A stretch of 64,000 nt of DNA, taken from the NCBI GenBank assembly GCA_001782165.1, contig MFNV01000009.1, positions 56,123 to 120,122 on the forward strand, in the 5' to 3' direction. Shown here in pieces: positions 1 to 64,000 of this stretch; the stretch's first letter is position 1, and each line of letters opens with the position of its first letter. A model generated the notes under the pieces. It was not told where the DNA came from, made no database searches, and saw only the letters and a program-made list of their open reading frames with translations. The DNA is from Candidatus Levybacteria bacterium RIFCSPHIGHO2_01_FULL_41_15. GTDB lineage: Bacteria > Patescibacteriota > Microgenomatia > Levybacterales > UBA12049. A program made the translations under genes and the position numbers.

Positions 1-248
1 CCAAAGTCCAGTCCAGAAATTGCCCTGATCTTGCAGCAACTTTTCCGACAAAAGTTACCTCATCATCCTTAACCCATGATCCCCCTACAGCTGTCCCGGG
101 AACAGATGTCGGAGTCGGAGTTGGGGCAGCTTGAGCAAGGACAGAGTATGGAAGAGCTAATTTAAAGGCTATTAATAAAATTACTAGAAAAGAGAATAAT
201 TTTTTTTTGGGCAGGCCATGCCTGCCGGCGGGCAGGAATTTTTTCATA
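1..248 (-). CDS. Partial CDS (N-terminus; continues beyond window start): secreted protein with basic n-region, hydrophobic signal peptide (…LFSFLVILLIAFKLALPYSVLAQA) and PT-repeat linker
   Basis: Not in the ORF track because it is truncated. Own translation of the minus strand gives ATG at 246-248 directly after the stop (249-251) of the upstream gene, and an open frame to position 1. Confidence 0.4.
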
Positions 249-548
249 TTATTGAAAACCCGGAATATGCAAGACGTCAACCGCTATTACCCTAATAAAA
301 ACAAAACCCAAAACAGCAAGAAGAATTCCGGCTATAGAATAGTAAATATAACTCTTCCCTTTCTCAAGTTGTATGGGCTCTCCCTGAGAGGTAAGAACAA
401 GGTAACCCCCGTAAATTATAAAAAGAAGCGCTACTCCCCCTATAAGCCCGAGTCCGATTCCGTAAAATTTCTCTACAAAGGCAAACGGGTCTTTTGGAAT
501 GCAACCTAAATCAGTTTCAATTCCGTCGACTCCATTGAGACAGGCCAT
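249..548 (-). CDS. Small 2-TM membrane protein, TrbC/VirB2-like pilin family as found in CPR genomes
   Basis: 99 aa with two hydrophobic helices and a conserved '…YGGYLVLTSQGEP…' motif typical of VirB2/TrbC-like pilins. The antisense ORF 207..509 is K/N-rich junk. Confidence 0.45.
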   Translation of the reverse strand: MACLNGVDGIETDLGCIPKDPFAFVEKFYGIGLGLIGGVALLFIIYGGYLVLTSQGEPIQLEKGKSYIYYSIAGILLAVLGFVFIRVIAVDVLHIPGFQ

Positions 549-579
549 ATTCTAATTTTATGGTAGCACAAAAAAAGCG

Positions 580-1473
580 TCAAAACCAATTTCTTTTCTT
601 GCCTTCCTCTTCAAATTTTTTTAATAATTCTCTCTGGTAAGATGTTAATTTATTGGGGATCTGCACTCTTATTTTCAAGTAATGATCGCCTCTTCCTCCT
701 CCTCTGGGATGCGCAACTCCTCTGCCTTTTAGTCTCACCAAAGTCTCGGGCTGAGTTCCGGAAGGAACTTTTATTTTTACAGAGCCATCTATAGTTTCAA
801 CACTTACGGTATCTCCAAGCGCGGCTTTATAAAATGGGAGCTTAAGTTCACTTATTATATCCAAACCTTCTCTTTTAAATCGGGGGTCCTGTCTCACCTG
901 AAGTATTACATCATAATTTCCAAAACGTATTCTTGAACCATCATCAACTCCTCTGGGTATTTTTATATTTTGTGTTTTCCCGTCGATTGTTATTCTTTTT
1001 GTTGTACCGTGAACTGCCTCCATAAAATCAACCTCCAAAGAATAGACAGGTCTTCTCTGTCGCGCGGAAAATGGTGACCCGCCGCCAAAGAACTGTTCAA
1101 AAATTTCAAATGGGTCTGAAAATCCTCCAAAATCAAAATCAAATCCTTCTCCGCCAGTTGTATAGGCATAAGTAAATGGTCCATAACGTTCTGTTGTTTG
1201 CCCTTGAAATCCACCTCCAAATGGCCCAGCTCCTCCGGGAAAACCCTGTGTAAATGCGGCTGAACCAAATTGATCATAAGCTTCCCTTTTTTGAGGATCT
1301 GCTAATACCTCGTAAGCTTGATTTATCTCTTTAAATTTTTCTCCCGCTTCTTTACTTTTGTTTCTGTCAGGGTGGTACTGAAGAGCAAGCTTTCTATAAG
1401 CTTTCTTTACTTCGTCCGCAGTTGCGTTTTTTGAAACTCCTAAAATTTTATAAAAATCTTTTTCTTCTGCCAT
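580..1473 (-). CDS. dnaJ: DnaJ-family co-chaperone (J-domain, G/F-rich region, C-terminal domains; no CxxCxGxG zinc finger, so class B / CbpA-like)
   Basis: J-domain '[33 protein letters not shown]' with the HPD motif, followed by a G/F-rich linker. Position is downstream of dnaK. Confidence 0.9.
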
Positions 1474-1513
1474 AAAATCTCCCTGCCTGCCAGCAGACAG
1501 GCAGGTCTATTAT

Positions 1514-1537
1514 AATATAAAAGCGCGGTAAACGCGC
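1514..1537 (-). terminator. Putative intrinsic terminator after dnaK (GCGCG-UUUAC-CGCGC hairpin followed by UUUUAUAUU on the minus strand)
   Basis: Plus 1523-1537 'gcgcggtaaacgcgc' preceded by a T/A-rich run. On the minus strand this reads as a hairpin plus U-run 30-50 nt after the dnaK stop. Confidence 0.45.
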
Positions 1538-1570
1538 TTACTCTAGTTGCTAATTACTAGTATCTAATTA

Positions 1571-3508
1571 CTAGTTGACTACTTCGCCTTCAACAGGTTC
1601 TTCTGGTTGGTCTTCCGATTTTGATTCTGATTTTTTCTCATCTGTTTTTTCTTCACCATCTCCTGTAGTCTGTTGACTGTTGTCGGTTGGCTGTTGACTG
1701 CCTTGTGGTGAACCTGTCGAACTATACATTGCTTGCCCGACTTTCTGGAGTGAATCCGATAAATCTTTGGTCTTTGTTTCCAAATCTTCTTTAGTCCCCG
1801 TATCAAGAACTGATTTAAGGTCAGAAATTTTATCCTCAACTTCTTTTTTAAGAGTCGGGTCAACCTTATCTCCGGCATCCTTAAGCGTCTTTTCTGCTGT
1901 AAAGATCAGTGAGTCAGCAGCGTTTCTTGTCTCAACTTGTTCTTTTTTCTCTTGATCTTCCTTTGCATGTTCTTCTGCTTGTTTTGTCATTGTCTCAACT
2001 TCTTCGCGTGTCAAGCCGGTTGAGCCTGTTATCTTAATACTTTGCTCTTTACCAGTTGCCTTGTCTTGTGCCTTAACATTTAATATTCCATTTGCATCGA
2101 TATCAAAAGTAACTTCAATTTGGGGAACACCACGAGGCGCAGGAGGAATACCGTCTAGAATAAATCTTCCAAGAGATTTGTTATCTTGTACCATTGGCCT
2201 TTCTCCTTGAAGAACATTTATTTCAACCTGTGTCTGATTATCCGCCGCTGTTGAAAAAACTTGTGATTTGGAACTTGGGATAGTTGTATTCCTAGCAATT
2301 AAAGGTGTTGATACCCCTCCTAAAGTTTCTATTCCCAGAGTCAAAGGCGTAACATCCAAAAGTAAGACATCTTTCACTTCTCCTCCTAACACTCCACCTT
2401 GAATAGCTGCTCCGACTGCAACAACTTCATCCGGGTTAACCGATTTATTTGGCTCATTGTTGAAGAATTTTGTAACGGTTTCGGTTACTTTTGGCATTCT
2501 TGTCATGCCACCAACCAAAACTACTTCGTCAACGTCTGATACTTTAATCCCCGCATCTTTTAGGGCAGCTTCGACTGGTTTGACAGTTTTTTGAATTAAA
2601 CCATCAACAATCTGCTCAAGTTTTGAGCGATTTAAAGTCATTGTAAGATGCAAAGGACTTTCTTTCCCTTGAGTTATAAATGGCTGGTTGATTTGAGTTT
2701 CTTGGGCGCTTGATAATTCAATCTTTGCTTTTTCCGCTGCTTCCCTAAGTCTCTGGAGTGCCTGATGATCGCGCCTTAGATCGACTCCGTTTTCTTTTTT
2801 AAATTCTTCGGCAATATAATTTACTATCACTTGGTCAAAGTCGTCTCCACCAAGATGTGTGTCTCCATTGGTTGATTTTACCTCGTATACTCCTTCTCCA
2901 AGCTCAAGAATTGAGATGTCAAAAGTTCCACCGCCCAAATCATAAACAGCAATTGTATGAGCATTTTTCTTATCAAGGCCATAGGAAAGAGCTGCTGCTG
3001 TTGGTTCGTTAATTATTCGAAGAACTTCAAGTCCTGCAATTTCCCCTGCCTGTTTTGTTGCTTGACGCTGGCTATCATCAAAATAGGCTGGAACTGTAAT
3101 AACCGCTTGTGTGACTTTACCGCCCAAATAGGCCTCGGCATCCGATTTAATTTTCTGAAGAATTTGGGCTGAGATTTCCTGGGGAGTAAATGTTCTTCCC
3201 TCAACTTCAACAACTGCCATCCCGTCGCGACCTGCCTTCACTGCATAGGGGAGCCATTTAATATCGTACTGAACCGACTCGTCTTTAAATTTTCTGCCCA
3301 TTAGTCTTTTTATCGAAAAGATTGTTCTTTTTGGCTTTAAAACAAGCTGGCGTTTGGCAACATCTCCCACAACATGAGAAATCGGATCAACCACTGATGG
3401 GATAACATTTCGTCCCTCTCTTGAATGAATAACCTTGGGGTTTCCCCCTTCCATTACTGCAACTGCCGAATTTGTTGTACCTAAATCTATTCCTATTATT
3501 TTTCCCAT
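1571..3508 (-). CDS. dnaK: Molecular chaperone DnaK (Hsp70)
   Basis: N-terminus '[18 protein letters not shown]', with 'DLGGGTFD' and other Hsp70 signatures. 645 aa. Confidence 0.97.
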
Positions 3509-3550
3509 AAGATTCTAGTTCTTAGTAAACTAGCGACTAGTAACTAGTGG

Positions 3551-4006
3551 CTAATTGCTAGTTGCTAACTTGCCTTGTCCTACAACCACCTGTGCGGGCC
3601 TTAAAAGTTTGTCGTCTAACATATATCCCGGACTTAATTCCTCAAGGACCCTATTTTCTTCTCCCTCACCGGTTTGTACTGCCTCCATAATTGTTGGGTC
3701 AAAGTCTTTATCTTTAGTTTCGATTCTTTTGACTCCCTCCCCATCAAGAACATCAAAAATTTTCATAATACTAAGTTTTAACCCATCATCTTGCGTATGT
3801 TTTAGGGCAAGCTCTAAAGTGTCAAGCGCCGGCAAGATTCTTAGAATCAATCCTCTATTTGCCGATTTTATTAATTCTTCTTTTTCAAGCGCTACTCTTT
3901 TTTCTAAATTTTGGTAATCTGCTAACGTTCTCTTTAACTGTCCTTCAAGCTCTTTCTCTTGTGTTTCTAATTCTTTTGTCTTTTCTTGTTTTGTTTTCTT
4001 CGCCAT
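3551..4006 (-). CDS. grpE: Nucleotide exchange factor GrpE
   Basis: 151-aa coiled-coil N-terminus plus GrpE C-terminal domain. Sits between hrcA and dnaK. Confidence 0.88.
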   Translation of the reverse strand: MAKKTKQEKTKELETQEKELEGQLKRTLADYQNLEKRVALEKEELIKSANRGLILRILPALDTLELALKHTQDDGLKLSIMKIFDVLDGEGVKRIETKDKDFDPTIMEAVQTGEGEENRVLEELSPGYMLDDKLLRPAQVVVGQGKLATSN

Positions 4007-4056
4007 TTTTCATTCTCAATTGTCAATTGTAAATAGTCAATTGTCAATTTGTTAAC

Positions 4057-4794
4057 TTACCATCCTTCAGCCAATTCTTTTATTAAATTACTGAAGTATC
4101 TCACCATAGGCACCACACTGGTATAATTTAATCTTGTGGGTCCTATAACTGCAACCTCCCCTGTTGTATGTTTCGAAGTTTTATAATGACTAAATACAAA
4201 ACCATATGGCCCCGCGAGTCTTGGTCCCAATTCTTCTCCGAACAAAATATGGATATCTTCTTTACTATCGTTCTCGGGAGTCTGGAAAATATTACTAAAG
4301 TATTCCATCTCATCAATGACACTCAAAAGATTCTTTGTTATGTCAATATCAAAAAATTCCGGCATATCTAGGACATTTGAATAACCAGAGCAGAAAAAAT
4401 CTCCATCATCTGTCGTAACAATTGATAAAGCTTTGGTTTTGTCTGCAAGAGATTTTGCAACTTCCTTAAGAAGTTTTTGCTGTTGTTTTCTAAGATCCCA
4501 CACCTTTTCTTTAAGCTCCACCTCTTCAGCAATCGATATTTCTTTTTCCTTCATGAGCTGATTTACATAGAACTTCATACCAGCAGATGTTGGGGTTCTT
4601 CCAGATGAAGAATGGGGTTTCTGAAGATATCCCATTTCTGTAAGTTTAACCATTTCATTTCGGATTGTAGCCGGAGATGCGCTTATATTTCTTTTCTTCT
4701 CCAAAGTTTCAGAACCGACAGGAACTGCTGTTTCGATATACTCCTCGATTAAGTTTTTTAAAATTTCTATCTGTCTTTGAGTCAAGTTGTGCAT
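4057..4794 (-). CDS. hrcA: Heat-inducible transcription repressor HrcA (short form)
   Basis: 'MHNLTQRQIEILKNLIEEYIETAVPVGSETL' is the HrcA winged-helix N-terminus. It is the first gene of the hrcA-grpE-dnaK-dnaJ operon, with a CIRCE element upstream. Confidence 0.85.
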   Translation of the reverse strand: MHNLTQRQIEILKNLIEEYIETAVPVGSETLEKKRNISASPATIRNEMVKLTEMGYLQKPHSSSGRTPTSAGMKFYVNQLMKEKEISIAEEVELKEKVWDLRKQQQKLLKEVAKSLADKTKALSIVTTDDGDFFCSGYSNVLDMPEFFDIDITKNLLSVIDEMEYFSNIFQTPENDSKEDIHILFGEELGPRLAGPYGFVFSHYKTSKHTTGEVAVIGPTRLNYTSVVPMVRYFSNLIKELAEGW

Positions 4795-4842
4795 AATAAA
4801 AACCTAAAGCTTAAATCTTAAATGTCAAAACTCGAGATAAAA

Positions 4843-4869
4843 TTAGCACTAATATAACATGACTGCTAA
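4843..4869 (-). promoter_or_regulatory. CIRCE operator (HrcA binding site) overlapping the -10 of a TTGACA-N17-TATATT promoter for hrcA
   Basis: Plus strand TTAGCACTA-ATATAACAT-GACTGCTAA, against consensus TTAGCACTC-N9-GAGTGCTAA (one mismatch per half-site in gene orientation). The -35 TTGACA is the reverse complement of plus 4875-4880. Confidence 0.7.
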
Positions 4870-5109
4870 GCTCTGTCAAGTAGTATTTTCTGTATCTCTT
4901 TTCTTTTTTTTATTGCCACTCCGCACGCTGAATGCATGATAAGTTAAGCGAACGACTCAGGGGGATTCCTCACAAACCTGTTGAGGAGGGGGTGAAATCA
5001 CCCGAGGAGTGAGCTTAACTTTGAAAGCATGAGGCAAGGCGTGGCAAGAGTTCCTTGTTCTCTTGTCGACACAAGAGAACAAGGAAAAATTTATGCTAAA
5101 CTATTTCTT

Positions 5110-5445
5110 ATGAGAAAAATCAGAAAATTCCTGCCACTACTTTTTCTCGGCCTTTCCCTTCTTGGAATTCTAGTTTTTCTAATTATAAACTTCCCTCCAA
5201 ATTTCTATATGAATTTTGGAATATTAAAGATTAATAGTTTTTACATCTTTTTAATTTCTCTCTTTGTCTCAGGCTTTGGGATTTTTTCTTTTATCTTAAG
5301 GAATTTCCGGCGAGGATTCTTTATAGGCTTATTCTCAGTTGTCTTTTTCTATCTCCGCTACCTTAATCTCACTCATATTTTTTTCCTTATTATGCTTCTT
5401 ATAATCTTTGTTTGTCTTGAACTGTTCTTTATTCATAAAAAATAA
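5110..5445 (+). CDS. Small polytopic membrane protein (about 111 aa, roughly 4 TM), function unknown
   Basis: The track ORF 5029..5445 starts inside a GC-rich hairpin; the internal ATG at 5110 (MRKIRKFLPLLFLG…) is a more plausible start. Hydrophobic throughout. Confidence 0.35.
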   Translation: MRKIRKFLPLLFLGLSLLGILVFLIINFPPNFYMNFGILKINSFYIFLISLFVSGFGIFSFILRNFRRGFFIGLFSVVFFYLRYLNLTHIFFLIMLLIIFVCLELFFIHKK

Positions 5446-5609
5446 TCGTCTTGTCTATAATTTTACTTCCTTAAATAAAAATGTCTGTCTTTTTCATGCT
5501 TTTAGGAAAAAGACGCAGAAAACTCCGCGATGAGAAATAAAAACAGCTTTGAATAGCTTGGTTGAAATAAATCCTTGTTCGCTTTTTCCTTGTCTGATAA
5601 AATTGCTTC

Positions 5610-7064
5610 ATGGACAAACCAAATAAATTTTATATTACGAACGCGATTCCTTATGTCAATGCAAAGCCCCACATCGGACATGCCATGGAGTTTGTGCAGT
5701 CGGATACCATTGCAAGATTTCATAGGCAGATGGGAGAAGACGTTCTTCTTCTTTGCGGTTCTGATGAAAATGCTTTAAAAAATGTTCAGGCCGCAGAAGA
5801 AGAAAAGATTTCTGTGCAGGAACTGGTTGATAAAAATAGCAAGCTTTTTGAAGACCTTGCAAGAAAATTGAATGTTCAATTTGATATTTTTCAAAGAGGA
5901 AGTGACCCAAATCATCATAAATCCTCACAAAAATTGTGGGAACTTTGTTTTAAAAGCGGGGATATCTATAAAAAACAATACACTGGACTCTATTGCGTTG
6001 GTTGTGAACTATTTTATGAAAAGAATGAGCTGAATGAAAAAAGCGAATGTTTCGAACACCCTGGAAAAAAACTTGAGAAGGTTTCAGAGGAAAATTACTT
6101 TTTCAAACTTTCTAAATACCAAGCTGAAATAGGAAAGATTATTAAATCTGATCAAATACAAATTACCCCTGAAAACCGAAAAAAAGAGGTTCTTAATTTT
6201 ATAAAACAGGGCCTTAAGGACATAAGCATATCAAGATCCAACAAGAGAGCCAAAAACTGGGGAGTTTCTGTTCCAAATGATCCGACTCAAAAAATGTATG
6301 TTTGGTTTGATGCTTTAAACATTTATCAAAGCGGAACGGGATTTGCACTAGATGATAAAAAATATAAAAAATGGTGGCCTTGCGACCTTCATGTTATAGG
6401 AAAAGGAATCTTAAGATTTCATGCCATTTACTGGCCTGCTTTTCTTCTATCTGCCGGTCTTGCCCTTCCTAAGAAAATTTTTGTACATGAGTACATAACT
6501 GTAAATGGACAAAAGATGTCAAAAACCTTAGGAAATGTGATCGATCCTCTAAGTTTGATCGAAAAGTATGGCACCGATCCCCTACGTTATTATTTCTTGC
6601 GTCACATATCGCCTTTTGTAGACGGTGATTTTTCGGAAGACAAATTTAAAAAAGTTTATAATTCCGATTTGGCAAACGGGCTTGGAAATCTTATCTCAAG
6701 AGTTTCAAAACTTTGCGAAAATTCTAATTATATTCAGATGGGGTCTGCCTTACGAATTTCGGAGCACTTAATACAAATTGAGGAATACTCAAAGGCAATG
6801 CTCGAGTTTCGTTTTAATGACGCTTTATCTTTTGTTTTTAGAAAAATCGCAGATTTAGATAAATTTATTAACAATGAAAGGCCGTGGGATTTGCTTAAAA
6901 ATGAGGACAGTAGATTAAAATCAATACTTGCTCATTCAGTCGATCAGATTCAGGAAATCGCAGCTCTTTTAGAACCGTTTCTTTCTGAAACCGCCAAAAA
7001 AATCGAAAACCAATTCCAAGGACCAGAAATAGTTTCTCAAAAGCCACTATTTCCGAGAATCTAA
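5610..7064 (+). CDS. metG: Methionyl-tRNA synthetase (class I aaRS, short form)
   Basis: 'PHIGHAME' (HIGH motif), 'KMSKTLGN' (KMSKS motif) and the MetRS anticodon-binding region. Confidence 0.92.
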   Translation: MDKPNKFYITNAIPYVNAKPHIGHAMEFVQSDTIARFHRQMGEDVLLLCGSDENALKNVQAAEEEKISVQELVDKNSKLFEDLARKLNVQFDIFQRGSDPNHHKSSQKLWELCFKSGDIYKKQYTGLYCVGCELFYEKNELNEKSECFEHPGKKLEKVSEENYFFKLSKYQAEIGKIIKSDQIQITPENRKKEVLNFIKQGLKDISISRSNKRAKNWGVSVPNDPTQKMYVWFDALNIYQSGTGFALDDKKYKKWWPCDLHVIGKGILRFHAIYWPAFLLSAGLALPKKIFVHEYITVNGQKMSKTLGNVIDPLSLIEKYGTDPLRYYFLRHISPFVDGDFSEDKFKKVYNSDLANGLGNLISRVSKLCENSNYIQMGSALRISEHLIQIEEYSKAMLEFRFNDALSFVFRKIADLDKFINNERPWDLLKNEDSRLKSILAHSVDQIQEIAALLEPFLSETAKKIENQFQGPEIVSQKPLFPRI

Positions 7065-7100
7065 AGTTTGAATTCTGAATTTTAAATTCTAAATTTTTCT

Positions 7101-7901
7101 ATGGTTGACGTTCATTGTCATTTAAATTTCCATTCTTTTGAAAAAGACTACGATGAAGTTATAAAAAGGGCTTTTAATAAGGGGATTAAAAAAATTATAA
7201 ATGTCGGGACAAAGATCGATTCAAGTCAAAAAGCAGTCGAGCTTGCAGAAAAATATAAAAATTTATACGCGATTATAGGAGTTCATCCTCATCATGCGGA
7301 TAAACTTGAGAAAGATTGGATCGCAAAATTAGAAAAACTTTGTAAAAATTCCAAGGTTGTTGGAATCGGAGAATGCGGAATGGATTTTTATAGATATAAG
7401 TCAAACGGCATTATTGATGTCAAACTTCAAAAAGATGTTTTTGTAAAACAAATTGAGCTTTCCTTAAAACTTAAACTTCCCCTTCAAATCCACAACAGAC
7501 ATGCAGGAAAAGAAATTCTTGATATTTTAAGCCACTATAAAAGTGACTTATTAAACCCGCCGGGAATGTTTCACTGCATGTCGGGAAACCTGGACTTTTT
7601 AAAAAGAGTTCTTGGTCTTGGATTCTACATTGGTTTTGACGGAAATATTACTTATAAAGGTATTGCGCCCGGCGAAGATACGCTACTTTCCGATCTAATT
7701 AAGGCTACCCCCTTCACTAGAATCGTGACTGAAACAGATAGTCCGTTCCTTGCGCCTGTGCCTTTCAGAGGTAGAAGAAATACACCCTCCTATGTTATAA
7801 TCGTTGGGCAATTCATAGCTAAAATTAAAGGGATTTCTTTTGAAAAACTAGAAGAGCAAACGTCCCTCAATGCTGACCGGATTTTTAATTTTAAATCTTA
7901 A
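7101..7901 (+). CDS. tatD: TatD-family metal-dependent DNase/hydrolase
   Basis: 'MVDVHCHLNF' with other His and Asp residues at the positions expected for TatD metal ligands (e.g. GVHPHHAD, HCMSG; an inference, not a database match). 266 aa. Confidence 0.88.
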   Translation: MVDVHCHLNFHSFEKDYDEVIKRAFNKGIKKIINVGTKIDSSQKAVELAEKYKNLYAIIGVHPHHADKLEKDWIAKLEKLCKNSKVVGIGECGMDFYRYKSNGIIDVKLQKDVFVKQIELSLKLKLPLQIHNRHAGKEILDILSHYKSDLLNPPGMFHCMSGNLDFLKRVLGLGFYIGFDGNITYKGIAPGEDTLLSDLIKATPFTRIVTETDSPFLAPVPFRGRRNTPSYVIIVGQFIAKIKGISFEKLEEQTSLNADRIFNFKS

Positions 7902-7910
7902 AACTTATTT

Positions 7911-9404
7911 ATGACAAACTTTTTCAATAAAATTTTTATAAGATATCCTATAAAGACAAGGAGATTGCTTGAGCTTATTCCTGGACTTTTCTCCTGGACA
8001 TTAGTAACATTTCCAGTTTGGGGTTCATTAACTGTTCCCTACGCTGTTGCTTATTTTATTCTTTTTTTTGACATATATTGGCTTTATAAATCTTTCTCTG
8101 TCGCAGTCACATCTTTTATTTCCTCAAATAAAATAAAAGAGTCCGAGCGAGAAAACTGGCTTGAGAAAGCATCTAGTCTTTCGGATTTCAATAAATTAAA
8201 CCACATAGTTATTATTCCAAATTACAGGGAGGGGGTAGAGAAATTAAGGACAACGATTCAAAGTATTGCCATGCAAACGTTTCCAACAAAAAAAATATAT
8301 ATAGTCCTGGCAATGGAAAAAAGAGAGAAGGATGTAGGGAAAAAAGCAGAGGATTTAATAAACGAATTCAGTGGTACATTTGGAGAAATATTTGCAACTT
8401 ATCATCCGGATATAAAAGGGGAAGTAAAAGGGAAATCATCCAACCAGGCTTATGCAGGCAAGATTATCTATAAACTACTTATCGGCTCAGGTAGACTTGA
8501 TATTGATTTTACCACGATATCGTCTGTGGATTCAGATTCAATCTTTGATAAACAATATTTTTCATATCTTACCTACAGCTTTATAGAAGATGAGAAAAGG
8601 TACAACACTTTCTGGCAGTCTGCAAATGTTAATTATAATAATTTTTGGAAGATACCTGCGCCCACCCGCGTCATCGCTTTTTTTGGAAGTATTTGGAGAA
8701 TGGCAGTTCTTATTCAAAAGGATAAACTTGTTTCAAATTCTACTTACTCACTATCGCTTAAGCTTCTTAAGAGAATCGGCTTCTGGGATACAGATGTAAT
8801 TCCTGAAGACTATAGAATTTTTTTCAAAGCATTTTACAGACTAAAAGGTGATGCATGGGTAAAACCCATATTCCTTAAAACCTCGATGGATGCTCCGCTT
8901 TCCAAAACATTTTGGAAAAGTATCAAAAGCAAATACGACCAGGAAAGAAGATGGTCGTGGGGAGTTTCCGATGACCCACTTTTTATCAAATGGTGGCTTA
9001 CGGTTCCCGATGTTCCATTTGTTAGAAAAACAATTATGCTCTACAATGTTCTCATAGATCATTTTCTCTGGCCTGTAAACTGGTTTATAATTACAATTGC
9101 AGCAAATATAATTACATTTTTAAATCCTGTATTCTCAAGGACTACTCTTGGGTATCGTCTCCCAACCATCGCAGGAGCAATTTTGACGACATGTTTGTTT
9201 GCTCTTTTAGTTTTGGTAATTATTGATTTCAGAACAAGACCAAAAAGCCACTCTTTAGGAAGGGTCCGAGAATTTCTTTTTCCTCTTGAATTTATACTTC
9301 TTCCTATAGTTGGATTCTTTTTAAATGCTCTTCCTGCTCTTATATCCCATACACAGCTTATGCTTGGAAAAAAAATTGAATATAAAGTAACAGAGAAGAT
9401 ATGA
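7911..9404 (+). CDS. Processive family-2 glycosyltransferase (membrane-integrated, cellulose-synthase-like)
   Basis: GT2 core 'VIIPNYREG…', a DxD-like 'VDSDS' and the QxxRW motif 'DQERRWSWG'. Multiple N- and C-terminal TM helices. Confidence 0.72.
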   Translation: MTNFFNKIFIRYPIKTRRLLELIPGLFSWTLVTFPVWGSLTVPYAVAYFILFFDIYWLYKSFSVAVTSFISSNKIKESERENWLEKASSLSDFNKLNHIVIIPNYREGVEKLRTTIQSIAMQTFPTKKIYIVLAMEKREKDVGKKAEDLINEFSGTFGEIFATYHPDIKGEVKGKSSNQAYAGKIIYKLLIGSGRLDIDFTTISSVDSDSIFDKQYFSYLTYSFIEDEKRYNTFWQSANVNYNNFWKIPAPTRVIAFFGSIWRMAVLIQKDKLVSNSTYSLSLKLLKRIGFWDTDVIPEDYRIFFKAFYRLKGDAWVKPIFLKTSMDAPLSKTFWKSIKSKYDQERRWSWGVSDDPLFIKWWLTVPDVPFVRKTIMLYNVLIDHFLWPVNWFIITIAANIITFLNPVFSRTTLGYRLPTIAGAILTTCLFALLVLVIIDFRTRPKSHSLGRVREFLFPLEFILLPIVGFFLNALPALISHTQLMLGKKIEYKVTEKI

Positions 9405-10870
9405 AGTTTCTGTCAAAAGCTGAAAAGAGCAAAGATTTTTGGTTTATTTTAATAACCTCAATCTTCTTTTTTATCCTGAGATTCCCCTCCCTTTTTGAGC
9501 CATACTGGTACGGAGACGAGGGAATATATCATGTCTTAGGACTTGGGATAAGACATGGGAGAGTTCTCTACGCAGGTATCTGGGATAATAAACCTCCTCT
9601 TCTTTATTTGATCTATGGTCTTTTCTCTTCGGATCAATTTTACATAAGGCTTTTCTCCCTTATCTTCGGAATTTTATCGACAGTTGTGTTTTTCTTTCTT
9701 GCCAAAAAACTTTTCTACAATGGGAAAGAACACAGCAAGGCTGTCTATTGGTCTTGTGGAGTTTTTGCTCTTCTTTTTGCTCTCCCGCTTCTTGAAGGAA
9801 ATATTGCAAACGCAGAAAATTTTATGCTTCTCCCTATACTTCTTGCCGCGCTTATTATCTTAAAAGATAAAATTAAATCCTCGACTCTTTTTCTGTCAGG
9901 AGTTTTAATTGGAATTGCCTTCCTCTTTAAAATAGTAGGAATCTTTGATTTTGCTGCATTTTTTGCATTCCTTTTTATCCTAAGTCTCCCAAGAAAAATA
10001 GCAAATTTTAAAAAGGTTGTTATAAATTCCGCAGTCAGCCTCTTTCCTTTTATCTTAGGGTTTATCTCCCTTTTTGTTTTAACTTCCCTGTTCTTTCTCG
10101 GAGACGCATTTAAATTTTTCCTGCAAGCCGTATTCGTTCAAAATGTCGGATATGTCGGGTATGGCAATAAATTTCTCATTCCACAAGGACTTTTAATTTT
10201 CAAATTGGTCATTCTCTCCGTCTTCCTGTTTTATCTCTTTATAAAAAGGGGGAATTTTACAAAAACAGCGCTTTTTATCCTTATCTGGTTTTCTTTTTCT
10301 TTATTCAACGCTCTTTTCTCCCAAAGACCCTACACCCACTATCTTTTGGTGCTTATCCCAAGTCTTTCTCTTCTGGTTGGCCTCCTGATTTTTGAGAAAA
10401 AAAATCAAACCATTCCTCTGTCTCTGTTTGTCTTATCACTTTTCTTTATTATTACAAACTTCAATCTTTATGGAAAAACTCCTTTTTACTATCAAAACTT
10501 TTTGTCCTTTATTTTGGGCAGAAAAAGTGTAAGTTCATATAGAGAATTCTTCGACAGAAAAACGTCAAACGATTATGAAATCGCACAGTATGTTAATGCA
10601 AAAACCAGAAAAAATGACCAGATTTTTATTTGGGGCAATAATGCCCAAGTTTACAAACTTACTGATAGACTTCCTCCCGGCAGATATACTGTGGCATATC
10701 ATATAACAGGCTTTAATGATGGGTACAAAAATACCGAAGGTGCTTTAATGAAAGTAAAACCAAGATTCATAATTATTATGGACGGGCAACCGGTTTTTCC
10801 ATTTTCTCTATCTTCATATCAACCAGCGATGAAAATTGGCAGAGGATCTATCTATGAGAGGATTTTTTGA
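9401..10870 (+). CDS. GT-C fold membrane glycosyltransferase (ArnT/PMT-like)
   Basis: About 12 TM segments, with a 'YWYGDEGIY' acidic motif in the first extracytoplasmic loop as in GT-C enzymes. Confidence 0.55.
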   Translation: MKFLSKAEKSKDFWFILITSIFFFILRFPSLFEPYWYGDEGIYHVLGLGIRHGRVLYAGIWDNKPPLLYLIYGLFSSDQFYIRLFSLIFGILSTVVFFFLAKKLFYNGKEHSKAVYWSCGVFALLFALPLLEGNIANAENFMLLPILLAALIILKDKIKSSTLFLSGVLIGIAFLFKIVGIFDFAAFFAFLFILSLPRKIANFKKVVINSAVSLFPFILGFISLFVLTSLFFLGDAFKFFLQAVFVQNVGYVGYGNKFLIPQGLLIFKLVILSVFLFYLFIKRGNFTKTALFILIWFSFSLFNALFSQRPYTHYLLVLIPSLSLLVGLLIFEKKNQTIPLSLFVLSLFFIITNFNLYGKTPFYYQNFLSFILGRKSVSSYREFFDRKTSNDYEIAQYVNAKTRKNDQIFIWGNNAQVYKLTDRLPPGRYTVAYHITGFNDGYKNTEGALMKVKPRFIIIMDGQPVFPFSLSSYQPAMKIGRGSIYERIF

Positions 10871-11207
10871 TGAAGCGGGGAAAGATAAAATTATAACAGG
10901 AGGCTTTTTAATAACCTTCTTTTTGATTTTACTTAGTTTTTCCTATATATTGATTAATTTAAGCTCAATCCCTTCCTATATTCCCCTTTTTAATCAGCTC
11001 CCTTGGGGAGAAGAAAGACTCGGAACGACATTTATGATTTTTTTGCCGACAGGCGGAGTATTATTAATTTCTTTCGTAAATCTTGTTGTTTCTGTCTTTA
11101 TATATTCTAAATCTCAAATGATTGCACGGATGCTTGCAATAACGAGTCTCCTAATCGCTTTTCTTTCTTTTATTTTTATTGTGCGTACAATTAATCTTAT
11201 TACCTAA
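10836..11207 (+). CDS. Small membrane protein, unknown function
   Basis: Hydrophobic 123-aa ORF inside the glycosylation cluster. Overlaps its neighbours by a few bp. Confidence 0.35.
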   Translation: MAEDLSMRGFFDEAGKDKIITGGFLITFFLILLSFSYILINLSSIPSYIPLFNQLPWGEERLGTTFMIFLPTGGVLLISFVNLVVSVFIYSKSQMIARMLAITSLLIAFLSFIFIVRTINLIT

Positions 11208-12274
11208 TGTTTACAAATATAATATTGTTGCCGCTTTTGATTACTTTTATTTCTGTAATATTTTTGACTCCCCTGTCTATAAGCTTTATAAAAAAATTGG
11301 GGCTTATAGACGATCCACGAAAACACAAACATCCTGCAGTAATTCACAAAAAACCCATTCCAAGAGGCGGAGGAATACCTCTTTACCTTGGTGCTTTAAT
11401 TGGGGCTCTTCTTTTTCTCCCAGCTACAAAAGAAGTTGTTTTACTTTTTACAGCAGGGCTGATTGCTCTTTCTGTGGGAATTCTTGACGACAAATTTGAT
11501 CTTTCGCCTTACTTTCGTTTTATTTTTAATATTATTTCGGCTTTAATTGTTGTGGGGGCCGGGATTTCAATACCCTTCGTAACAAATCCATTGGGAGGGA
11601 TTTTTTATCTTGACTCCCTTAGGTTTTCTTTGGATTTTTTAAATATGACCGTTGCTCTTTCAGATGTTATTGCTCTTATCTGGTTAATTTGGGTTATGAA
11701 TATGCTTAACTGGAGTAAGGGCGTGGATGGACAAATGCCAGGAATTATAGGAATATCGGCAGCGGTTATTGGAATTTTAAGCCTTAGATTTCCTGTTGTA
11801 GATCAGACAAATCTTATAACTGCAAAACTTTCTTTTATTTTGTCAGGAGCCGCTTTTGGTTTTCTTATTTTTAATTTTTATCCTGCCAAAATTTTTCCGG
11901 GATACGGAGCGACATCTATTTATCTCATGCTTGGCGCTGTTTCAATTCTTTCAAGCGCCAAACTTGCAACTGCCATTTTGGTAATGGGTGTCCCCATGAT
12001 TGATGGGGCTGTAACTATAATAAGAAGAATTTTAAGCAGGAAGTCTCCTTTTTGGCATGACAGGAAACATCTCCACCATCTTCTTCTGGATGCCGGATTT
12101 GGACAAAGAAGAATTGCGTTGTTTTATTGGATTATTTCTGCTATATTGGGGTCCCTATCGCTTCTTTTATCAAGCAGAGGAAAACTTTTTGCAGTTGTGA
12201 TGGTAACAATTATAGTGGGGGGGATTTTGTTTTTTGTACATTTTGCTTTAAAAAAAGATGAGAATTCTCTATAA
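11207..12274 (+). CDS. MraY/WecA-family polyprenyl-phosphate N-acetylhexosamine-1-phosphate transferase
   Basis: 'GILDDKFDL' (DDxxD) and 'RKHLHHLLLD' (HHH-like) motifs. 10-11 TM helices. Confidence 0.78.
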   Translation: MFTNIILLPLLITFISVIFLTPLSISFIKKLGLIDDPRKHKHPAVIHKKPIPRGGGIPLYLGALIGALLFLPATKEVVLLFTAGLIALSVGILDDKFDLSPYFRFIFNIISALIVVGAGISIPFVTNPLGGIFYLDSLRFSLDFLNMTVALSDVIALIWLIWVMNMLNWSKGVDGQMPGIIGISAAVIGILSLRFPVVDQTNLITAKLSFILSGAAFGFLIFNFYPAKIFPGYGATSIYLMLGAVSILSSAKLATAILVMGVPMIDGAVTIIRRILSRKSPFWHDRKHLHHLLLDAGFGQRRIALFYWIISAILGSLSLLLSSRGKLFAVVMVTIIVGGILFFVHFALKKDENSL

Positions 12275-13199
12275 CATTCTAAGACTTATAAGACCAAGAC
12301 AGTGGATCAAAAATCTTGCCATTTTTGCAGCCATAACCTTCTCCGGAGAATTATTTAATATCCCTGTTTTGACTAATGTTGCTCTCGGATTTCTCGTTCT
12401 TTGTGCTGTTTCCTCTGCAACATATATAGTTAACGATTTCTTTGACATCAAAAGCGACAGGCTCCACCCCTTCAAAAAAGGAAGGCCTCTTGCCCATAAA
12501 GATGTGCCCGTGTCTTTGGCTCTTCTTCTTGCCGGACTTCTTATTTTTGCGTCTTTCTATCTTGCTCTTAAGGTAACAACTGCTTTTCTTATCGTCATTA
12601 TAATTTACTTAATTATTCAAATCTTTTATTCTGTTCTTTTAAAATCGATTGCGGTTTTGGATATTCTTGTAATTGCCTCAGGCTACATACTAAGAGTATA
12701 TGCAGGAGAATTTGCATCAGGATTTCATATCTCTGTTTGGCTTCTTCTCACCGTTATATCGCTTTCTCTGTTTCTGGCTGTTGGCAAAAGAAGATCTGAG
12801 CTTACCTTGGTTTCTCAAGTAAAAGATGTCAATATCGCAAATATTCGAAAATCTCTTTCTCATTATTCGGAGCGTCTTCTTGATGTTTATGCCACAGTTT
12901 TTGCCACCGCGACTTTTGTTTTTTATTCACTTTTCACATTTTTAGAGAATCCGAAAGGATTTCAATTGGGATTAAACATTCTTATTCCGGATTTTCTTCC
13001 AACTTTTTTTTACCGGAAATGGCTAATGATAACAATTATTCCTGTCATCTATGGTCTCATGCGATATATTCAAGATATATATGAAAAACATGAAGGAGAA
13101 AGCCCCGAAAAAGTTCTTTTATCAGATAAGCCTCTTTTGGCAACAGTAATTTTCTGGGTGATTCTTGTTATCGGAATTATTTATTTTGTGAATCCCTAA
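12258..13199 (+). CDS. UbiA-family prenyltransferase (decaprenyl-phosphate phosphoribosyltransferase-like)
   Basis: 'NDFFDIKSDRLHP' is the UbiA NDxxDxxxD motif. Polytopic, and adjacent to the GT-C and WecA genes. Confidence 0.72.
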   Translation: MRILYNILRLIRPRQWIKNLAIFAAITFSGELFNIPVLTNVALGFLVLCAVSSATYIVNDFFDIKSDRLHPFKKGRPLAHKDVPVSLALLLAGLLIFASFYLALKVTTAFLIVIIIYLIIQIFYSVLLKSIAVLDILVIASGYILRVYAGEFASGFHISVWLLLTVISLSLFLAVGKRRSELTLVSQVKDVNIANIRKSLSHYSERLLDVYATVFATATFVFYSLFTFLENPKGFQLGLNILIPDFLPTFFYRKWLMITIIPVIYGLMRYIQDIYEKHEGESPEKVLLSDKPLLATVIFWVILVIGIIYFVNP

Positions 13200-13220
13200 A
13201 ATCAAATTTTTATAGGAACT

Positions 13221-13877
13221 ATGAAGCTACTTTTAACATCATCAGGGATTACGAATAAATCCATAAAAATAGCTTTATTGAAACTCCTTAAAAAACCTTT
13301 TAAAAAATCGAGTTTAACTTTTATTCCGACAGCCGCCAATGTTGAGACGGGAGATAAATCATGGTTAGTTGAAGATATGTATAACTTCAAGAAACTAGGC
13401 TTTGCATCTTTTGATGTGATAGATATTTCCGCAGTGCCAAAGAGCCTATGGCTACCTAGTTTTAAGAATGCGGATATTCTTGTTTTTGGAGGAGGTAATG
13501 TCAAATATTTACTTGAATGGATAAGAAAATCCGGTTTAATAAAATTGCTACCTAAGCTTCTCAAGAATAAAGTTTACGTCGGTATCAGCGCAGGGAGTAT
13601 GGCTGCCGCAAAGACTGTTTCTTTATCAAGCGCGGGGATATTATATTACGAGAAGAAAGGAAAACCAGAAAATATAGAAGGGCTGAGTTTGGTCAACTTT
13701 GAAATAAGACCTCACCTTAACTCCAAATGGTTTCCGAAAGTAAGATTAGATTATCTTGAAAAACTTACGAAAAATAGACCAGTCCAATTCTATGCCATAG
13801 ATGATGATACAGCAGTAAAAGTTGATGGAGATAAAATTGAAATAATCTCAGAAGGGTCTTGGAAAAGATTTAATTAG
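13221..13877 (+). CDS. Peptidase S51 (dipeptidase E / cyanophycinase-like)
   Basis: 'LLTSSGI…', 'ILVFGGGNVKYLL' and 'GISAGSM' (catalytic Ser in GxSAG). Confidence 0.72.
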   Translation: MKLLLTSSGITNKSIKIALLKLLKKPFKKSSLTFIPTAANVETGDKSWLVEDMYNFKKLGFASFDVIDISAVPKSLWLPSFKNADILVFGGGNVKYLLEWIRKSGLIKLLPKLLKNKVYVGISAGSMAAAKTVSLSSAGILYYEKKGKPENIEGLSLVNFEIRPHLNSKWFPKVRLDYLEKLTKNRPVQFYAIDDDTAVKVDGDKIEIISEGSWKRFN

Positions 13878-13882
13878 CATGC

Positions 13883-14704
13883 TTATTCTTTTTCTGCGTA
13901 TTGGGAGCTGACCCAGCCGGTTTTTCCACTTTCTAATTTTATTTTAAACCAACCCTCCCTCTCTTCAATAAGCTCAAAGGTTTGTCTGGGATTGACCCTG
14001 TCTATTTCCGCAGATAACAAAGAGCTATCTTCTCTCACTCTTAAGAATCCCGTAGGCGTTTCAAGAATTAGAATTTTCTGGACAGAAGGGGTTGGAGAAG
14101 CTGAAATGATAGGAAGAGACGATCCGCTTAAGTTTGGACTAACTCCTAGAGAAACGACTGCGTGAAGAGAAAAACCTTTAGAGGTTTTTATCCTTAAAAT
14201 CTTTTCTAAGTAACCATCTTTAATAAGTTTTAGTTCATGGTCGGATTCTGTAATATTTTTAAGAAGAAGCGGAGACTGACCGGCAAGATTGCTGTCAAGA
14301 ATTACATCTGCCTTATCAGGAAATGTAATAACCATAAGATCTGCTTGCCTTTTGCCAGTTTCCTCTAAGGTTATGAGAGAAGAGGAAGCACCATCTCCAA
14401 ATGTTCTATCAAGGACTGTAAGAACACCATTTTCTATCTTAACTTTTTCCTCAAAGGGTTTAAGCTCCCCCTCTTTCGGCACAAGTCTTATGCTATACTC
14501 TCCCATAGAAAACATCTCTTTGTTTTTACATCTGCATAAAGGAGTTTCTCCTATTAGCCTTCCGTTTAGGTAAACTTTGCTTTTTGGAGTTGAGGTTACC
14601 TGCAAAGCACCTTTACCTCCCCGTGGGTTAAGAACAAAGACCAGGCCGGCAAATAGAACAACAGCACCTATGAAAGGGAGAATATAAAGAATTAATTTCC
14701 TCAT
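13883..14704 (-). CDS. Membrane-anchored PEGA-domain protein with C-terminal bacterial SH3-like domain
   Basis: N-terminal TM, 'VTSTPKSKVYLNGRLIGETP' PEGA-like motif, and a C-terminal '…GWFKIKLESGKTGWVSSQY' SH3b-like segment. Confidence 0.5.
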   Translation of the reverse strand: MRKLILYILPFIGAVVLFAGLVFVLNPRGGKGALQVTSTPKSKVYLNGRLIGETPLCRCKNKEMFSMGEYSIRLVPKEGELKPFEEKVKIENGVLTVLDRTFGDGASSSLITLEETGKRQADLMVITFPDKADVILDSNLAGQSPLLLKNITESDHELKLIKDGYLEKILRIKTSKGFSLHAVVSLGVSPNLSGSSLPIISASPTPSVQKILILETPTGFLRVREDSSLLSAEIDRVNPRQTFELIEEREGWFKIKLESGKTGWVSSQYAEKE

Positions 14705-14795
14705 AGGAGATAAAAATCATTATAGCAGAACAAGGGTTTTTCGAGGGACTATTTTATTTAAACTAATCGCTAATTGCTAGTTGCTAATGGCTAAC

Positions 14796-16439
<1,644 letters not shown>

Positions 16440-16469
16440 TTAAATCAATTTTAAATTTTAAATTCCTTG

Positions 16470-16769
16470 CTATTCTAAAATAGCAAGGATGTCTTTCTGC
16501 TCGACAATTGTCCATTCCTCATTACCAACCTTAACATCAGATCCGCCCCATTTTTTATACATAACTTTTTGTCCAACTTTAACCGTCATTGGGATAAGTT
16601 TTCTCTCATCGTCTCTTGCTCCTTCGCCGACAGCCATGATCTTGCCTGTTTGGGGTTTTTCCTTTGCGGTATCTGGAAGAATTATACCGCTTGCGGTTTT
16701 ATCCTCTGTCTCAAGCGGTTTTATAAGAACATTGTCAAAAAGCGGTTTTATTTTTATTTTACTTGCCAT
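16470..16769 (-). CDS. groES: Co-chaperonin GroES
   Basis: 99 aa, 'IKPLFDNVLIKPLE…'. Lies upstream of groEL. Confidence 0.95.
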   Translation of the reverse strand: MASKIKIKPLFDNVLIKPLETEDKTASGIILPDTAKEKPQTGKIMAVGEGARDDERKLIPMTVKVGQKVMYKKWGGSDVKVGNEEWTIVEQKDILAILE

Positions 16770-16835
16770 AACTAAAAATTACTGACCAAAAAAACCTGCC
16801 CGCCATCGGCATTTGCCGAAGGCATTGCAGGCGGG

Positions 16836-16862
16836 TATCACTTGATAAAAGTGATTGCTAAA
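16836..16862 (-). promoter_or_regulatory. Degenerate CIRCE-like operator in the groESL leader
   Basis: Minus strand TTAGCAATC-ACTTTTATC-AAGTGATA, placed immediately downstream of a TTGACA-N17-TATAAAT promoter. Confidence 0.5.
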
Positions 16863-16891
16863 TTTATACAACAAAATGCTTTTTGTGTCAA
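16862..16891 (-). promoter_or_regulatory. groESL sigma-70-type promoter (TTGACA-17-TATAAAT)
   Basis: The reverse complement of plus 16886-16891 is TTGACA, followed by a 17-nt spacer, and the reverse complement of plus 16862-16868 is TATAAAT. Confidence 0.55.
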
Positions 16892-16912
16892 TAACCTATA
16901 GTATAGCACCCT

Positions 16913-17941
16913 TCAGTCGCTCTTCAAAAATTGTAATTCCTTTTTTATTTTTTGGGTCAGTCTATAACTATCTGCGTGATTTAGAAAGCCTAAATAAGCT
17001 GCTATGCTTTGATTAAGCGAGTACTGTAAAATTTTGCCACTCCTGAAATCTTCAATCTTATTTTCTATCTTTTTAAATATTCTATTTCTGGTTTTTGTAC
17101 AAGGCAGAATATGATGTGGTAAAACTATGTATCCTAAGAAATCAATTCCCTGGTTATATTTTCTAATTATTATTTTCTTTGAATGTAAGTCAAGGTTAAG
17201 ATTGTCTCTTAGAAACATTGTAATTATACTAATATACTTGGACAATTTTTTTAAATCTGGATCTAGAATTATAAAATCATCTGCATAACGAATATAATAT
17301 TTAACCTTTAATTTTTGTTTCACAAATTGATCTAGCTCATTAAGATATATATTTGCAAAAAGCTGACTTGTGAGATTTCCTATGGGAATTCCTCTTTCCT
17401 TTGAAAAACTCTTTAGAATATTTTCTAAAAGCCAAGTGAGATTCCCATCTTTTATTTTTCTTTTTATAATCGAAAGAAGAATTGCGTGATCAACGCTTTC
17501 AAAAAACTTTTTAATGTCAAGTTTTAAGACAAAGCAATCTTGTTTGTAATTCTTACTTACTTTCCTTATTAATTTGGAGAGTCTTTTAACAGCTCTGTGA
17601 GTTCCTTTATTAAGTCTGCAGGAATAAGAATCGTAGATAAAAATCTGATCAAAAATAGGTTCAAGGATAGATACTATAGCATGGTGAACTATTCTATCGC
17701 GCACTTGCGCTTTATGGATATGGCGGAATTTAGGATCGTAAATGTTAAAAGCCGTATATTTACCATGTCTGTAATTCCCGCTTTTTAATTTTTTATGAAG
17801 TCCAAAAAGATTATCCTCAAGATTTATTTCAAAAAATCGTACATCTTTCTTTCTTCTTTTGTCTTTCTTAAATTCATCCCATGCTTGAAATAAATTTTCT
17901 ATTGATATAATCTTTAGATAGAGGGTATGAAAAACTTTCAC
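16913..17941 (-). CDS. DGR reverse transcriptase
   Basis: RT motifs 'RDRIVHHAI', 'FVLKLDIKKFFESVDH', 'GIPIGNLTSQLFANIYLNELD' (IGxxxSQ, DGR-specific rather than QGxxxSP) and 'YIRYADDFIIL' (YADD). 342 aa. Confidence 0.85.
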   Translation of the reverse strand: MKVFHTLYLKIISIENLFQAWDEFKKDKRRKKDVRFFEINLEDNLFGLHKKLKSGNYRHGKYTAFNIYDPKFRHIHKAQVRDRIVHHAIVSILEPIFDQIFIYDSYSCRLNKGTHRAVKRLSKLIRKVSKNYKQDCFVLKLDIKKFFESVDHAILLSIIKRKIKDGNLTWLLENILKSFSKERGIPIGNLTSQLFANIYLNELDQFVKQKLKVKYYIRYADDFIILDPDLKKLSKYISIITMFLRDNLNLDLHSKKIIIRKYNQGIDFLGYIVLPHHILPCTKTRNRIFKKIENKIEDFRSGKILQYSLNQSIAAYLGFLNHADSYRLTQKIKKELQFLKSD

Positions 17942-17953
17942 GGCACAAAATTA

Positions 17954-17988
17954 GGACAGGACAGGACAGGACAGGACAGGACAGGACA
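17954..17988. repeat. (GGACA)x7 pentanucleotide microsatellite in the divergent RT/avd promoter region
   Basis: Seven perfect tandem copies, 13-47 nt upstream of the RT start codon. Confidence 0.9.
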
Positions 17989-18041
17989 GTAGTGAGTTTA
18001 ACATACCAATTTTCCAGAAACTTTACGATTTCTACAAATTA

Positions 18042-18332
18042 TTGTACCAATATTTAAAACTGTTTCCTCAGAAAGACCGTTATACTCTCGGGCAGAAAAT
18101 AGATAATCTTTCATTAACAATTTTTGAGATGGTAATTACGGCAGGGGCAATATCAAAAGAAAAAAAGCTTCCATATCTTGAAAAATCCATAGCTACATTA
18201 AATCTCCTGAAAATACTTATAAGACTTGCGAAGGATGTTAGGGCTTTGGACAATAAAAAATATTTAGAACTTCAAGAAAACCTCCAAGAAATTGGAAAAA
18301 TGCTTGGAGGATGGAAAAAATCTCTCCTATAA
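18042..18332 (+). CDS. avd: Accessory variability determinant (Avd-like four-helix-bundle protein)
   Basis: 96 aa with a TTG start. Segments 'LFPQKDRYTLGQKIDNLSLTIFEMVITAG' and '…LQEIGKMLGGWKKSL' parallel Bordetella phage bAvd ('…IAQSIPRKHGVAREMFL…VGRILGSWI'). Divergent to the RT. Confidence 0.65.
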   Translation: MYQYLKLFPQKDRYTLGQKIDNLSLTIFEMVITAGAISKEKKLPYLEKSIATLNLLKILIRLAKDVRALDNKKYLELQENLQEIGKMLGGWKKSLL

Positions 18333-18348
18333 ATAAGGAGATGCAAGG

Positions 18349-18475
18349 CACTTCCTCAGAGCGACCGCCCCAATTCGGATTGTGATTCTGCGGATTCAGA
18401 TCCCGATTGACATTCAGGTTGCCATTCGGATTGCAGTTGGCATTGACCACCTTACCGTCATTGCGCGACCCCAGC
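18349..18475 (-). repeat. DGR template repeat (TR); adenine-bearing strand is the minus strand
   Basis: 127 nt, identical to the VR except at 15 positions, all of which are T on the plus strand (A on the minus strand) in this copy. Its minus-strand translation is Asn-rich (NANCNPNGNLNVN…, AAY codons). Confidence 0.85.
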
Positions 18476-18792
18476 TTTGTTTTGTCCTATGCCATCTTTC
18501 TTTATCACCATGGTTTTTCTTTTAAATGGAATCACCATTGAATTTTATCTGGAAGAAGTCCCGATTTAATCGGAGACACCTTCACCAGCACAGAACAAGA
18601 AGTGTCTTGCTTTTCTTGCGTACTCTTTCAAAAACCTTAATTTTTGAAATTCTGACACAGAGTTGAAAAACAACAATTTCGGCGATCCCAATCCTTGAAT
18701 CGGGATTCATTAACCTACTCTCTTTGCTATAATAGCAGAAAAATAAAAAGTTTAAAAAATTTAAGAAGAATAAAGTATTAAAGGATTAAGTT

Positions 18793-19608
18793 TTATAACA
18801 CTTCCTCAGAGCGACCGCCCCAATCCGGATGGCGATTCTGCGGATACAGACCCCGAAAGACATACAGGTAGCCATACGGATAGCAGTAGGCATAGACCAC
18901 CCTACCGTCAATGCGCGACCCCAGCAGACGTGACCATGTAGAACCTTGGTCAAGATAGTTACCATCTAGAACTTCCATTTGTCTTGAGAAAATAGCATAA
19001 GTTATGAGTCTCTGTCCTCTTGTCCCCTGCAACTCAAAATGTTTCCTAAGTTGGTCTTCGTTTGTGTCAAGGTTTGGGGAATCAATGACACCTTCAACTC
19101 TAATATACCCCGTTCTATCAAACTCATCTTCTATTGGGGTGCCTTCTCGGACACTGTAGTTTTCCAATTCGGGGAACATCTTACCAAGCGTTATGAGACC
19201 TTCTTTTCCCTTAAGTTCTTCTGGTATACCGATTGTAAACGGGGAGAGTTCTATTCCCTTGATGTCGGCAAAAGGTTTTTTTAATCGTTCTTCAGTTGCG
19301 CTGCATGGTGCAATATCAAAAGTGAGACCTTCTTCTCCTCTTGGAACTTGCCAAAAAGCCTTTTGGAAGTTGGTAACTTTCTCAGGACTAAAGGGATTTC
19401 TGTTGAGTTCTTGAGCCGCTCGTCTCAGAAGATCTAGGGGGTCAGGTGGGTAAGACTCTACTTTTTCTTTTTCTCCTTTGCCTTCAGGTAGCGGAACATC
19501 AGAAATACCATGCTTATCTAAAAGCTCCTGTCTTAAGCCAGAAATTGCCCTAGCAATTCCTTTTATCCCCATTCTACTTAGTTCTCTTTCTGCATGTCTT
19601 AGTGACAT
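18793..19608 (-). CDS. DGR target protein (271 aa) with C-terminal variable region (putative C-type-lectin/FGE-like ligand-binding fold)
   Basis: The C-terminal 42 codons are the VR and encode a Tyr-rich segment '…VVYAYCYPYGYLYVFRGLYPQNRHPDWGGRSEEVL'. No signal peptide. The N-terminal domain is unassigned. Confidence 0.75.
   Translation of the reverse strand: MSLRHAERELSRMGIKGIARAISGLRQELLDKHGISDVPLPEGKGEKEKVESYPPDPLDLLRRAAQELNRNPFSPEKVTNFQKAFWQVPRGEEGLTFDIAPCSATEERLKKPFADIKGIELSPFTIGIPEELKGKEGLITLGKMFPELENYSVREGTPIEDEFDRTGYIRVEGVIDSPNLDTNEDQLRKHFELQGTRGQRLITYAIFSRQMEVLDGNYLDQGSTWSRLLGSRIDGRVVYAYCYPYGYLYVFRGLYPQNRHPDWGGRSEEVL
18799..18925 (-). repeat. DGR variable repeat (VR) with a GC-rich IMH-like 3' end
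   Basis: Direct repeat of the TR. The 3' 23 nt (coding-strand GGGGCGGTCGCTCTGAGGAAGTG) are identical between TR and VR, and all mismatches fall at TR adenines. Confidence 0.85.
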
Positions 19609-19732
19609 AGGGTTGGTTTATATCATACTATAAGTTGACTTGTCAATAACCTATAGTAGAAACGTGTCGGCTTCAATCTAATCGGGGTTGACATAACTTT
19701 CTTTCTTTTGTACGATAAATTCAGGTCAAAAT

Positions 19733-20872
19733 ATGTCATTATCGCCAAGACGTCTTATCCTCGTAGGTTTGGCAGTTATTCTCCTTATTGCAATCCCTCT
19801 TACTATTTATCTTGTTCAGAAACAGCAGGAATTAAGAGGAAGAGCCGCTCCTTCAACTACGCTCTCTGTTATGCCGGCAACTAAAACTGCGGCAGTCGGA
19901 CAAACAGTAAGCTTTGATATTGTAGTAAATCCGGGAACAAATCTTGTATCTGTATTGACTTTGGTTATAAATTACGATTCCACCAAACTTGAAACAGGCG
20001 CTTCTGCTTTTGTCAAAAATACAGAGCGGCCCCTAGATCTTATAGGAGATCCTGTCTATACTCCCGGAACGATAACGGCAAATCTTTCAACAGGGATAGA
20101 CACCACCAATGCTATAACTTCCCAAACTACCCTGGCTACAATAACCTTCAAAGCCCTTGCGACAACTGGATCAATTCCGACAGAGATCACCTTTGATCAA
20201 ACCAAGAGTCTTGTTTATCCTTTGGGAGCAGAAGAAAACCTTAATGTACTTAAAACCGTTAATCCTGCACGTTTAACTATAACCGGAGACTCAGCCATTA
20301 CTCCTACTCCAACTCCAACTCCCACGTCAACTCCCACTCCCACTCCAAGCCCAATACCAATCCCTACAATAAGTTCACCCACGCCGACATCTGCTCCGGG
20401 AGGAGGAGGACCGGTCAACCAAAACCCTGTTTGCTCAAGTCTTGTCCTTGACAGATCGTCCTCGGGAACTGCCCCCTATTCCCTGACATTCACGGCTTCT
20501 GGGACCGACTCTGATGGCACGATTACAAAAGTAAACTTTAGTTTTGGAGATGGGACAGTGCAAGATATAACGCAAGGGGGGGGAATAGGAACAAATACTG
20601 TAAATGCCCAAGTCTCTCATATTTATAATACAGCCGGGACATTTACAACGTCGGCAACCCTGACAGACAACAGCGGCGCAACCAGTAACTCTGTAACATG
20701 CAGTCAGACAATTACAGTAATCGCAGGAGGCACAGGAGGAACATCTCCTCCTGTTTTAGCAACACCTACTCCTACAATTGAGCCTTCGGGACCTTCGGAA
20801 ACCATAGTCGGAATAGGACTAATTGGAATACTTCTTACGATAATAGGAGGGGTAATTCTTCTTGCTCTTTAA
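19733..20872 (+). CDS. Cell-surface protein: N-terminal signal/anchor, beta-sandwich domain, PT-rich linker, PKD-like domain, C-terminal TM anchor
   Basis: 'TPTPTPTPTSTPTPTPSP' linker, a PKD-like 'VNFSFGDGT…HIYNTAGTFT' segment, and C-terminal 'PSGPSETIVGIGLIGILLTIIGGVILLAL'. Confidence 0.65.
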   Translation: MSLSPRRLILVGLAVILLIAIPLTIYLVQKQQELRGRAAPSTTLSVMPATKTAAVGQTVSFDIVVNPGTNLVSVLTLVINYDSTKLETGASAFVKNTERPLDLIGDPVYTPGTITANLSTGIDTTNAITSQTTLATITFKALATTGSIPTEITFDQTKSLVYPLGAEENLNVLKTVNPARLTITGDSAITPTPTPTPTSTPTPTPSPIPIPTISSPTPTSAPGGGGPVNQNPVCSSLVLDRSSSGTAPYSLTFTASGTDSDGTITKVNFSFGDGTVQDITQGGGIGTNTVNAQVSHIYNTAGTFTTSATLTDNSGATSNSVTCSQTITVIAGGTGGTSPPVLATPTPTIEPSGPSETIVGIGLIGILLTIIGGVILLAL

Positions 20873-22708
20873 TTAAATCTTAAGAACTGCCAGGAAGGCT
20901 TCTTGGGGGATTTCTACTTGACCAAATCTTTTCATCCGCTTTTTTCCTTTTTTCTGCTTTTCTAAAAGCTTCGTTTTTCTTGTAACATCTCCTCCGTACA
21001 ATTTTGCCGTTACGTCTTTTCGATAAGCAGGGATTGTCTCTCGTGCCAAAATTTTTCCACCAATCCCCCCTTTTATTTTCGCGTAATTAATAACAGCCTG
21101 TATGGGAATCGGAATATTTTGACGGGGGATTTCTTCTTTAAGTTTTGCAACAAGTTTTCTTCCGAATTCATCTGCTTTTTCAGTCGGAATCACCTGAGAT
21201 AAACCTTCAACCGGCTCGTAATTTACAAGAATATCAAGCTTTACCAGTTTGGCCGGACGGTAATCTAAAATTTCAAAATCAAAAGAAGCATACCCGGATG
21301 TTTTAGATTTTAAGTCATCATAATAACCTATCAATATCTCAAGAAGAGGAATAACTGCTTCAATCTTTTGAGATGCTCCTATGCTTTCGGAGTTTTCAAT
21401 TGTCCCCCGTTTACTGTAAACCAACTCATTTATTTGTCCGAAATATTTTTGGGGAGCGAAGATCGTAATCTTCGCATACGGCTCCTTTATCTGAGACTGT
21501 GGGCTTGGACTAAATTCGGAAGGCTTATTGATGATTTTTCCGTCAATAATAAAGTTAACGGAAGGTGAGGCAGCGATAATATCAAGACCGTACTCACGCT
21601 CAAGTCTTTCCTGTGTAATCTGAGCATGCAGAAGTCCAAGAAAGCCTACGCGAAGACCTTGTCCTAAACTTATTGAGGATTCGGGAGAATAGGAAAGCGC
21701 AGCGTCATTGAGTTTTAATTTTTCAAATGCTTCTTTAAGCTTTGGGAAATCTCTGGAATCTGTTGGGAAAAAGGATAAAAACACAACTGGCCTTGGGTTC
21801 TGGTACCCCGGAAGAGGGAGGGCAGGATTTTTTTCCTGAGTTATTGTATCGCCTACATTGACAACTGATAAATCCTTTATATTTGTGACAATAAAACCTA
21901 CTTCTCCTTCCTTTAACTCCTGAGTATAGTAAGGCTTGGGAGTAAGAAAGCCCGCCTGCAAAACATTTCCTTTTGCCTTTGTTGCAAGAAAAGAAATTTC
22001 ATCTCCTACTCTTAGTGATCCGCCGAAAAGCCTAACTGTTGCAACTACTCCTTTATAAGGATCAAGGCTTGAGTCAAAAATCAATACAGAGAGATTAGAG
22101 TCAAGAGTCAAAGATTCGGGAGGAGGAATTTTTTTGACAATTTCATCTAAAAGATTTTTTACATTTTCTCCGGTCTTTGCTGAAACCTTTATTATCTCCT
22201 CTTCTTTAAATCCCAAATCCATAAGTTCAAAAATTGTCTTTTCGATATTTGCAGAAGGCATGTCGATTTTATTGACAATAGGAATAAGGGTAAGGTTGGC
22301 ATTCATTGCAAGATTGAAATTCGAAAGAGTTTGAGCCTGAATTCCCTGTGTCGCATCAACAACTAATATCGCTCCTTCAACAGAGGCAAGAGATCTTGAA
22401 ACTTCGTAGGAAAAATCAACATGCCCGGGAGTATCTATTAAATTTAGAATGTATAATTCAGAATCTATAATTTTTTTATTTTCATTCTGAACTCTAAATT
22501 CTGAACTCTGAATTCTGTATTGGAGTCTTATTGCTTTAAGTTTAATAGTAATCCCGTGTTCTCTCTCAAGCTCAAGACTGTCCAAAATCTGCTCCTCATG
22601 TTTCTGGGGAATGGCACCGCAAATTTCCATGATTCGGTCAGCAAGTGTTGACTTCCCGTGATCAATATGCGCTACAATCGCAAAATTCCGAATGTGATTC
22701 TGATCCAT
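20873..22708 (-). CDS. lepA: Translation elongation factor 4 (LepA)
   Basis: 'IRNFAIVAHIDHGKSTLADR' G-domain and the LepA C-terminal domain. Contains an insertion encoded by a 14-mer tandem repeat. Confidence 0.95.
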   Translation of the reverse strand: MDQNHIRNFAIVAHIDHGKSTLADRIMEICGAIPQKHEEQILDSLELEREHGITIKLKAIRLQYRIQSSEFRVQNENKKIIDSELYILNLIDTPGHVDFSYEVSRSLASVEGAILVVDATQGIQAQTLSNFNLAMNANLTLIPIVNKIDMPSANIEKTIFELMDLGFKEEEIIKVSAKTGENVKNLLDEIVKKIPPPESLTLDSNLSVLIFDSSLDPYKGVVATVRLFGGSLRVGDEISFLATKAKGNVLQAGFLTPKPYYTQELKEGEVGFIVTNIKDLSVVNVGDTITQEKNPALPLPGYQNPRPVVFLSFFPTDSRDFPKLKEAFEKLKLNDAALSYSPESSISLGQGLRVGFLGLLHAQITQERLEREYGLDIIAASPSVNFIIDGKIINKPSEFSPSPQSQIKEPYAKITIFAPQKYFGQINELVYSKRGTIENSESIGASQKIEAVIPLLEILIGYYDDLKSKTSGYASFDFEILDYRPAKLVKLDILVNYEPVEGLSQVIPTEKADEFGRKLVAKLKEEIPRQNIPIPIQAVINYAKIKGGIGGKILARETIPAYRKDVTAKLYGGDVTRKTKLLEKQKKGKKRMKRFGQVEIPQEAFLAVLKI

Positions 22709-22989
22709 AGCAAGAATTATACCAAACCTAGATGCAAACGTGATGAATTAATATTTAATCTGTAAATCTAATGATCTGAATCATTAGATTAAATTACTTC
22801 ATTGGAAGTTTTAAATATGGGGTACTAAAACTTAAACAAGTCATTCAGAAGAAAGCTTATCTTCTTTTAAAAATTATTCGATTATTTTTTTAGAATAGAT
22901 CTCGATATCTTCTTCCTCGAAATATATTTTGAAATCATCAACAGAACTCTTTTTATTCATAGTGGGAAAATTATATCAGAGAGCGAGGA

Positions 22990-23562
22990 TTATATCACGC
23001 TCAGCATTTTATCGATTCTCTTAATTCTTTCCTTGAGAGTTCCGCTTAATAATTCAAATGGAATTTGAGATTCTTTAAAAAACTCTAAAAATGCGTTGTG
23101 AAAAGCTTGTCTTGTATCTTCATCTTCCTGCCGGACTTCATCTTTTTCATATGAGATACCAGCAGGATCCAAAAGAAAAAACTTATGGTAGGTGGGGAGC
23201 CAAAATTTAACTCTTTCCAATAATTCATTTGCTCCTTTTATATTTCCTGTGGATTTTACATAAACCACTGCATCTATTACAGACCTATCGCAGAAAATTA
23301 TCTTTGCTCCTGATTTGTGTGCTTCTTGTTCTCTTGCAAGCATTATGGACTGCACCTTACCTTGGGCTTTCCTACCAAATCTTTCTCTAATGTGTGAATT
23401 TGATTTAAAAAAATCACGGGCTGCCTCATGGACAAAAGCTACGGAAGAATCCTTGCCCATTCTTTTTTTGTATTTCCAAAGAAGAGTAGTTTTTCCCGTA
23501 GCGCTTGTCCCAACAAACGCAATTTTTATTTGTTTTTTATTATTTGATGTTAAGCTCATCAA
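22990..23562 (-). CDS. P-loop NTPase, AAA_28 (NadR-like kinase) family
   Basis: 'IAFVGTSATGKTTLL' Walker A motif. 190 aa. Confidence 0.6.
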   Translation of the reverse strand: MMSLTSNNKKQIKIAFVGTSATGKTTLLWKYKKRMGKDSSVAFVHEAARDFFKSNSHIRERFGRKAQGKVQSIMLAREQEAHKSGAKIIFCDRSVIDAVVYVKSTGNIKGANELLERVKFWLPTYHKFFLLDPAGISYEKDEVRQEDEDTRQAFHNAFLEFFKESQIPFELLSGTLKERIKRIDKMLSVI

Positions 23563-25217
23563 ACTTTAAACCTTGTGCCGTCGAGAGTTTCTTCGGATTT
23601 TGATAGAATTTCTCTCCAATTTCCTATTCTTTTAAAAATAAGAAGGAATGTTGAGGCCTCCTTAACATCAAAAAGCCAGGTTAGAAAAAGGTAAAGAGAT
23701 AAACCTGCAAAAGAAGAAATTCCTGTCAGAATCAAAAGATTAACTGTCCGAGTAGTATCAATAACCAGCTGATCCAAAAGTTTTATGGGAATATAAAGAG
23801 CAAAACCTGTAAAAAAAGTGGCAAAGAAAATTTTTGAAACTGAGAACAAAAATTCAAATTTTTTAAATCCTCCGACTTTGATATCAAAAATAATGAGGGA
23901 TATCAACAAATTTAATATTGATGCTATAGAGAAAGAAATTGCAAGACTTTCGACTCCCGCGTGATAAACAAATATAAAGAGCCAACCCATTCCTATCATA
24001 AGAAAGGTTGTCAAAGCCCCGACAAGAAGAGGTGTCTTGGTATCATGGAGAGCATAAAACCCGCGGGAAACCAAATAGATTAAAGATTGTGCAAAAATTG
24101 AAATACTGAAGAAGGCAACGGTTTTTCCGGTTAAGACCGTTGCCTGCCAATCAAACTGCGATGCTCCATAGACAAGACGCACGATTGGAATTCTCAACAC
24201 CAAAAGAAGGACAGAAATTGGCAAAATTAGATATAGCATTTGATTAAAACTTGTTAGAAAAGTTGTTTTAAAATCTTCAATCTTATCTTTTTCTCGCGAT
24301 AGAACAGGAAAGGCAGCCTGCGCTATTGCCTGCCCTATCAAAACGACTGGGGCAAATGAAAGAGTTTGAGCATAGTCAAAAATAACGTATTTCCTTCCCG
24401 GATCGGACAGAAAAGAAACCAGAGTAACCGTAACAATTGTCCCAAGCTGAAAAATTGCAATTGATAAAGTTCTTGGCCACATAAGCTTTATAATCTGGGC
24501 AATTCCTTTCTCCCTAAAAGAAAAGACAGGATGGAAGGAAAATTTAACGCTTTTCACGAGAGGAATCTGAATCAAAACAAAAATAAGAGCTCCTAGAATT
24601 ACACCATAGGCAGCGGAGAAAATTCCGGCCACAGGATATAAGGTCACTATTGCTATTATGATCCCTAAGTTATATAAGGCAGATGCGATGCCTGGAATAA
24701 AAAAATGATTATATGACTGAAGAACTGCCGAGAAAAAACTTCCTACTATAAAAAGAAGCTCCCCTACTATTATTATTCTCATTAAATTTGCCATAAGAAC
24801 AAGCTGTTCATTATTGAAACCGGGAGCCAAAATTTTTGAAAAATTGTAAGAAAAAATAAAAAGAACAATCGCAAGAACAGAAAAAGCTATAAGACCAAAG
24901 GTAAGAAGGCTCGAGGCTATTCTATGAGCCTTATCATATTCGCCTTTCCCCAAATAATCAGAAAAGACCGGAATAAAAGCAGAGGAAAGGGCACCTGCTA
25001 TGATCAGCTGGAAAAGAAAATCGGGAAGTTTTGATGAAGCCAAATAGACTCCCAAAGTGTTAGAAGCTCCGAATATTGCAACAAGAAGCCTTTGTCTGAC
25101 AAGCCCTAAAATCTGAGACAGAACTATTGTTGCCATTATTATAAAAGCTGCTGTTAAAATGTTTGTTTGTCTTCTAAGAAGTAAGTTGAGGCCTGTTGCG
25201 AGAATATTGCGAGCCAT
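23559..25217 (-). CDS. murJ: Lipid II flippase MurJ (MviN)
   Basis: 14-TM MOP-family protein beginning '…LLRRQTNILTAAFIIMATIVLSQILGLVRQRLLVAIFGAS'. Confidence 0.85.
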   Translation of the reverse strand: MARNILATGLNLLLRRQTNILTAAFIIMATIVLSQILGLVRQRLLVAIFGASNTLGVYLASSKLPDFLFQLIIAGALSSAFIPVFSDYLGKGEYDKAHRIASSLLTFGLIAFSVLAIVLFIFSYNFSKILAPGFNNEQLVLMANLMRIIIVGELLFIVGSFFSAVLQSYNHFFIPGIASALYNLGIIIAIVTLYPVAGIFSAAYGVILGALIFVLIQIPLVKSVKFSFHPVFSFREKGIAQIIKLMWPRTLSIAIFQLGTIVTVTLVSFLSDPGRKYVIFDYAQTLSFAPVVLIGQAIAQAAFPVLSREKDKIEDFKTTFLTSFNQMLYLILPISVLLLVLRIPIVRLVYGASQFDWQATVLTGKTVAFFSISIFAQSLIYLVSRGFYALHDTKTPLLVGALTTFLMIGMGWLFIFVYHAGVESLAISFSIASILNLLISLIIFDIKVGGFKKFEFLFSVSKIFFATFFTGFALYIPIKLLDQLVIDTTRTVNLLILTGISSFAGLSLYLFLTWLFDVKEASTFLLIFKRIGNWREILSKSEETLDGTRFKV

Positions 25218-25251
25218 TGTGTTTTATAGTATAGCATGGTAAAATCTGCGC

Positions 25252-25554
25252 ATGCCAGTAACAAAAAGTGCAAAAAAGAAGCTAAAACAAGACAGAAAGA
25301 GAAGAGAACAAAACAAAAAGTTTGAAGAGCTTCTGAAGACAAAATTAAAAAGAGTCAAAAAAAATCCCTCTGAAAAAACAATACAAGAGGCAATAAAATT
25401 AGTTGATAAGGCAGCAAAGAAGAGATTGATTCATAAAAATAAGGCCTCAAGAATTAAATCTAAACTTTCAAAACTTCTTGCCCTGAAAACTCCAAAGAAA
25501 GCTTTACCAAAAGCTTCCAAAAAAACAAAAAAATCCAAGGCAAAAAAGGCGTAG
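25252..25554 (+). CDS. rpsT: 30S ribosomal protein S20 with Lys-rich C-terminal extension
   Basis: 'MPVTKSAKKKLKQDRKRREQNKKFEELLKT…'. Appears leaderless (TAAAAT 6 nt before the ATG). Confidence 0.82.
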   Translation: MPVTKSAKKKLKQDRKRREQNKKFEELLKTKLKRVKKNPSEKTIQEAIKLVDKAAKKRLIHKNKASRIKSKLSKLLALKTPKKALPKASKKTKKSKAKKA

Positions 25555-25599
25555 TTTATCTTTGACAAAACCCCCGAAAATCCCTAGACTAAAGTTGTA

Positions 25600-26139
25600 A
25601 TGCCTAAAAAATTTTATCCCTCTCTCAATCTTTTAAAGGATAGGGAAGAAAAATTCTTTGATAGATTTATAAGTTGGGCACTAACAATAGGACGCCTCGT
25701 TGTAATTCTAACAGAAATAATTGCACTTTCAGCATTTATTTATAGATTTACTCTGGATCGTCAGCTGATTGATCTTCATTCCCAAATAAAACAGAAAGGA
25801 ATTATTGTTTCTTTTTTAAAAAATAAGGAAGACACATATAGAGACCTGCAGGGAAGACTTTCAATAACTTCGGCTTTTTCTGATTCAGCCAATAGAAAGG
25901 TAAAAATTCTTGAAGATATTATTGGATTTGCTCCTTCGGGAATGAGTTTTAATCGAGTAGATATTTTAGAAAACAGAATAAGCGTTGACGCAAATTTTCA
26001 ATTTATATCTTCACTAAAATCTTTCGTTGATTCCTTAAAGACCTATCAAAATGTAGAAAGTATAAGTATAAATAAGATAGACAATCGGCTCTCAAGTGCT
26101 GTAATTACGGTTAATATTACAGCCGATTTAAAGAAGTGA
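25600..26139 (+). CDS. PilN-like bitopic membrane protein (putative type IV pilus assembly)
   Basis: Single N-terminal TM plus periplasmic domain, and its operon context with the next genes. Homology is weak. Confidence 0.3.
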   Translation: MPKKFYPSLNLLKDREEKFFDRFISWALTIGRLVVILTEIIALSAFIYRFTLDRQLIDLHSQIKQKGIIVSFLKNKEDTYRDLQGRLSITSAFSDSANRKVKILEDIIGFAPSGMSFNRVDILENRISVDANFQFISSLKSFVDSLKTYQNVESISINKIDNRLSSAVITVNITADLKK

Positions 26140-26759
26140 AAATGAAACTAAGCATAGAAAACATTCTTGGAGGAGTAAAGGCAAACAAATACCTTAAATT
26201 TATCCCGGATATTAAAAGGGAGAAGACTCAAAGAATTTCAACCATTGTGCTTTCGCTATTGGCTCTTTCTTTTTTCTCTCTTTTTGCAATAAATCCGACT
26301 CTTTCAACAATTGCAAATTTAAGAAAACAATTATCAGACAGTAAATTTGTTGATGAGAAACTCCAAGGAAAAATCATCAATCTTTCCTCACTCTCCCAAA
26401 AATATAATTTACTTGAGAGCGATATACCAATTGTTTTTGCGGCAATTCCCAAAGAGCCTGAAGCTCCAACTCTTATGGGTCAAATACAGGCTCTGGCACA
26501 AAACTCTAATATAAAAATTGAGAATGCCCAGACTTTTCAAGTTGAAGCAATAAATAAAGACAGAAGTTCAAAAGAGTACATATCTTTTCATTTTACTATT
26601 CAGGGACAAGGTTCCTTCAAGGATACTCTTGATTTTCTTTCATCTTTAGGAAATATGCAGAGGGTAATATCCCTTGATACTATTTCGGTTGGTAAAAAGA
26701 TTAATCAGGAAAATCTTTTGCAGATAGGAATCAAAGGGACTGCATATTTTAAAGAGTGA
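26136..26759 (+). CDS. PilO-like bitopic membrane protein with coiled-coil
   Basis: TM helix followed by a coiled-coil region. Overlapping start and stop codons with its neighbours. Confidence 0.3.
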   Translation: MKMKLSIENILGGVKANKYLKFIPDIKREKTQRISTIVLSLLALSFFSLFAINPTLSTIANLRKQLSDSKFVDEKLQGKIINLSSLSQKYNLLESDIPIVFAAIPKEPEAPTLMGQIQALAQNSNIKIENAQTFQVEAINKDRSSKEYISFHFTIQGQGSFKDTLDFLSSLGNMQRVISLDTISVGKKINQENLLQIGIKGTAYFKE

Positions 26760-27052
26760 TTATGAAACAAAGAGATCTTCTTTTTCTTTCCATATCAACG
26801 TTCGTTTTAATAATTGCCTGGGTGGGATTCAGCATTTACCATAATTCGGTTGCTTCAACAATCTCAGAAAAAGTTGCAGAGAAAATAGCTCCCATAAATC
26901 CAACTTTTGATACAAAAATTATAAATCTGATAAAGGAAAGAGATGCAATTGTTCCTCTTTGGGAAGGAAGGGAAGCTTCCGAGAGCTCTCTGACACCTCC
27001 TGAAGAACCAGCAACAAATCCCGATCAAGAACAAGCTGGTGAAACACCATGA
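26756..27052 (+). CDS. Small bitopic membrane protein, unknown
   Basis: 98 aa with an N-terminal TM. Translationally coupled within the cluster. Confidence 0.35.
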   Translation: MIMKQRDLLFLSISTFVLIIAWVGFSIYHNSVASTISEKVAEKIAPINPTFDTKIINLIKERDAIVPLWEGREASESSLTPPEEPATNPDQEQAGETP

Positions 27053-28398
27053 GAAATACAATCTGGCAAAAAAGAATTCCAACGCTTCTTGGAATACTTT
27101 TTATAACTATAGGCATTGGAATAACAACATACCTTATTAAAACGGGCGTATTGTTTACAACAAAAGCAGGACCCTCCGAAGATCCTCACAATGTCCGAAT
27201 AACAAATATCACAGACAGTTCTTTTACAGTATCCTATACAACAGCGAATAAAGTTGTAGGTTCTGTCAATTACGGCAGGGATCAAGATCTTTCACAAATA
27301 ACGCTTGACGATCGGGATGAAAACGGAACAGTATCAAACTTTTCGATTCACTATATAACAGTTAAGAATTTGGAGCCTCAAACAACGTACTACTTGTCAA
27401 TTAACTCCGGGGGAGAAACATTTACCCAAGATGGATCTTTGTATAGAATTCAGACAGTCTCTCCTATTCCGCGTCTTGGAGAAGAGGATAAATTAATAAG
27501 CGGAAAAATTCTTTTTCCCGATTCATCCACAAGAGAAGCCTTAGTTTATATATCGGCAGATGAAACAAACACTATATCAACCTTAGTAAAAGAAGACGGC
27601 ACCTATTCTATTCTTCTTAATTTATTAAGAGGCAAGGACATGTCTTCCTATTATAGTTTGTCAGAGCAAACTCCCTTTCGCATGTTGGTTGAGGGGCAAA
27701 AAGAGTCGTCAAATGTGAGATTTAATATTCCTCCATCAGGCGCTCTTCCCGACATAGGTTTAGGGAATGAATATGATTTTACTTCCGAAAACTTACCCGA
27801 AGCTACTCAATCCGCGGCAAGTATTTTTTCATCCTTAGATCTTCAGGGACAAACTTCCCCAATGCCAAAAATTTCAATCCCCAAGGAAAATCAGACATTC
27901 ACCGACAATCAACCCAAATTTACCGGCACTGCTGTCCCGCAAAGTTCTATTGAAATAGTTATTCACTCCGATGAAAACATAAGAACACAGGTTACCGCGG
28001 ACCTTAGAGGAAATTGGAGCTTTAGACCCTCCTTACCCCTTTCTCCAGGAGTTCATACTATTACAATAATTGCCAGAGATGCGGGGGGAATATTGCGAAC
28101 AATTACTCAGTCCTTTACTATTTTTGAATCAGGAACACAAGTTGCAGAGGCAGCTACCCCATCTGCTACCCCTGTGGTAACCATCACTCCAACACCCACC
28201 CCGACTATGCAACCTACTCCTACAACAGTGATCATAACTCCGACTCCAACAACGCCACCTCAAGTGACAATTGTCCCCTCTCCCACAATACCTCCTCCCG
28301 GAAACTCATCTGCTCTGCTTTTGGGAATATTGGGCGTAGGACTTTCTGTTTTAGGTTTCTTTATATTACTTCTGTCTAGGGGCGCTTCTTCCTTATGA
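27049..28398 (+). CDS. Surface protein with FN3-like and Ig-like domains, PT-rich linker and C-terminal TM anchor
   Basis: N-terminal TM, 'ITNITDSSFTVSYTT…LEPQTTYYLSINS' FN3-like segment, 'TPTPTPTMQPTPTT' linker and a C-terminal hydrophobic anchor. Confidence 0.5.
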   Translation: MRNTIWQKRIPTLLGILFITIGIGITTYLIKTGVLFTTKAGPSEDPHNVRITNITDSSFTVSYTTANKVVGSVNYGRDQDLSQITLDDRDENGTVSNFSIHYITVKNLEPQTTYYLSINSGGETFTQDGSLYRIQTVSPIPRLGEEDKLISGKILFPDSSTREALVYISADETNTISTLVKEDGTYSILLNLLRGKDMSSYYSLSEQTPFRMLVEGQKESSNVRFNIPPSGALPDIGLGNEYDFTSENLPEATQSAASIFSSLDLQGQTSPMPKISIPKENQTFTDNQPKFTGTAVPQSSIEIVIHSDENIRTQVTADLRGNWSFRPSLPLSPGVHTITIIARDAGGILRTITQSFTIFESGTQVAEAATPSATPVVTITPTPTPTMQPTPTTVIITPTPTTPPQVTIVPSPTIPPPGNSSALLLGILGVGLSVLGFFILLLSRGASSL

Positions 28399-28484
28399 GG
28401 ATAGCAATTGCGGGAGTCGCTCTTTTGCCCACCTTATAAACCTGGTATCGATTTTAAACTTTACTTAAAATCTAAATAAAAAGC

Positions 28485-29693
28485 GTGTATAATCTTCCAG
28501 TATTCTTACAATTTATGAGAAAAAACAAACTTAATGTTTTTTTAATATTTTTTTTAATATTTATAATTACGTTTTTTATCTATTTTATTACTTCTCCAAA
28601 AAATACTTATTTTGATTATTTTACAAGACTTGCATATGCTTTTATTAATCATAGACTTTATCTCACAGAACACCCCTCATGGTTAAGTGAATTAATTCCA
28701 ATAGGAGGGGGATATTTCGTTGTCTATCCCCCTATGCCAGCAGTGTTACTTGTACCTTTTGTTATTTTTTTAGGTGCAGGTATTTCTCAAACTATTTTTT
28801 CTATACTTATTGGAAGTATAAATCCGGTTATATTATATAGCCTTCTCACAAGAATAAAAATAACTACTAAAACAGCACTCATTGCTACGGTTTTCTTTGC
28901 ATTTGGAACAAACTATTGGTTTTTATCCAGTATCGGCTCTGCCTGGTATTTGGCTCACATTGTTGCAATCTTTTTTCTTTTGCTGGCCATAAGAGAAACT
29001 TTTGGTAAACAAAGATTGCTTTTAATAGGCTTACTTTTGGGAGCAAGTTTTTGGTCAAGGTCAACGATAATTTTTACTCTTCCCTTCTTTCTTTTTTATA
29101 TGAAAGGGAAATTCTGGCCTCTTAAAAAAGATTCATTCCAAAATCTCATAATTTTAGCTCTTGGAATAGGTTTTTTTGTTTTTCTCGACGGAATTTATAA
29201 TTATTTAAGGTTTCAAAAAATTAGCCCTCTTTCTCCCTATGAAATGGTACCCGATTTACAAAAAACAGAAGCAATGAGAAAAGGATTATTAAGCTTTGCA
29301 AATATACCAAAACATATAGACGTAATGTTCTTGAGATTACCGAAAATCCAAAACTCCTGGCCTTATGTAATTCCATCCCTATATGGAATGGCAATTTGGT
29401 TTACTTCCCCCGCGATTATTTTAATTTTTAGGGCAAAAAAAACTCTTTTAATGTTTGCCTGCTGGACCGCAATTATTACCACTTTTTTTATGATATCTCT
29501 TTGGGCAGAAGCCGGCTTTTCTCAATTTGGCTATCGGCTTGCTCAAGATTTTATGCCCTTTATAATCATCTTAGTTGCTCTAGGAATAGGTCAAAAGCCG
29601 GGGAAAATTGTTTATTTTCTTCTCTTAATTAGTATCTTAATCAACCTTTGGGGAGTTATAATGATTAACTTTCTAAATACCTGGGTAATTTAA
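28485..29693 (+). CDS. GT-C fold polytopic membrane glycosyltransferase-like protein
   Basis: About 11 TM segments, with conserved Pro/aromatic loops typical of GT-C (PMT_2 / GT87-like) enzymes. Confidence 0.45.
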   Translation: MYNLPVFLQFMRKNKLNVFLIFFLIFIITFFIYFITSPKNTYFDYFTRLAYAFINHRLYLTEHPSWLSELIPIGGGYFVVYPPMPAVLLVPFVIFLGAGISQTIFSILIGSINPVILYSLLTRIKITTKTALIATVFFAFGTNYWFLSSIGSAWYLAHIVAIFFLLLAIRETFGKQRLLLIGLLLGASFWSRSTIIFTLPFFLFYMKGKFWPLKKDSFQNLIILALGIGFFVFLDGIYNYLRFQKISPLSPYEMVPDLQKTEAMRKGLLSFANIPKHIDVMFLRLPKIQNSWPYVIPSLYGMAIWFTSPAIILIFRAKKTLLMFACWTAIITTFFMISLWAEAGFSQFGYRLAQDFMPFIIILVALGIGQKPGKIVYFLLLISILINLWGVIMINFLNTWVI

Positions 29694-29708
29694 TTAATAA
29701 ACTTTAAC

Positions 29709-31055
29709 CTACTTCCAGCTCGTAAACCAAAAATAAGAATCGTACCAACTGGTGCATCCCTGAGGATTTATACACCGAGGTATATGAATTGCCGTCCACA
29801 AAGGAAAGAAATAAACAAATAAAACTAACAACAGAGAAAGAAAAGTTATTACGAATGCTTTACCGATTTTTTGAAACAAAAGTTTATTAAGAACATAACC
29901 CGTTGCAATTGCCAAAAACGGAACTGCCGGCATATAATGATAATAAAACATAATTCTCGGAGAACCAACCCATGGCAGAAAAAACCCAAAATATCCAATA
30001 AGAACTACTGCGATGCCTAAAGTCCTTTTTCTAATGAATTCAAAGAGAAGAAAAATAACTGATACTAACCCAAACCACATAAAAAGCGGGTTGCCCAAGT
30101 TATAAATACTGGCGATCGTATTATCTTTGTAATCTACATAAATCCAAACCGGACGAAGATCAAATACCCATTGAGCCGGGGTTGATTGGGATGGATGATG
30201 TGCCTTAAGACGTGTATGGTACCAATATATCTGTTTCTGCAAGCCAATAAAAGTTTCCGTGTTAAAAACTGACGGGTTGTTTCCGGGAGGAGTATGTTTT
30301 CCGGTAAAAAATGGCAAATAAACAGCTAAATAAACAAGCAAGGGAATAATTAAAAAGAATAAAGGCGCTGCTATTAAATTTTTAATAGCGATTCTTTTGG
30401 AAATATTTTTTTTCCTAAGCTTTAAAATAAGCTCACCTATATATATTATGCCGATTATTTCTACTCCAAAGAGTCCAGTCCATTTTGAAGCGATAGAAAG
30501 TCCCAACGACAAGCCCATTAAAAATTTTCGGTTGTATAAGAAAAATAAGAAAGCGAGCAAAATAAAAAATAAAAGATACATATCGTTCATTGCAATACGC
30601 GACATAACAAGAAGCAAACCATCTAAAGAAGCGGTAAGAGACGCAAATAATGCAATTAAACGGTTTTTAAAAAGTTTATAACTAATTAAGTAAATAAGAA
30701 CTATTACGCCAAAACCAAAAAGGGCTGAAAAAAATCTCCATGCAAAAGCATTATCTCCAAAAATAGACATTGCAATTACCATAAATTCTTTAGCTAAAGG
30801 TGGATGCGTCCATTCATACGCAAATCCTTTCGGAGGAGTGTTCCACCATTCCCACGCAGCCGGATTGCCCTTGAACATTTGTTCTGCGGTAAAAGCATGG
30901 TAAACTTCGTCAAACATATAAGTACTTGGTACATTTAATCTTAGGAGGCGGGTAAAAAATGCAAAGGCAAAAATTATAATTTCGGGAAGCCAGTTTGTTT
31001 TGCTTAAGATTTCTTTAATTAGGTGTTTTACTTTTAATGTGATTACTTTTAACAT
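29709..31055 (-). CDS. Dolichyl/polyprenyl-phosphate-mannose protein mannosyltransferase-like (GT39/PMT family, GT-C)
   Basis: 'FDEVYHAFTA' DE motif in loop 1, plus the polytopic topology. Confidence 0.62.
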   Translation of the reverse strand: MLKVITLKVKHLIKEILSKTNWLPEIIIFAFAFFTRLLRLNVPSTYMFDEVYHAFTAEQMFKGNPAAWEWWNTPPKGFAYEWTHPPLAKEFMVIAMSIFGDNAFAWRFFSALFGFGVIVLIYLISYKLFKNRLIALFASLTASLDGLLLVMSRIAMNDMYLLFFILLAFLFFLYNRKFLMGLSLGLSIASKWTGLFGVEIIGIIYIGELILKLRKKNISKRIAIKNLIAAPLFFLIIPLLVYLAVYLPFFTGKHTPPGNNPSVFNTETFIGLQKQIYWYHTRLKAHHPSQSTPAQWVFDLRPVWIYVDYKDNTIASIYNLGNPLFMWFGLVSVIFLLFEFIRKRTLGIAVVLIGYFGFFLPWVGSPRIMFYYHYMPAVPFLAIATGYVLNKLLFQKIGKAFVITFLSLLLVLFVYFFPLWTAIHIPRCINPQGCTSWYDSYFWFTSWK

Positions 31056-32319
31056 ATCGCTTATTTTTAATAAATAACCGTTGATTTTTAAAATAAACTA
31101 CAATCATAATACCAAAAACAGTAAGTGAAATTATAGAAAAAATCAATTTATAACTTGAGGATATGTCAAAGAGAATGTTTTTCGAAGCTATAGGGTTATT
31201 GTAGATAACGTTGTAGTAATAATATGAATAAAAGAGATTAATAAAATTTACAATTGTAAGTATAATGTAACTTGCTATTATAATTCTTGATTTTAAAATA
31301 CACGCTGAAATAATAAGTAACGCAAAGACTGGAAACAAGTGACGTTCATGAATGCGGGTCAAAAACAAAAAGAACCCAAATGAAGACAGTGCGCTGGCAA
31401 AATAATCTAGCTGTGTTCCTATTCTTACCTTTTTTCTTAAATAAGGAACAAGAATAATACAGAGAACAAATACATATAAAATGTAACTCCAAGTATGGTA
31501 TGGTAAGTTAAACCACATAGTAGTATCCGGCTTCCACCAACCAAATAAAGCCCAAAAATTATATGCGTTAATAGAAGTGTAAGGATAAGTGTTAACCGCG
31601 CTAAGAAAGTGTTTAAATCCTCCAAAAATTGGGTCCGTTGGAAAAAATGGAACAGAAATAAGAAAAAAAACAAGAAAAGTTAATAATAATGCGGACACAT
31701 TTTTTTTTGCCGAAAAACTTTTTATCAATCTAATTAAAATAATCGGAAAAGCCGATAAATTTAAGGGTTTTATAAGAAAAGACAATGTATTTGCTATTGA
31801 CCACTGTTTAATATTACGTCTCTCTTCCAATTGATAAAGGGAGTATATAAATAGAAAAGTGGGGATTGCATCTATTTGTCCCCAAACAGAACTGTTAAAA
31901 ACAGTGCTTGGATTAACCAAATACAGAAGGCTGCCTACCGTAGCCCATTTCTTTGAATATTTATTTATAATGACAAAAATTGTATATGCCGTTAAAATAT
32001 CAAAGATATTGCTGATAACTTTTATGTAGATTTCGAAAGTAATTGAAAAAATAGCAGCTTTGCCAAAAATCACAATAAAGATCTCTGAAAGAACCCACAA
32101 CAAAAAATAGTAAAAAGGTAAATAATCCGCAAAAAAATTGGATGTATAAAAATTAAGAGGACCTACGTCAACAAGCCTAGTCGCCCATGCTTGCCAATCA
32201 TTCATATCTATTTTAAAACTTGGTTGAGTAAATAAAAATATTCGAATAAGTAAAATAAGTATTAGGAATAATTTTAACAGTGGGGGTATTTTCTTGTATT
32301 CTCTTAAAATTTTTTCCAT
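31015..32319 (-). CDS. GT-C-like polytopic membrane protein (putative glycosyltransferase)
   Basis: Polytopic membrane protein lying between the PMT-like and LCP genes. Confidence 0.4.
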   Translation of the reverse strand: MEKILREYKKIPPLLKLFLILILLIRIFLFTQPSFKIDMNDWQAWATRLVDVGPLNFYTSNFFADYLPFYYFLLWVLSEIFIVIFGKAAIFSITFEIYIKVISNIFDILTAYTIFVIINKYSKKWATVGSLLYLVNPSTVFNSSVWGQIDAIPTFLFIYSLYQLEERRNIKQWSIANTLSFLIKPLNLSAFPIILIRLIKSFSAKKNVSALLLTFLVFFLISVPFFPTDPIFGGFKHFLSAVNTYPYTSINAYNFWALFGWWKPDTTMWFNLPYHTWSYILYVFVLCIILVPYLRKKVRIGTQLDYFASALSSFGFFLFLTRIHERHLFPVFALLIISACILKSRIIIASYIILTIVNFINLFYSYYYYNVIYNNPIASKNILFDISSSYKLIFSIISLTVFGIMIVVYFKNQRLFIKNKRYVKSNHIKSKTPN

Positions 32320-32325
32320 TGTTAT

Positions 32326-33435
32326 TTAACTTTGGGGCTTTATAGAGACTGGGCAATTCTCGGTCTTAATTTCACAATCAATATATTTTTGAATCTCGGA
32401 AAAATTACTATTGCCGACTCTCGGTATAAGAACCCACTCGAAGTTATATTCTTCTGATAAATCGGGGTGAACCAAAAGCCCTGCTCTTTGTTTTTGCTGG
32501 TTTCCTATATCAATGACAATGCTTTCAGTTTTTGCTTTTTTCATCTTATTAAAAAGTCTTATGAAATCGTCAAACTCTTTTTCTTTTATATCGGTATCTA
32601 TGCTTTCTTTAAGAATATCGTATAGACCTATAACCTTTGCAGGATTTACCAAGCTTTGAAGAGAAAAAACTTTATCTTTAAAAGCTTTTATGATTTTTTC
32701 CTGCCTTTTGCTTCTTGCAAAGTCTGACCCTTCCTCCCCTTGTCCATGACGGGATCGAACAAACATAAGAGCGGTTTTGCCATCCATACGCTGAAAGCCT
32801 TTACTAAAACGGATATGCATATAACGGCAAGGGAAGGCTTTAAGCTGAGACGATGCTGTTGCAAACTCCTTAAGCTCCTCCTCTGAGTGCCCGCACGGAT
32901 CATCCTCCTTTCCTGTTATCGGATACTCGTAGTCATCAAATGACCGCTCAACATCAACATCAAGACCTCCCACCAGATCAACAGCCTTAACAAATCCGTC
33001 AAAATCTATCAGAAGGGCATAATCAATTGGCTGATTAATTACTTTCCTAACAGCCGCCTTTGCCAATACCAAGCCCCCTCCTTTTCTCTTGTCCTCTCCT
33101 TTGGAATAAGCCGTATTTACCTTCCCAGTTATATCAGGCACCCAAAGATCTCTTGGAATAGAAATAAGTTCAATTTTATCCCCCCCTGAAGAAAGACTTG
33201 CAAAAACTATTGTATCGGTTAGATTGGGCCCCTGATGAGCTCCGCCACCAATGCCCAAGAGAAGAACATTTACATTATGGTCAGTCTTTTTAAGATCTAT
33301 TTCTCTATTGAATAACAGCTGAAACAGAAAAGGAGACAACTTTGCAATTTTAAAAACAGCTTGCCCTGCGAAAAACAAAATTATAATTCCTAAGATCAGC
33401 AAAATAATTTTTTGGGGATTTTTATTTTTACGCAT
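32326..33435 (-). CDS. LytR-CpsA-Psr (LCP) family glycopolymer phosphotransferase
   Basis: N-terminal TM followed by an LCP domain '…NVLLLGIGGGAHQGPNLTDTIVFASL…ISIPRDLWV'. Confidence 0.8.
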   Translation of the reverse strand: MRKNKNPQKIILLILGIIILFFAGQAVFKIAKLSPFLFQLLFNREIDLKKTDHNVNVLLLGIGGGAHQGPNLTDTIVFASLSSGGDKIELISIPRDLWVPDITGKVNTAYSKGEDKRKGGGLVLAKAAVRKVINQPIDYALLIDFDGFVKAVDLVGGLDVDVERSFDDYEYPITGKEDDPCGHSEEELKEFATASSQLKAFPCRYMHIRFSKGFQRMDGKTALMFVRSRHGQGEEGSDFARSKRQEKIIKAFKDKVFSLQSLVNPAKVIGLYDILKESIDTDIKEKEFDDFIRLFNKMKKAKTESIVIDIGNQQKQRAGLLVHPDLSEEYNFEWVLIPRVGNSNFSEIQKYIDCEIKTENCPVSIKPQS

Positions 33436-34138
33436 TCTTTATAATTTCTACGAATTCTCGTGGATCAAGACTCGCCTGTCCTACTAACGCACCCTCTATG
33501 TTTGGCTGGGAGAAAAAAGAGGCAACATTGTCTGAATTTACACTTCCACCATATAGAATTTTTATTTCCCCAATCCGTTCTTTTATTTTACCAGCATACA
33601 AATTTGAATCTTCCGGAGAATCAGGTTTGTATTCTCCTCCGCCGCTAATCGCATCGGGGGGCTCATAAACAAACAATATTTCCTCAGATCTTCCTATAAT
33701 TTGTCTTCCTCTATTAACATAAGAGTCCAATTGTGACAAATCGCTAATACAAAGAATGGGCATGATTTTGTATTCCAAAAGAAGCTTTATTTTTTCAATA
33801 ACATCATCATCGTTCTCATTAAAATATTTCCTTCTTTCAGAATGACCAACAATACAATACTTAACTAATCCGCTTATCATTTGTGCTGTTACTTCTCCTG
33901 TATAAGCTCCTTCTCTAAATTTAGAAACATTCTGAGCGCCAAGCTTGAATGGCAATTTATGATTTACAATATATGATTTAAGATTTGGAAGAAGAGTAAA
34001 CGAGGGACAAAGTATGATTTCTTTATATTCTATATGTGATATTTGATATTTGATATTTGATATTTCCTCAAGCCATTCCTCTGCCTCATTGATTGTTTTG
34101 TTGGATTTCCAGTTAGCTATAATAAAAAGTTTTTTCAT
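33428..34138 (-). CDS. tpiA: Triosephosphate isomerase
   Basis: 'IIANWKSN', 'IVGHSERR' and 'YEPP…AIGGG'. Contains an in-frame (TGATATT)x4 repeat. Confidence 0.9.
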   Translation of the reverse strand: MKKLFIIANWKSNKTINEAEEWLEEISNIKYQISHIEYKEIILCPSFTLLPNLKSYIVNHKLPFKLGAQNVSKFREGAYTGEVTAQMISGLVKYCIVGHSERRKYFNENDDDVIEKIKLLLEYKIMPILCISDLSQLDSYVNRGRQIIGRSEEILFVYEPPDAISGGGEYKPDSPEDSNLYAGKIKERIGEIKILYGGSVNSDNVASFFSQPNIEGALVGQASLDPREFVEIIKNA

Positions 34139-34251
34139 ACATTCGGTATACTCAGTATGATCTCTTCGAGCCTGAGCCTCAGAGCCGATGGCCTGAGCAA
34201 AGTCGAAGGGTCATATGTTAAAATCAATAAGCAGTTTATCTATTATAGATT

Positions 34252-36090
34252 ATGGGTGAAGACTTTCTCAAGGATTTAAACCGAGAGCAGCAAGAAGCAG
34301 TCAAACATGCACAGGGACCTTCCATAATTCTCGCAGGAGCAGGTTCAGGAAAAACCCGAGTCCTTACCTACAAGGTTGTTTATCTAATAAAAGAGTTGGG
34401 AATTAATCCTGAGAATATCTTAATGGTCACCTTCACCAACAAAGCCGCAAATGAAATGCGGGGAAGAATCCAGAAACTTGTTCCTACGTCTCCTACGGTT
34501 GCAACCTTTCATTCTCTTTCAAGTAAAATCCTAAGACGCGATGGAATTCACATCAGCATTCCCCCAAATTTTGTCATTTATGACGAGCAGGATCAGACCG
34601 AGGCCTTAAAAGAAGCTATGCGAATTTTGGATATATCTTTTCGGGATTTTAAACCCTCATCTGTTCTTTCGACAATATCAGAGGCAAAAAACGAGCTTGT
34701 TACAGATGTAGAATATACAAGTTATGCCCACGGCTACTTTCAGGAAACAGTTGCTAGAATCTATCCTGTTTACCAAAAGACTCTCAAAGAAAATAATGCT
34801 TTGGATTTTGATGATTTAATTTTAAAAACTATTTATCTTTTTGATGAAAATCCTCAAATTCTTAAAAAATATCAGGATAAATTTCAATACATATTAATTG
34901 ATGAGTATCAGGATACAAACCACGCCCAGTTTATTTTGACAAAAATGCTTTCGGGAGAATCTGGATCCCCCAATGTTTGCATAGTGGGAGATTTCTCTCA
35001 AAGCATTTATAGTTGGCGCGGAGCAGATTTTAAAAATCTTACTAAGTTTAGGGAGGATTTTAAAGATGCACAAACTTTTTCCCTTTCCCAAAATTACAGA
35101 TCGACCCAGAAAATACTTGATGCCGCAGGATCCGTAATTTCCAAAAATACTTCCCATCCCGTTTTGGAACTTTGGACGGAAAATCCAAAAGGCGAAAATG
35201 TAGTTTTGTATGAAGCCCTAAACGAACACGATGAGGCAGAATTTATAGTCAATCAAATAATGGAAACAGGATATAAAAAAAGAGATCTAAAATTTTCAGA
35301 TTTTGCAGTTCTTTATAGAACCAATGCGCAATCAAGGGCAATTGAGGAGGTTTTTCTTCACAAAGGACTCCCTTATATTCTTATCGGAGGAACAAGATTC
35401 TATGAAAGGCGCGAAATAAAAGATGTTTTGGCATACTTAAGGCTTTTGGCAAATCCCAAAGATAAGATATCCTTCAAAAGAATAGAAAAACTTGGCAAGG
35501 GAAGATTTAAGAAATTTGAAGAATTTCAGAAAGAATTTCTTCCCAAAACTGAAAATCTCAAAACAATTGAAATCCTTGATCTTATTCTTGTAAAAACCGA
35601 TTATCTATCTTTGTATGATGAGAAGGACGAGGAAGAAAGACAAAGGCTTGAGAATATAAAGGAGCTTCGCTCAGTTGCAATAGAGTTTCCCGATTTAACT
35701 ACCTTTTTGGAAAATGTTTCCTTGGTTGAACAAGAGTATTTGCCCGACCATCCCAAAAACGGAGAAAAAAAGGATGCGGTTAATCTGATGACACTTCATG
35801 CTGCAAAAGGGCTTGAGTTTCACGCAGTATTTATGGTAGGCATGGAAGAGGGGCTTTTTCCGCATTCCCGAAGTCTTATGGACAGGAATGAACTTGAGGA
35901 GGAAAGAAGGCTTTGCTATGTAGGGATGACAAGAGCTGAAGAAAAATTATTCCTGACATATTCAAGGAGAAGGTTATTTTTCGGCCAGAGAACTTCAAAT
36001 ATTGTTTCAAGGTTCATTTTGGAATTGCCCGAGAAAGTTATTTCGCAAAACATTAGGTTAATGACAGAAGATTCTTCGGAATTTTTATGA
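34252..36090 (+). CDS. pcrA: ATP-dependent DNA helicase, UvrD/PcrA/Rep family
   Basis: 'ILAGAGSGKTRVLTYKV' and other helicase motifs including 'TLHAAKGLEF'. Confidence 0.92.
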   Translation: MGEDFLKDLNREQQEAVKHAQGPSIILAGAGSGKTRVLTYKVVYLIKELGINPENILMVTFTNKAANEMRGRIQKLVPTSPTVATFHSLSSKILRRDGIHISIPPNFVIYDEQDQTEALKEAMRILDISFRDFKPSSVLSTISEAKNELVTDVEYTSYAHGYFQETVARIYPVYQKTLKENNALDFDDLILKTIYLFDENPQILKKYQDKFQYILIDEYQDTNHAQFILTKMLSGESGSPNVCIVGDFSQSIYSWRGADFKNLTKFREDFKDAQTFSLSQNYRSTQKILDAAGSVISKNTSHPVLELWTENPKGENVVLYEALNEHDEAEFIVNQIMETGYKKRDLKFSDFAVLYRTNAQSRAIEEVFLHKGLPYILIGGTRFYERREIKDVLAYLRLLANPKDKISFKRIEKLGKGRFKKFEEFQKEFLPKTENLKTIEILDLILVKTDYLSLYDEKDEEERQRLENIKELRSVAIEFPDLTTFLENVSLVEQEYLPDHPKNGEKKDAVNLMTLHAAKGLEFHAVFMVGMEEGLFPHSRSLMDRNELEEERRLCYVGMTRAEEKLFLTYSRRRLFFGQRTSNIVSRFILELPEKVISQNIRLMTEDSSEFL

Positions 36091-37106
36091 AGCCTCAGGA
36101 TTTTAACAAAAACGTGAATCACCCGCTCCAAAGCTACGAATGGGGGAAATTCAGAGAAAAAACAGGCATTAAAGTTATAAGAGGCGGTGATTTTCAACTT
36201 ACAATTCATAAAATTCCCTATCTTCCGTGGACTATTGGTTATCTGCCAAAAGGAAAGTTGCCCGATAAAAAACTTGTCGAAGAACTTAAAAAAATCGGTA
36301 AAGAAAATCACTGCATCTTGATCCAACTCGAGCCAAATGTTGAGAAAATTTCAAATTTAAAATTTCAAATTTCAAATTTAGGCATGGTGCCTGCAGCGCA
36401 TCCTCTCTTTACAAAATATACTTTCATTCTAGATCTCACAAAGAGTGAAGATGAATTGTTAAAAGTAATGCATCCTAAGACCCGTTACAACATAAAAGTA
36501 GCACTTAAACACGGAGTCGAAGTTATTGAGTATGATTCAGATGAAGCTTTTAAAGCTTATTTAAAATTAACCGAGGAAACTACCAGAAGACAAAAATTCT
36601 ACGCCCACACTCAAGATTACCATAAAAAAATGTGGGAGATTTTGAAATCTGAAAATGGAAAATCAATGATAAATGATAAATGGAAAATGGAAAATTTTAA
36701 TCGCTTAACTGCCTATTTGCTACTTGCGAAATATCGAAAAACGAAGAACAAAAAACCAATAACTTTAGTCGCTTGGATCTTGTTTACCTTCAAAGACACT
36801 CTCTACTATCCTTACGGCGCGTCATCAACTGAACATCGAGAAACAATGGCAAGTAATCTTATGATGTGGGAAACAATAAGATTTGGTAAAAAACTGGGTC
36901 TTGCGAAATTTGACATGTGGGGAGCGTTAGGGTCCGACCCTGATCCAAAAGACCCTTGGTACGGCTTCAATAAATTTAAACAAGGCTATGGCGGAAAACC
37001 CGTAGAATTTGTGGGAAGTTATGATTTAGTTATCAATCCTGTCTTATATAATCTTTATAAAGTAGCCAACAAAATCAGATGGGCTATTCTAAAATTTAAA
37101 AAATAG
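36087..37106 (+). CDS. FemAB-family peptidoglycan interpeptide-bridge aminoacyltransferase-like protein
   Basis: 339 aa with FemABX-like conserved blocks ('YEWGKF…', 'WETIRFGKKLG…FDMWG'). Confidence 0.6.
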   Translation: MKPQDFNKNVNHPLQSYEWGKFREKTGIKVIRGGDFQLTIHKIPYLPWTIGYLPKGKLPDKKLVEELKKIGKENHCILIQLEPNVEKISNLKFQISNLGMVPAAHPLFTKYTFILDLTKSEDELLKVMHPKTRYNIKVALKHGVEVIEYDSDEAFKAYLKLTEETTRRQKFYAHTQDYHKKMWEILKSENGKSMINDKWKMENFNRLTAYLLLAKYRKTKNKKPITLVAWILFTFKDTLYYPYGASSTEHRETMASNLMMWETIRFGKKLGLAKFDMWGALGSDPDPKDPWYGFNKFKQGYGGKPVEFVGSYDLVINPVLYNLYKVANKIRWAILKFKK

Positions 37107-37114
37107 CTATCCTT

Positions 37115-37345
37115 ATGATATATATATATAATTATATGAGAAAAGAATATGGTCTCTTTATTGTTGGCGTTATTTTAATAGCTTTCTCCATAGTCCCTGC
37201 GCCGGAAGTTGTATGCATCAAATCTCCATGCGGGGGCTCAGAATATCTTTTTGGGATCATACCTAGCATTTGGGCATCCATTCTAGGAGTCATTCTGGTA
37301 ATAGTATCTCTTGGTTTGATTATTAAAAAGAAACCTAAACAGTAA
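37115..37345 (+). CDS. Small 2-TM membrane protein
   Basis: 76-aa hydrophobic ORF. Confidence 0.4.
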   Translation: MIYIYNYMRKEYGLFIVGVILIAFSIVPAPEVVCIKSPCGGSEYLFGIIPSIWASILGVILVIVSLGLIIKKKPKQ

Positions 37346-37350
37346 CTCTC

Positions 37351-37863
37351 TTAGAATTTGTAAAGAAACAGATTATCCTTAATCCTTGATTCATAATTCT
37401 TAATTCCTAATTCATACTTACGACTCACGATCCTTGTTCCTTTTTTTAATTCTTTCTTAAACTTTGGCAAAAGTTTTTCAAGAGCTTTGGGGACAAGATA
37501 AACTACTACAACCGTTGCCTTTGATAAATCGGTCTTGAAAAAATCTTCCTGTCTTATCTCAACTTTATTTAGTAGATTATTAAACCAAACCCTAATTCTT
37601 GCTATCCAAACTCGCAGAGGATCAATCTCTATTCCAACCCCCTTAGCCCCAAACTCTTTTGCTGCTGTTATAAGAAATGTTCCGTCTCCGCATCCGAGAT
37701 CATAAACAAGGTCTGACCTTGTAATCTTGGCCAATTTACAAATCTCTCTTGCAATTTTTCTATTTGTTCTCCACCACGGCGCCCATGGGCTGTCCGGCGG
37801 CCAAACCGCAGATAAAATTAATAGCAGAAAAATAATTATCAATAATAAGATCAGTTCAAGCAT
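37351..37863 (-). CDS. Class I SAM-dependent methyltransferase with N-terminal TM helix
   Basis: 'VYDLGCGDGTFLITAA' (motif I) and 'VVVVYLVP' (motif II-like). Confidence 0.72.
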   Translation of the reverse strand: MLELILLLIIIFLLLILSAVWPPDSPWAPWWRTNRKIAREICKLAKITRSDLVYDLGCGDGTFLITAAKEFGAKGVGIEIDPLRVWIARIRVWFNNLLNKVEIRQEDFFKTDLSKATVVVVYLVPKALEKLLPKFKKELKKGTRIVSRKYELGIKNYESRIKDNLFLYKF

Positions 37864-37991
37864 CCTAACTAAAATCTCAAACTCAAAGCACCAAATCCTA
37901 AATAATATTTAATTTCAAATTACCGAAACCCAAAACGGTTTAATATTTGTATTTTGTATTTTGAATTTATTTGGAATTTGTAATTTTGGAT

Positions 37992-38282
37992 TTAAAATTT
38001 ATAAACAACTTTCCCTATAATCTGTTGTCTAGATATCCAACCAATTTTCTTACTATCGAAACTGTCTTTAATATTATCTCCTTCTAAAAAACAACTGTCA
38101 CTTTTTATCTTCGATATTCTTTTGATATAAGTTTTGCCCTTATATTTAAACACTGCAACATCTCCAACCTTAGGTTTTAAAAATATATAAGGGATAGGGC
38201 TTGCCAAAACTGTCTGCCCGTTTTTCAAAAAGGGCTCCATGCTGTGACCAACTACTCGAAATCTAGCCAGAAGGGAAAACAT
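37992..38282 (-). CDS. sodX: Ni-SOD maturation endopeptidase (SodX, S26/S24-fold)
   Basis: 'VVGHSMEP…GDNIKDSFDSKKIGWI' signal-peptidase-like Ser/Lys dyad region. 96 aa, no TM, directly downstream of sodN. Confidence 0.6.
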   Translation of the reverse strand: MFSLLARFRVVGHSMEPFLKNGQTVLASPIPYIFLKPKVGDVAVFKYKGKTYIKRISKIKSDSCFLEGDNIKDSFDSKKIGWISRQQIIGKVVYKF

Positions 38283-38390
38283 GCTTCTTAATTTTCAATT
38301 TGAAATTTGAAATTTGAAATCAATTTTGAATGCTTTAAATTTAAAAAATTTAGATTTGAATGAAAATTAGAAATTAAAAATTTAAAATTA

Positions 38391-38894
38391 CTACTTGTGG
38401 CTTACAATTTCACCTTCCGTAGGATAGCCTGAAGAAACGCGTACAGGTTCTAAATTTTTTGTTTTATAAAATATTTCAGCAATTTGCATAGTAGCATCAA
38501 GCAATTTTTTTGCAGCATCGATATCTATATTTTGGCGTGTTTTGATAGAAAGCATAACCCCCTCTTCAATTAGAGATTTCAAATTCGGAAACTTTTTAAA
38601 ATGCTCGTCTTTGAAGTAATCATTTTCCAAAGTTCCAAGCTCTTCTTCGACTAATTCCCCGTGCTCTTCTTTAACGCGAGTTAACCTTGCAATCTGGGAT
38701 ATAATTCTTTTTCTTTCTTCAAAATCCGGCTCTTGTCTTGAGGGCTTTAATTCATCAAGCATATTTGTCATGCGAAGAACAGTATGTGCTGCCATTTGTG
38801 CATTATGAGGATCATAAATTCCGCAGGGAATATCACAATGCGTAAACGCTGTCTGCTCCGGCAAAAATTTTGAGATTAAACTAAAAATCTTCAC
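38391..38894 (-). CDS. sodN: Nickel-containing superoxide dismutase precursor
   Basis: '…AFT|HCDIPCGIYDP' Ni-hook motif (His-Cys-x-x-Pro-Cys-Gly-x-Tyr) after a short propeptide. Confidence 0.85.
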   Translation of the reverse strand: MKIFSLISKFLPEQTAFTHCDIPCGIYDPHNAQMAAHTVLRMTNMLDELKPSRQEPDFEERKRIISQIARLTRVKEEHGELVEEELGTLENDYFKDEHFKKFPNLKSLIEEGVMLSIKTRQNIDIDAAKKLLDATMQIAEIFYKTKNLEPVRVSSGYPTEGEIVSHK

Positions 38895-38958
38895 AGCAAC
38901 CCCATTATACCACCCTCCATCAAAGATTAATAAGAAACTCGTATGAGATAAGGAAAAC

Positions 38959-39273
38959 TTGACAGATCCGTTGATCTTAAGTTATATAGATATTATGACC
39001 AATAAGATTCTGTATTGGGGAATAGGAATCCTAGTACTTATTCTGGCCCTCGGAGGGTATCTTTTACTATCAAGACCGGGAAATTTAAAGTATCTCCAAG
39101 AAGAAAAGCAGGCCGCTCCTCTTACAAGACAGAATGCTGATTCATCCCTACAGCAAACAGAATCAAACATAGAGACTCAGTTAAATCAGGCAGATCAGGA
39201 TCTTAAAGCAGCTGAAGAAGCAGATATTTCCACGCAAACACAGGAAGATTTAAGCACGATAAATGGTTTATGA
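38959..39273 (+). CDS. Bitopic membrane protein, unknown
   Basis: N-terminal TM with a Q/E-rich tail. Confidence 0.4.
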   Translation: MTDPLILSYIDIMTNKILYWGIGILVLILALGGYLLLSRPGNLKYLQEEKQAAPLTRQNADSSLQQTESNIETQLNQADQDLKAAEEADISTQTQEDLSTINGL

Positions 39274-40064
39274 GGAAAATCTTAATTGTATTTATAACAT
39301 TTGCAATAGGGTTTAATTTTATTCCCACTGTCTCGGCTCAGTTTAATGTCGATAAAATCCGCGAACAGATTAATAAAGAAATAGGAAGACTCGAGAAGAA
39401 AGCAAGCACAGCCGCTGACAATCAAGAAAAGCGGCTTTCAAAAATCAAAGAGACCGCAGGAAAACTTATAGACAAGAGGGTAAATGATCTTAATAAACTT
39501 TTGACAAGAATTGAGAATGACAAAAAATTATCGACAGAAGAAAAAACAACTCTTAAGGCCGGGATTCAGGCATCTATAGATGGGCTAGCGGCACTTAAAG
39601 CCAAAATTCAGGCAGATACCGATATTGATACTGCAAAACAGGATACAAAAACCATTATTACAAGCTACTATGTTTACAAAATTTTTATCCCAAAAATCAG
39701 ACTCTCGATTGCAATAAGCACTCTTGAGGAATTGTCGACAAACTTATCCTCCTTATCAAATGAGATACAAAATCTTATAGATACCCTCAAAAACGAAGGC
39801 AAAGATGTGTCAAGCTTAGAACAGCTTCTTGATGATATGACCTCAAGAATCCAAGCCATAAATACAACTCTTTTAAATGACAAAACAAAGCTTGCCTCTA
39901 TAACTTTATCAACATCTGATGCAACTCCTATTTTCGTTGAGGTAAGGCAAGATTTGGCAAAAGTGAGAAGCGAATTTGCCAAGATAAGATACGATATAGC
40001 TCAAATGAGGGCAGACTTCAAGATAGTTTTAAAAACTTCAAAAGGCGCTTCCGTGACTCCCTAG
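39270..40064 (+). CDS. Secreted coiled-coil protein, unknown
   Basis: Signal peptide 'MRKILIVFITFAIGFNFIPTVSAQ' followed by heptad-rich sequence. Confidence 0.5.
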   Translation: MRKILIVFITFAIGFNFIPTVSAQFNVDKIREQINKEIGRLEKKASTAADNQEKRLSKIKETAGKLIDKRVNDLNKLLTRIENDKKLSTEEKTTLKAGIQASIDGLAALKAKIQADTDIDTAKQDTKTIITSYYVYKIFIPKIRLSIAISTLEELSTNLSSLSNEIQNLIDTLKNEGKDVSSLEQLLDDMTSRIQAINTTLLNDKTKLASITLSTSDATPIFVEVRQDLAKVRSEFAKIRYDIAQMRADFKIVLKTSKGASVTP

Positions 40065-40231
40065 CTTTTGCGCATAAAATCAAGAACTACCGAAACTGCC
40101 ATTAGCACAACTCCTATCCAAACATTTGCCAAAGACGGGATAAGTACCGCAATCAAAAGCCCCAAACCAAGCCCAAACAAACTGTGTATTAACACATGGG
40201 GAGTAAAACACTCTTTCATTTTTGCATTCAT
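40061..40231 (-). CDS. Possible small (56 aa) 2-TM membrane protein
   Basis: Own translation gives MNAKMKECFTPHVLIHSLFGLGLGLLIAVLIPSLANVWIGVVLMAVSVVLDFMRKS. It is below the track's length cut-off. Confidence 0.25.
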   Translation of the reverse strand: MNAKMKECFTPHVLIHSLFGLGLGLLIAVLIPSLANVWIGVVLMAVSVVLDFMRKS

Positions 40232-40288
40232 AAAATAATCACACCCCCTCCAGCTCCAGAGCTTTAAAATAAACTCAATAACAACATC

Positions 40289-40507
40289 TTACTTGGCACT
40301 GCAGATCTTACAGTCCTTCATGTGGGTTGCAGCAATATAAACCGCTGAAAGACCTACCAGAACATAAACAAGCTTTGTCAGACCTGAACCTGCTCCCAAA
40401 ATTAAAGCTACAACATCAAGATTTAAAAGACCGACCAATCCCCAATTTAATGCACCTATAATTGTAAGAGTAAAGGTTACCATGTGAAGCGCTTTCATCC
40501 TCATCAC
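40289..40507 (-). CDS. DUF378-family small membrane protein
   Basis: '…IIGALNWGLVGL…LVYVLVGLSAVY' is typical of the DUF378 family. Confidence 0.55.
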   Translation of the reverse strand: MMRMKALHMVTFTLTIIGALNWGLVGLLNLDVVALILGAGSGLTKLVYVLVGLSAVYIAATHMKDCKICSAK

Positions 40508-40555
40508 CTCCTTTCTCTTCTATCTTAGGCATATTCTTAAAAAATAATCAAGGGA

Positions 40556-40939
40556 TCAACTTGACTTAGTTTGTACAAGCTGAAAATAATTACCCTCCGG
40601 ATCCTCAAAAGTCGCTATAAATCCGTAGTCTTCAACATGATATATATCCTGAACTAACTTGACTTTCTCCTTTTTAAGCTTCCTGACATCTTTTTTAATA
40701 TCGTCCACTTCAAAATTAATTATAGTCCTTTGCGGATTCTTGTTTTTTCCTTTCACCTCCGAGTGGTCTATAATATAAAGATTGCTTCCGCTTTTCATCT
40801 CAAAAACATAAATTGATTCATCGTGCTCACCCATTATTCCTTCAAAGCTTACCTTAAGACCGATTTTTTTCACATAGAAATCCGAAAGCTTCGCAGCATC
40901 TGATGAAAAAAAGTTTATTCCTTCAATTCCTTTTATCAT
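40556..40939 (-). CDS. VOC-family (glyoxalase/bleomycin-resistance) protein
   Basis: 127 aa with a paired βαβββ-type sequence pattern. Confidence 0.65.
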   Translation of the reverse strand: MIKGIEGINFFSSDAAKLSDFYVKKIGLKVSFEGIMGEHDESIYVFEMKSGSNLYIIDHSEVKGKNKNPQRTIINFEVDDIKKDVRKLKKEKVKLVQDIYHVEDYGFIATFEDPEGNYFQLVQTKSS

Positions 40940-41063
40940 ATTTCACCCCCTTTCCTTGGAAGATTTATTATGTGCAAGGATTTATATTCTGTCAATATGT
41001 CTTTTTTACTTCAGGGCCCAAATTGTAGCCTCTTTTATAAATTTGAGATTAAATATAAGACGA

Positions 41064-41747
41064 TTATTTGGAGGCAAGATTAAAGACTGAAAAATAACTA
41101 TTCATTGTCCCGCATCCGTACTGCCATTTACTATTTAGGATATTTTCTCTGTGTCCTGCCGTTGATTTTGCCCACCCCTCATTTACTACATAATCAGGTG
41201 TCCTCTGATCACTTGATGAAAAAGTTACCTCCCCCATTGATTTAAATTCTGACTGGGATTTGAAATATTTATCAAACCCAGCATGATTATCAAGACTTCC
41301 AAGAGAAATTAGTTCACTCAATCTGCTTTGTGAAATAGAGCAAAGAGTTCCGCTTGACAACAATTCTGAAATGCCGTTTGATCGCCTGAAAGCATTCACC
41401 GAGTTTAATAAATCAGAAGAACTTGAAGGCTGATTATTGTTCTCTTCTTTGCCCAAAATAGGAGGGGCTATGGGGGTCGGCAAAAAACTATTCGGAGTTC
41501 TGGTTGGGATTGGAGTTGGGATTAAGGCTGGAGTCGGGGTTGGAATTATTTTAAACTCGGGGACATCCACTTTTGATTCTGAAGCGGCCTTGATTGATTT
41601 TTCGATTTTCTGATCCCCTGTTGAAAAAGATACTAGAGCAAAAAACAAAAGGATAAAAAGGGTTGAAGAAATTCTGGGAAATTTACTTAAAAATTTTACT
41701 GCTTCTAAAAATATTTCTTTTGAAAAATGGGCAGTTTTAGACATCAA
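41064..41747 (-). CDS. Secreted CAP (SCP/PR-1-like) domain protein with PT-rich linker
   Basis: C-terminal '…STAGHRENILNSKWQYGCG' CAP signature and an N-terminal signal/anchor. Confidence 0.55.
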   Translation of the reverse strand: MMSKTAHFSKEIFLEAVKFLSKFPRISSTLFILLFFALVSFSTGDQKIEKSIKAASESKVDVPEFKIIPTPTPALIPTPIPTRTPNSFLPTPIAPPILGKEENNNQPSSSSDLLNSVNAFRRSNGISELLSSGTLCSISQSRLSELISLGSLDNHAGFDKYFKSQSEFKSMGEVTFSSSDQRTPDYVVNEGWAKSTAGHRENILNSKWQYGCGTMNSYFSVFNLASK

Positions 41748-41932
41748 TATCCCAAAATAGATTTTCTGTTGTTTGACGGGTTACTGTCCGGCTTGGTTTT
41801 AAGATGAGAATTGATAAATTTTCCTGTCGCCTTTCTTATGTATCCACTCTGAAGATAAAGCATGCCACCGTTTTTATATTTCCTGCGAGTTTTTCTCTTG
41901 GGCAAACGGGATGGGGCTTGTTTGCCAACCAT
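41744..41932 (-). CDS. Small basic protein, unknown
   Basis: 62 aa, rich in K and R. No confident family assignment. Confidence 0.3.
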   Translation of the reverse strand: MVGKQAPSRLPKRKTRRKYKNGGMLYLQSGYIRKATGKFINSHLKTKPDSNPSNNRKSILGY

Positions 41933-41973
41933 ATATTTTATAATAACAACCTATAGAATATTTTGCAAACAGG

Positions 41974-42117
41974 TTATTTAATTGCTCCTCCTCCCGGATC
42001 CCACCTTCCATGCTCATCCCGGGTATTTTTGGTCCTTTTACTCAAGATAAAATTCCCTTCTCCATCATGGCAAAAGAAAACTACCCCAACACCAATATAT
42101 TCAACTCCCTCTTCCAT
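41974..42117 (-). pseudogene. Truncated NUDIX hydrolase remnant (N-terminal 47 aa only)
   Basis: 'MEEGVEYIGVGVVFFCHDGEGNFILSKR…GRWDPGGGAIK*' stops just before where the Nudix box would be. No continuation in any other frame. Confidence 0.35.
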
Positions 42118-42154
42118 CTCTTTGACCCTTCTGATTCTTGCAAACTTACTATAA

Positions 42155-42535
42155 CTATTTAACCAGCTCCTTAAGGTTTTTTGGGAAACCGCGCAAAAGC
42201 AAAAGTGCAAGGGGTGCTCCCCAATTTGTCCATCTTTCTACAAAATCCCATATCGGCTCTCCCACCAATGGCCTTACAAGTGCGGTCCAGAATCCCCAAA
42301 AGACAGCCCATAGAAGCGCCAACTTAACAGGCTTTACCAAAACAATAAGTGCTATTAATAAATCCAACAAACCTATAAGAACCAGAAGTTGAGAAGCCAT
42401 GACATTATCCGCACCTGTTAATTGCTGGACCCATCCAATCCACTGCTTTTTTCCCTGAAGGGCAAAAGTACCGTGTCCTAAGAATTCTCCTGCGACTACT
42501 ATTCGTAAAACCCATTGAACTTTATCATTATTCAT
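42155..42535 (-). CDS. Polytopic membrane protein, unknown
   Basis: 126 aa with 3-4 TM helices. Confidence 0.45.
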   Translation of the reverse strand: MNNDKVQWVLRIVVAGEFLGHGTFALQGKKQWIGWVQQLTGADNVMASQLLVLIGLLDLLIALIVLVKPVKLALLWAVFWGFWTALVRPLVGEPIWDFVERWTNWGAPLALLLLRGFPKNLKELVK

Positions 42536-42590
42536 TTTTCAATCGAGTCTGACTCGATTTTCACCTCCCTCCCTAATTTTATAAATTCGG

Positions 42591-43169
42591 TTATGGTCTT
42601 AGCCATGATGATGCGGAGATAACTAAAAAGATTCCAGATGCATTCAGGATAAAGGATAAGATTAAAAATTTGTAAGTTTTCATTCTTGAAATACCCATCA
42701 AACTTACTCCAATCTCATCCGGAAGAGGAGATGCGATAATTATTGCTCCGAAGACAGGAAACGTCCAGCTGAAGTATTTTGTGTGGAGAATCCTTACGAG
42801 ATGATTGTTGTGATCTATATGATTATAAATAGCTTTTAATTCCCCTGCCAAATTATCTCTTACAAATCGGAAGATTGTAAAATCTCCCAATACTGCTCCG
42901 AGTCCTGCAAAAATTCCAATTTCAACCGGAGATAATTTTTCCGAAAGAACAAGTAGAATCACACCACCCGTTGCTACTGTAAAAGTTGAAACGAATAAAA
43001 TTCCGGCTATAAAAGCTCCTATATAACCTAAGTCCCCCAAACCCAGAAGAAACTGATGAAATGATTCCAAACGGAAAAGGATTACGGCAATTATCAATGA
43101 AACGCCTAGGAGAGATAAATTTTTATACTTTAAGTGCTGCCAAAAATTAACCACATCAAGGGTTAACAA
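42591..43169 (-). CDS. Polytopic membrane protein, unknown
   Basis: 192 aa, hydrophobic. Confidence 0.45.
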   Translation of the reverse strand: MLTLDVVNFWQHLKYKNLSLLGVSLIIAVILFRLESFHQFLLGLGDLGYIGAFIAGILFVSTFTVATGGVILLVLSEKLSPVEIGIFAGLGAVLGDFTIFRFVRDNLAGELKAIYNHIDHNNHLVRILHTKYFSWTFPVFGAIIIASPLPDEIGVSLMGISRMKTYKFLILSFILNASGIFLVISASSWLRP

Positions 43170-43170
43170 A

Positions 43171-43368
43171 CTATTTTTTGCTCTTTACAAGAACATTTGC
43201 CGAAAGAGCAAAAAAACCTGCGACAACAAGAGCAACGATGCTTGCCCACATTGGGACGACCCAGTTGCCCAAAGTTGCCTGCCAGCCAAAGATGAGTCTT
43301 AAAAGATGAAGTATGGCAATACCTGCAAAGACTATTCCTGAAAATTGGATATATCCTTTCCCTTTCAT
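43171..43368 (-). CDS. Small 2-TM membrane protein
   Basis: 65 aa. Confidence 0.4.
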   Translation of the reverse strand: MKGKGYIQFSGIVFAGIAILHLLRLIFGWQATLGNWVVPMWASIVALVVAGFFALSANVLVKSKK

Positions 43369-43440
43369 TTCCTCACCTCCTTAAAATACCTGTATTCCTA
43401 GAATAGAACTTTTTAATTACCTAAGTCAACTCCTTTAGTC

Positions 43441-43938
43441 TTAGGTAATTTTCAATATTTTTCCTATAACAAGCCCTATTGCTGTGGTTATTCCACCAAG
43501 GCTCAATATCTCAAAAGCGCTAGGAATAGGATTGACTTTTACCATTTTTGCTTTAAGAAAACCTAGGATAAAAAGACCAACAAGAGCAGATATTACGCTT
43601 ATGCTGGCAGAGGCAGGAAGCGGAAAAATAACAACCGGGATAACAGGAACAAGCCCTCCTAGAAAATAAGAAACAAACATCAAAGAACCGACAATATAAA
43701 GATTGTCTGTATGTCTTCCTGTTTTGTCCATCTGATGAACTGATTTCTCGCTCTGGTATTGTCCGACTCCCATTGACAGAGCTTCTACAATTATTGTGAC
43801 TATTCCCGCAAGAACTACCGTATCTTTGTGATTGGATCCTGCAGCAACTCCTGCCACAACTCCTGTTGTTGAAACTAGTGCATCCTGGAAACCAAAAATA
43901 ATGCTTCTTAAATAATCTTCATGAATATCTTTAAACAT
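43441..43938 (-). CDS. VIT1/CCC1-family iron/manganese transporter
   Basis: 'GFQDALVSTTGVVAGVAAG' family signature. Polytopic. Confidence 0.72.
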   Translation of the reverse strand: MFKDIHEDYLRSIIFGFQDALVSTTGVVAGVAAGSNHKDTVVLAGIVTIIVEALSMGVGQYQSEKSVHQMDKTGRHTDNLYIVGSLMFVSYFLGGLVPVIPVVIFPLPASASISVISALVGLFILGFLKAKMVKVNPIPSAFEILSLGGITTAIGLVIGKILKIT

Positions 43939-43973
43939 AAAATTATTATAACAGAAGACAAAGCGGTTGCTGC

Positions 43974-44720
43974 CTATTCAACAATTATATACCCATTCAT
44001 TATGGCTTCATGGGCGGAACAATGGTAAGGATAAATTCCGAAAGTACTAAAAGTTAAAGAGTAGGAATCTCCCTTTTTAAGAGCTTTTGAATTTTGATTT
44101 GGATAATAAGTATGGGCCGGATGTGAATCCGTATTTACATAATGCTCCGCCTCATCATCATTTACCCATGTTACTCTTGTTCCCTTGTTTATCTTAATGT
44201 CCATCGGCACAAACTTAATTTGTGACATACTAATTGTTACTTCTTTCTTGTCTGTCATATCCTCAAATGAAGATTTTAAATTTTTATCTACAGCAAATTG
44301 AAAATGCCCATCATGACAAGTCCTATCCGGCCAGCAAGCATTGTAGAAAACAGTATAAGTTCCATCCGGGGAATTGGGATCCATATTTCTTCTCATTGAA
44401 AGTTTGTTCCCGTCAATTACTGTCTCGCCTACGCCGTAATCTTTTCCATCTTTTTCAATTTTTATTTCGGAAGGTTTTGCCAAATCAAAGTTAAAATTTA
44501 TAACAACATTCACAGGAGCTCCCGCAAGAGTTAAGGCATGCTCCGGGGCATTGCTTTCATAATGAGCGCTTTTTTTAGGAGTGGCAAAAGAAGCAGAGGA
44601 AGAGCTTTCTTGGGAGGAAGTATTAATGGCTGGGGTTGGTGATGAGGGTCTATTCAAAAGTAAATAACCCCCTCCAAAAACAACCGCAACTGCTGCTATC
44701 AAAATTATTACCCTATTCAT
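43974..44720 (-). CDS. Secreted cupredoxin (blue-copper) domain protein
   Basis: C-terminal 'YHCSAHEAIMNGYIIV' type-1 Cu ligand set (Cys, His, Met) and an N-terminal signal peptide. Confidence 0.68.
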   Translation of the reverse strand: MNRVIILIAAVAVVFGGGYLLLNRPSSPTPAINTSSQESSSSASFATPKKSAHYESNAPEHALTLAGAPVNVVINFNFDLAKPSEIKIEKDGKDYGVGETVIDGNKLSMRRNMDPNSPDGTYTVFYNACWPDRTCHDGHFQFAVDKNLKSSFEDMTDKKEVTISMSQIKFVPMDIKINKGTRVTWVNDDEAEHYVNTDSHPAHTYYPNQNSKALKKGDSYSLTFSTFGIYPYHCSAHEAIMNGYIIVE

Positions 44721-44812
44721 CCAGTTTTTGTTGTACCTTTTTTAAAAAACGCTGTCAAACTCTATTTTCGTTTATTGATATGGTTCTCACGAAGAAATTA
44801 TAGCAGCCTAAT

Positions 44813-45040
44813 TTAGGCTATTTTGATACTAATTCTCTGGTATTTTCTTAAGTTTACTCTTTTTTGTCTCTCGTCGGTATTCTTTATTCTTAATGCGGTT
44901 TCCCTGTCTATTCTATCCTGGCATTTTTTATCAAGACATCTATATTCTTGGGTCGTGACAGGCGTTCTTGATCCTTCAATCATTTCAATTTTCTCCCGAA
45001 GCAATATTAATCTCCCACTACACTGAGCACAATATCTCAT
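44813..45040 (-). CDS. Zn-ribbon protein, unknown
   Basis: CxxC…CxxC pairs (CAQC … CLDKKC). Confidence 0.4.
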   Translation of the reverse strand: MRYCAQCSGRLILLREKIEMIEGSRTPVTTQEYRCLDKKCQDRIDRETALRIKNTDERQKRVNLRKYQRISIKIA

Positions 45041-45291
45041 ATTTTTGAAGTATGTTTTTAGGACATGGAATTAATAGATAGAGGAAACTAAAAAGGGGCC
45101 TTTTTTAATTAGATCTAGAATTAATTCCTTTCTAATTGTACCACATTTTGGGAAAAAATTCCGGGGGGATTAATATCAAATTTTTCTTGAAGATTTCAGA
45201 TCGGAATCTTGAGAAACTTCACGACTTTTTACGAAAACAGGAGACCCAATGGCACCCTCCATCTTCATGAAAAAATTATAGCAGGCGTGTC

Positions 45292-45720
45292 CTATTTTTC
45301 TATTTTAAGAATTTCAAAACCTTTCCTAATTGCATTTCCTTCATCGTCATTATCTGCAAAATAATTACCAATCTCATTTTCCGAGATCCACTTGTAATCT
45401 TCGTGATCTTTTTTTCTAATTCTGATTTCCTGACTGGGATTCTTCATCTTAGCTAAATATAAAACTTCAATAACATGATCGGAATCATTGTTCATAATAT
45501 AAGTAAACTCAAAATACGGCTTTCTAAGTATTATTTTCATATTAAACTCTTCCTGCATTTCTCTTTTTAAACATTCCTCCAGTGTTTCGCCAAATTCAAC
45601 ATGACCACCGGGCAATTCCCATTTTCCGGGCAAAAAAGATTTAGTCTTAGCGCGTTTGCCAATCAAAGCTTTTCCGTCTTTGTAGAGAAAAACACATGCA
45701 GTTATTATTTGCCTCTTCAT
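45292..45720 (-). CDS. NUDIX hydrolase
   Basis: 'GKWELPGGHVEFGETLEECLKREMQEEFNM' Nudix box. Confidence 0.85.
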   Translation of the reverse strand: MKRQIITACVFLYKDGKALIGKRAKTKSFLPGKWELPGGHVEFGETLEECLKREMQEEFNMKIILRKPYFEFTYIMNNDSDHVIEVLYLAKMKNPSQEIRIRKKDHEDYKWISENEIGNYFADNDDEGNAIRKGFEILKIEK

Positions 45721-45747
45721 GAAGCAATTATAGCAGGAGAGAAATTA

Positions 45748-46371
45748 TTAAAATCCTAGTTTTTTGTTTACGAGGATAAATCTTATTTTTCTGTCCAACA
45801 TTGGATTTTCTCCTTTAAAAATCAGAATTTTGTTAAGTGAGGTTCCCGATCCGTATTTTTGCATCATATGTTCATTTTCAAGCGGAACTACATATTCCTC
45901 CAAACGCTCCATCGCGGCTTTTAAAGATGGCACGATCTTCTGGGCTCCGACAACAAATATAAGATTTTGCGAAGTAGAGGCTATATGAGGCAACTGGCTT
46001 GCGGTGTTTGAGGCAACTATAAATTCTCCATTTTCTAAAAGAGCGTGAACACTCCCCAAATAGTAATCAGAGAGCGCGGCTTGTTTGCGAAGCATTGATT
46101 GCTTGATGGGATCTTTTTCCTCAACGATTGCTTTGTGTATGTTATTCCATCTGTGCTCTCCGGACTTAAGATAATCAACGAATCCTATTTGCTCAAGCGT
46201 AACCGAAGATCCATTCATAACTGAAGCGCCCTTCGGAATTAGTTCTTTAATCTCTGATAGCGCATCCTCTGCTTTTTCTACAACAAAGACCTCATACCCC
46301 TTATTCTCAAGCGAAGATTTTGTTCTTTCAATTGTACTTCGGTCTGCTAACTTACCCCAATTATTTTTCAT
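45748..46371 (-). CDS. LUD-domain (LutC-like) protein
   Basis: 207-aa pattern typical of YkgG/LutC. Confidence 0.6.
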   Translation of the reverse strand: MKNNWGKLADRSTIERTKSSLENKGYEVFVVEKAEDALSEIKELIPKGASVMNGSSVTLEQIGFVDYLKSGEHRWNNIHKAIVEEKDPIKQSMLRKQAALSDYYLGSVHALLENGEFIVASNTASQLPHIASTSQNLIFVVGAQKIVPSLKAAMERLEEYVVPLENEHMMQKYGSGTSLNKILIFKGENPMLDRKIRFILVNKKLGF

Positions 46372-46640
46372 ATTAACTATGTATTAGATCCTTAAATTAG
46401 GAAGAGTTCCCAAAGAAGCTCTATTTGCGTCGCTTGCTTTTTTTATTAGCAAGCATTTCGTATTTTATCGCAAGTCTTTTTTTGGTTTTATATGAGTGGG
46501 TTCTTTTCATTTTCCCAACTCCTGTATCTCTTTTTGCCATAGATACAATTATACTATTTTATAAGCAGCATTACTAAGACTAAAACCAAACCAATCGATG
46601 TCACTGGTAAAGTGATCTTCCCTAATGTGATAGCATAAAT

Positions 46641-48002
46641 GTGATGGCAATAAAAAAATACCCCCTACAAGCTTTTGTAAGATGGAAGCACGTGTTTGGA
46701 AAAACGTATTTAATCATCGTGCCTATCGCCGCATTACTGGTTGCTGCTGTCCTTTTTATCCTGCAATCCAGTAATCTGAAGAGTTCTATGGCGGAGTTTA
46801 CCGGGGAAATCAGCGGGCTTGCGCCATTAACCAATGGTACCGCCTCACGAAGCGCAATTATTAATATTGTAGACCCAGGTACAGCACAACTTATTGTCGG
46901 AAAAGAAGTTAAAGATAATCTTTCTTCATACCAAATAAAAGCCTCTCCCGGCTGGAGGATGGCAATCCTGAAAGTGTGGGATTTTGACAGCAAAAAAATG
47001 TATGTTGGCGCAAGCAGGGCTTTTAATGTTTCAGAGGGGGAAACCTATAAGGCAAACATTGTAGTTAAAGAAACAGGAACCTTCAATGATATTTCCGCTG
47101 CAGTGTCTATTAAACCCGCTATCTTCGATATCTTTCATACGCTCTCCAAAAGTTTAATTGCCTATGCGGCAGAAGAAAAACCGGTTCTCGTTGTAATCCA
47201 CAAGCCCGGACCACACGGGCCATATTCATTCGAGGTATCAGTTATTGAGACAATCTTGGCTATTGATGGCAATTATGTGCAAGCGATCGACGAACAATCA
47301 TTGGGTGTGGTCGGAGAAGAGCGCAACTTGGAAAGCCTTACTCCGGATGCTTACGGCGACTTTACACCCCGCAACCCGAATTTCGTTGTGGAACTGGATA
47401 TAAAATTTAAAGTTAACTGGCCGGTAGTGACAATTTCGTTAATAAATGTGGGAAATCAGGAAGTAATCTGGAAAGATACAACAGATTCTAGAGTAGAGAC
47501 GAAGGCTTATGGTTTTAGTAATGTTGTTGAGCTTGCCGCGGACAAATTAGTTAAAAGTCTTAGCGGAAAAGGTCCTAATCCGGTGCAGTTTCCCAAATTT
47601 ACTCCATCAGTCCCAAAACCGGTGAAGTCTCCTGCAGAATGGGGGGCAAGGATGCGAAAAGCACTCGGTCTGGACAAGCAATCCGAATCCGGTACGGGTG
47701 TAGCTGGGCCCCAGACGGGCTCAGGGCCTCAATCACCGCCGCCTCCAACCACAATTTCTCCCTGTGATTTTAATGGCTTTATCAGCTGTAGAGATAAGTT
47801 CAATTTGCAGGGTTGTATAGATGCATGTCCGTTGGTTAATAAAACGTGCCCTGAAGGTACATCTCCTGATACGGAATGCAAAGAAACAGACGGGGAATGT
47901 TCAAATAAGTGCTGGAACCAGGGAAGCTCTCATGGCTCCCAGTGCGCGGCTATGAACCACTGTTCAATGAAAGAAGTTGAGGATCGTCTGCGCGCACAAT
48001 AA
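46641..48002 (+). CDS. Secreted/anchored protein with Cys-rich C-terminal module, unknown
   Basis: N-terminal signal anchor and a C-terminal cluster of about 14 Cys residues. Confidence 0.5.
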   Translation: MMAIKKYPLQAFVRWKHVFGKTYLIIVPIAALLVAAVLFILQSSNLKSSMAEFTGEISGLAPLTNGTASRSAIINIVDPGTAQLIVGKEVKDNLSSYQIKASPGWRMAILKVWDFDSKKMYVGASRAFNVSEGETYKANIVVKETGTFNDISAAVSIKPAIFDIFHTLSKSLIAYAAEEKPVLVVIHKPGPHGPYSFEVSVIETILAIDGNYVQAIDEQSLGVVGEERNLESLTPDAYGDFTPRNPNFVVELDIKFKVNWPVVTISLINVGNQEVIWKDTTDSRVETKAYGFSNVVELAADKLVKSLSGKGPNPVQFPKFTPSVPKPVKSPAEWGARMRKALGLDKQSESGTGVAGPQTGSGPQSPPPPTTISPCDFNGFISCRDKFNLQGCIDACPLVNKTCPEGTSPDTECKETDGECSNKCWNQGSSHGSQCAAMNHCSMKEVEDRLRAQ

Positions 48003-48014
48003 AAAATCCATTAA

Positions 48015-48088
48015 TGCTCCTCCGGGAGGATTCGAACCTCCGACCAATCGCTTAACAGGCGAGTGCTCTACCACTGAGCTACAGAGGA
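48015..48088 (-). tRNA. tRNA-Asn (anticodon GTT); CCA not encoded
   Basis: Hand-folded. Acceptor TCCTCTG/CGGAGGA, D-arm GCTC-AGTGGTA-GAGC, anticodon loop CTGTTAA, T-arm GGAGG-TTCGAAT-CCTCC. Confidence 0.85.
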
Positions 48089-48170
48089 AGGTGAAGATAT
48101 TTTACCATTTAAGATCACCAAAATCCATATCTTGCTTCATTTATAATTGCCCCGTGAATTTGAAATCTTG

Positions 48171-48809
48171 TTATTTTTTATTTCTATTTTGAGTTAAAGT
48201 GACCAAAAATGCTATAGAAAACGGAATAATATAAAGAATTCCTCCCCATCCCAGCCAGTTTGTATATTGTCTTACCGTCTCGTTTGTTTTGTCAATAAAG
48301 TTAAAATCTAAGATATACCACAGCTGTATATTTTTGATATGCATTACATATTCGTGGAAAATTTTTGGGGCAGCAATAGAAAATACAATAAACAGCCAGA
48401 CTGCTTTTGATTTTGAAATAATTTGTCGGCCAGAAATCTTTAAAAATATAAGAGACCAGATAAAAAAGTTCTCAAAAACATTGGGAAAGAAAAACAACAG
48501 AGGTTTTATGTTAAAAATAAAAAAGAGGAGTACCCCGCTTGCCCGCAAAAAATAAAAAAATACCGCGATTTTTTTTGCAAGAATATCTTTCCAGCGGTTT
48601 ACCGTAACTGCGGCAATGGTCAGATAGATCATGTCCATTACCTTATCCCAAGTCTGGTAAAAATCATAACTGAAGTCTTTTGATGTATGTAGAAAATCCC
48701 AATCATACCCGTCCAGAAGAGCAGATAGCAAAATACCAGGAAGGGGCCACTTAAAGATAAGAAGTGCGGCAGAGATTCTAATCAGAGAAAATATTAGAAA
48801 AGATTCCAT
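48171..48809 (-). CDS. Polytopic membrane protein, unknown
   Basis: 212 aa, hydrophobic. Confidence 0.45.
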   Translation of the reverse strand: MESFLIFSLIRISAALLIFKWPLPGILLSALLDGYDWDFLHTSKDFSYDFYQTWDKVMDMIYLTIAAVTVNRWKDILAKKIAVFFYFLRASGVLLFFIFNIKPLLFFFPNVFENFFIWSLIFLKISGRQIISKSKAVWLFIVFSIAAPKIFHEYVMHIKNIQLWYILDFNFIDKTNETVRQYTNWLGWGGILYIIPFSIAFLVTLTQNRNKK

Positions 48810-48888
48810 TTTTAATCTTCCGATCTATTTTACCATTACTAACAACTTTTGTTTGAAAAGCAAGAAGCATAATTATATACTGGTATAG

Positions 48889-50070
48889 GTGCAGATTAAG
48901 AATTTTAAAGCCCCATCCTTTCTCCCTGTTATAAAAACAAAGCTGCCTATTTTTTTTGCTTCTATATTAGTGGTATTGTCCATTGTTTTTATATTCTTCA
49001 TAAGCTCCTCCCAGACCGCAATAAAAGACGCAAGCATTAAAAACGCAGATCTTGAGAAAAAAATAAAAAACTTAAGTAGTGAGCTTTCAAAACTAAAAAA
49101 CCAAGACCAATATAAGGCAAACCAAGAACTTAAAACCAATATTAATAACATAGAAAATACTTATAAAGAGTCTCTGGGAATTTATAACAGGATGGCCGAT
49201 CTAAGGGCTCAAAACGTAAAAACTGCGGATTTTGAGAAGCAATTTGCTAAAGTCTTAAATTACTTATCAACTCTTAATTATTCATCAGCCAGTGCAGATC
49301 TTAAACTTCTTTCTGAAAATATTAAAAAGTCCGAAGACAGTCTTGTACAAGCTGAGATTGCTCAAATTGCCAACGTTGCTGTCAATAATAGTGCGCCCGG
49401 CGCTGGCTTCTCCCAGCAAAAAGTAGAAACAGAAAGAGGCGAATTTTTGGTATCTTTGGTAGCAGCAGATTTAAACTCAACCCGCGTTCTTGTAGATACA
49501 GCATCAGACGGCGATTGTCGGAATAACTGTCCTGTTTTGCCCTTGGCTACTTATGTGTCTCGCTCCGGAGGATTTGCAGGAATTAATGGTTCATATTTTT
49601 GTCCACCTGATTATCCAAGCTGTGCCGGAAAAGTAAATTCTTTTGACACTCTACTTATGAATAAGAATAAGGTTTATTTCAACTCCGATAATAATGTCTA
49701 CAGCAACGTTCCGCTTGTTTATTTCACTGGCAATACTATGGGAGTTCGGGGGCGCTCATCGGATTGGGGCAGAGACACAGGGGTTGATAGCGTAATTGCA
49801 ATGCAGACCTTGCTTGTGTCAGGCGGCAACCCCACGGGAGCTGTCGGAATAAGGGGAGCAAAAACTTTTATTGGAGCAAGAGGAAACATGGTCTATATCG
49901 GGGTTGTCTATAACGCGACATTTAATGAAGCGGGAATTGTACTTAAAACAATGGGAATTGATAACGCACTTAATCTTGATCAGGGAGGATCAACTGCCCT
50001 CTGGTACGGAGGTTACAAGGCAGGTCCCGGCCGCAACCTTCCCAACGCCGTGGTTTTTGTTCGGAAATAA
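48889..50070 (+). CDS. Membrane-anchored phosphodiester glycosidase (NAGPA-like) family protein
   Basis: C-terminal '…ALNLDQGGSTALWYGG…LPNAVVFV', with an N-terminal TM and coiled-coil. Confidence 0.55.
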   Translation: MQIKNFKAPSFLPVIKTKLPIFFASILVVLSIVFIFFISSSQTAIKDASIKNADLEKKIKNLSSELSKLKNQDQYKANQELKTNINNIENTYKESLGIYNRMADLRAQNVKTADFEKQFAKVLNYLSTLNYSSASADLKLLSENIKKSEDSLVQAEIAQIANVAVNNSAPGAGFSQQKVETERGEFLVSLVAADLNSTRVLVDTASDGDCRNNCPVLPLATYVSRSGGFAGINGSYFCPPDYPSCAGKVNSFDTLLMNKNKVYFNSDNNVYSNVPLVYFTGNTMGVRGRSSDWGRDTGVDSVIAMQTLLVSGGNPTGAVGIRGAKTFIGARGNMVYIGVVYNATFNEAGIVLKTMGIDNALNLDQGGSTALWYGGYKAGPGRNLPNAVVFVRK

Positions 50071-51156
50071 CTATCCTAAATAATCTTTTAATTTATTTCC
50101 CCTACTTGGGTGACGTAACTTCCGAAGAGCTTTTGCTTCAATTTGTCTTATTCGCTCACGGGTTACCGCAAACATCTTTCCAACCTCTTCCAAGGTCTTT
50201 GGTTTTCCATCTTTTAAGCCAAACCTTTCCTCAAGGACTCTCCTTTCTCGATCCGATAAAGTTGATAAAACCTGATCCACTTGTTCTTTGAGAAGTTCAC
50301 GGGATGCTGAGTCAAAAAGAGTTGGAGCAGTCGTATCATGTATAAAATCTCCAAGCCTTGAATCTTCCTCATCTCCGACAGGTGATTCCAAAGATGCAGG
50401 TTCTTGGGAAATTTTTATAATCTCCATTGCCTTGTCTGGATCAATTCCCAAGACTTTTGCAACCTCTTCAGGTGCTGGCTCCCGGCCCAATTCCTGCATA
50501 AGTTTTCGGGATGCCCTTAAAAACCTATTTATATTCTCGACCATATGGACCGGGATCCGGATTGTTCTTGCCTGATCGGCAATTGCACGGGTTATGGATT
50601 GGCGAATCCACCAAGTAGCATATGTTGAAAATTTATAACCGCGCCTCCAATCATATTTCTCAACTGCGCGTATCAAACCTTGATTTCCTTCTTGAATAAG
50701 ATCAAGCAGTGTCAAACCGCGGCCGACATATTTTTTAGCAATTGATACAACCAAACGCAGGTTTGAATTTATAAGGATTTTCTTTGCCTCCTCATCTGCC
50801 TTTTCCACTCTTTTGGCAAGAGAAATCTCTTGTTCAAAATTAAGAAGGGGAATTCTTCCGATTTCTTTAAGATACATCCTTACAGGGTCTGAGATCGTTC
50901 CTTCTGTAAGAACAGTAAGTGCCTCAAGTTCTCTTTCCAAATCCTCTATAGGTTTTTCACTCTCCTGATCCTGGGAAACTGATTCAAAAACATCAACATC
51001 AAGCTTTAAAAGTTTGTCATAGAGTAAGTCAAGCTCATCTATGTGTTCTTCAGGACGCGGAAAAATTGCCAGTATTTCATCCTGGGTAATATACCCTCTT
51101 TTTTTGGCAGAATTCACAATATCTCTTAAAAACGCTGCAGTTTTTTTAATCCTCAT
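50071..51156 (-). CDS. rpoD: RNA polymerase primary sigma factor
   Basis: Region 2 '[35 protein letters not shown]' and the region 4 helix-turn-helix. Confidence 0.95.
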
Positions 51157-51181
51157 GCTAAATCTATTTTACCACAATAAC

Positions 51182-52972
51182 CTATAATTTTGAAGCTGAA
51201 TTTACGGCCCTAAGAAGCTTAAGAAGTGAATCCAATTCTTTCTGAAGGACAAGTCTTTCCTTAGGTTGCCTCTGATTTAGGTTTTGGGATATACTTCTTA
51301 TTTTATTTCTGATATTTAAAACCTTAAGTTCATCTAGTACCTTCTCAACTTCTTCCTGATATTTTTTATCATCTTCAATCTTGGGAAGGGAAAAAAGAAA
51401 ACAAATGTCAAAGAGGGGTAAAATTTCTTTGGGAAGAGTTTTTGCGAATTTTTTCTCATCAAACTTTTCATTTCTCGCAAGATAGGCAGTAAGATTTTCG
51501 AGAATTTTTTTATAGGAGGGGGTATCAAAAGAATAATCAGAAAGATTTTTGAATACTAAGGCTGCCATCTCTTTTGGATTCTTCCCCTGAATGATAAGCG
51601 ATGTCAAATATTCCTCAAGAATTTCTTTTCTTGTTTTTTTGTCCTTCCCTATAGGAAACTCGGGAATTTGTGCCTCTTTTCTTAAGACTTTTTCAAGTTC
51701 CTTCAGAAGGCTATCAAAAGTTACTTCAAGTCTTAAAGAAAGTAATTTAAGATAGTGTTCTTTTACAATCTCGTTATCAATAAGAGATATAAAAGGCAGA
51801 AGATTTCCTGTTATTTTTTTCTTTCCTTCTCCCGTCTGTCTGTCAAATTTATTAAGGAAACTGTCAATCAAAAAGTCGTATATTCCTATATCTTTTTTAA
51901 GTGCTTTTTTGAAAAATAGAGGGTCTTTTTTGATTGCCTCATCAGGATCCTTAAAAGTTCCAAGATCTATTATTGTGGTGGTAAGGTCTTTCTTTTCAAG
52001 AGCTGCTAAGCTTCTTTTTATAGCCTCAAAACCTGCCTCATCCTGATCAAGACATAACGTCACTTTTTCGGCAAATCTTGACAGAAGAGAGACCTGATTC
52101 TCCGTAAGTGCCGTTCCTTTTATTGCAACAACATTCTTAATCCCTTGTGAATAACAGGAAATAACATCAAACTCTCCCTCAACTATTATTGCCCGGCTGT
52201 TTTTCTTAATCTCCTCTTTGGCAAGATTAAGCCCGAAAAACATACTTCCCTTGTGGTATGCAAGGGTATCCCGTGTATTTACATATTTTGACCCCGCCAA
52301 AGGCGGGGCTGATTCTCTTTCTTCTCTTAAAATCCGTCCTGAAAAAGCAACAAGATTATCTCTGTGATCATAAATTGGAAACATTATTCTGTCTCTAAAG
52401 AAATCTACAATTCTTCCTCCCTTTGAAAAAGAAAGACCTGATTCTAAAAGATCGGAAGGTTTATATTTTTTCTTTTCTATTAAAAATTTGGAGAGCGCAT
52501 ATCCCCTGCCCGGAGAATAACCTATTTTAAATGTTTCAATGAGCTTTGGGCTGATTTTCCTTTTATAAAGATATGAGAGCGCTTTTTTCCCAAGCGGGTG
52601 CTTTGTCAAAACGAAATGGTAAAAATCAGAGGAAAGATTATTTAATTTATAGATCTTTTCTTTTTGGGATGTTCCCTGTTTGACAAAATCGGTCTCTGAA
52701 AGCTCAACTCCTGCCTTCCTTGCAAGTATTCTTAAAGCCTCGATAAATTCGAGTTTTTCATATTCCATTAGAAACGTGTAGCAATCTCCACCCTTGCCGC
52801 AGCCAAAACAATGCCAAATCTGTCTTTCCGGAGATACCACAAAAGAAGGTGTTTTTTCGTTATGGAAAGGGCAAAGAGCCTTAAAATTCCTTCCCATTTT
52901 CTTAAGGGGAATATATTCGCTTATCAAAGAAGGCAAATCTATCTTTTCCCTAACTCTTGCAACTTCGTCCAT
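51182..52972 (-). CDS. dnaG: DNA primase
   Basis: 'CPFHNEKTPSFVVSPERQIWHCFGCGKGGD' zinc-binding domain and the TOPRIM 'IVEGEFD'. Confidence 0.93.
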   Translation of the reverse strand: MDEVARVREKIDLPSLISEYIPLKKMGRNFKALCPFHNEKTPSFVVSPERQIWHCFGCGKGGDCYTFLMEYEKLEFIEALRILARKAGVELSETDFVKQGTSQKEKIYKLNNLSSDFYHFVLTKHPLGKKALSYLYKRKISPKLIETFKIGYSPGRGYALSKFLIEKKKYKPSDLLESGLSFSKGGRIVDFFRDRIMFPIYDHRDNLVAFSGRILREERESAPPLAGSKYVNTRDTLAYHKGSMFFGLNLAKEEIKKNSRAIIVEGEFDVISCYSQGIKNVVAIKGTALTENQVSLLSRFAEKVTLCLDQDEAGFEAIKRSLAALEKKDLTTTIIDLGTFKDPDEAIKKDPLFFKKALKKDIGIYDFLIDSFLNKFDRQTGEGKKKITGNLLPFISLIDNEIVKEHYLKLLSLRLEVTFDSLLKELEKVLRKEAQIPEFPIGKDKKTRKEILEEYLTSLIIQGKNPKEMAALVFKNLSDYSFDTPSYKKILENLTAYLARNEKFDEKKFAKTLPKEILPLFDICFLFSLPKIEDDKKYQEEVEKVLDELKVLNIRNKIRSISQNLNQRQPKERLVLQKELDSLLKLLRAVNSASKL

Positions 52973-53319
52973 AATTTTAAGATTTAAAGCAGGTCTATTT
53001 TATCACTCGTAGAATGAGTTTAAAACTACCCAAAATTTGGCTAAGGCTCTTCAAGTTTTCTAAAATATTTTACTGCAAACTTGACAAAATCTTAATACTA
53101 TTTATATGTGATCAAAAATCGTTGATATGTGGATCTGTTTTGATTTTATTAAAGGAGTATCATCATAAATTGAATAAATTTTTTATCAAAAATTTTTATT
53201 GTCAAAGTAGAAACAATTATGGAATCGATACGCCCCGAACATAGCACTAATTACCGAGAATTTCCCGACTTTATCCCGAATGCGAAGCAAAGCCATGCGC
53301 TTTGGAACGATTCACAATT

Positions 53320-54492
53320 TTACGCATAGCTTTTTCCGACGTTTGTGACTAAGATGCTGTGAGGATGGCTTTCTGCCAAAGATGCCTGTGTTATTTGAAT
53401 AAATTTTCCCTTTTTCCAAAGCTCTTTTATGCTCCTTGCCCCTACATAATACATCCCTGATTTTATTCCACCGATTGCCTGAGCAGCTAAATCCTCTACT
53501 TTTCCTTTGACAGGAACCAAACCTTCAACTCCCTCTGCAATTAGAACTCTGTCTTTATAATCTTTGTTATGAAACTCTCCTTCTGATTTCACCTTTGCTC
53601 CCTTTTTCATAGCTCCCTCTGATCCCATTGCCCTGTACTCTTTAAAATAAAATCGTTTTTGTCTTTTTTCCAAAATACTTAAAAACCTTTGAGGAACCTG
53701 TTCTCGCTTAAGTATCAGAACTCTTCCAGGAGATTCTAAGGCAGATGCAAAAAAACTTCCCATCATAACAGTTGATGCGCCACAAGCTAAGGCTTTTACA
53801 ATATCGCCTGAATATTTTATTCCGCCGTCTGCAATAATCGGAACATTTGCATTTTTTGCGACTTTTGAGATTTCCATAATGGCAGTAATTTGAGGGACAC
53901 CCATTCCAGAAATTATTCTTGTTGTGCAGATTGCGCCAGGTCCCATACCGACTCGCAAGCCATCTGCTCCCACTTGAATTAAAGCTTTTGCCCCATCCCT
54001 TGTTGCAATATTTCCCGAAATTACTTCTACTTTTTTAAAATTCTTTTTTATATATTTTGTTGCGTCAATAACTGCCTTTGAAAACCCATGAGCCGAATCA
54101 ACAACTATTACATCGATTCCAGCTTTAACCAAAGCCTCTGCTCGTTTTTCAAAGTTGCTCGCGCCGACTGCAGCTCCAACAATTAATTTTTGAGCCTTAA
54201 CCTTTTTAACTTCTTTCGCCTGATTTTCTATAGTTAAGTTGCGATGGATAATCCCGGCTCCTCCTAATTTTGCCAAAGCTATGGCAAGTTTTGCTTCAGT
54301 AACTGTGTCCATTGGGGAAGAAACAAAAGGAATAGAAAGTTTTGTTTTCTTAGTGAGTTGAGTTGATAACTCTATCTCAGGACGAGTAAAATCCGAGTAA
54401 CCGGGCACAAGAAGAACATCATCAAATGTCAGTCCCAAAGAAAATACGCTAGTACTGAGCGGAGTCGAATGTACAGATTTTTGAGGCTCCAT
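53320..54492 (-). CDS. guaB: IMP dehydrogenase family protein (CBS-less form)
   Basis: '…[13 protein letters not shown]' catalytic Cys loop and '[14 protein letters not shown]'. About 390 aa. Confidence 0.85.
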
Positions 54493-54640
54493 AATTTACT
54501 ATATAGGCAATCTTTTACTTTGTCAAGCGCAGCGAAGACCCCTCTTTAATCGCTCCGTGAGCCGTTCCGCCAACTGGCGGATGAAAAGGAGAACGGGGAG
54601 ATTGGTGGGGTCAAGATTTTAAAAATGCTATTATAAATAT

Positions 54641-54700
54641 ATGCTGGCAAAGGTAAATTCATCGGCGATTATGCGACTTATCAATTTGACAAGGTGTGAG
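54641..54700 (+). pseudogene. Decayed duplicate of the comM 5' end (first 10 codons MLAKVNSSAI identical to intact comM)
   Basis: 54639-54654 is identical over 16 nt to 55341-55356, then about 65% identical for roughly 40 nt. The frame closes after 37 codons. Confidence 0.4.
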
Positions 54701-54722
54701 ATAATATCTATGATTACAGCAT

Positions 54723-54917
54723 ATGAAAATCGTAGATCTATCAAAATTGCTTAAAAAATATAAATCAGGCTGGGTGGCAATAGATAAAAAAAACAAGGTT
54801 GTGGCTCACGGAAAAACTTTTGCCTTAACTTGTCAAAAAATTAAAAATACAAAAGACATCTTGCTTGTTCCTGCTTCTAAAAACTACTTTGGCTTTGTAA
54901 CCACATGTAATGGCTAA
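54723..54917 (+). CDS. Small DUF5678-like protein
   Basis: '…KYKSGWVAIDKKNKVVAHGKTF…' (my recollection is that this family often pairs with retropepsin-like proteases). Confidence 0.4.
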   Translation: MKIVDLSKLLKKYKSGWVAIDKKNKVVAHGKTFALTCQKIKNTKDILLVPASKNYFGFVTTCNG

Positions 54918-55308
54918 ATATCCATATTTTTCCCCAGACAATAAAACATTCAAGCCATGGATTAAGATATCTCTTGGATATAGAAAGACTCACAAAGTAA
55001 GTCCGGGTGTAATTGCGCTCGTTGATTCGGGTGCAGATGTTTGTTTTTGCAAAGAGGATATTGGAATTTGGTTGGGAATTAATTTTTCAAGAAAAGAACA
55101 GACAATTTTTACTACCGCAAACAGAAGTACGTTCCGAGCCAAAAAAGAAACGATTACATTATATGCCTGTGGCAAAAACTATGAGTGCCTCTTTTATTTT
55201 ACTAACGATTTGCCCCATGAAACACCAATTATTCTTGGGCAAGTGGGCTTCTTCGATCATTTTAAAATTACTTTTGATTTAAGAAATAAAGAGATAGAAA
55301 TCCTCTAG
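54910..55308 (+). CDS. Retropepsin-like aspartic protease (clan AA)
   Basis: 'VIALVDSGADVCF' D(S/T)GA active-site motif. 132 aa. Confidence 0.62.
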   Translation: MAKYPYFSPDNKTFKPWIKISLGYRKTHKVSPGVIALVDSGADVCFCKEDIGIWLGINFSRKEQTIFTTANRSTFRAKKETITLYACGKNYECLFYFTNDLPHETPIILGQVGFFDHFKITFDLRNKEIEIL

Positions 55309-55342
55309 CTTATCTTCATAATCTTTCTGTTATAATTTTTAT

Positions 55343-56938
55343 ATGCTGGCAAAGGTGAATTCCAGTGCGATTGTCGGACTTGATGCAGTGCCGATTGAGG
55401 TTGAAGTTGATATTGCCTCACAAGGACTGCCTTCTTTCACGATAGTGGGGCTTCCGGATAAGGCTGTTGAAGAATCAAAAGAGAGAGTAAGATCTGCTAT
55501 TAAAAACTCAGGGGCTGACTTTCCTGCCAAAAGAATAACTGTCAATCTTGCACCTGCCGATCTTCCAAAAGAAGGACCTTCCTATGATCTTCCTATAGCA
55601 ATAGGAATTCTTCTTGCAAATGGTCAATTTGAGGCCGATATTTCCGATGCTCTGTTTATAGGAGAGCTTGCTTTAGATGGTAGACTTAGGCATACCAACG
55701 GTATTTTATCCCAGATAATAATGGCAAAAAATAGAAGAATTAAAAGAGTTTTTATTCCCGAAAAAGATGTAAAAGAAGCTTCAATTTTGACGGGTATCAA
55801 GATTTATCCTGCCGACAATCTTATTTCTCTTCTTAAACATTTCTCAGGCGAAGAAGAGATTGCACCTGCAAAAAATATTAATATAGATTCCCTATCAAAA
55901 GACGTTTCGTTTGACTTTGATATGGCAGATGTCAAAGGGCAGGAGCAGGCAAAAAGGGCTTTTGAAATTGCAGCAGCAGGTGCTCACAATATTTTAATTA
56001 AAGGCCCGCCGGGCTCTGGAAAAACAATGCTTGCCCGAACGCTTCCCTCCATTCTACCCCGTCTTACTTTTGATGAAGCTTTGGAAGCAACCCGAATCTA
56101 TAGCATCTCAGGGCTTTTAGACAACAACGCTCTCATAATTAAAAGGCCTTTCCGCGCACCGCACCATACGACTTCTCATGTAGGACTTATAGGCGGAGGA
56201 ACATATCCTAAGCCTGGAGAAATTTCTCTTGCCCACCGCGGCGTTTTATTTTTGGATGAGTTTCCTGAATTCCCCCGCTTCGTCCTTGAGGCTTTAAGAC
56301 AACCAATGGAAGATGGGATTATAACAATTTCAAGATCATCAGGCCGGCTTAAATTCCCTGCCAAATTCATGTTGGTTGCCGCACAGAATCCATGCCCGTG
56401 TGGCTATCTTGGGGACAAGTCAAATAAATGCAAGTGTTTATACAGTCAAATTATCAAATATCAAAAGAGGGTCTCGGGACCTCTTCTTGATAGGATTGAC
56501 ATTCATCTTGAAATCCAGCCGGTTAGAACTGATAAACTAACGGCAGATGATAAAAGCCTGCCCGCCCACCAGCGGGTAAAAACCTCAAAAGAAATCCAAA
56601 AGAAGGTACAGAATGCTAGAGATATCCAGCTTAAAAGATTTAAAAGCAACTTGTCTGCTCGCCTCGCGGCGGAGCGGACCGGCAGGCAGGGAAAAATTAC
56701 TTCAAATTCCGAAATGTCAACAAGAGACATAAAGGAACTTTGCAAGCTATCCGAAGAGTGTTTGGAAATTTTAAGGCTTGCGGTTGCGCGCATGAGCCTT
56801 TCGGCAAGATCTTATTATAAAACTATTAAGCTTGCCCGGACAATTGCAGATTTAGAAGAGATAAAAGAAATAAAACCTGTTCATGTCGCAGAAGCTCTGC
56901 AGTATAGACCAAGGCAAGAAACAACAATCAGTTATTAG
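55343..56938 (+). CDS. comM: YifB/ComM Mg-chelatase-like AAA+ ATPase
   Basis: ChlI-like AAA+ ATPase with Walker A 'GPPGSGKTM'. Typical family length (531 aa). Confidence 0.9.
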   Translation: MLAKVNSSAIVGLDAVPIEVEVDIASQGLPSFTIVGLPDKAVEESKERVRSAIKNSGADFPAKRITVNLAPADLPKEGPSYDLPIAIGILLANGQFEADISDALFIGELALDGRLRHTNGILSQIIMAKNRRIKRVFIPEKDVKEASILTGIKIYPADNLISLLKHFSGEEEIAPAKNINIDSLSKDVSFDFDMADVKGQEQAKRAFEIAAAGAHNILIKGPPGSGKTMLARTLPSILPRLTFDEALEATRIYSISGLLDNNALIIKRPFRAPHHTTSHVGLIGGGTYPKPGEISLAHRGVLFLDEFPEFPRFVLEALRQPMEDGIITISRSSGRLKFPAKFMLVAAQNPCPCGYLGDKSNKCKCLYSQIIKYQKRVSGPLLDRIDIHLEIQPVRTDKLTADDKSLPAHQRVKTSKEIQKKVQNARDIQLKRFKSNLSARLAAERTGRQGKITSNSEMSTRDIKELCKLSEECLEILRLAVARMSLSARSYYKTIKLARTIADLEEIKEIKPVHVAEALQYRPRQETTISY

Positions 56939-56967
56939 TTATTCGTTGTTAGTTATTAGTTTGAATT

Positions 56968-59334
56968 ATGGAAAAAGGCCTGTCCCCCCAAGAAGTTGAG
57001 GAAAATCTTCTTAAATTTGGCAAAAATACTATAAGGGAGAAAAAATCAGCCTCCAAGATTCAGCTTTTCTTTTCCCAATTTCCAAGCTTTATAAATGGCA
57101 TTTTATTTTTGGCTTCTCTTTTTTCATTCTATATCGGCAACCTCGTCGATGGATCATTAATCTTGGTAATTTTAATCCTCTCCGCTTCTTTCTCCTTTCT
57201 TCAGGAATATAGAGCCGAGAAGGAACTTGAAAAATTAAAAAATCTAATCGCTCCTATGAGTCGCGTTATAAGAAACGGCAGGGAAGAAGAAATTTCAAGC
57301 TCTGATATAGTACCGGGGGATTTGGTAATCCTAAATGAGGGAGATAAAATCCCGGCAGACGGAACAATTGTTCGCAGTTCTAATTTCGAAATTGATGAGT
57401 CAGTGATCACGGGCGAATCTGCCTCTATTATAAAAGACTCACATGAAGAGGTTTTTTCAGGCACCTTAGTTATCAAAGGCAAAGCGCATATAAAAATTAC
57501 AAAGACGGGGAGGGATTCAAGACTTGGGCAAATAGCAGAAACTTTATCTCAAATAAAAGCTGAAAAAACCCCTCTTCAAAAACAATTAGACAAAGTAGGA
57601 AAAGTAATCTCCGTAATAATCGTTATCATCGCCTTTCTTTTAGTGCCTATTGGTATATCAAACGGTCTTCATTTTTTCCCCTTACTTCTTCTTGCGATTA
57701 GCATTGCGGTTGCGGCAATCCCTGAAAGTCTTCCCGCAGTTATTACAATAACTTTGGCGATTGGAACGTCAAGGATGGCAAAAAATAAAGCAATTGTCAG
57801 GAAAATGGCATCGGTTGAAACACTTGGAGCCGTTCAAATTCTTCTTATTGATAAGACAGGAACGTTAACCCAAAACTCAATGAGAGTCAAAAACTTCTAT
57901 CTTTTAGACAGGAAAAAATTAAAACAGCTTCTCATGAGTGCAGTCCTAGGAAACACAGCCTCTTTAATAGAAAAAGCATCGGAGGGAAGATTTGATATCG
58001 TAGGAGACCGTACAGATGGAGCAGTTCTTCTCTGGGCAAAGGAGCAAAACGGCGATATAAAATCCCTTATCGACGGCGGGAAAATAATTGAGGAAAATAC
58101 TTTTGATCAGAAAACAAAAACTATAAGTACAGTTTTTGAACAAAATAATAAAAGGTATGTTTTTGTAAGAGGCGCTCCGGAGTCAATCCTTGAAAAAAGT
58201 AAAGTCTCAGAGCTTGAAAAAAATAAAATAAATAAAATAATTGAAAATTATGCAGGGCAAGGCTTGCGAGTCATAGGGTTTGGTTCAAAAATTGAAGATC
58301 ACGAAAGAATAACAGACAGAAACCACATAGAAGATAACTTGGAATTCTTGGGAATCGTAGGTATTCATGATGCTCCAAGACCTGAGGCAAGGGAAGCAGT
58401 CGAGAGTGCGAAAAAAGCCGGGATAAAGGTAGTAATGGTGACAGGAGATAATGAGCTTACCGCCCTGGCTATTGCAAAAGAGGTAGGCCTAATTGATAAA
58501 GATGAGGATGTTATAACAGGAGAGGAACTTTTAAGAATGACCGATGAAGAACTTATAAAAATCATTGAAAAGACAAGAATTTTCGCAAGAACAACTCCTG
58601 AGGATAAATTAAGATTAACTACATTGTTTAAAAACTTAGGATACATAGTCGGTGTTACGGGAGACGGTGTCAATGATGCGCTTGCTCTTAAAAAAGCTGA
58701 CGTGGGAGTTGCGATGGGGCAAAAAGGTACTGATGTTGCCAAGCAAGCAAGTGATATTGTGCTAATGGATGACAGTTTCGCAACGCTTATAAAAGCCGTC
58801 CTTGAAGGAAGGACAATCTATAATAATATAGTCAAATCAATTGTCTATCTTCTTTCAGGGAATTTATCAGAACTCTCGCTTATTTTTTTTGGACTTTTGC
58901 TTGGGCTTCCCTCTCCTCTTCTTCCCACACAAATTCTTTGGGTAAATCTAATAACAGACGGACTTCCGGCGCTTGCCCTGGCAAGCGACTACAGAAATAA
59001 AAGAGTGCTGGCAGATTTACCCCGCGATCCGAAGGAACCGATATTGGGAAATGGAAGACTTATTTTTATAAGCTTCGTGGGCTTTGCAGTTTCAGGAATT
59101 TTAATTGTGCTTTTTTCTATCCTTCTTAAATCCTATTCTGAGGTTTTTTCAAGAACTGTAATCTTTAATCTTCTCGTTCTTTTTCACTTTGGAATAGTAA
59201 TGTTGGTACGCGGACGGGAGATGTTCTCTCCCAATAAATTCTTGTATATCTCGCTTTTAATTATTCTAGCTCTTCAAATTGCAATTACCTTTGTACCTAA
59301 TCTTTCGAAGATCTTTCACCTCGGGTTAAACTAA
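56968..59334 (+). CDS. P-type cation-transporting ATPase (type II-like)
   Basis: 'DKTGTLTQN' phosphorylation motif and 'GDGVNDALALKKADVGVAMG' hinge. Confidence 0.9.
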   Translation: MEKGLSPQEVEENLLKFGKNTIREKKSASKIQLFFSQFPSFINGILFLASLFSFYIGNLVDGSLILVILILSASFSFLQEYRAEKELEKLKNLIAPMSRVIRNGREEEISSSDIVPGDLVILNEGDKIPADGTIVRSSNFEIDESVITGESASIIKDSHEEVFSGTLVIKGKAHIKITKTGRDSRLGQIAETLSQIKAEKTPLQKQLDKVGKVISVIIVIIAFLLVPIGISNGLHFFPLLLLAISIAVAAIPESLPAVITITLAIGTSRMAKNKAIVRKMASVETLGAVQILLIDKTGTLTQNSMRVKNFYLLDRKKLKQLLMSAVLGNTASLIEKASEGRFDIVGDRTDGAVLLWAKEQNGDIKSLIDGGKIIEENTFDQKTKTISTVFEQNNKRYVFVRGAPESILEKSKVSELEKNKINKIIENYAGQGLRVIGFGSKIEDHERITDRNHIEDNLEFLGIVGIHDAPRPEAREAVESAKKAGIKVVMVTGDNELTALAIAKEVGLIDKDEDVITGEELLRMTDEELIKIIEKTRIFARTTPEDKLRLTTLFKNLGYIVGVTGDGVNDALALKKADVGVAMGQKGTDVAKQASDIVLMDDSFATLIKAVLEGRTIYNNIVKSIVYLLSGNLSELSLIFFGLLLGLPSPLLPTQILWVNLITDGLPALALASDYRNKRVLADLPRDPKEPILGNGRLIFISFVGFAVSGILIVLFSILLKSYSEVFSRTVIFNLLVLFHFGIVMLVRGREMFSPNKFLYISLLIILALQIAITFVPNLSKIFHLGLN

Positions 59335-59428
59335 ATTTAAAAACTTAAGAACAACTCAAAAGAGGTAATGTTAGGAGACTCAGATTGGGCAATTATATCA
59401 GAAGAATCGGGGGAGATTTTGAAAGCAA

Positions 59429-59971
59429 TTAATTTTGATCCGGTCTTCTAAAGACTACCGTTATTCCTTCACTCTTGTCTTTTGTTATGCCCTCTATCTC
59501 TGTAAATCCGAATTCCACTGCTAGTCTACCAGTCCAGGTAGATCTTGCAGCATCTTCAGGATCAAATCCTTCCTTAAGCATTTCTGAATACTGATCGTAA
59601 TTGCTAGAGGCAAATTTATCAAGACTTGGCACCCAATATGTAGAAATTCTGTCAATTTCATAACCATTGGCTATAAAGTATTCATATGCGAAAATTAAAA
59701 ATTTTCTTGCAAACAAATCCGGATGCCTTTCTCCTGTTATGTATCTTCGGGTAAAGACAACTGCTATAAAGGTGCCCTCGGAAACTTTAGCATACATATG
59801 ATACCAACTGAACTCCTCATCTTCTATTTCAATAAAGTTACTTCTGATATAGTAATGCAAAGATTTTCCGGATCCACCCTTTGTTACACCTCTTGTATTT
59901 AGCGGTAGGTCTTTAAAAGGAATGCCATATTCCCCTTCAATGTATGGATATCCAACTTTACTCTCAACCAT
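59429..59971 (-). CDS. Hypothetical cytoplasmic protein
   Basis: 180-aa ORF. No confident family. Confidence 0.4.
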   Translation of the reverse strand: MVESKVGYPYIEGEYGIPFKDLPLNTRGVTKGGSGKSLHYYIRSNFIEIEDEEFSWYHMYAKVSEGTFIAVVFTRRYITGERHPDLFARKFLIFAYEYFIANGYEIDRISTYWVPSLDKFASSNYDQYSEMLKEGFDPEDAARSTWTGRLAVEFGFTEIEGITKDKSEGITVVFRRPDQN

Positions 59972-60017
59972 AGGGGAAGATTATAAATCCGGGGAAGGAA
60001 ATTATCAAATCGGGCAA

Positions 60018-61049
60018 TTATATCAGCTTTTGTTGGGGGGAGGATTTCGGTGGGGTTTTGCCGAGGTGTTCGTAGGCGACGGGTGTTGCGACCCGACCTC
60101 TTGGCGTTCTTTTGACGAATCCAATTTGAAGAAGATATGGTTCGATAACCTCCTCAATTGTTCCAATATCCTCTGATATTGTCGATCCGATTGTCTCAAG
60201 TCCGACAGGCCCTCCTGCGTGTTTATCAATAATTGCTTTTAGAAATCTTCGATCAGAACTGTCAAGCCCCATACTATCAACTTCAAGCATCGCAAGTGCT
60301 TCTTTGACAAGTTCGCTTGTAATTTTTCCCTCACCTCTCACTTGCGCAAAATCCCGTGCTCTTTTTAGTAATTTCAAACTTATACGCGGTGTTCCTCTTG
60401 CCCTTTTGGCAATTTGTCGAACACTCTCCTTATCAATTGAAACTTTAAGTTTTTTTGCGGCATTTTCAATAATTGTTTCTAAATCCTTTGGATCATAAAA
60501 GCTTAAACGGTGAACTACGCCAAACCTGTCCCGAAGAGGAGCAGACATAAGACCGATTCTGGTTGTTGCGCCGATTATCGTAAACTGCGGAAGCTCTAAT
60601 CTTAACGTCCGGGCGGAAGGACCTTTTCCCAAAATTATATCGAGTGCATAGTCTTCCATGGCAGGATATAAAGTTTCCTCAACCACTTTATTAAGCCTAT
60701 GAATCTCATCGATAAACAAAATGTCTCCTTTTTCAAGATTTGTAAGAATAGATGCAAGGTCTCCGGCTCTCTCAATTGCAGGACCAGATGTTACTCTTAT
60801 ATTTGCGCCCATTTGTTTGGCAACAAGATGAGAAAGAGTAGTCTTTCCAAGTCCCGGAGGTCCGTAGAGAAGTATATGCTCGATTGCCTCTTTTCTTTTT
60901 TTGGCGGCATCAATTGCAATATGCAAGGATTCCTTAACTTGTTTTTGCCCCAGAAACCCTGTCCAGTCTGAAACCCTTAAAGAGGTAAATAATATCTGTT
61001 CTTCAGGAGTTTCCTGTTCATCTAGTTTAATCTGTTTCTTGCTTAGCAT
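60018..61049 (-). CDS. ruvB: Holliday junction branch migration ATPase RuvB
   Basis: '[13 protein letters not shown]' AAA+ Walker A in a RuvB-length protein. Confidence 0.95.
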
Positions 61050-61147
61050 AATTTTAAATTTTTAATTCTTAATTTTTATTGAATTTTTAATGTTTTAAGT
61101 TTTAAAATTTAGATTTTATTTAAAATTTCAAATTTCAAATTCTAAAT

Positions 61148-61723
61148 TTACTTGCCAAGGTATTTCAATGCAAGCCTTATCTTCTCTTCAACACTCTCTA
61201 TCTTCTTGTCAATATTTTTGAGGGCTTCCCCTGCTTCTTTTGAAGAAAACCCAAAACTTTTAAGAACAGCTAAAACTTCTTTTGCTTCCCCGTCTCCCTC
61301 TTGTAATAAATCGAGCTCCTCAAGGCTTCCTACTTTACTCTTAAGTTCGATTATTAATTTTTGTGCATTCTTGGTCCCAAGACGAGGAATTGCTGTAAAG
61401 AAAGAGACATCTGCTTTGGCAATTGCAGATATTATTGAGTCTCTATTCCCAAAGGAGAAAATGTTTACTGCGATACGAGGTCCGATTCCTGAAACTCCTA
61501 TTATTTGTTCAAACAGTTTTAAATCTAAAGGATCGGAAAATCCGAAGAGCTCTAAAGCATCTTCCCGAACATGAGTATAGGTATAGACTTCGATTTCTTG
61601 ATTAATTTTTGCTTTTCCCAAAACCTCAGACGGTACAGTCACCTTATATCCTACGCCTTGCGTATCAATCACAATTGAAGCATTGTCAAAATACTTTACT
61701 TTTCCTTTTATAAAACCGATCAT
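61148..61723 (-). CDS. ruvA: Holliday junction DNA helicase RuvA
   Basis: 'MIGFIKGKV…GVGYKV', HhH 'GIGPRIA'. Confidence 0.9.
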   Translation of the reverse strand: MIGFIKGKVKYFDNASIVIDTQGVGYKVTVPSEVLGKAKINQEIEVYTYTHVREDALELFGFSDPLDLKLFEQIIGVSGIGPRIAVNIFSFGNRDSIISAIAKADVSFFTAIPRLGTKNAQKLIIELKSKVGSLEELDLLQEGDGEAKEVLAVLKSFGFSSKEAGEALKNIDKKIESVEEKIRLALKYLGK

Positions 61724-62202
61724 AAGCTTAATCTTTTGTTCGAAAAAAGATATGTTAGTCCGACAGCCAGTGCGTCCGCGGTATCATCGGGTTTTGGGAC
61801 AGAATTTAAGTTTAAAATTGTTTTTACCATTTTCCCCATTTGTGCTTTTTCTGCTCTTCCATAGCCCGTCACTGCGATTTTAACCTGAAGAGGAGTGTAG
61901 ATTGCAAGAGGTATGTTTTTTTCTGCTCCTGCAAGAAGAATTACTCCTCGTGCTTGTCCTACAATAAAAGCAGTCTTTGCATTGGTATTGAAAAAAAGCT
62001 CTTCAATTGCCATCGAATCTGGCGAATATTTTTCAATAAGTTTTAATATTTCGCTATAGATTTTTTTGAGCCGGTACTCTACATCATCCTTTGAACTCGT
62101 CTCAATGCACCCGAAGTTTTGACTTTTGACTTTTGACTTTTGACTTTCGATTACTCCCCATCCTGTTCTTGCAATTCCTGGATCAATACCCAAAACCCGC
62201 AT
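61720..62202 (-). CDS. ruvC: Crossover junction endodeoxyribonuclease RuvC
   Basis: 'MRVLGIDPGIARTGWGVIE'. Contains an in-frame (TTTTGAC)x4 repeat insertion. Confidence 0.9.
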   Translation of the reverse strand: MRVLGIDPGIARTGWGVIESQKSKVKSQNFGCIETSSKDDVEYRLKKIYSEILKLIEKYSPDSMAIEELFFNTNAKTAFIVGQARGVILLAGAEKNIPLAIYTPLQVKIAVTGYGRAEKAQMGKMVKTILNLNSVPKPDDTADALAVGLTYLFSNKRLSL

Positions 62203-62353
62203 AAGTTATTTTCATTATAGCACCTTGTAAAATAGCTAGCTTTGAGTTAAAATAAATCCTTAATAGTTTGCTCATCTAATTATTTATGGTGAGCAAAGCT
62301 TGCCCTGAGTTTATCGAAGGGTCGAATAAACTTGTATTGAGCGGAGGACAAGT

Positions 62354-63115
62354 ATGAAACGGGAAAATCTGAAAGTAGAAAAAAGAAAAGTCTTAGGTAA
62401 AAAGGTTAAGAAACTTCGAAAAGAAGGAATTCTTCCTGCAAATATTTATGGCAGGGGCTTTAAGTCTTTATCTGTTCAGGTTCCGGTAAAAGAATTTGGA
62501 AAAGTCTTTGGAGAAGCCGGAGAAACAGGGCTTGTTGACCTTCAGGTTGATAGCCAGACAATTCCTGTTCTCATTCATAACGTTCAAACTGATTACCTTG
62601 GCAATCCGCTTCATACAGACTTCTATAAAGTGAATCTTAAGGAAAAAGTCAAAACAATGGTGCCTATAGAAATTGTTGACGAGCCAAAAGCAGTTGTCGA
62701 TAAGGTGGGACTTTTAATTAAGATCTTAAACGAGGTTGAGGTTGAAGCTCTTCCTGCAGAACTTCCTGAAAAAATTGAAGTGAATGTTGAAAATCTTGCA
62801 AATGTTGATGATCAGATTACAGTTGGCGATTTAAAAACGCTGGAAGGTGTTGCTATTTTAACCGACCCTTCGCAAGTTATTGTAAAAATCGAAGAATTAG
62901 TTTCAAAAGAAGCAGAGGAACTCGCAAAAGAGGAGGCTGCCGCAGCTGAAGAGGCTAAAGCAGAGAAAGCTGCCGAGGCAGGCGAAGTACCTGTGGAAGG
63001 CATCGAAGGAGAAGCTCCGGCAGAAGAAGCAAAGACCGAAGAAAAACCCGAGGACCTGTCTGCCGACAAGGCAGGAAAGAAAGACTCGGCAGCTGAACCA
63101 AAACCTGAAGGATAA
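62354..63115 (+). CDS. rplY: 50S ribosomal protein L25 / general stress protein Ctc (long form with acidic tail)
   Basis: 'LKVEKRKVLGKKVKKLRKEGILPANIYGRG…' L25 fold with an E/A/K-rich C-terminus. Confidence 0.85.
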   Translation: MKRENLKVEKRKVLGKKVKKLRKEGILPANIYGRGFKSLSVQVPVKEFGKVFGEAGETGLVDLQVDSQTIPVLIHNVQTDYLGNPLHTDFYKVNLKEKVKTMVPIEIVDEPKAVVDKVGLLIKILNEVEVEALPAELPEKIEVNVENLANVDDQITVGDLKTLEGVAILTDPSQVIVKIEELVSKEAEELAKEEAAAAEEAKAEKAAEAGEVPVEGIEGEAPAEEAKTEEKPEDLSADKAGKKDSAAEPKPEG

Positions 63116-63122
63116 AACCCCT

Positions 63123-63824
63123 ATGACACTTATAGAGGCAAGGAAACAAACTCCAAAAGAAGCTGACTTGGGACACAGACAAACTCCTCTTGATCAAGTC
63201 TTTAGCACTGTTTGCCAACAATTTGATCTTAAACTTACACAGGGAGATTTACTGGGATCTGTTAATAATCCCGACGCAAATATGGGCCGTTCAATTGTGA
63301 TCTCTCTTTTGTTAAAGTCAGGCGTAGTTCCATACAATATTAGTCTTTTGTTTCACAACATCAAACTCGACGCTATTAAAGATCTAAACCAAAGAATAGG
63401 TGAACTTGAGCAAGCTTACCCTGGATTCAGAGATGTCATGCACAGTCTGGGAGATACTATTGATGTTTTAAGAGAAAGAAGAAATGTCGCGAAGATACAA
63501 CAACAGATTAGGACGGTATCGGAAAGATTCACGGCAAGCCCAGATGGATTTTATAAGAGGGGTAGAATATTACCCCCAACAGAAATCCAAATTGCTATCT
63601 ACCTTGCAAACCAAGCAGGATTATCTATTAAAGAAGTATGTGTTGTCTTGGAAATCAAAGATGAAGGAACAGTAAAACACAGCCTTGTAAGAGTGGCACA
63701 ACAACTCTCAAGGGATCCGGAATTTAAGGAGGAACTAACAGATGCAGAGGATAAAGTAGATGCAATAAGAGCAAAAAGAGAGCTTCAGCAGGCAATATCC
63801 CAAAGAATATCTAGGGGTTACTAA
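63123..63824 (+). CDS. Hypothetical protein with putative helix-turn-helix
   Basis: 233 aa. 'IAIYLANQAGLSIKEVCVVLEI' resembles an HTH. Confidence 0.4.
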   Translation: MTLIEARKQTPKEADLGHRQTPLDQVFSTVCQQFDLKLTQGDLLGSVNNPDANMGRSIVISLLLKSGVVPYNISLLFHNIKLDAIKDLNQRIGELEQAYPGFRDVMHSLGDTIDVLRERRNVAKIQQQIRTVSERFTASPDGFYKRGRILPPTEIQIAIYLANQAGLSIKEVCVVLEIKDEGTVKHSLVRVAQQLSRDPEFKEELTDAEDKVDAIRAKRELQQAISQRISRGY

Positions 63825-63829
63825 CTCTA

Positions 63830-64000
63830 ATATCTATATAATATCTTTTCAAGTTTTCTTCCCTCTCTAAAATTTGGATCTATCTGTAAGGTTTTTTCTA
63901 AATATTTTTCTGCTTTATCAAAATTTTTAAGCTGGTGGTTTAGAAGGGCAAGCTTAAAATATGCGTCCCTGTAATTTGGGTAGTTTATTAATGATGATTC
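63830..64000 (-). CDS. Partial CDS (C-terminus): TPR-repeat protein
   Basis: Own translation: …DAYFKLALLNHQLKNFDKAEKYLEKTLQIDPNFREGRKLEKILYRY*. Confidence 0.4.

Follow-up and report, generated by a model that had tools for sequence, protein, structure and literature searches.

Two copies of the comM start flank a two-gene cassette in a Candidatus Levybacteria genome: a possible relic of an integrative element

Introduction

Bacteria of the candidate phyla radiation have tiny genomes, and, to our knowledge, few of their mobile elements have been described. How might such a genome gain accessory genes at a conserved gene and keep that gene in working order? The locus discussed here raises this question. 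In the 64,000 nucleotides of a Candidatus Levybacteria genome that we analyzed (the window), the start of comM occurs twice, and a small pair of genes lies between the two copies. The first-pass annotation read this arrangement as a small insertion that supplied comM with a replacement 5' end and left the original on the far side. Is the pair an insertion, which of the two starts is the older one, and what could have moved the pair? The features on which the argument depends are as follows.

53320..54492, minus strand: guaB (IMP dehydrogenase; Pfam IMPDH, 3.2e-130), the ancestral left neighbor of comM, which it adjoins in relatives L024 and L026
54622..54679, plus strand: left copy, the apparently displaced comM promoter (extended -10, TGCTATTAT) with an ATG at 54641 and 13 codons; now a pseudo-start
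54641..54754, plus strand: 37-aa open reading frame (ORF) from the ORF list, running from the left copy into the DUF5678 start; L011 and L021 have an ORF of the same length
54686..54714, plus strand: the cassette's own sigma-70-like promoter, TTGACA-17-TATGAT (11 of 12 matches), kept in L021
54723..54917, plus strand: DUF5678 gene (64 aa; Pfam PF18929, 6.6e-8), first of the cargo pair
54910..55308, plus strand: retropepsin-like aspartic protease gene (132 aa), with D39-S40-G41-A42 and I108-L109-G110
55327..55381, plus strand: right copy, promoter TGTTATAAT and the functional comM start; orthologous to copy c2 of L021 and L103
55343..56938, plus strand: intact comM/yifB (531 aa; TIGR00368, 4.1e-179; Pfam ChlI, Mg_chelatase, and Mg_chelatase_C)
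55436..55442, plus strand: comM codons 32 to 34, TTCACGA, uninterrupted here; the counterpart of the large serine recombinase (LSR) crossover TTTACAA of relatives, placed by aligning the junctions of L103 c4, L023, L061, and L063 with intact comM genes

The start of comM is present twice

A repeat search of the window finds a direct repeat at 54626-54679 and 55328-55381 (76% identity over 54 nt, spacing 702). Its longest exact block, TATATGCTGGCAAAGGT, is 17 nt long, lies at 54638 and 55340, and has no third site in the window; the 16-nt identity reported earlier was, if anything, an understatement. The accompanying figure of about 65% identity over the next 40 nt holds for the first 25 nt (17 of 25 identical, through codon 13) and fails for the full 40 nt (about 52%), since just 4 of the last 15 nt agree (counted by hand). 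A gapped local alignment of 54628-54679 with 55327-55381 scores 45, compared to 17.3±2.2 (maximum, 31) for shuffled sequence and 18.4±2.6 (maximum, 32) for about 3,000 random 230-nt segments of the window, so that the coincidence of low-complexity sequence once considered as an explanation finds no support.

Each copy consists of an extended -10 promoter, an ATG, and the first 13 comM codons. The left copy translates as MLAKVNSSAIMRL... and the ComM N terminus reads MLAKVNSSAIVGL..., and thus the left copy does still encode the first codons of ComM. Its similarity to comM ends after the CTT at 54679, and the block in common between the window and L021 begins at 54622. The 37-aa ORF that opens in the left copy probably encodes no functional peptide: it differs from its counterpart of equal length in L011/L021 at 10 of 37 residues (hand translation), and the blocks that it spans are 79 to 86% identical at the nucleotide level.

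Upstream, the likeness of the copies extends some 19 to 33 nt 5' of the ATG, across an extended -10-like TGnTATnAT box, a similarity absent from the first-pass annotation.

An Rfam scan of 54300-55500 returned chance-level matches only, which rules out a known RNA as the identity of either the repeat or the GC-rich block.

Synteny points to an insertion between guaB and comM

In L024, the closest relative without the duplication (ComM 80% identical), guaB on the minus strand is followed by 75 nt and then by comM on the plus strand, with no module between them; in many Levybacteria, dnaG on the minus strand is followed by about 115 nt and then comM. The unoccupied target site is therefore present in relatives, and because guaB-comM or dnaG-comM adjoin there without the module, gene order shows the DUF5678/retropepsin pair to have been inserted between these neighbors. 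The pair is beside comM in none of 80 genome loci.

Which copy came first? No break separates the left copy from the guaB-side spacer, and the native promoter of L024, TTTTAATGCTATTATA, is closer to the left-copy promoter, TTAAAAATGCTATTATA, than to the right-copy promoter, CTTTCTGTTATAATT. Both observations fit a left copy that is the displaced original and a right copy that was imported, and we infer that the right copy arrived with the cassette. The left copy, with its 13 codons, is a dead fragment, and the right copy continues in frame into an intact comM, which is full-length with all three domains and scores 596 bits against the TIGR00368 cut-off of 362. In total, synteny and copy polarity bear out the earlier proposal of an insertion that supplied a replacement comM 5' end.

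Within the species, no empty site was found: the cassette is present in every one of the 15 contigs whose GuaB is identical. Nor do the 80 loci include a close pair of genomes with and without a cassette of the short class, the best pair being about 70% identical at the nucleotide level.

The cargo may be a self-stabilizing or defense-type module

As the first-pass annotation stated, the DUF5678 ORF and the 132-aa ORF with its DSGA motif are alone between the copies. They are co-oriented, overlap by 8 nt, and share a promoter that ends 8 nt before the DUF5678 ATG; the right copy starts 19 nt past the protease stop. The pair was found at seven loci in five different contexts, where the protease always accompanies a DUF5678 gene. 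Small, overlapping, co-oriented genes with their own promoter in varying contexts are the layout of type II toxin-antitoxin systems.

The DUF5678 protein scores 32.7 bits, above the Pfam gathering cut-off of 23.2, has 77 homologues, and yields an AF2 model with a pLDDT of 86. Because searches of the PDB by sequence and by fold gave no significant match, an antitoxin role for this protein remains a guess. For the protease, the AF2 model (pLDDT, 93.5) has as its top Foldseek matches Rickettsia APRc (5c9f), HIV-1 protease, and Ddi1 (probability, 1.00; TM-score, 0.55 to 0.75), and among 28 homologues, D39, S40, G41, and I108-L109-G110 are invariant and A42 is nearly so. The 132-aa protein thus has the catalytic motif of clan AA, the C-terminal hydrophobic-hydrophobic-Gly motif, and a predicted retropepsin fold. 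It scores below curated cut-offs (13 bits versus 24 to 28 for Pfam PF13650/PF13975 and 15 bits versus 57 for TIGR03698), and some of its homologues do match PF13975 or PF13650. Its type had been called rare in bacteria; within this group it is not, as a protein search returned 152 homologues, and those with a named source belong to Microgenomates or other Patescibacteria.

In PADLOC, the protease matches PDC-M52B, a profile of the candidate defense system PDC-M52, at 1.6e-9 and DUF5678 matches no model, so that the pair is at most a putative PDC-M52 system. No known toxin family was found for the protease, its Pfam and NCBIfam matches all being weak and to aspartic-protease or unrelated families, and a literature search gave nothing useful on DUF5678, on retropepsin-like proteins with toxin-antitoxin systems, or on serine recombinases of the candidate phyla radiation. 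We posit that the cargo is probably a self-stabilizing or defense-type module built around a predicted active aspartic protease, its role being putative.

Does the pair always sit beside duplicated gene ends, as was asked at the outset? It does not. Five other loci with the pair (L015, L018, L107, L108, and L109) have no significant flanking repeat, which rules out the duplication as a property of the gene pair; it belongs to the comM site.

Related genomes collect cassettes at the comM start

In related genomes, the comM start collects such cassettes repeatedly, and in one case a serine recombinase is still present. A sister Levybacteria genome (L011/L021/L103) carries the same cassette between the same two copies. 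Window and sister units are 85.2% identical over 784 nt, and because the flanking genes are less similar (rpoD/dnaG, 69%; guaB, 76%; comM/ATPase, 68%), the comparison suggests a cassette unit younger than the split of the two species. The sister array then continues, in the order copy, DUF5678/protease, copy, PIN toxin-antitoxin pair, copy, CopG/BrnT pair, copy, with four comM starts in L021. At its end is an 8.4-kb element whose LSR gene (557 aa; Resolvase, Recombinase, and Zn_ribbon_recom domains) overlaps a divergent, surrogate 33-codon comM start joined to the intact comM. Intact comM and the LSR 3' end overlap by about 118 nt in L103. In L104, which has an LSR of 76 to 77% identity, the overlap is about 100 nt. 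The displaced copy c4 of L103 is 100% identical to the ComM N terminus of the window and 67% identical to L103's own functional start. The arm of the L103 element has the sequence ACGAGGGAACACAATCC... and would adjoin surrogate start codons 25 to 33 in a reconstructed attP. An intact LSR element at the same gene start, in a sister genome with the same cassette, is a concrete mobilizing candidate.

In five further loci of a set of 80 Microgenomates comM loci, displaced comM starts adjoin cargo without a recombinase, and at least seven lineages have the same architecture with differing cargo. The displaced starts of about 12 events are 2, 9, 12, 13, 17, 20, 21, 25, 33, 36, 36, and 36 codons long; none reaches past the LSR crossover point, even though detection would favor longer fragments. 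Four independent displaced starts (L103 c4, L023, L061, and L063) end at a common crossover, TTTACAA, and are followed by related element arms, for example, GGAACRCAAT. One of these, the two-gene Fic cassette of L063, keeps its LSR-type left junction intact but has no LSR; the comM promoter there lies 27 nt past the cargo stop, similar to the right side of the window. At the other extreme, only a scar of promoter plus ATGC remains in L026. No recombinase family was found in the scanned cargo proteins (three Fic, PIN, BrnT/CopG, PRTase, and GH130), and tblastn found no LSR relative in the 80 loci.

How did the cassette arrive?

With moderate confidence, we read the locus as a decayed relic of an integrative element that targeted the comM 5' end and carried a replacement start. 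In this model, each unit would begin as an LSR-type integration at comM codons 32 to 34 (TTTACAA), which would displace the resident start leftward and supply a new one. Later deletions would remove the recombinase, the left arm of the element, and part of the displaced start, and what survives would be cargo that is hard to lose (toxin-antitoxin-like or defense-like pairs) together with the promoter that comM needs. In the window, the process would have halted after one unit, so that comM would stay functional and the cassette would become fixed.

For the window, the recombinase step is one that we infer. The first-pass annotation noted that no integrase is present, and this stands: tblastn with the L103 LSR found nothing within the 64 kb, and no gene around the cassette is left unassigned. 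The left copy ends at codon 13; because it lacks codons 32 to 34 and the arm, the family left junction of TTTACAA plus arm is not found here, and an LSR origin rests on the decay series of related loci rather than on the window's own junction. The surrogate starts of L103 and L104 lack the canonical TGnTATTATAAAT promoter found in all short copies, and thus the ancestor would have been a somewhat different element. Several observations count against the relic reading. It requires two deletions, one per side, with ends near gene boundaries; no presence/absence polymorphism was found among the 15 contigs of the species; and IMG/VR, scanned with the LSR protein and with a comM-start DNA pattern, gave no relevant match and no free or phage form of the element.

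Could the cassette have arrived without a recombinase? No shared motif was seen by eye directly 3' of the short displaced starts, and we therefore reject one fixed att site common to the short class; the short copies seem to have illegitimate ends rather than a second att site. Variable coding-side ends (9 to 25 codons) and junctions without a common motif, likewise read by eye, are also what one would see if circular or terminally repeated linear DNA, carrying the cargo and a comM-start fragment (about -25 to +39), had entered by a RecA-type Campbell single crossover or by homology-facilitated illegitimate recombination after DNA uptake. Such an insertion-duplication would place the cargo between two copies of the shared fragment and leave one comM intact, and the unit could spread to similar comM starts. 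It accords with short-class cassettes that have no recombinase inside or beside them and with a unit that, both copies included, is more alike between two species than the flanking genes are. In L028, the two copies are 98% identical over 54 nt; in L023, one stretch of 81 nt is 97.5% identical and the 5' parts have diverged. A mosaic of nearly identical and diverged parts is what homologous exchange produces. However, this route explains neither the 36-codon ceiling, which is the LSR crossover point, given that longer homologous fragments would be equally workable, nor the origin of the first circle of cargo plus comM start, and the 33- to 36-codon class clearly bears LSR-type element arms. 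We consider it possible but rather unlikely.

Alternatively, is a second recombinase at work in trans? A tyrosine or serine recombinase encoded elsewhere could use the 17-nt block at the start-codon region as its crossover core and handle minimal circular cassettes with a comM-start mimic in the manner of integron cassettes or cis-mobilizable elements. The region from about -25 to +27 is common to all copies in all lineages, with exact blocks of 12 to 17 nt around the ATG (by eye), and the arrays of one- and two-gene cassettes, several of toxin-antitoxin type, resemble chromosomal integron arrays. But constraint within comM is strongest in this very block (promoter, ATG, and conserved N terminus), and its identity thus needs no att function; no such recombinase was seen in the neighborhood of an array, and the genes annotated up to about 3 kb from the window cassette are housekeeping genes; and no excised form was found in IMG/VR. 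We judge this alternative improbable. That no mobile element was involved, the two genes being ordinary neighbors and the repeat a local tandem duplication or chance similarity, could appeal to short copies in AT-rich sequence, but an alignment score about 10 standard deviations above random, the empty site in relatives, and recurrence with other cargo across lineages make it scarcely credible.

Implications

If the relic reading is right, the locus is a concrete picture of how accessory genes may be gained and retained without loss of a conserved gene: the first 34 codons of comM are the target of an element that comes with its own promoter and N terminus as replacements, and the comM start accumulates the stripped-down remains of successive arrivals. 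The analysis names a candidate serine recombinase with a defined natural target, comM codons 32 to 34, and flags a widespread DUF5678 and retropepsin-like pair as a mobile module with a possible role in defense or addiction. Could the comM start be more than a graveyard of elements? We speculate, with considerable doubt, that in Levybacteria and related Microgenomates it is a dedicated capture platform into which minimal cassettes are inserted serially and can move in trans. Each cassette, mostly of toxin-antitoxin, Fic, or defense-like genes, would bear a short promoter-plus-start mimic of comM and would depend for its movement on a serine recombinase specific to comM or on homologous exchange among the repeated starts. 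Movement in trans, if it occurs, would make the comM start a gene-capture site of a new kind, integron-like, with a gene start in place of attI/attC, in very small genomes.

Comparison with known systems

The cargo protease shares with bacterial retropepsin-like proteases such as Rickettsia APRc (5c9f) a predicted retropepsin fold and the DSG catalytic motif, at 14 to 18% identity to the APRc chains in the Foldseek alignments. As in chromosomal integron arrays, small cassettes stand in series at the comM site, and several are toxin-antitoxin pairs; unlike in those arrays, the scanned cargo yielded no tyrosine-recombinase family, the repeats are gene starts with promoters, and the cassettes lie in both orientations with promoters of their own. 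Cis-mobilizable elements, tandem accretion, and tycheposon-type arrays depend on tyrosine recombinases at tRNA genes or 3' gene ends, and their repeat ends are fixed by the att core. They, too, place recombinase-less cargo between target-gene fragments with a complete element adjoining at the same site, whereas the coding-side ends at comM vary from 2 to 36 codons.

The target gene itself is a familiar one. In Acinetobacter, comM is an insertion hotspot for AbaR/Tn6022-type islands, and AbaR islands move by Tn7-like transposition. A scan of IMG/VR with the ComM N terminus gave only high-GC contigs in which comM is cut further downstream; in the proteobacterial contigs L115 and L116, the cut is at residues 339 to 350, with an LSR relative adjoining in L115, and comM is also cut in strain variants of the species to which the window belongs, at residues 352 to 355. 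AbaR-type islands, LSR prophages that split comM near residue 350, and the window cassette thus have the same target gene. The site differs, however: the islands and prophages enter the NPCPCG region at residue 349, interrupt comM without restoring it, and leave no duplicated gene start.

SXT/R391 integrates into the 5' coding end of prfC and provides a new promoter and N-terminal codons, so that prfC stays functional. The comM-site element would likewise enter the 5' coding end of a conserved gene and restore it. SXT itself uses a tyrosine integrase and a 17-bp core and is a conjugative element of roughly 100 kb, and we know of no array of relic cassettes described for it.

The ssrA islands of Dehalococcoides carry a serine integrase, DsiB, whose 3' end overlaps the target-gene repeat; they occur in tandem with direct repeats of the target-gene end between them, some lack an integration module, and they insert at the 3' end of the tmRNA gene, where the repeat measures 20 bp (PMC3146451). 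At the comM site, too, the LSR overlaps the target repeat, the units are in tandem, some units have no recombinase, and a single-copy conserved target stays intact. Unlike in Dehalococcoides, most comM-site units have shrunken to one or two genes, and it is a protein gene that is targeted, at its 5' end; the element must therefore supply a promoter, a start codon, and 33 codons.

The duplicated comM start

The window matches GCA_001783985.1, a metagenome-assembled Candidatus Levybacteria genome (Microgenomates, candidate phyla radiation). In the window, rpoD, dnaG and guaB lie on the minus strand and are followed on the plus strand by a DUF5678 gene, a 132-aa open reading frame (ORF), comM and a P-type ATPase gene. 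A repeat search of the window recovers a 54-nt direct repeat (76% identity, spacing 702 nt) whose copies flank the two small genes:

54626-54679: left copy of the comM promoter and start
55328-55381: right copy, the promoter and start of the functional comM

The duplicated start claimed in the first-pass annotation is real, given that a gapped local alignment of the copies scores 45 against 17-18 ± 2-3 (maximum, 32) for shuffles and random window segments. The 17-nt exact core TATATGCTGGCAAAGGT occurs twice in the window, both times within the repeat copies, and, beyond what that annotation listed, each copy has an extended -10-like box, TGCTATTAT in the left copy and TGTTATAAT in the right. 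Because this box ends 6-8 nt 5' of the ATG in each copy, the comM transcript looks leaderless or nearly so. Coding similarity between the copies extends to codon 13 and ends sharply at 54679, and a 37-codon ORF that opens in the left copy reads into the DUF5678 start. As the same annotation had it, comM itself is intact (i.e., full length, with a score far above the family cut-off).

An insertion between guaB and comM

A ComM scan of species-representative genomes yielded 80 Microgenomates loci. In the closest relative without the duplication (L024; ComM 80% identical), guaB (-) is separated from comM (+) by 75 nt; this spacing is 227 nt in a second locus, L026, and in many Levybacteria comM follows dnaG (-) after ~115 nt. 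The DUF5678/protease pair adjoins comM in 0 of the 80 loci, which, together with the empty site in L024, bears out the earlier reading of the two-gene module as an insertion. Based on the position of the left copy on the guaB-side spacer, and on the native promoter of L024, which is closer to the left-copy promoter than to the right-copy promoter, the left copy would fit the displaced original comM start, again as first proposed.

Two further features of this spacer were observed. In L026 (6021-6092), an orphan comM promoter plus ATGC (TGTTATTATAAATATATGC) sits 70 nt 5' of the real start without intervening cargo and is probably all that remains of a cassette since lost. In the window, a GC-rich block directly left of the displaced start (54527-54616; 59% GC versus 37% for the window) has a predicted fold as one long hairpin (-39.8 kcal/mol, z = -3.4). 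Rfam gives no match for this block, which has no second copy in the window and is missing from L024.

The cargo pair

Judging from its AF2 model (pLDDT 93.5; top Foldseek matches Rickettsia APRc, HIV-1 protease and Ddi1), the 132-aa ORF is a genuine retropepsin-like protein, in which D39-S40-G41 and I108-L109-G110 are invariant among homologues; sequence profiles alone stay under family cut-offs. Its description as a protease type rare in bacteria needs correcting for this group, since we find 152 homologues, of which those with a named source all come from Microgenomates or other Patescibacteria. The protein also matches the PADLOC candidate model PDC-M52B (1.6e-9). The DUF5678 protein scores above the Pfam cut-off, has 77 homologues and is predicted to be a small alpha/beta protein (pLDDT 86) for which no significant structural relative was found. 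In 7/7 loci examined, spread over five different neighborhoods, a small gene lies directly upstream of the protease gene, overlapping it or nearly so, with a Pfam DUF5678 match on record in 6/7. The pair has its own predicted promoter, and its behavior resembles that of a toxin-antitoxin or defense module; neither protein is a member of any toxin or antitoxin family known so far.

A recombinase element in a sister genome

A 112-kb JGI contig and GCA_001782555.1 carry the homologue nearest to the window protease (88% identical); in these sister Levybacteria sequences, successive displaced comM starts (c1-c4) form an array.

Order of features in the sister array
Left flank: guaA, guaB, 429-aa gene
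c1: comM start, 13 codons
Cargo 1: DUF5678 + protease
c2: comM start, 21 codons
Cargo 2: PIN toxin-antitoxin pair, minus strand
c3: comM start, 12 codons
Cargo 3: CopG/BrnT pair, minus strand
c4: comM start, 33 codons; protein 100% identical to the window ComM N terminus
Element: ~8.4 kb of assorted genes, the last encoding a 557-aa large serine recombinase (LSR)

Domain searches find Resolvase, Recombinase and Zn_ribbon_recom in the LSR, and on the extended sister contig its ORF overlaps the intact 519-aa comM by ~118 nt; the first 33 codons of this comM (MIAKVQSS...) are 67% identical to c4. Given the overlap and the divergence of c4 from the functional start, the element would integrate at about codon 33 of comM and bring a surrogate start, so that the gene remains whole. 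On contig L104, a second LSR (76-77% identical) overlaps comM in the same way. The first-pass annotation saw no integrase and considered the mechanism unclear; the window cassette is indeed without a recombinase, but an LSR element does sit at the sister comM start.

From left copy through right copy, the window and sister contig share 85% DNA identity (~87% for the two cassette coding sequences), whereas the flanking core genes share 68-76%, which suggests that the unit was exchanged once the two species had split or else is under unusual constraint; both readings fit a mobile history. The sister DnaG (L021, 399-3347) has 982 aa, versus 596 aa in the window, and a faint LAGLIDADG match, which suggests an intein-like insert.

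Displaced starts with other cargo

Displaced comM starts upstream of intact comM recur at 5 of these 80 loci; one additional contig also carries them.

Displaced comM starts and their cargo
L023: 36 codons; phosphoribosyltransferase + 209-aa gene
L061: 36 codons; two GH130 genes
L063: 36 codons; Fic + 68-aa gene
L028: 17 codons, copies 98% identical; Fic
L089: 9 codons + ~69 nt upstream; 513-aa gene
L107 (separate Logan contig): two starts, 20 + 25 codons; 59-aa + Fic pair between

Further upstream, L107 carries a MazE/PIN pair and a DUF5678/protease pair. No LSR relative was detected by tblastn in the 80 comM loci, and no recombinase family among the cargo proteins scanned. All four displaced starts of 33-36 codons end in TTTACAA and lead into element arms of two related kinds, which marks them as left junctions of one LSR family; comparison found no shared motif after the shorter starts. 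Across ~12 events, the lengths (2, 9, 12, 13, 17, 20, 21, 25, 33, 36, 36 and 36 codons) are scattered below the LSR crossover, cluster at it and never exceed it, and longer fragments are the easier ones for tblastn to detect. L063 is intermediate, with an intact LSR-type left junction and two cargo genes without an LSR, and its comM promoter lies 27 nt after the cargo stop; the right side of the window cassette resembles it, with 34 nt from protease stop to comM ATG.

Proposed origin

In total, we lean toward the simplest account, a model in which the window structure is a decayed relic of an LSR-type element at the comM 5' end. In this model, the element would enter comM at codons 32-34, displacing the resident start and providing a new one; deletions would then take away the recombinase and the element arm together with some of the displaced start, locking the remnant in place; and loss-resistant cargo would be retained together with a promoter needed by comM. 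Integration is on view in the sister genome; for the window, we infer both this step and the deletions.

Could the same structure arise without a recombinase? A circle or repeat-ended fragment bearing a comM start might recombine homologously with the resident start, an unlikely but serious alternative that accounts for the variable ends, the near-identical L028 copies and the mosaic L023 copies but leaves the 36-codon ceiling of displaced starts unexplained. We consider it improbable that a second recombinase acts at the 17-nt core, making the system integron-like, as no such gene is seen and the core coincides with the stretch of comM under the strongest constraint. Chance similarity or plain local duplication can be set aside with near certainty, excluded by the alignment score relative to controls and by the empty site in relatives.

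Other possible insertions in comM and a possible retroelement

In L003 (10434-13276), L007 and L111, strain variants of the window's species, the comM match stops at residues 352-355, beside an NPCPCG motif (residue 349); after it, encoded on the other strand, come a 58-aa gene and one resembling FtsK/SpoIIIE. In proteobacterial L115 and L116, LSR proviruses split comM in the matching region. The break at residues 352-355 looks like a second insertion site inside comM but may be an assembly chimera. Based on duplicated 3'-end fragments in L032 (12997-13185; residues 464-526) and L040 (14800-14895; residues 495-526), each ~3 kb downstream of intact comM with unrelated genes between, insertions seem to enter the comM 3' end as well and to restore the end of the gene. 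Short GC-rich stretches (e.g., CTGCCCGCCCACCAGCGGG and CTCGCCTCGCGGCGGAGCGGACCGGCAGGCAGGG) within the AT-rich coding sequence of the window comM (56555-56690) look like small in-frame insertions; ComM of L023 has a comparable extra segment, ILPAGRQG, at a different position.

Elsewhere in the window, 16913-19608 looks like a diversity-generating retroelement:

16913-17941, minus strand: 342-aa reverse transcriptase, YADD motif
18042-18332: 96-aa Avd-like ORF
18349-18475 and 18799-18925: 127-nt repeat, 88% identity, fitting a template and variable repeat pair
18793-19608, minus strand: 271-aa ORF with the second repeat copy at its 3' end

Comparison with known systems

comM is a known insertion target elsewhere, where insertions interrupt the gene; in this analysis, both the strain variants of the window's own species and the proteobacterial proviruses show the same kind of event near residue 350. 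The closest functional parallel to replacement of the comM start is the integration of SXT in prfC, which provides that gene with a promoter and N-terminal codons. The closest published architecture is that of the Dehalococcoides ssrA islands, in which a serine integrase overlaps the target-gene repeat, repeats separate tandem islands and some islands are without integration genes (PMC3146451). What is distinctive here is a serine-recombinase element that restores the 5' end of a protein gene in a candidate phyla radiation lineage, together with arrayed minimal cassettes, probable relics, that each terminate in a gene start with its promoter.
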